From Candidatus Woesearchaeota archaeon (GTDB lineage Archaea > Nanobdellota > Nanobdellia > Pacearchaeales > GW2011-AR1), in the NCBI GenBank assembly GCA_964588735.1, contig CAZPQF010000002.1, positions 18,174 through 30,973 on the forward strand: a DNA stretch of 12,800 bases, given 5' to 3'. Below the pieces are notes generated by a model that saw only the letters and a list, made by a program, of their open reading frames with translations, ran no database searches and was not told where the DNA came from. Every line of letters starts with the position of its first letter. The first letter of the stretch is position 1. The translations under genes were made by a program, and so were the position numbers. Of this stretch, positions 1 through 12,800 are shown piece after piece.

Positions 1-107
1 ATCTTCATCAAAAAAAAGTAGTTACAAAGGTTTTTTAAGTTTGAAAACTTGAATTTAATTATGGTTTGTGAATGTTCAAATAAAATGAAAGGAGGTTTTA
101 TTTCAAA

Positions 108-422
108 ATGAAAAAAATAATGCCGTATATTGTTGCAGCAGGAATGATGGCTTCAAGTGTTGCTTATGGAGATGGTGTAATTAGTAATTTAAAAACAGTG
201 GCTTTGGCACCTTATAAAATAGCTAAAGCAAGTGTGGGGGCACCAGTTGAAATAACAAGAACAGTTGTTGATAATCCACTTCAATTGAAAGATGTTGGAA
301 AATCAGTACTTGATGAATCAAAAGGATTAGCAGATAAAACAATAGACAGTTTAGTAGATGTAACAGAAGTAGCAATTGATTTACCTGTAAATCTTGTAAC
401 ACTTAATATCAAAGAAGAATAA
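108..422 (+). CDS. small exported protein of unknown function
   Basis: 104-aa ORF. The N-terminus MKKIMPYIVAAGMMASSVAYG looks like a signal peptide (basic n-region, hydrophobic core, small residues). GGAGG lies at 91-95 upstream. No recognisable domain. Confidence 0.5.
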   Translation: MKKIMPYIVAAGMMASSVAYGDGVISNLKTVALAPYKIAKASVGAPVEITRTVVDNPLQLKDVGKSVLDESKGLADKTIDSLVDVTEVAIDLPVNLVTLNIKEE

Positions 423-437
423 AAAATCAAAAATTTA

Positions 438-445
438 TTTTTTTT
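438..445 (+). terminator. oligo-T tract (T8) downstream of the 108-422 ORF
   Basis: A run of 8 T starts 16 nt after the stop codon, followed by more T-rich sequence. Archaeal RNA polymerase terminates at oligo-T tracts. Confidence 0.35.
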
Positions 446-496
446 GTCTTTTCTGATTTCTGTTTTGAAAGTTGTAAATATTTATCTTTCATAAAC

Positions 497-504
497 TTTA
501 TAAA
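497..504 (+). promoter_or_regulatory. archaeal TATA-box candidate for the arsR-led operon (leaderless transcript)
   Basis: TTTATAAA is centred about 26 nt upstream of the ATG at 526. The same motif and spacing recur at 5011-5018 before the ATG at 5039. Confidence 0.35.
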
Positions 505-507
505 GAT

Positions 508-527
508 ATATGAATTAAATTTCATAT
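508..527. promoter_or_regulatory. inverted repeat ATATGAA-N6-TTCATAT, candidate ArsR/SmtB-type operator
   Basis: 7-bp perfect arms with a TGAA-N6-TTCA core. This core is shared with the described SmtB/CzrA 12-2-12 operators. It sits between the TATA candidate and the arsR-family start codon, overlapping the ATG. Confidence 0.45.
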
Positions 528-867
528 GAATAAAAAAGATAAGAATGTATTCTGTGGATATATGCATTCTAAAACCTATCATTATTTTTTCAGTAATTTA
601 GCAAATCCATTAAGAATCAGTATAATTCTCAGCTTAAGAAAAAGTGAAAAAAATGTTTCTGAAATTGTTGGAGATTTAAAGGTTGAACAAAGCAAATTGT
701 CTCATGCACTTAGTTCTCTTCGATGCTGTAACATTGTTAAGGTAAAACAAAAAGGAAAACAGCACATATATTATCTTAATAAAAAAACAATTATTCCTAT
801 TTTAAATATAATTGATAAACATGCTAAAACTTTTTGTAAAGGTGTTTGTAGGAGGGTTAAGAAATGA
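526..867 (+). CDS. ArsR/SmtB-family winged-helix transcriptional regulator
   Basis: LANPLRISIILSL ... VSEIVGDLKVEQSKLSHALSSLRCCNIV ... KGKQHIYYL matches the ArsR helix-turn-helix and wing pattern. Extra Cys pairs are present (CC in the recognition helix region, C-terminal CKGVC). The stop overlaps the next start (ATGA). Confidence 0.85.
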   Translation: MNKKDKNVFCGYMHSKTYHYFFSNLANPLRISIILSLRKSEKNVSEIVGDLKVEQSKLSHALSSLRCCNIVKVKQKGKQHIYYLNKKTIIPILNIIDKHAKTFCKGVCRRVKK

Positions 868-1532
868 AACTCTTTTTATCTGGTGGGGGGAGTGAGGCAT
901 TTAAATTAGATGAAGAATTTATCAAAGAAATAGATAAATCAAAACCCATGTTATATATCCCTATTGCTATGGACCCAAAAAAACATTCTTGCTCAGAATG
1001 TTTTAAGTGGATTAAAGATTACTTCAGACCTTTCAGTTTCGGAAATATAATTATGAAAACAGATTTAAACAAAATTAATAGAGATGAAATAAATAAATTC
1101 GGATCTGTATATATAGGGGGAGGAAATACCCCAATATTACTTAAAGAATTAAGAGAAAGTGGTTTTATTGAAATTTTAAAAGATTTAATGAATAAAGATA
1201 TCCCAATTGCAGGAGGAAGTGCTGGAGCAATAATTTTTACGAAAACAATTATTCCCTCCCTAAGTGCTGATAAAAATAAAGTAAAACTAAAAAATCTAAA
1301 TGGACTAAATAAAATTAATGATTATGAGATGTGGTGTCATTATGAATCATCAATGGATAAAGAAATTTTAGAATATATGAAAAAATATAATTTTAATAAA
1401 ATAATTGCATTGCCAGATAAAGTCGGGATTTATGTCAATAACAACAACATGATAATCTTGGAAAATAAAACTGCTTATGTTTTTAATGAGAAAGAGAAAA
1501 GAGAAATTAAAGATGGAGAGATATTAAAGTGA
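864..1532 (+). CDS. peptidase S51 (dipeptidase E / class I glutamine-amidotransferase-like) family protein
   Basis: YIGGGNT and AGGSAGA motifs are typical of the S51 Ser nucleophile elbow. GGAGGG lies at 851-856. The 5' end has an ATGA overlap with arsR and the 3' end a GTGA overlap with the next gene. Confidence 0.7.
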   Translation: MKLFLSGGGSEAFKLDEEFIKEIDKSKPMLYIPIAMDPKKHSCSECFKWIKDYFRPFSFGNIIMKTDLNKINRDEINKFGSVYIGGGNTPILLKELRESGFIEILKDLMNKDIPIAGGSAGAIIFTKTIIPSLSADKNKVKLKNLNGLNKINDYEMWCHYESSMDKEILEYMKKYNFNKIIALPDKVGIYVNNNNMIILENKTAYVFNEKEKREIKDGEILK

Positions 1533-2710
1533 TATTTAATAAAAAACAAATTTATCTTGATAATGGAGCTACAACAAAAGTAGATCCTACAGTTGTTAAA
1601 GCTATGATGCCTTATTTTAATGAAAAGTATGGGAATCCCTCATCGCAACATACAATAGGACAACAGGCAAAGATTGTATTAGAAGAGTCTCGTGCAATAA
1701 TTGCAAAATCAATAAATGCAAAACCAAAAGAAATTATATTTACTGCAGGAGGAACTCAAAGCAATAATCTTGCATTAAAAGGAGTTTTTTTTGCTGTAAA
1801 ACAAAATTCAAAAAGATTTAAAGGAAAAACAAAACCACACATTATTACAACAAAAATAGAACATGATTGTGTGTTAAATACATCAAGATGGCTAGAAAAA
1901 CAAGGAGCAGAAATAACTTATCTAAATGTGGATAATAATGGATTTATTGATATTAAACAATTAAAAAAATCAATAACAAAAAATACAATTCTTGTTTCAA
2001 TAATCCATGGAAATAATGAAATAGGCACGATTCAAAATCTTGAAGAGATTGGGCAAATCTGCAAAGAAAAAAATATATTATTTCATTCAGATGCTTGTCA
2101 ATCATATACAAAAGTTCCAATAAATGTTAGAAAAATGAATTTGAATTTGTTAACATTAAACAGCCATAAAATTCATGGTCCAAAAGGAGTTGGTGCTTTA
2201 TATGTTAAAGAGGGTATTAAAATAACTCCTTTATCTCATGGAGGGGGGCATGAAAAAAATATAAGAAGTGGAACAGAAAATATTCCTGGTATTGTTGGAT
2301 TTGCTAAAGCAGTATCTGTTGCAAAACCAAGATATGTTGCATATATGGCAAAATTAAGAGATAAGTTAATTAATGAGATATTAAAAATACCAAATACAAA
2401 ATTAAATGGTGCAACAGACAAAAAAAGATTATGTAATAATATTAATATATCTTTTATGAATATAGAGGGAGAGGCATTAGGGGGTTATCTCGACGCAAAA
2501 GGAATTTGTACTTCAACAGGAAGCGCTTGTTCATCACACTCACTTGAACCTAGCCATGTTTTACTTGCAGTAGGTTTATCTCCTTTAGAGGCAAATACTT
2601 CAATAAGATTAACATTAAGTAAATTTAATACAGAAAAAGAAATAGATTATACAATTAAACAAATTAAAAATGTTGTAAATAAATTAAGGAGGATAAGCCC
2701 GTTTAGTTAA
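1529..2710 (+). CDS. iscS: cysteine desulfurase (NifS/IscS class, PLP-dependent)
   Basis: SHKIHGPKG carries the PLP lysine. GGGHEKNIRSGTENIPGIVG is present, as is the active-site loop STGSACSS. GTG start at 1529 with GGAGAG 8 nt upstream. Confidence 0.93.
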   Translation: MIFNKKQIYLDNGATTKVDPTVVKAMMPYFNEKYGNPSSQHTIGQQAKIVLEESRAIIAKSINAKPKEIIFTAGGTQSNNLALKGVFFAVKQNSKRFKGKTKPHIITTKIEHDCVLNTSRWLEKQGAEITYLNVDNNGFIDIKQLKKSITKNTILVSIIHGNNEIGTIQNLEEIGQICKEKNILFHSDACQSYTKVPINVRKMNLNLLTLNSHKIHGPKGVGALYVKEGIKITPLSHGGGHEKNIRSGTENIPGIVGFAKAVSVAKPRYVAYMAKLRDKLINEILKIPNTKLNGATDKKRLCNNINISFMNIEGEALGGYLDAKGICTSTGSACSSHSLEPSHVLLAVGLSPLEANTSIRLTLSKFNTEKEIDYTIKQIKNVVNKLRRISPFS

Positions 2711-2712
2711 AA

Positions 2713-3168
2713 ATGAAGAGAAAGAAAAATAAATTACAAAAATTAGAAGACGGAGAGCATTGTTTTTTTATTTGGGATGTTAGAGAAGATTTAGGTATTG
2801 TAACAATACTATATCATGATGGTTCTTCTTCCCTTGTAGAAATGGTTGAGAAAAAAGAAAATTTAGTAACTGTTCCTTATGATTCTCTTGATATATATTG
2901 GCCAGTAAAAATGAAGAAACAGCAACGGTTTTTTGTGGAGGTTAATGATGGAATAATTAGTTCTATTAAACCGCATTTAGGTAGATATATTGAAAGAAGA
3001 GCATTATATTCGCAAAGTTTAGCTAGAATATTAGAAGAAGAATATGGTTCTGTTCAAGGGCTGTTTCAATATCATGAGATTGCTTGCCCAAGAAAAGGTC
3101 TTCAAAAACAATTTTATGATATATTGCTAAGAGCTCAAGAAAGAAACAGAGAAGGAGCTAAGGATTGA
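2713..3168 (+). CDS. hypothetical protein (151 aa), operon partner of the cysteine desulfurase
   Basis: The ORF starts 2 nt after the iscS stop. I recognise no motif. Composition looks like genuine coding sequence. Confidence 0.55.
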   Translation: MKRKKNKLQKLEDGEHCFFIWDVREDLGIVTILYHDGSSSLVEMVEKKENLVTVPYDSLDIYWPVKMKKQQRFFVEVNDGIISSIKPHLGRYIERRALYSQSLARILEEEYGSVQGLFQYHEIACPRKGLQKQFYDILLRAQERNREGAKD

Positions 3169-3180
3169 ATTAATAATCAA

Positions 3181-3298
3181 AAAATCCCTGTGTGTTACCA
3201 ACACTTAAAAGTGTTGGTTTGTTTTGGGATTTTAGGATGCTCAAGATTGCATTCATCCACGTCTTGAAAGATGTGGTTTTCTGCATCAGCAATCTTGA
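3181..3298 (+). ncRNA. GC-enriched two-hairpin structured element (candidate small RNA, or terminator plus 5'-UTR structure)
   Basis: Hairpin 1 pairs AAAATCCC (3181-3188) with GGGATTTT (3226-3233) and encloses CCAACAC(3198-3204)/GTGTTGG(3211-3217). Hairpin 2 pairs TCAAGATTGC (3241-3250) with GCAATCTTGA (3289-3298) and encloses CCACGTC(3257-3263)/GATGTGG(3270-3276). That inner stem has a G-T pair that only works as a + strand RNA wobble. Confidence 0.3.
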
Positions 3299-3333
3299 CA
3301 TAACAAATTCAGTTTCATAATCAGGAGGATAAA

Positions 3334-3576
3334 ATAACAAACAAAATAACACGTAAAACAAAAATTGGAGATTTAGTAAGAAAATATCCAGAAGCTGCAG
3401 AGATTTTGATGAGAAAAGGGTTGGGCTGTGTTGGGTGTCCAATGGCAATGATGGAGACAATTGATATTGGATTAAAAGCTCATGGCTTTAAAGAAAAAGA
3501 GATTGATAAAGTGATAGATGCCTTGAATAAAGAAATAAGTAAAGGAAAAAAGAAGACATCAACTAATAATAAATAA
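3334..3576 (+). CDS. DUF1858 / hybrid-cluster-protein-associated redox-disulfide (CxxC) small protein, with no canonical start codon
   Basis: The frame is open from 3304 to TAA at 3574-3576. It translates to ...ITRKTKIGDLVRKYPEAAEILMRKGLGCVGCPMAMMETIDIGLKAHGFKEKEIDKVIDALNKEI..., the DUF1858 pattern. There is no in-frame ATG/GTG/TTG before 3403. GGAGG at 3324-3328 lies 5 nt upstream of ATA at 3334. The gene is absent from the ORF track, which shows a spurious minus-strand ORF here. Confidence 0.65.
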   Translation: MTNKITRKTKIGDLVRKYPEAAEILMRKGLGCVGCPMAMMETIDIGLKAHGFKEKEIDKVIDALNKEISKGKKKTSTNNK

Positions 3577-3687
3577 ATTATGCTAATAATGCTAAAATCT
3601 GATAAATTAGGGCTCAGCTAAGCAACGATTAAACCTAATTTAAAAATATGGGAATTAATTATAATAATAAATAAAAAACAATCTAAA

Positions 3688-4086
3688 ATGGAAAATAAAA
3701 CACAATATTCAGAAAAAGTCATGCAAGAGTTCTTCAATCCGAAAAATATTGGAGAAATAAAAAACGCAGACGGAGTTGGTAAAGTGGGAAACCCAATCTG
3801 TGGAGATGTAATGTATGTTTATATTAAAGTTATAAAAAATAAAAAAGGGCAAAATATAATCAAAAATATTAAATTTAAAACAATGGGTTGTGCTGCTGCA
3901 ATAGCAACATCTTCAATGATAACTCAATTAGCAAAAGGAAAAACAATTGAAAGAGCAAAAAAAATAACAAAAAAAGATGTTGCAAATTCATTAAAAGGTT
4001 TGCCGCCAATTAAAATGCATTGTTCAAACTTAGCTGTTGATGCTTTAAAAAAAGCAATTGAAGATGCAGAAAATAAGGAAAAATAA
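3688..4086 (+). CDS. iscU: IscU/NifU-N-type Fe-S cluster scaffold protein
   Basis: The three scaffold cysteines are in canonical contexts: GNPICGD, MGCAAAIATSS and HCSNLAVDALKKAI. Confidence 0.92.
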   Translation: MENKTQYSEKVMQEFFNPKNIGEIKNADGVGKVGNPICGDVMYVYIKVIKNKKGQNIIKNIKFKTMGCAAAIATSSMITQLAKGKTIERAKKITKKDVANSLKGLPPIKMHCSNLAVDALKKAIEDAENKEK

Positions 4087-4089
4087 AAA

Positions 4090-4983
4090 ATGAATATTGA
4101 GAAACAAGTTAAACAAACAATATCAAAATACAAACTTCTAAATAAAAATACAGAAAACAAGAAGTTTTCTGTCCCTCAAACTTCTAAAAAGATAAAAGAA
4201 GTTAGAGATGATAAAATTGCAGTTGCTCTTTCAGGAGGAAAAGATTCTGCTTCTGTTCTGTTTATATTAAAAAAATTAGGTTATAATGTTGAAGGGTTTC
4301 ATATGAATTTAGAAATTGGCAAATATAGTAAAGATTGTGAAAGAGCTGTTAAAAAATTATGTGAAAAATTAAATGTTAAATTGCATATTTTTGATATCAA
4401 AAAAGAATTTGGAACTTCAATGTGTTATATTCGTTCAGCTGTAAAAGAAAAGAAAAATTATAAATTAAGCAACTGCGCAATATGTGGAGTTATTAAAAAA
4501 TGGATTCTGAATAAAAAAACTCGGGAGATGGGTTTTAATAAAATTGTTACAGGACATAATTTAGATGATGAAGCAGAGACAGTTATAATGAATATTTTGC
4601 GAGGAGATTTAACATTAGGAATAAATTCAGGACCGATTACAGGAAGTATTAAAGACAAGAAATTTATTCCAAGAATTAAACCTTTATTTTTTGTTGAAGA
4701 AAAAAAATGTAAAAAATACAGCAAAAAAAATAATCTTCCAGTTAGATATGAAATATGCCCTTGCAGAAGTGAAACATATAGAGTTAAAATCATTAATTTT
4801 TTAAATAGGAAATCTGAAAAAATAAAATTAAATATTGTTAAAAATTATTTAAAATTAATTCCAAAATTGAAGAAAGGATTAAATGAGAAGCAAAAGAAAA
4901 AATTATATTATTGTGAAGTTTGTGGAGAACCTGCAAGAAATCCTATTTGTCAAAAATGTAATTTATTAAAAGATATACTATAA
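4090..4983 (+). CDS. PP-loop ATPase, TtuA/NcsA/TtcA-family tRNA 2-thiolation sulfurtransferase
   Basis: SGGKDS PP-loop and GHNLDDEAET motif. Candidate [4Fe-4S] ligands are CAIC and CPC. A C-terminal CxxC...CxxC zinc ribbon is present (CEVCGEP...CQKC). The gene starts 4 nt after the iscU stop. Confidence 0.8.
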   Translation: MNIEKQVKQTISKYKLLNKNTENKKFSVPQTSKKIKEVRDDKIAVALSGGKDSASVLFILKKLGYNVEGFHMNLEIGKYSKDCERAVKKLCEKLNVKLHIFDIKKEFGTSMCYIRSAVKEKKNYKLSNCAICGVIKKWILNKKTREMGFNKIVTGHNLDDEAETVIMNILRGDLTLGINSGPITGSIKDKKFIPRIKPLFFVEEKKCKKYSKKNNLPVRYEICPCRSETYRVKIINFLNRKSEKIKLNIVKNYLKLIPKLKKGLNEKQKKKLYYCEVCGEPARNPICQKCNLLKDIL

Positions 4984-5010
4984 TATGTATATATTAAAAT
5001 ACAATAATTC

Positions 5011-5018
5011 TTTATAAG
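5011..5018 (+). promoter_or_regulatory. archaeal TATA-box candidate (leaderless transcript for the 5039 ORF)
   Basis: TTTATAAG is centred about 25 nt upstream of the ATG at 5039. This is the same motif and spacing as at 497-504. Confidence 0.3.
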
Positions 5019-5038
5019 TTATTTTCCATTTGATAAAT

Positions 5039-5383
5039 ATGTCAAGATATGCTGGAAGAGCAACTAAAGATAAAATAAAAAGAAGATTTTTAGAAAAGAT
5101 TTCTGGAGAGTTTGCAATACATCCAAATGACTATATGCCTGATGTTTTATTTGCTCAACAACTAATAAAATACTGTATAAGAGATAATGGGTTGCATAGA
5201 GGATTATTAAAAATAGTTAAAAAAATGAAAAAAAGAGATGAAAAAATATTATACCCTAGCATCAAATTAAAAAAAATATCTAATGACCCCGAAGCTCTTA
5301 TTAATTTAGTTAAAAAACCAGAACTCAATAAATTTGTATCAGAAGAAATATTAATTAATAATGTTTATTCAAATTTTTATTAA
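5039..5383 (+). CDS. hypothetical protein (114 aa from ATG 5039; the ORF track used TTG 5030)
   Basis: Open frame with lysine-rich composition and no recognisable motif. ATG 5039 is preferred because of the TATA spacing. Confidence 0.45.
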   Translation: MSRYAGRATKDKIKRRFLEKISGEFAIHPNDYMPDVLFAQQLIKYCIRDNGLHRGLLKIVKKMKKRDEKILYPSIKLKKISNDPEALINLVKKPELNKFVSEEILINNVYSNFY

Positions 5384-5446
5384 TTATTACTATATTAAAG
5401 TGACAGGAAATATTTAAATACGTGGAAATTTTATATTTTAAACATA

Positions 5447-5462
5447 ATACAATTGATAGTAT
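5447..5462. promoter_or_regulatory. NrdR box 1 (ATACAATTGATAGTAT)
   Basis: 12/16 match to the published NrdR-box consensus acaCwAtATaTwGtgt, with 6 of 8 palindromic pairs. Its centre is exactly 32 bp upstream of the centre of box 2. Confidence 0.55.
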
Positions 5463-5478
5463 TAAAGGAAGGTAATAT

Positions 5479-5494
5479 ATACAATATATTGTAT
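5479..5494. promoter_or_regulatory. NrdR box 2 (ATACAATATATTGTAT, perfect 16-bp palindrome)
   Basis: Perfect palindrome with a 14/16 match to the NrdR-box consensus. It abuts a TATA-like ATTATAAG (5493-5500) upstream of nrdR-nrdD-nrdG. Confidence 0.7.
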
Positions 5495-5638
5495 TATAAG
5501 TATGCCAAGGTTTCCTTAATCTCAGAAATCAAAGATTTCTGAGCACTATTAAGAACTTGAAAAAACGAAAAGTTCTTGAAGCATTCAACCTCCTTAGAGA
5601 TTGAATTAAGGTTGATAAAAATAAACGGGGTAAAAATA

Positions 5639-6118
5639 ATGGAATGTCCATTTTGCGGTAAATTTGAAACAAAAGTAACTGATAAGAGAACTAGTGGGAA
5701 TGAAATTCGAAGACGAAGAGAGTGTTTAAATGAGAAATGTAAAAAGAGATTTACAACTTATGAAAGAATTGAAAAAAAGGATATTATTGTTGAAAAAAAA
5801 GATGGCAGACGAGAAAAATTTGATGTTGAAAAATTAAAATCTGGAATTATAAAAGCTTGTGAAAAACGTCCTATAAATTATGAAAAAATAGATAAAATTA
5901 TTAATGAAATTGAAAATAAATTAAGAAAAAAAGGAAGAGAAATAAAATCAAACGAAATAGGTGAGTTGATTATAAAAAAACTCAAAAAACTTGATAAAGT
6001 TGCTTATATTAGATTTTCTTCAGTATATCAAGATTTTAAAGATATTGAAGATTTTAAATCTGCTATGAAAAAAATAGAAAAAAGGAAGAGAGAATCTAAA
6101 ACAAAAATAAAAAAATGA
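5639..6118 (+). CDS. nrdR: NrdR transcriptional repressor (zinc ribbon + ATP-cone)
   Basis: MECPFCG...RRRRECLNEKCKKRFTTYERIE is the NrdR zinc ribbon, followed by an ATP-cone (VEKKDGRREKFDVEKLKSGI...VAYIRFSSVYQDF). The true start is taken as ATG 5639. The TTG 5576 extension in the ORF track precedes the universally N-terminal M-x-C-P-x-C. Confidence 0.9.
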   Translation: MECPFCGKFETKVTDKRTSGNEIRRRRECLNEKCKKRFTTYERIEKKDIIVEKKDGRREKFDVEKLKSGIIKACEKRPINYEKIDKIINEIENKLRKKGREIKSNEIGELIIKKLKKLDKVAYIRFSSVYQDFKDIEDFKSAMKKIEKRKRESKTKIKK

Positions 6119-6142
6119 AAATAGAAAAAAAGAGATAAGAAA

Positions 6143-9100
6143 ATGCCTTTAAAAATAATAAAAAGAGATGGTAGGATTGTTGATTTTGAAAAAGAGAAAA
6201 TTATTAAAGCTATTTGGAAAGCTGCAAAAGCAGTTGGCGGTAAAAATAAAGAAAAAGCAAAAGAACTTGGAAATTTAGTTGTTAAAGAAGCTAATAAAAA
6301 ATTTGGTAAAAGAACACCACAGGTAGAAGAAATTCAAGATATTGTTGAAAAAATTTTAATTGAAGAAGGGCATGCAAAAACAGCAAAAGCATATATATTA
6401 TATAGAAAAAGCCATCAGGATTTAAGAGATATCAAGGCAATTTTTGATACAATAGAAGCTGTTGAAGATTATGTTGGTGTTAATGATTGGGAAATAAAAG
6501 AAAATTCAAATATGGATTTTTCATTGCAAGGATTAAATAATTATATTACAGATAAAATAATAAAAAATTATTGGCTGGGAAGAATTTATCCAGAAAAAAT
6601 CAGAAAAGTTCATTTAAATGCAGATATTCATATTCATGATTTAGGGGTATTAGGACCTTATTGTGTTGGATGGGATTTAAAAGATTTATTAACAGTTGGT
6701 TTTAAAGGAGTTAGAGGTAAAGTTGAATGTTCTCCACCAAAACATTTGAGGGCTGCTATTGGACAGATTTTTAATTTTTTCTTTACATTACAGGGAGAGG
6801 CTGCAGGAGCCCAGGCTTTTTCAAATTTTGATACTTTGCTCGCACCATTTATTAGATATGATAATCTTTCATATAAAGAAGTTAAACAATCTATGCAAGA
6901 ATTTTGTTTTAATCTTGCTGTTCCAACAAGAGTAGGATTTCAATGTATGTCAGAAGACACAGAAATTTTAACTTCTGAAGGATGGGCAGGATATAAAGAA
7001 TTAAAAAAAGGAGATAAAATAAAAACATTTAATATTAAAAAAAAGGTAATTGAGGATAAACCAATCAAAAAACTTTTTTCAAAGAAATATTCTGGAAAGA
7101 TGTATAATCTAAAAAATAGAATACAAGATCAATTAATTTCTCCGAATCATAGGATTGTAAGAAAGAAATTTCATGGTGATAAATATGTTCTTGAAAAAAT
7201 AGAAGATGTTGCAAAGATGAAATCCCCTTTTATTATACCGATTGCAGGAAAGAATAAAAATAAAAATGCAAAGATTAGTGATAATAAGATTAAACTTTTG
7301 GCATGGATTATCGGAGAAGGGAATATTGAAAGGCCGGGAAAACATGGATGTTGTTATAGAATTAGTATTTATCAATCTGCTAAAAAGAATAATGAATATT
7401 ATAAGGAAATAAAAAAACTATTAGAACATTTTAAATTAAAATATTCTGAATATACACAGAAAGGTCTTGGTCAAGAAGTTCAAAGAATAAGATTAAATGC
7501 TGAATCTTCAAGAAAGATACATTCCTGGTTTGGGACAAAACAAACTATAGGGTTTATTCCTAATTCACTTTTAAATATGAATGAAAGACAATCAAAACTT
7601 TTTCTTGATGCATATATGAAAGCAGAAGGATTTGAAAACTGCAAAATAGCTACCAGTGATAAGAGTATTTTAGATGGATTACAAGCAATAGCATTAAACG
7701 CTGGTTATGGTTCTACAGTATTAATTAGAAAACCGACTATTGGCAAGAAACCTACTTTTATTTTAAGAATTATAAAACATAAAGAGACCTATATACAAAA
7801 AATAAAAGAAGTTGATTATAATGGAATTATTTGGTGTCCTAATACTGATAATGAAACAGTAATTGCCAGAAGAAATGGCAAGGTGTTTATTACCGGAAAT
7901 ACACCTTTTACAAATATTACTCTTGATTTAAAAATTCCGAAACATATGAAAAATGAACCAGTTATTTATGGCGGAAAACCTCAAAAAGAAACATATGGAA
8001 AATTTCAAAAAGAAGTTGATATGATAAACAGAGCTTTTGCAGAAGTTATGATAGAAGGAGATGCAAATGGAAGAGTTTTTACATTTCCTATACCTACTTA
8101 TAATATAACAAAAAATTTTGATTGGGATAATCCAGAACATAATTTAATATGGGAAATGACATCAAAATATGGTATTCCATATTTTTCAAATTTTATAAAT
8201 TCAGATATGGATCCAGAAGATGCAAGGAGTATGTGTCCTTTAGCAGGTGATGAGAAAGTCTTGATTAAATCTTCAAGAGGAAGAAATTTAGAATATGCTG
8301 AGATAAGAAATGTTTTTAAAAGTAAAAGGAAAAATCAATATGAAATCTATAGTAATGGGAAATTTGTAAAAGGGAGATTTAATTCTTTTAAAAATCAAAA
8401 AATGATTAAGGTTATCTTAGAAAATGGGCATGAAATAAAAATGTCTAAAGAACATTTAAATTTTGTTTTGAAAAATAAAGAAGGAAAACAAAAAGAGATT
8501 AAAGGGAAAGATCTACGAGAAGGAATGTATCTTCCTTATTCTCTCAATGTTTATGAAGGGGAAGGAGGAAATAAAGAATTGGGTTATTTTGTAGGAGCTT
8601 ATGCAGGAGATGGTTCTTTTGACAAAGAAGGAAGTGTGATTTTTTCTTTAGAAGGAAATTATAAAAAACAAATTATAAGCAAATTACAGAAAATAGCAAA
8701 AAAATATTTTGGAGCCCATAGTGTTATTAAAAAACATTCTAAATCAAAATTAGTGACATTAAAAATTCATTCTAAATCAGCTGTGGGTTTATGCAAAGAT
8801 TTTGTAGAAGGTATAAAAAGAGAGAAACATTATAAAGCAAGATTATTTTCTATGAGTCAAGAATTTAGGAGAGGGGTATTAGAAGGACATTATGATACAG
8901 ATGGGGGCAATCGAGGAAGAATTTATACATCTTCAAAAAAAATGATTGAGTCTTTAAACATGCTTGCTGCAACCTTAGGAACCACTACTTCAATATATAA
9001 GGACCATAGAGAAGGAAGATTAGGAAAAGAAGCTAATTATGCTGTTTTAATTTATAAGCTGAATAGGGAAAATTATGGAAATTTTTGGTTTAAAAAGAAA

Positions 9101-10171
9101 GATAAATTATGGGTAAAAATAAAAAGCATTAAAAAAATTAATAATTCTACAGCATATTGTTTTGGAGTAGATAAAGAGGCTCCAGAATTCACGGTTGGGA
9201 CTACAGGGATTTTAACACACAATTGCAGATTAAGGTTAGATCAAAGTGAACTTAGAAAAAGAGGAGGTGGATTATTTGGAAGCAATCCATTAACAGGAAG
9301 TATTGGTGTTGTAACAATAAATATGCCTAGAATAGGATATTTATCTAAAAATGAACAAGAATTTTTTGAAAAATTAGAAGAATTAATGGAGCTTGCAAAA
9401 GAAAGTTTAGAGATTAAAAGAAAAATTTTAGAAAAATTTACAGAAACTGGTTTATATCCTTATTCAAGATATTATTTAAGATATGTTAAAAAAAGATTTG
9501 GAAATTACTGGGCAAATCACTTTTCTACAATAGGATTGTTAGGAATGAATGAAGCAATTATTAATCTTTTTCCTGATGAAAATATTTCCACAGAAAAAGG
9601 AAGAGTATTTGCATTAAAAGTTTTAGAGTTTATGAGACATAAACTTGAAGATTATCAAAAAGAAACAGGACAAATTTATAATTTAGAGGCAACACCTGGT
9701 GAAGGAACAACTTATAGATTTGCAAGAGCAGATAAAAAAAGATTTCCAAATATAAAAGTAACTAATGAGAAGGTTGTTGAAAAGGGAGCAAAACCATATT
9801 ATACAAATTCTACACATCTTCCAGTTAATTATACAGATGATTTGTTTGAAGCATTAGAATTACAAGACCCATTACAAACAGAATATACTGGAGGAACAGT
9901 ATTTCATAGTTTTGTTGGTGAGAAAATAGATAAAAATGCCGTGAAAATATTGGTTAAAAAAATAGCTGAAAATTTTAAAATGCCTTATTTTACTATAACT
10001 CCTACTTTTTCAATCTGTCCAATTCATGGTTATATTCCAGGAGAACATGAATATTGTCCTAAATGTGAATTAATTCAAGAATCACGTGTTAATGTAAAAA
10101 AACAAAATTTAAAAAATAATTCTAATCAAAATAAAAAAATGGAGGTGTTTCAACATGAAAACAAAATGTGA
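6143..10171 (+). CDS. nrdD: anaerobic (class III) ribonucleoside-triphosphate reductase large chain, with N-terminal ATP-cone and two inteins, lacking the glycyl-radical motif in frame
   Basis: ATP-cone at the N-terminus (LKIIKRDGRIVDFEKEKI...AYILYRK). NrdD motifs TPFTNITLD, CRLRLD...RGGGLFG...TGSIGVVTINMPRIGY and the Zn site CPIHGY...CPKC are present. The exteins sum to 693 aa. The frame ends in a low-complexity tail (LIQESRVNVKKQNLKNNSNQNKKMEVFQHENKM) instead of RVxGY. Confidence 0.93.
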   Translation: MPLKIIKRDGRIVDFEKEKIIKAIWKAAKAVGGKNKEKAKELGNLVVKEANKKFGKRTPQVEEIQDIVEKILIEEGHAKTAKAYILYRKSHQDLRDIKAIFDTIEAVEDYVGVNDWEIKENSNMDFSLQGLNNYITDKIIKNYWLGRIYPEKIRKVHLNADIHIHDLGVLGPYCVGWDLKDLLTVGFKGVRGKVECSPPKHLRAAIGQIFNFFFTLQGEAAGAQAFSNFDTLLAPFIRYDNLSYKEVKQSMQEFCFNLAVPTRVGFQCMSEDTEILTSEGWAGYKELKKGDKIKTFNIKKKVIEDKPIKKLFSKKYSGKMYNLKNRIQDQLISPNHRIVRKKFHGDKYVLEKIEDVAKMKSPFIIPIAGKNKNKNAKISDNKIKLLAWIIGEGNIERPGKHGCCYRISIYQSAKKNNEYYKEIKKLLEHFKLKYSEYTQKGLGQEVQRIRLNAESSRKIHSWFGTKQTIGFIPNSLLNMNERQSKLFLDAYMKAEGFENCKIATSDKSILDGLQAIALNAGYGSTVLIRKPTIGKKPTFILRIIKHKETYIQKIKEVDYNGIIWCPNTDNETVIARRNGKVFITGNTPFTNITLDLKIPKHMKNEPVIYGGKPQKETYGKFQKEVDMINRAFAEVMIEGDANGRVFTFPIPTYNITKNFDWDNPEHNLIWEMTSKYGIPYFSNFINSDMDPEDARSMCPLAGDEKVLIKSSRGRNLEYAEIRNVFKSKRKNQYEIYSNGKFVKGRFNSFKNQKMIKVILENGHEIKMSKEHLNFVLKNKEGKQKEIKGKDLREGMYLPYSLNVYEGEGGNKELGYFVGAYAGDGSFDKEGSVIFSLEGNYKKQIISKLQKIAKKYFGAHSVIKKHSKSKLVTLKIHSKSAVGLCKDFVEGIKREKHYKARLFSMSQEFRRGVLEGHYDTDGGNRGRIYTSSKKMIESLNMLAATLGTTTSIYKDHREGRLGKEANYAVLIYKLNRENYGNFWFKKKDKLWVKIKSIKKINNSTAYCFGVDKEAPEFTVGTTGILTHNCRLRLDQSELRKRGGGLFGSNPLTGSIGVVTINMPRIGYLSKNEQEFFEKLEELMELAKESLEIKRKILEKFTETGLYPYSRYYLRYVKKRFGNYWANHFSTIGLLGMNEAIINLFPDENISTEKGRVFALKVLEFMRHKLEDYQKETGQIYNLEATPGEGTTYRFARADKKRFPNIKVTNEKVVEKGAKPYYTNSTHLPVNYTDDLFEALELQDPLQTEYTGGTVFHSFVGEKIDKNAVKILVKKIAENFKMPYFTITPTFSICPIHGYIPGEHEYCPKCELIQESRVNVKKQNLKNNSNQNKKMEVFQHENKM
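6944..7900 (+). mobile_element. intein 1 in NrdD (319 aa, LAGLIDADG homing-endonuclease type)
   Basis: Begins CMSEDTEILTSEGW (block A). Block B is ISPNHRIV. LAGLIDADG-like motifs are LLAWIIGEGN and LFLDAYMKAEG. It ends NGKVFITGN, followed by +1 Thr of the conserved TPFTNITLD. Removal joins ...PTRVGFQ to TPFTN.... Confidence 0.85.
8234..9223 (+). mobile_element. intein 2 in NrdD (330 aa, LAGLIDADG homing-endonuclease type)
   Basis: Begins CPLAGDEKVLI. Block B is MSKEHLNFV. LAGLIDADG motifs are LGYFVGAYAGDGS and VLEGHYDTDGG. It ends GILTHN, followed by +1 Cys of CRLRLD. Removal joins ...DARSM to CRLRLDQSELRKRGGG. The boundary is uncertain by one residue. Confidence 0.88.
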
Positions 10172-10298
10172 AGTTTATTCAAGAGTAGTGGGTTATTTAA
10201 GACCAGTAGATAAATGGAATGAAGGAAAAGCCGAGGAATTTAAAGATAGGAAAACTTTTTCAGTTTCAGATAGAGAAAATAAAAAAATAAAAGAATAA
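10155..10298 (+). CDS. nrdD: 47-aa ORF encoding the NrdD glycyl-radical motif as a separate reading frame
   Basis: MKTKCEVYSRVVGYLRPVDKWNEGKAEEFKDRKTFSVSDRENKKIKE carries the class III RNR radical signature RVxGY...WNxGKxxEFxxR. It is in the +1 frame relative to 6143-10171 and overlaps it by 17 nt. GGAGGTG at 10141-10147 lies 7 nt upstream of the ATG. The ORF is too short to appear in the ORF track. Confidence 0.75.
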   Translation: MKTKCEVYSRVVGYLRPVDKWNEGKAEEFKDRKTFSVSDRENKKIKE

Positions 10299-10313
10299 AA
10301 ATATGAATTTAAA

Positions 10314-11024
10314 ATGAAAATAGCAGGACTTCAAAAATTAACATTAATTGATTATCCAGGAAAAATAGCCTGCACTATTTTTTTATTTGGTTGTAATTTT
10401 AGGTGTGGTTTTTGCCATAATCCTGAATTGGTTATTGCAGATGAAATTTCAGAAGAATATTCCCAAGAACAAATTATTGATTTTCTTAAACAAAGAAAAA
10501 AATATTTAGACGCTGTTTGTATTACAGGGGGAGAACCATTAATTAATCAAGACATTATAGAATTTTTAAAAAAAATAAAACAAATTGGTTATTTAATTAA
10601 AATAGACACAAATGGAACAAATCCTGAATTATTGAAAAAAATAATTGATGAAAAATTAGTGGATTATATTGCTATGGATATTAAATCTGATAAAGAACAT
10701 TATCATATTTTAGCAAATGTTGATATAGATATAGGAAAAATAGAAGAATCAATTAAACTTATCTCTGATTTTAGCAATTATGAATTTAGAACTACTGTTA
10801 TACCAACACACCATAATAAAGAGATAATGAAAAATATTGGAGAATGGATGAATAATATTTGTGAAAAAATTCCTGAAAATTATTATTTACAGAATTTTAT
10901 TTCCCGAGAAAATAAGATGATTGACGAAAGTTTTGAAAAAATAAGATCTTTTTCTGACCAAGAATTAGAAGAATTAAAAAATAGTGTTAATGGTTATTTT
11001 AAAAATATTGAAATTAGAAATTAA
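10314..11024 (+). CDS. nrdG: anaerobic ribonucleotide reductase activating enzyme (radical SAM)
   Basis: The CNFRCGFCHNP CxxxCxxC radical-SAM cluster motif lies near the N-terminus, and GGEPL is present. Size and position directly after nrdD fit nrdG. Confidence 0.9.
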   Translation: MKIAGLQKLTLIDYPGKIACTIFLFGCNFRCGFCHNPELVIADEISEEYSQEQIIDFLKQRKKYLDAVCITGGEPLINQDIIEFLKKIKQIGYLIKIDTNGTNPELLKKIIDEKLVDYIAMDIKSDKEHYHILANVDIDIGKIEESIKLISDFSNYEFRTTVIPTHHNKEIMKNIGEWMNNICEKIPENYYLQNFISRENKMIDESFEKIRSFSDQELEELKNSVNGYFKNIEIRN

Positions 11025-11025
11025 A

Positions 11026-11607
11026 ATGATAATTGGATTAACAGGAACAAAATCATCTGGAAAAGGAGCTGTTGCTGAAATTCTGAAAAATAAGGGTTTT
11101 GCAATTTTATCATTATCAGACCAAGTAAGAGAAGAAGCAATAAAAAGAGGATTACTTAATTATCAGGCAAAAGATTTACAAAACATAGGTAATGATTTAA
11201 GAGAAAAATATAGTGTAGGTGTTTTAGCACAAAGAACATTGCAATTTATAGAACAAAATAAAAATAATATAAATAATTCTAACAAAAACTATGTTATTGA
11301 CGGTATTAGAAATATTGGAGAAATTAAGGTTTTTAGAAAAAGACCAGATTTTTATTTAATATCATTAGATGCTCCTATAAAAGAGAGATTTCAGAGATTT
11401 GTAAAAAGAAATAGAAAAGGGGATTCTGAAATTTGGAAAGAATTTTTAGAAATTGATAAAAAAGATAAAGGTATTGGTGAGAAAAATACAGGACAACAGG
11501 TTAGAAAATGTATTGAATTTGCTGATCAAATAATTTATAATAATTCTAGTTTTAAACAATTACAATTAGATGTAGAAAAGATTTTAGAAAAAATATCAAA
11601 AAAATAA
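11026..11607 (+). CDS. P-loop small nucleotide/nucleoside kinase (CoaE/UPF0200-like)
   Basis: MIIGLTGTKSSGKGAVAEIL is an N-terminal Walker A, and LSLSDQVREEAIKRGL resembles archaeal UPF0200/dephospho-CoA-kinase-like proteins. The start is taken as ATG 11026, 2 nt after the nrdG stop, not the overlapping 10984 start in the ORF track. Substrate is unknown. Confidence 0.65.
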   Translation: MIIGLTGTKSSGKGAVAEILKNKGFAILSLSDQVREEAIKRGLLNYQAKDLQNIGNDLREKYSVGVLAQRTLQFIEQNKNNINNSNKNYVIDGIRNIGEIKVFRKRPDFYLISLDAPIKERFQRFVKRNRKGDSEIWKEFLEIDKKDKGIGEKNTGQQVRKCIEFADQIIYNNSSFKQLQLDVEKILEKISKK

Positions 11608-11669
11608 TTATCAAAAGATTTATTAATACAATTTATGTAAAAAAAACATAAAGATAGGAGGAAATTTAA

Positions 11670-11987
11670 ATGGCAGAGGATTTGGAAATAAGTGGAAAAG
11701 AATTTGATAATAAAATCAGTGAAGGAGTTGTAGTAATTGATTTTTATGCTGAATGGTGTATGCCTTGTCTTATGATGGCTCCTATTATAGAAGAACTTGC
11801 TGAAAAATTTAAAGATAAAATTAGTTTTGCTAAATTAAATATAGATGATAATTCTGAAATTGCACAAGAATATAGTGTTATGTCAATTCCAACTTTAATT
11901 ATATTTAAGGATGGAAAAGAAGTTGAAAGAATTGTTGGTAGTTTGCCTCAAGATTTATTAGAAGAAAAAATTGGAAAACATGCTTAA
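11670..11987 (+). CDS. trxA: thioredoxin with a WCMPC active site
   Basis: VVIDFYAEWCMPC...SIPTLIIFKDGKEV shows the thioredoxin fold signature, including the cis-Pro context. GGAGG at 11657-11661 lies 8 nt upstream. Confidence 0.9.
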   Translation: MAEDLEISGKEFDNKISEGVVVIDFYAEWCMPCLMMAPIIEELAEKFKDKISFAKLNIDDNSEIAQEYSVMSIPTLIIFKDGKEVERIVGSLPQDLLEEKIGKHA

Positions 11988-12002
11988 TCTGCATAAAAAA
12001 AC

Positions 12003-12031
12003 TTTTTAAACTATTATTTACTCTGTTTTTT
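12003..12031 (+). terminator. oligo-T tracts (T5, T6) downstream of trx
   Basis: TTTTT at 12003-12007 and TTTTTT at 12026-12031 lie between the trx stop and the tRNA gene. Confidence 0.3.
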
Positions 12032-12057
12032 ATCATTATCATTTAATAATGAGTTAA

Positions 12058-12165
12058 GGCTCCGTAGCTCAGCCTGGTTAGAGCACTAGGCTTTTACTGA
12101 GGTCAGAGAAAAAACTGACTTTAGGAGATACCTAGGTGTCGAGGGTTCAAATCCCTCCGGGGCCA
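12058..12165 (+). tRNA. tRNA-Lys(UUU) with a 33-nt intron at the canonical 37/38 position
   Basis: Acceptor GGCTCCG/CGGGGCC (one G-U pair) with discriminator A. D arm GCTC-AGCCTGGTTA-GAGC. Anticodon stem CTAGG/CCTAG with mature loop CUUUUAA (anticodon 12093-12095). T arm GAGGG-TTCAAAT-CCCTC. CCA is not encoded. The mature length is 75 nt. Confidence 0.93.
12097..12129 (+). other. bulge-helix-bulge tRNA intron
   Basis: Perfect hBHBh' motif. The 5-bp anticodon stem is followed by a 3-nt bulge AUA (12128-12130). A 4-bp helix follows (12091-12094 with 12124-12127), then a 3-nt bulge UAC (12095-12097). A 9-bp intron helix closes it (12098-12106 with 12115-12123). Both predicted cleavage sites fall after the second bulge nucleotide. 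Confidence 0.8.
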
Positions 12166-12178
12166 TTTAATATTTGGA
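12153..12178 (+). repeat. direct repeat copy 1: tRNA-Lys 3' end plus 13 nt downstream (CCCTCCGGGGCCATTTAATATTTGGA)
   Basis: The same sequence recurs at 12254-12278 with one fewer G. Confidence 0.85.
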
Positions 12179-12253
12179 TCTGGAGAAGATGGTTCAAATA
12201 CTTCAAAATGTAAATTTTGAATGTTGCCAAAATTTCTTTAGAAATTTTTAGTA

Positions 12254-12278
12254 CCCTCCGGGCCATTTAATATTTGGA
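12254..12278 (+). repeat. direct repeat copy 2: orphan tRNA 3'-end fragment (CCCTCCGGGCCATTTAATATTTGGA)
   Basis: 25/26 identity to 12153-12178, about 100 nt downstream. No 5' tRNA half precedes it. A decayed T-arm-like piece (GGTTCAAAT, 12191-12199) lies between the copies. Confidence 0.85.
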
Positions 12279-12392
12279 CTTTAGAATTTTCCGAAACATT
12301 TTTAAACCAATTTTTTCTATCTTTTAGTATTGGAAAGTTGTTAAAGGAATCCCCAAATAAACCATTTTAAATCCTGAGGTATAGTCAACCAA

Positions 12393-12656
12393 ATGCATAT
12401 TCTACAGCCAAAACATTCTAAATTAAAACAAGAAGATGTTGAAAAATTACTTATAAAATTAAATGTTTCTAGAGCTCAGCTACCAAAGATTAGACGTGAT
12501 GATGCAGCAATAGTTAATTTAAATCCACAAATAGGAGATATAATAAAAATAGAAAGAAAAGAGGGCAATGAGGATTCAAAAGATTCTCAAGTTCTTGTTT
12601 TAAAAGGTAAAACTTCGAGTGATAAAATAAATTTATATTACAGGGTTGTTATTTGA
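12393..12656 (+). CDS. rpoH: DNA-directed RNA polymerase subunit H (Rpo5)
   Basis: HILQPKH...EDVEKLL...QLPKIRRDDAA...IGDIIKIERK...YYRVVI matches the archaeal RpoH pattern. It is followed by a probable rpoB start, as in the conserved archaeal rpoH-rpoB order. Confidence 0.85.
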   Translation: MHILQPKHSKLKQEDVEKLLIKLNVSRAQLPKIRRDDAAIVNLNPQIGDIIKIERKEGNEDSKDSQVLVLKGKTSSDKINLYYRVVI

Positions 12657-12677
12657 AATTCCTTAAAGGAAAAAAAT

Positions 12678-12703
12678 CAAAAGAAAAAATGAAACAAAAA
12701 AAA
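12678..12703 (+). repeat. direct repeat copy 1 of the rpoB start region (CAAAAGAAAAAATGAAACAAAAAAAA)
   Basis: An exact 26-nt copy recurs at 12737-12762 (59-nt offset). This copy includes an ATG (12689) that opens a 20-codon ORF. Confidence 0.8.
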
Positions 12704-12736
12704 TTAGAAATTTTTAAATTTCATTTTTCGAAAAAA

Positions 12737-12762
12737 CAAAAGAAAAAATGAAACAAAAAAAA
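12737..12762 (+). repeat. direct repeat copy 2, containing the probable genuine rpoB start codon
   Basis: Exact 26-nt match to 12678-12703. The ATG at 12748 opens a frame that runs to the window edge. Confidence 0.8.
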
Positions 12763-12800
12763 GATCCTCATTTAGTAATAAAGAAATATTTGCAAGATCA
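12748..12800 (+). CDS. rpoB: probable 5' end of RNA polymerase subunit B (partial, runs off the window)
   Basis: MKQKKDPHLVIKKYLQD... is open to the window end. The call rests mainly on the conserved archaeal rpoH-rpoB gene order, since only 17 codons are visible. Confidence 0.4.
   Translation, partial: MKQKKDPHLVIKKYLQD

Follow-up and report, generated by a model that had tools for sequence, protein, structure and literature searches.

Glycyl-radical enzymes are described with the radical on their own C-terminal domain, and the locus analysed here raises the question of whether a class III (anaerobic) ribonucleotide reductase (RNR) can carry it on a separate chain. The locus lies in a 12,800-nt stretch of DNA (the window), in which a gene for the large chain of NrdD is followed by a short ORF and by nrdG (Table 1). 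A first-pass annotation had proposed that the glycyl-radical segment of NrdD is detached into its own ORF, driven by its own Shine-Dalgarno (SD) sequence, and this was borne out. The long frame reads ...CPIHGYIPGEHEYCPKCE and then runs into a low-complexity tail that ends in a TGA (10169-10171), and a 47-aa ORF in the +1 frame, which overlaps the long one by 17 nt, encodes MKTKCEVYSRVVGYLRPVDKWNEGKAEEFKDRKTF... from an ATG that is preceded by GGAGGTG, the strongest SD anywhere in the window. The nrdG gene begins 15 nt past the small ORF. The NrdR-like gene upstream probably starts at the ATG at 5639 (counted from the TTG start, the Zn ribbon begins at residue 22), and the thioredoxin encoded downstream of the operon is a possible reductant. 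When the whole window was scanned, the sole Rfam match was a tRNA with a 34-nt intron (12058-12165).

Table 1. Positions in the window of the nrd genes, their parts and the neighbouring genes.
Feature	Position	Strand	Details
NrdR-like regulator	5576-6118	+	Pfam Zn_ribbon_NrdR 3.5e-15, ATP-cone 1.8e-21; directly 5′ of nrdD
nrdD large chain	6143-10171	+	Pfam NRDD 2.3e-168, ATP-cone 5.5e-22; NF006126/TIGR02487 match
Intein 1	6944-7900	+	aa 268-586, CMSEDT...ITGN/T; between Q and T of RVGFQ/TPFTNI
Intein 2 with LAGLIDADG domain	8234-9223	+	aa 698-1027, (C)PLAGDE...GILTHN/C; in the finger-loop SMCC motif
Zn ribbon CPIH-x10-CPKC	10016-10066	+	aa 1292-1308; last part of the large chain with NrdD homology
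Large-chain tail (ELIQESRVNV...ENKM) and stop	10067-10171	+	initial E-L-I common to sister genomes
SD-like GGAGGTG	10141-10147	+	within the large-chain tail; 7 nt 5′ of the small ORF's ATG
nrdD small chain, 47-aa glycyl-radical peptide	10155-10298	+	Pfam NRDD profile 531-562
nrdG, radical-SAM activase	10314-11024	+	TIGR02495 NrdG2 201.8 bits (cut-off 131.15); Pfam Radical_SAM, Fer4_12
Thioredoxin gene	11670-11987	+	Pfam Thioredoxin 1e-29; 3′ of the operon

The two ORFs divide one NrdD between them. The large chain has 1342 codons, or 693 aa once both inteins are removed, and consists of an ATP-cone, a catalytic barrel and a Zn ribbon followed by a 34-aa tail that is not NrdD sequence; its C-terminal 315 aa alone score 457 bits with NF006126, and its matches in the PDB are the NrdD structures 8P23, 9D3X, 4COI and 1H78. 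The Zn ribbon aligns with the CxxH/C...CxxC of the homologues and is kept in all relatives. Pfam NRDD on the large ORF reaches position 529 of 562, and the small ORF takes the profile up again two positions later (E 1.5e-10). Likewise, the large chain aligns to residue 609 of the Thermotoga maritima NrdD (residue 703 of that of Prevotella copri), and the peptide aligns with T. maritima residues 610-643. PF13597 NRDD and the NCBIfam models for NrdD are all that the small ORF matches; it gives no match to Pfam Gly_radical, the type found in pyruvate formate-lyase (PFL). Its radical site is RVVGY...WNEGK, with the codon of Gly13 at 10191-10193; the large chain has no RVxGY-type motif, and the six frames of the window give only the small-ORF copy. 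Together, the two chains retain 239 of the 245 columns that are invariant across 16 contiguous homologues.

We then examined the relatives of this locus, using the C-terminal extein of the large chain as the query, which returned 80 species-level genome loci. The related genomes had been named as the place to look for the same split with a conserved SD and ATG, and there it was found: nrdD is split at the same point in 32 of the 80 relatives and contiguous in the other 48. The split loci include nearly the entire Woese/Pacearchaeota clade, some CPR bacteria and Elusimicrobium, among them the closed genomes of the cultured Elusimicrobium minutum Pei191 (Emin_1189), E. simillimum and E. posterum; the large chain of E. 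minutum has 690 aa and its peptide, Emin_1189, has 62 aa. The large ORF terminates ahead of the radical motif at each of the 34 split loci, an SD-like (GGAGG-type) core lies 3-10 nt 5′ of the small-ORF ATG in 27/34, and the radical-SAM CxxxCxxC of nrdG follows the small ORF in 33/34, which are all the loci long enough to show it. Stand-alone homologues of the peptide are also common: the best 120 of 614 matches are all 36-81 aa long, 148 of the best 150 representatives of 50%-identity clusters have 41-116 aa, and of 309 proteins obtained in the protein searches, 300 are short and have the motif, 291 of these 300 beginning with Met. The top match among the cluster representatives (P0163, 1605 aa) was set aside as spurious, being a repeat protein that is not homologous. 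This distribution indicates that the split is old and has been passed down through a whole clade of DPANN archaea; Elusimicrobium and some of the CPR bacteria share its break point. In a rough NJ tree, one contiguous gene (L025) falls inside the split clade, so that the history is not one clean event.

The first-pass annotation had traced the split to a recent 103-nt duplication or insertion that supplied the SD and the ATG by accident, which is at odds with a split that is old and lineage-wide. The repeat behind this proposal does exist, since the 9-mer AAATGTGAA occurs at 10061 and at 10164 and nowhere else in the window. However, the best local alignment of 10055-10154 with the small ORF has a score of 18, which was reached by 148 of 2000 first-order Markov shuffles, and without the 9-mer nothing rises above chance (1302/2000 shuffles). 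The sister genomes also have K-C-E at both sites, but with synonymous differences, and their alignment identifies K-C-E-L-I as orthologous tail sequence; their tails read ELISNEEFKKIKEVIK and then stop, and the tail in the window has about 41 additional A-rich nt. A duplication origin was therefore rejected. The annotation had also taken the Zn site to run straight into the radical motif, whereas the contiguous homologues have a linker of 3 or 8 residues and an extra Cys before EVYSR. As they read CxxC-x3/x8-C-E-V-Y-S-R, the two K-C-E copies belong to two different conserved protein motifs (CPKC[E/D] and TKCEVYS), both spelled in the preferred AT-rich codons. Removal of the 103 nt does restore the frame, as had been predicted, but the resulting CPKCEVYS junction is present in 0 of the 48 contiguous relatives. 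The linker in which the break lies joins the Zn ribbon to the conserved (T)KCEVYSRVVGY segment.

The same relatives bear on whether the two ORFs are in fact read as one. A single polypeptide with a linker of about 30 residues could arise by +1 ribosomal frameshifting or transcriptional slippage at the A7 run 10133-10139, or could be hidden by an assembly indel there, and the sequence offers the opportunity: the 56 nt at 10113-10168 are open in both frames and contain this run, and the deletion of one A gives a fused ...NQNKKWRCFNMKTKCEVYS.... Nevertheless, we consider this very improbable. A homopolymer of at least 6 lies in the zone open to both frames in just 3 of the 34 split loci, and the shift that would be needed varies, the small ORF being in frame +1 relative to the large ORF in 12 loci, +2 in 20 and 0 in 2. 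In 8 split loci no single frameshift can fuse the ORFs, and in several more the zone is merely 1-13 nt. The distance from the CxxC to the RVxGY ranges from 67 to 380 nt across the split loci, and what is conserved is the SD and the ATG. Furthermore, six sister genomes from independent assemblies have the split with an ATGA stop/start overlap, and in the viral contig L161 the gene order is permuted. A programmed frameshift or bypass was therefore rejected as a general mechanism, with no conserved direction of shift, rare homopolymers and a variable spacer. For the window taken alone, a 1-nt error or slippage at the A7 run is formally conceivable, and nothing requires such an event.

We also considered whether the nrdD of this genome is decaying, with the small ORF left over from a pseudogene. 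DPANN genomes are reduced, and the low-complexity tail in the window is longer than those of its sisters. A further point comes from the inteins. Intein 1 interrupts a site at which the homologues have an ungapped RVGFQTPFTNI. Intein 2 (Pfam Intein_splicing 2.2e-10, LAGLIDADG_3 1.3e-10) has the junction RSM/CPLA..THN/CRLRL in the window and in one relative (L007), and all intein-less relatives read RSMC/CRLRL, so that canonical splicing would yield a finger loop with one Cys, compared to CC in every intein-less relative; CC would be regained if the intein started non-canonically at Pro699. Because canonical splicing of intein 2 would have this outcome, the activity of the large chain in the window is not guaranteed. 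On the other hand, decay is hard to reconcile with the invariant columns that the two chains keep, with a 4-kb ORF that is unbroken despite two inteins and with intact nrdG, nrdR and trx neighbours. The selection on the small ORF, which had been put forward as a check, proved to be strongly purifying: for 32 codons compared across 27 split loci, the mean pS is 0.83 (saturated) and the mean pN 0.21, and between the window and its sisters the pN is 0.05-0.08 and the pS 0.75-0.98. With the same architecture in many lineages, including cultured bacteria, a pseudogene has little to recommend it here. The alternatives that the annotation had listed (a pseudogene, RNA excision, +1 recoding or an indel error in the A-runs) are all, as general explanations, argued against by the sister genomes.

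A different possibility is that the large chain obtains its radical from elsewhere and has no strict need of the peptide, which would be an optional spare part. This is suggested by viral copies of the peptide, which may serve enzymes encoded elsewhere. Orphan peptides are present in 48 of 80 viral loci, with no NrdD core or NrdG within the flanks fetched except in L161, where the order is peptide, nrdG, nrdD-large and the nrdD ends in ...CPNCV and a stop; the cultured phages gave 4 matches, of which 2 are ordinary full-length NrdD. An optional role is improbable, since the large chain is without a glycine-radical motif of its own, its ORF stops short of the motif in every split locus, and no second nrdD was seen in the window.

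Least probable of all is that the spacer is removed from the RNA, as an archaeal bulge-helix-bulge or other intron, or that the two proteins are joined post-translationally. The host, an archaeon, does have a substrate of the splicing endonuclease close by (the intron-bearing tRNA), and nrdD already contains two inteins, but the fold of 10030-10210 is no better than that of shuffles (z +1.27), the junction has no Rfam match (E up to 1), the spacer is of different length and sequence from one relative to the next and yet keeps the stop, SD and ATG inside it, most relatives are without K-C-E at both ends (CPKCD instead), bulge-helix-bulge splicing is absent from the bacterial members (Elusimicrobium, CPR), and the 4-8 residues before the core of DPANN-type peptides are too few for half of a split intein.

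Hence, we favour an obligate two-chain class III RNR in which the radical peptide would work in trans, and give this reading a probability of about 0.8. It is favoured by the conservation across lineages, the purifying selection, the SD and ATG, the stop/start overlaps, the variable frame and spacer, and the gene order in L161. The first-pass annotation had raised the possibility that both parts are expressed and that the NrdG encoded next to them activates the two-chain enzyme, and the comparative evidence strongly favours this; the comparison with the GrcA/YfiD cartridge is fair as a functional analogy, and is strengthened by the orphan copies in phage genomes. In this two-chain enzyme, ATP-cone, catalytic barrel and Zn ribbon all come from the large chain, once both inteins have been spliced out. 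The glycine of the stable radical lies on the separate 47-residue peptide, which would be made from its own SD and ATG by translational coupling at the end of the large ORF. NrdG and S-adenosylmethionine would take the pro-S hydrogen off Gly13 of the peptide, whose radical loop would fill the barrel slot used by the C-terminal loop in one-piece NrdD and hand the radical to the finger-loop cysteine, as ordinary NrdD does. Action in trans is plausible, and the orphan peptides of the viral loci speak for it. The glycyl-radical domain is highly mobile in one-piece NrdD (PMC11226230), and the PFL activase works on short Gly-containing peptides, according to Frey et al. 1994 as cited in PMC8683613. 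In Elusimicrobia, the large-chain tail and the N-terminus of the peptide have matching heptad-like helices, which to us also makes action in trans plausible, whereas DPANN-type peptides have nearly no N-terminal extension (only 4-8 residues ahead of the conserved core). A likely benefit of the split would be to turn the oxygen-labile part into a cheap, exchangeable unit.

The enzyme belongs to the same family as the one-piece NrdD with NrdG of phage T4, E. coli, T. maritima (4COI) and P. copri (8P23), with which it has the ATP-cone, the Zn ribbon, the RVxGY...WNxGK motif and an adjacent NrdG in common; there the motif is on the barrel polypeptide, and here it is on a separate 47-aa chain, the break corresponding to T. 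maritima 609/610. Small stand-alone glycyl-radical carriers for a large partner are also known in GrcA/YfiD of E. coli and Y06I of phage T4. Activation by the cognate radical-SAM activase and insertion into the partner are presumably alike for the NrdD peptide, and both kinds have orphan copies in phages (for Y06I, PMC13450708), but there is no sequence relationship to GrcA/YfiD. Furthermore, GrcA rescues a damaged partner that has its own radical domain, whereas the partner in split NrdD never has one, which makes the peptide obligate.

Other RNR genes are also found in pieces. NrdA-a/NrdA-b of Aeromonas phage Aeh1 (mobE insertion) and the split class II NrdJa/NrdJb are likewise spread over two neighbouring ORFs, whose products have to come together again (PMC2988022; PMC3653736; bioRxiv 10.1101/2022.04.23.489257), but they differ in RNR class and break point. 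In split NrdD, unlike in these, the detached piece, of just some 40-60 aa, itself carries the radical, and the spacers show no ORF, including no homing-endonuclease gene or remnant, the ORFs of the relatives overlapping or lying at most about 180 nt apart. Split NrdD is also inherited across a large cellular clade and is not restricted to individual phages. Phage nrdD in more than one coding piece has been described (Dwivedi et al. 2013; the T4 group I intron, Aeromonas phage phiAS4), but these are introns or unexplained strain-specific breaks at other positions, and none was presented as a conserved detachment of the radical segment. Class I RNR (NrdA/NrdB) is conceptually similar, with its stable radical on a separate small subunit, but that subunit, a ferritin-like metalloprotein of about 40 kDa, is unrelated and delivers its radical by long-range transfer, with no insertion of a radical loop. 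No account of a detached NrdD radical peptide turned up in the full-text literature that we searched.

More tentatively, and with less confidence than in the two-chain enzyme itself, the peptide may be a diffusible, consumable cofactor, which NrdG would charge while it is free and which would be swapped after O2 damage; viruses carrying the peptide alone (with or without a Zn ribbon) might then boost or repair the RNR of their host. If true, this would be the first glycyl-radical spare part beyond PFL and the smallest known protein radical carrier. The orphan viral peptides may represent a new type of auxiliary metabolic gene, and an archaeal virus reported to encode RNR carries just the radical domain.

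According to reviews of 2021 and 2026 (PMC13450708, PMC8683613), autonomous radical spare parts are known for PFL only, and whether other members of the glycyl-radical family have them is posed there as an open question. A two-chain NrdD in much of DPANN and in cultured Elusimicrobium would make this question directly testable with three small genes, and a peptide of about 45 residues would be a minimal system for substrate recognition by the activase and for radical-loop docking. It also matters for annotation, as the peptides are labelled 'hypothetical' or 'anaerobic RNR' and the large chains may be counted as truncated or as pseudogenes.

We checked the 3′ end of the nrd operon, in which an NrdR-like regulator, nrdD, the 47-codon ORF and nrdG follow one another, against the window sequence and its ORFs, and found that all coordinates in the first-pass annotation were right. 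The large ORF reads ...CPIHGYIPGEHEYCPKCE and then runs through a low-complexity tail to a TGA at 10169-10171. The small ORF lies in the +1 frame, reads MKTKCEVYSRVVGYLRPVDKWNEGK... and starts at an ATG at 10155, behind a GGAGGTG at 10141-10147; the 9-mer AAATGTGAA is present at 10061 and again at 10164. The Pfam NRDD profile (562 positions) is matched by the large ORF up to position 529 and by the small ORF from 531 to 562. In the solved NrdD of T. maritima, the large chain aligns up to residue 609 and the peptide from 610 onwards, the corresponding points being 703 and 710 in P. copri NrdD. No second RVxGY-type motif was found in any frame of the window besides that of the small ORF. Of the 245 columns that do not vary among 16 one-piece homologues, 239 are retained by the intein-free large chain and the peptide together, so that by sequence the enzyme is severed cleanly between Zn ribbon and radical loop and is intact elsewhere.

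The window is AT-rich (~27% G+C) and comes from an archaeon; among its genes are an RpoH/Rpb5-type RNA polymerase subunit and an intron-bearing tRNA, which was missed by ARAGORN. The NrdR-type repressor adjoining nrdD in this archaeal window is typically bacterial. Inspection by eye of 1529-4983, upstream of the operon, gave a NifS/IscS-like cysteine desulfurase of 393 aa, an IscU/NifU-like scaffold of 132 aa and a probable PP-loop ATPase of 297 aa.

Features of the window and of the related loci discussed in the text
Feature	Sequence	Position	Strand	Remarks
NrdR-like regulator	window	5576-6118	+	Zn ribbon and ATP-cone; directly upstream of nrdD; real start probably ATG 5639
nrdD large chain	window	6143-10171		1342 codons, two inteins
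Intein 1	window	6944-7900		319 aa; insertion point RVGFQ|TPFTNI of nrdD
Intein 2	window	8234-9223		finger-loop CC motif of nrdD
Small ORF, radical peptide	window	10155-10298		47 codons
nrdG	window	10314-11024		TIGR02495, 201.8 bits
Thioredoxin gene	window	11670-11987		downstream of nrdG, one gene between
tRNA, probably Lys-UUU	window	12058-12165	+	anticodon loop CUUUUA; 34-nt intron after anticodon loop; Rfam 58.7 bits
Split nrd locus	E. minutum Pei191 (L081, CP001055.1)	2752-5964		690-aa large chain, 176-nt gap, 62-aa 'hypothetical protein Emin_1189', 157-nt gap, nrdG
Orphan ORF	L115	4974-5105		
Orphan ORF	L105	4989-5171		
Orphan ORF	L089	1467-1697		
Orphan ORF	L131	4911-5171		
Orphan ORF	L082	173-421		

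We then examined 80 species-level genome loci, fetched with the last extein of the large chain, a query without bias towards split genes. The radical motif lies on a separate short ORF in 32 of them and within a contiguous gene in 48. The split is found without exception in the 24 closest relatives (MAGs of Woesearchaeota, Pacearchaeota and Nanoarchaeota, obtained in many independent studies), in the further archaeal loci L030, L054, L055 and L062, in two Patescibacteria/CPR loci (L033 and L080), in a MAG labelled Gammaproteobacteria (L046) and in Elusimicrobium simillimum (L070). A second search added E. posterum and E. minutum Pei191, a cultured type strain with a closed genome, both of which have their genes arranged likewise; in the cultured Elusimicrobium, the gaps are ~180 nt between large chain and peptide and ~160 nt between peptide and nrdG. 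When the peptide was used in a protein search, the best 120 of 614 matches were all 36-81 aa long, and of the 150 best cluster representatives at 50% identity, 148 had 41-116 aa. Across three protein searches, 300 of 309 proteins were short and carried the motif, and since 291 of these 300 start with Met, they are not contig-end fragments. In one 66-aa match (P0002, JGI), two tandem copies of the radical segment EVYSRVVGYLSPVSHWNEGKKEEW are present.

The peptide is under purifying selection, with a mean pS of 0.83 (saturated) vs a pN of 0.21 over a 32-codon core in 27 split loci, and with a pN of 0.05-0.08 at a pS of 0.75-0.98 between the window and six sister genomes. In 27 of 34 split loci, a GGAGG-type motif precedes the ATG by 3-10 nt, the Shine-Dalgarno sequence in the window being the best of any of its genes, and the N-terminus M-K-(K-R)-T-K-C-E is conserved. 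In the six sister genomes, the ORFs share an ATGA stop/start overlap, a classic sign of translational coupling. In the window itself, a 1-nt error or slippage at the A7 run 10133-10139 could fuse both ORFs; only three of the split loci have a homopolymer in the stretch that is open in both frames, and no single frameshift could join the ORFs in eight. A conserved recoding or splicing geometry was rejected, as the small-ORF frame is variable (+1 in 12 loci, +2 in 20, in frame but after a stop in two, and different between E. simillimum and E. minutum), as is the distance from CxxC to RVxGY (67-380 nt), and the junction RNA shows no more folding than its shuffles (z +1.27) and matches no Rfam family. 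In the viral contig L161 (IMGVR_UViG_3300033146_002098, 4968-7648), the order is permuted to a 52-aa radical peptide, nrdG and nrdD-large, so that the pieces could not be joined by recoding or splicing; its nrdD-large ends ...CPNCV* directly after the Zn ribbon and is itself broken into ORFs of 416 and 142 aa with a 66-nt gap. An assembly error or strain-specific lesion as a general explanation is excluded by the recurrence of the split among the 80 loci and by the database homologues. In summary, the data show two conserved and, as their signals indicate, separately initiated ORFs, with nrdG next in every split locus that reaches far enough.

The first-pass annotation had also proposed that a 103-nt duplication-flanked insert had split the gene, which we found to be unsupported. 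One-piece relatives read CxxC-x3-C-E-V-Y-S-R or CxxC-x8-C-E-V-Y-S-R (e.g., CPKCMVEGTKTKCEVYSRVVGY in L078), and hence the two K-C-E copies represent separate conserved motifs, that of the small ORF matching the (T)KCEVYS segment and that of the large ORF the Zn-ribbon end followed by an acidic residue. At the latter site, CPKCD is the reading in most split relatives; the sister genomes have K-C-E twice, with synonymous differences between the DNA copies, and the DNA identity in the window is readily accounted for by AT-rich codon preference. Beyond the 9-mer, the reported 'ghost' similarity does not exceed chance. The tail begins with the codons E-L-I, which are orthologous to the ELISNEEFKKIKEVIK tail of the sisters, relative to which the window has ~41 extra A-rich nt. 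Deleting the 103 nt, supposed to restore an ancestral junction, would give CPKCEVYS, which occurs in none of the 48 contiguous relatives.

In tracing small homologues with a Zn ribbon, we scanned 80 viral loci (IMG/VR, flanks up to 5 kb). Of these, 48 hold a small ORF that stands alone and carries the NrdD-type motif, and 25 an ordinary full-length phage NrdD. With the exception of L161, neither an NrdD core nor NrdG was detected within these flanks in any of the 48. The neighbours are terminase, portal, tail and adaptor genes. The small ORFs take two forms, a bare radical peptide (43-66 aa) and a Zn ribbon plus radical loop (76-156 aa). In the archaeal virus ANMV-1 (KP703175.1, 3186-3620, AJP62049.1), a 144-aa ORF next to a prohead protease is annotated 'anaerobic ribonucleoside triphosphate reductase' and consists only of Zn ribbon and radical loop; a 2015 paper took it as evidence of a virus-encoded RNR. 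The viral orphans are candidate virus-encoded 'radical cartridges' and the nearest counterpart of T4 Y06I, a spare part for pyruvate formate-lyase (PFL). They support an action of the peptide in trans, though NrdD may lie elsewhere in the viral genome and some contigs may be cellular.

The unusual length of the nrdD ORF is due to its two inteins (aa 268-586 and aa 698-1027). The intein-2 alleles of the window and of L007 read RSM|CPLA[GA]DE...GILTHN|CRLRL, vs RSMC|CRLRL in all intein-less relatives; by canonical splicing, the invariant CC pair of the finger loop would be reduced to a single Cys. Two features of intein 2, a Cys at the block-F position (AYCF) and a Thr in LTHN, recall class 3 inteins, so that the intein may begin at Pro699, which would keep CC intact. 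This junction raises a question about the finger loop of the window's large chain.

The split enzyme belongs by its sequence to class III RNR but lacks the family feature of a radical glycine on the catalytic polypeptide. Like GrcA/YfiD, the peptide is a small autonomous radical carrier; unlike GrcA/YfiD, to which it is not homologous, it serves a partner without a radical domain of its own. Other similar cases are the genes-in-pieces NrdA of phage Aeh1 and the split NrdJa/b, from which the arrangement differs in having no homing endonuclease and in its different, functionally special break point. A June 2026 review knows spare-part proteins only for formate lyases (PMC13450708), and we found no description of a detached NrdD radical peptide in the full text of open-access papers and bioRxiv, so that within this literature the arrangement appears previously undescribed in class III RNR, though specialists may have noticed it before.

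From established knowledge of glycyl-radical enzymes, we infer that NrdG and SAM would take a hydrogen from Gly13 of the peptide, whose radical loop would fill the barrel slot beside the finger-loop cysteine, with catalysis thereafter as in ordinary NrdD. Such a mechanism in trans is plausible because short peptides can serve as substrates of PFL activase (Frey et al. 1994, as cited in PMC8683613), cleaved PFL lets YfiD/GrcA dock into it in trans (PMC13450708; PMC8683613) and one-piece NrdD has a highly mobile radical domain that is no longer visible in dATP complexes (PMC11226230). In Elusimicrobia, heptad-like hydrophobic spacing is seen in the large-chain tail KEQAIEDIERRIKAIEEQL and in the peptide's N-terminal extension, which is conserved as MTAQEKxVVExxISELKKEMSEVKG; in Elusimicrobium, this tail and the first 22 residues of the peptide resemble amphipathic heptad helices, and a non-covalent coiled-coil tether in place of the lost linker is possible. 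Many relatives of the peptide have a Cys-rich C-terminal tail (GGCSCGCDCASDK).

A rough NJ tree points to one large split clade and further split lineages (L055/L062, L046/L033 and Elusimicrobium), with one contiguous gene nested among split ones, next to the split L005. This gene, CPTCNSKCEVYSRVVGY in L025 (Woesearchaeota MAG CAZEZA010000042.1), could have arisen by re-fusion or by recombination that replaced its 3′ end. Together, the separate lineages and the nested contiguous gene suggest several events or transfers, which the tree is too crude to count. If the split enzyme works as proposed, its oxygen-labile part would be cheap and replaceable, an attractive benefit, and neutral fixation of the split is equally possible.
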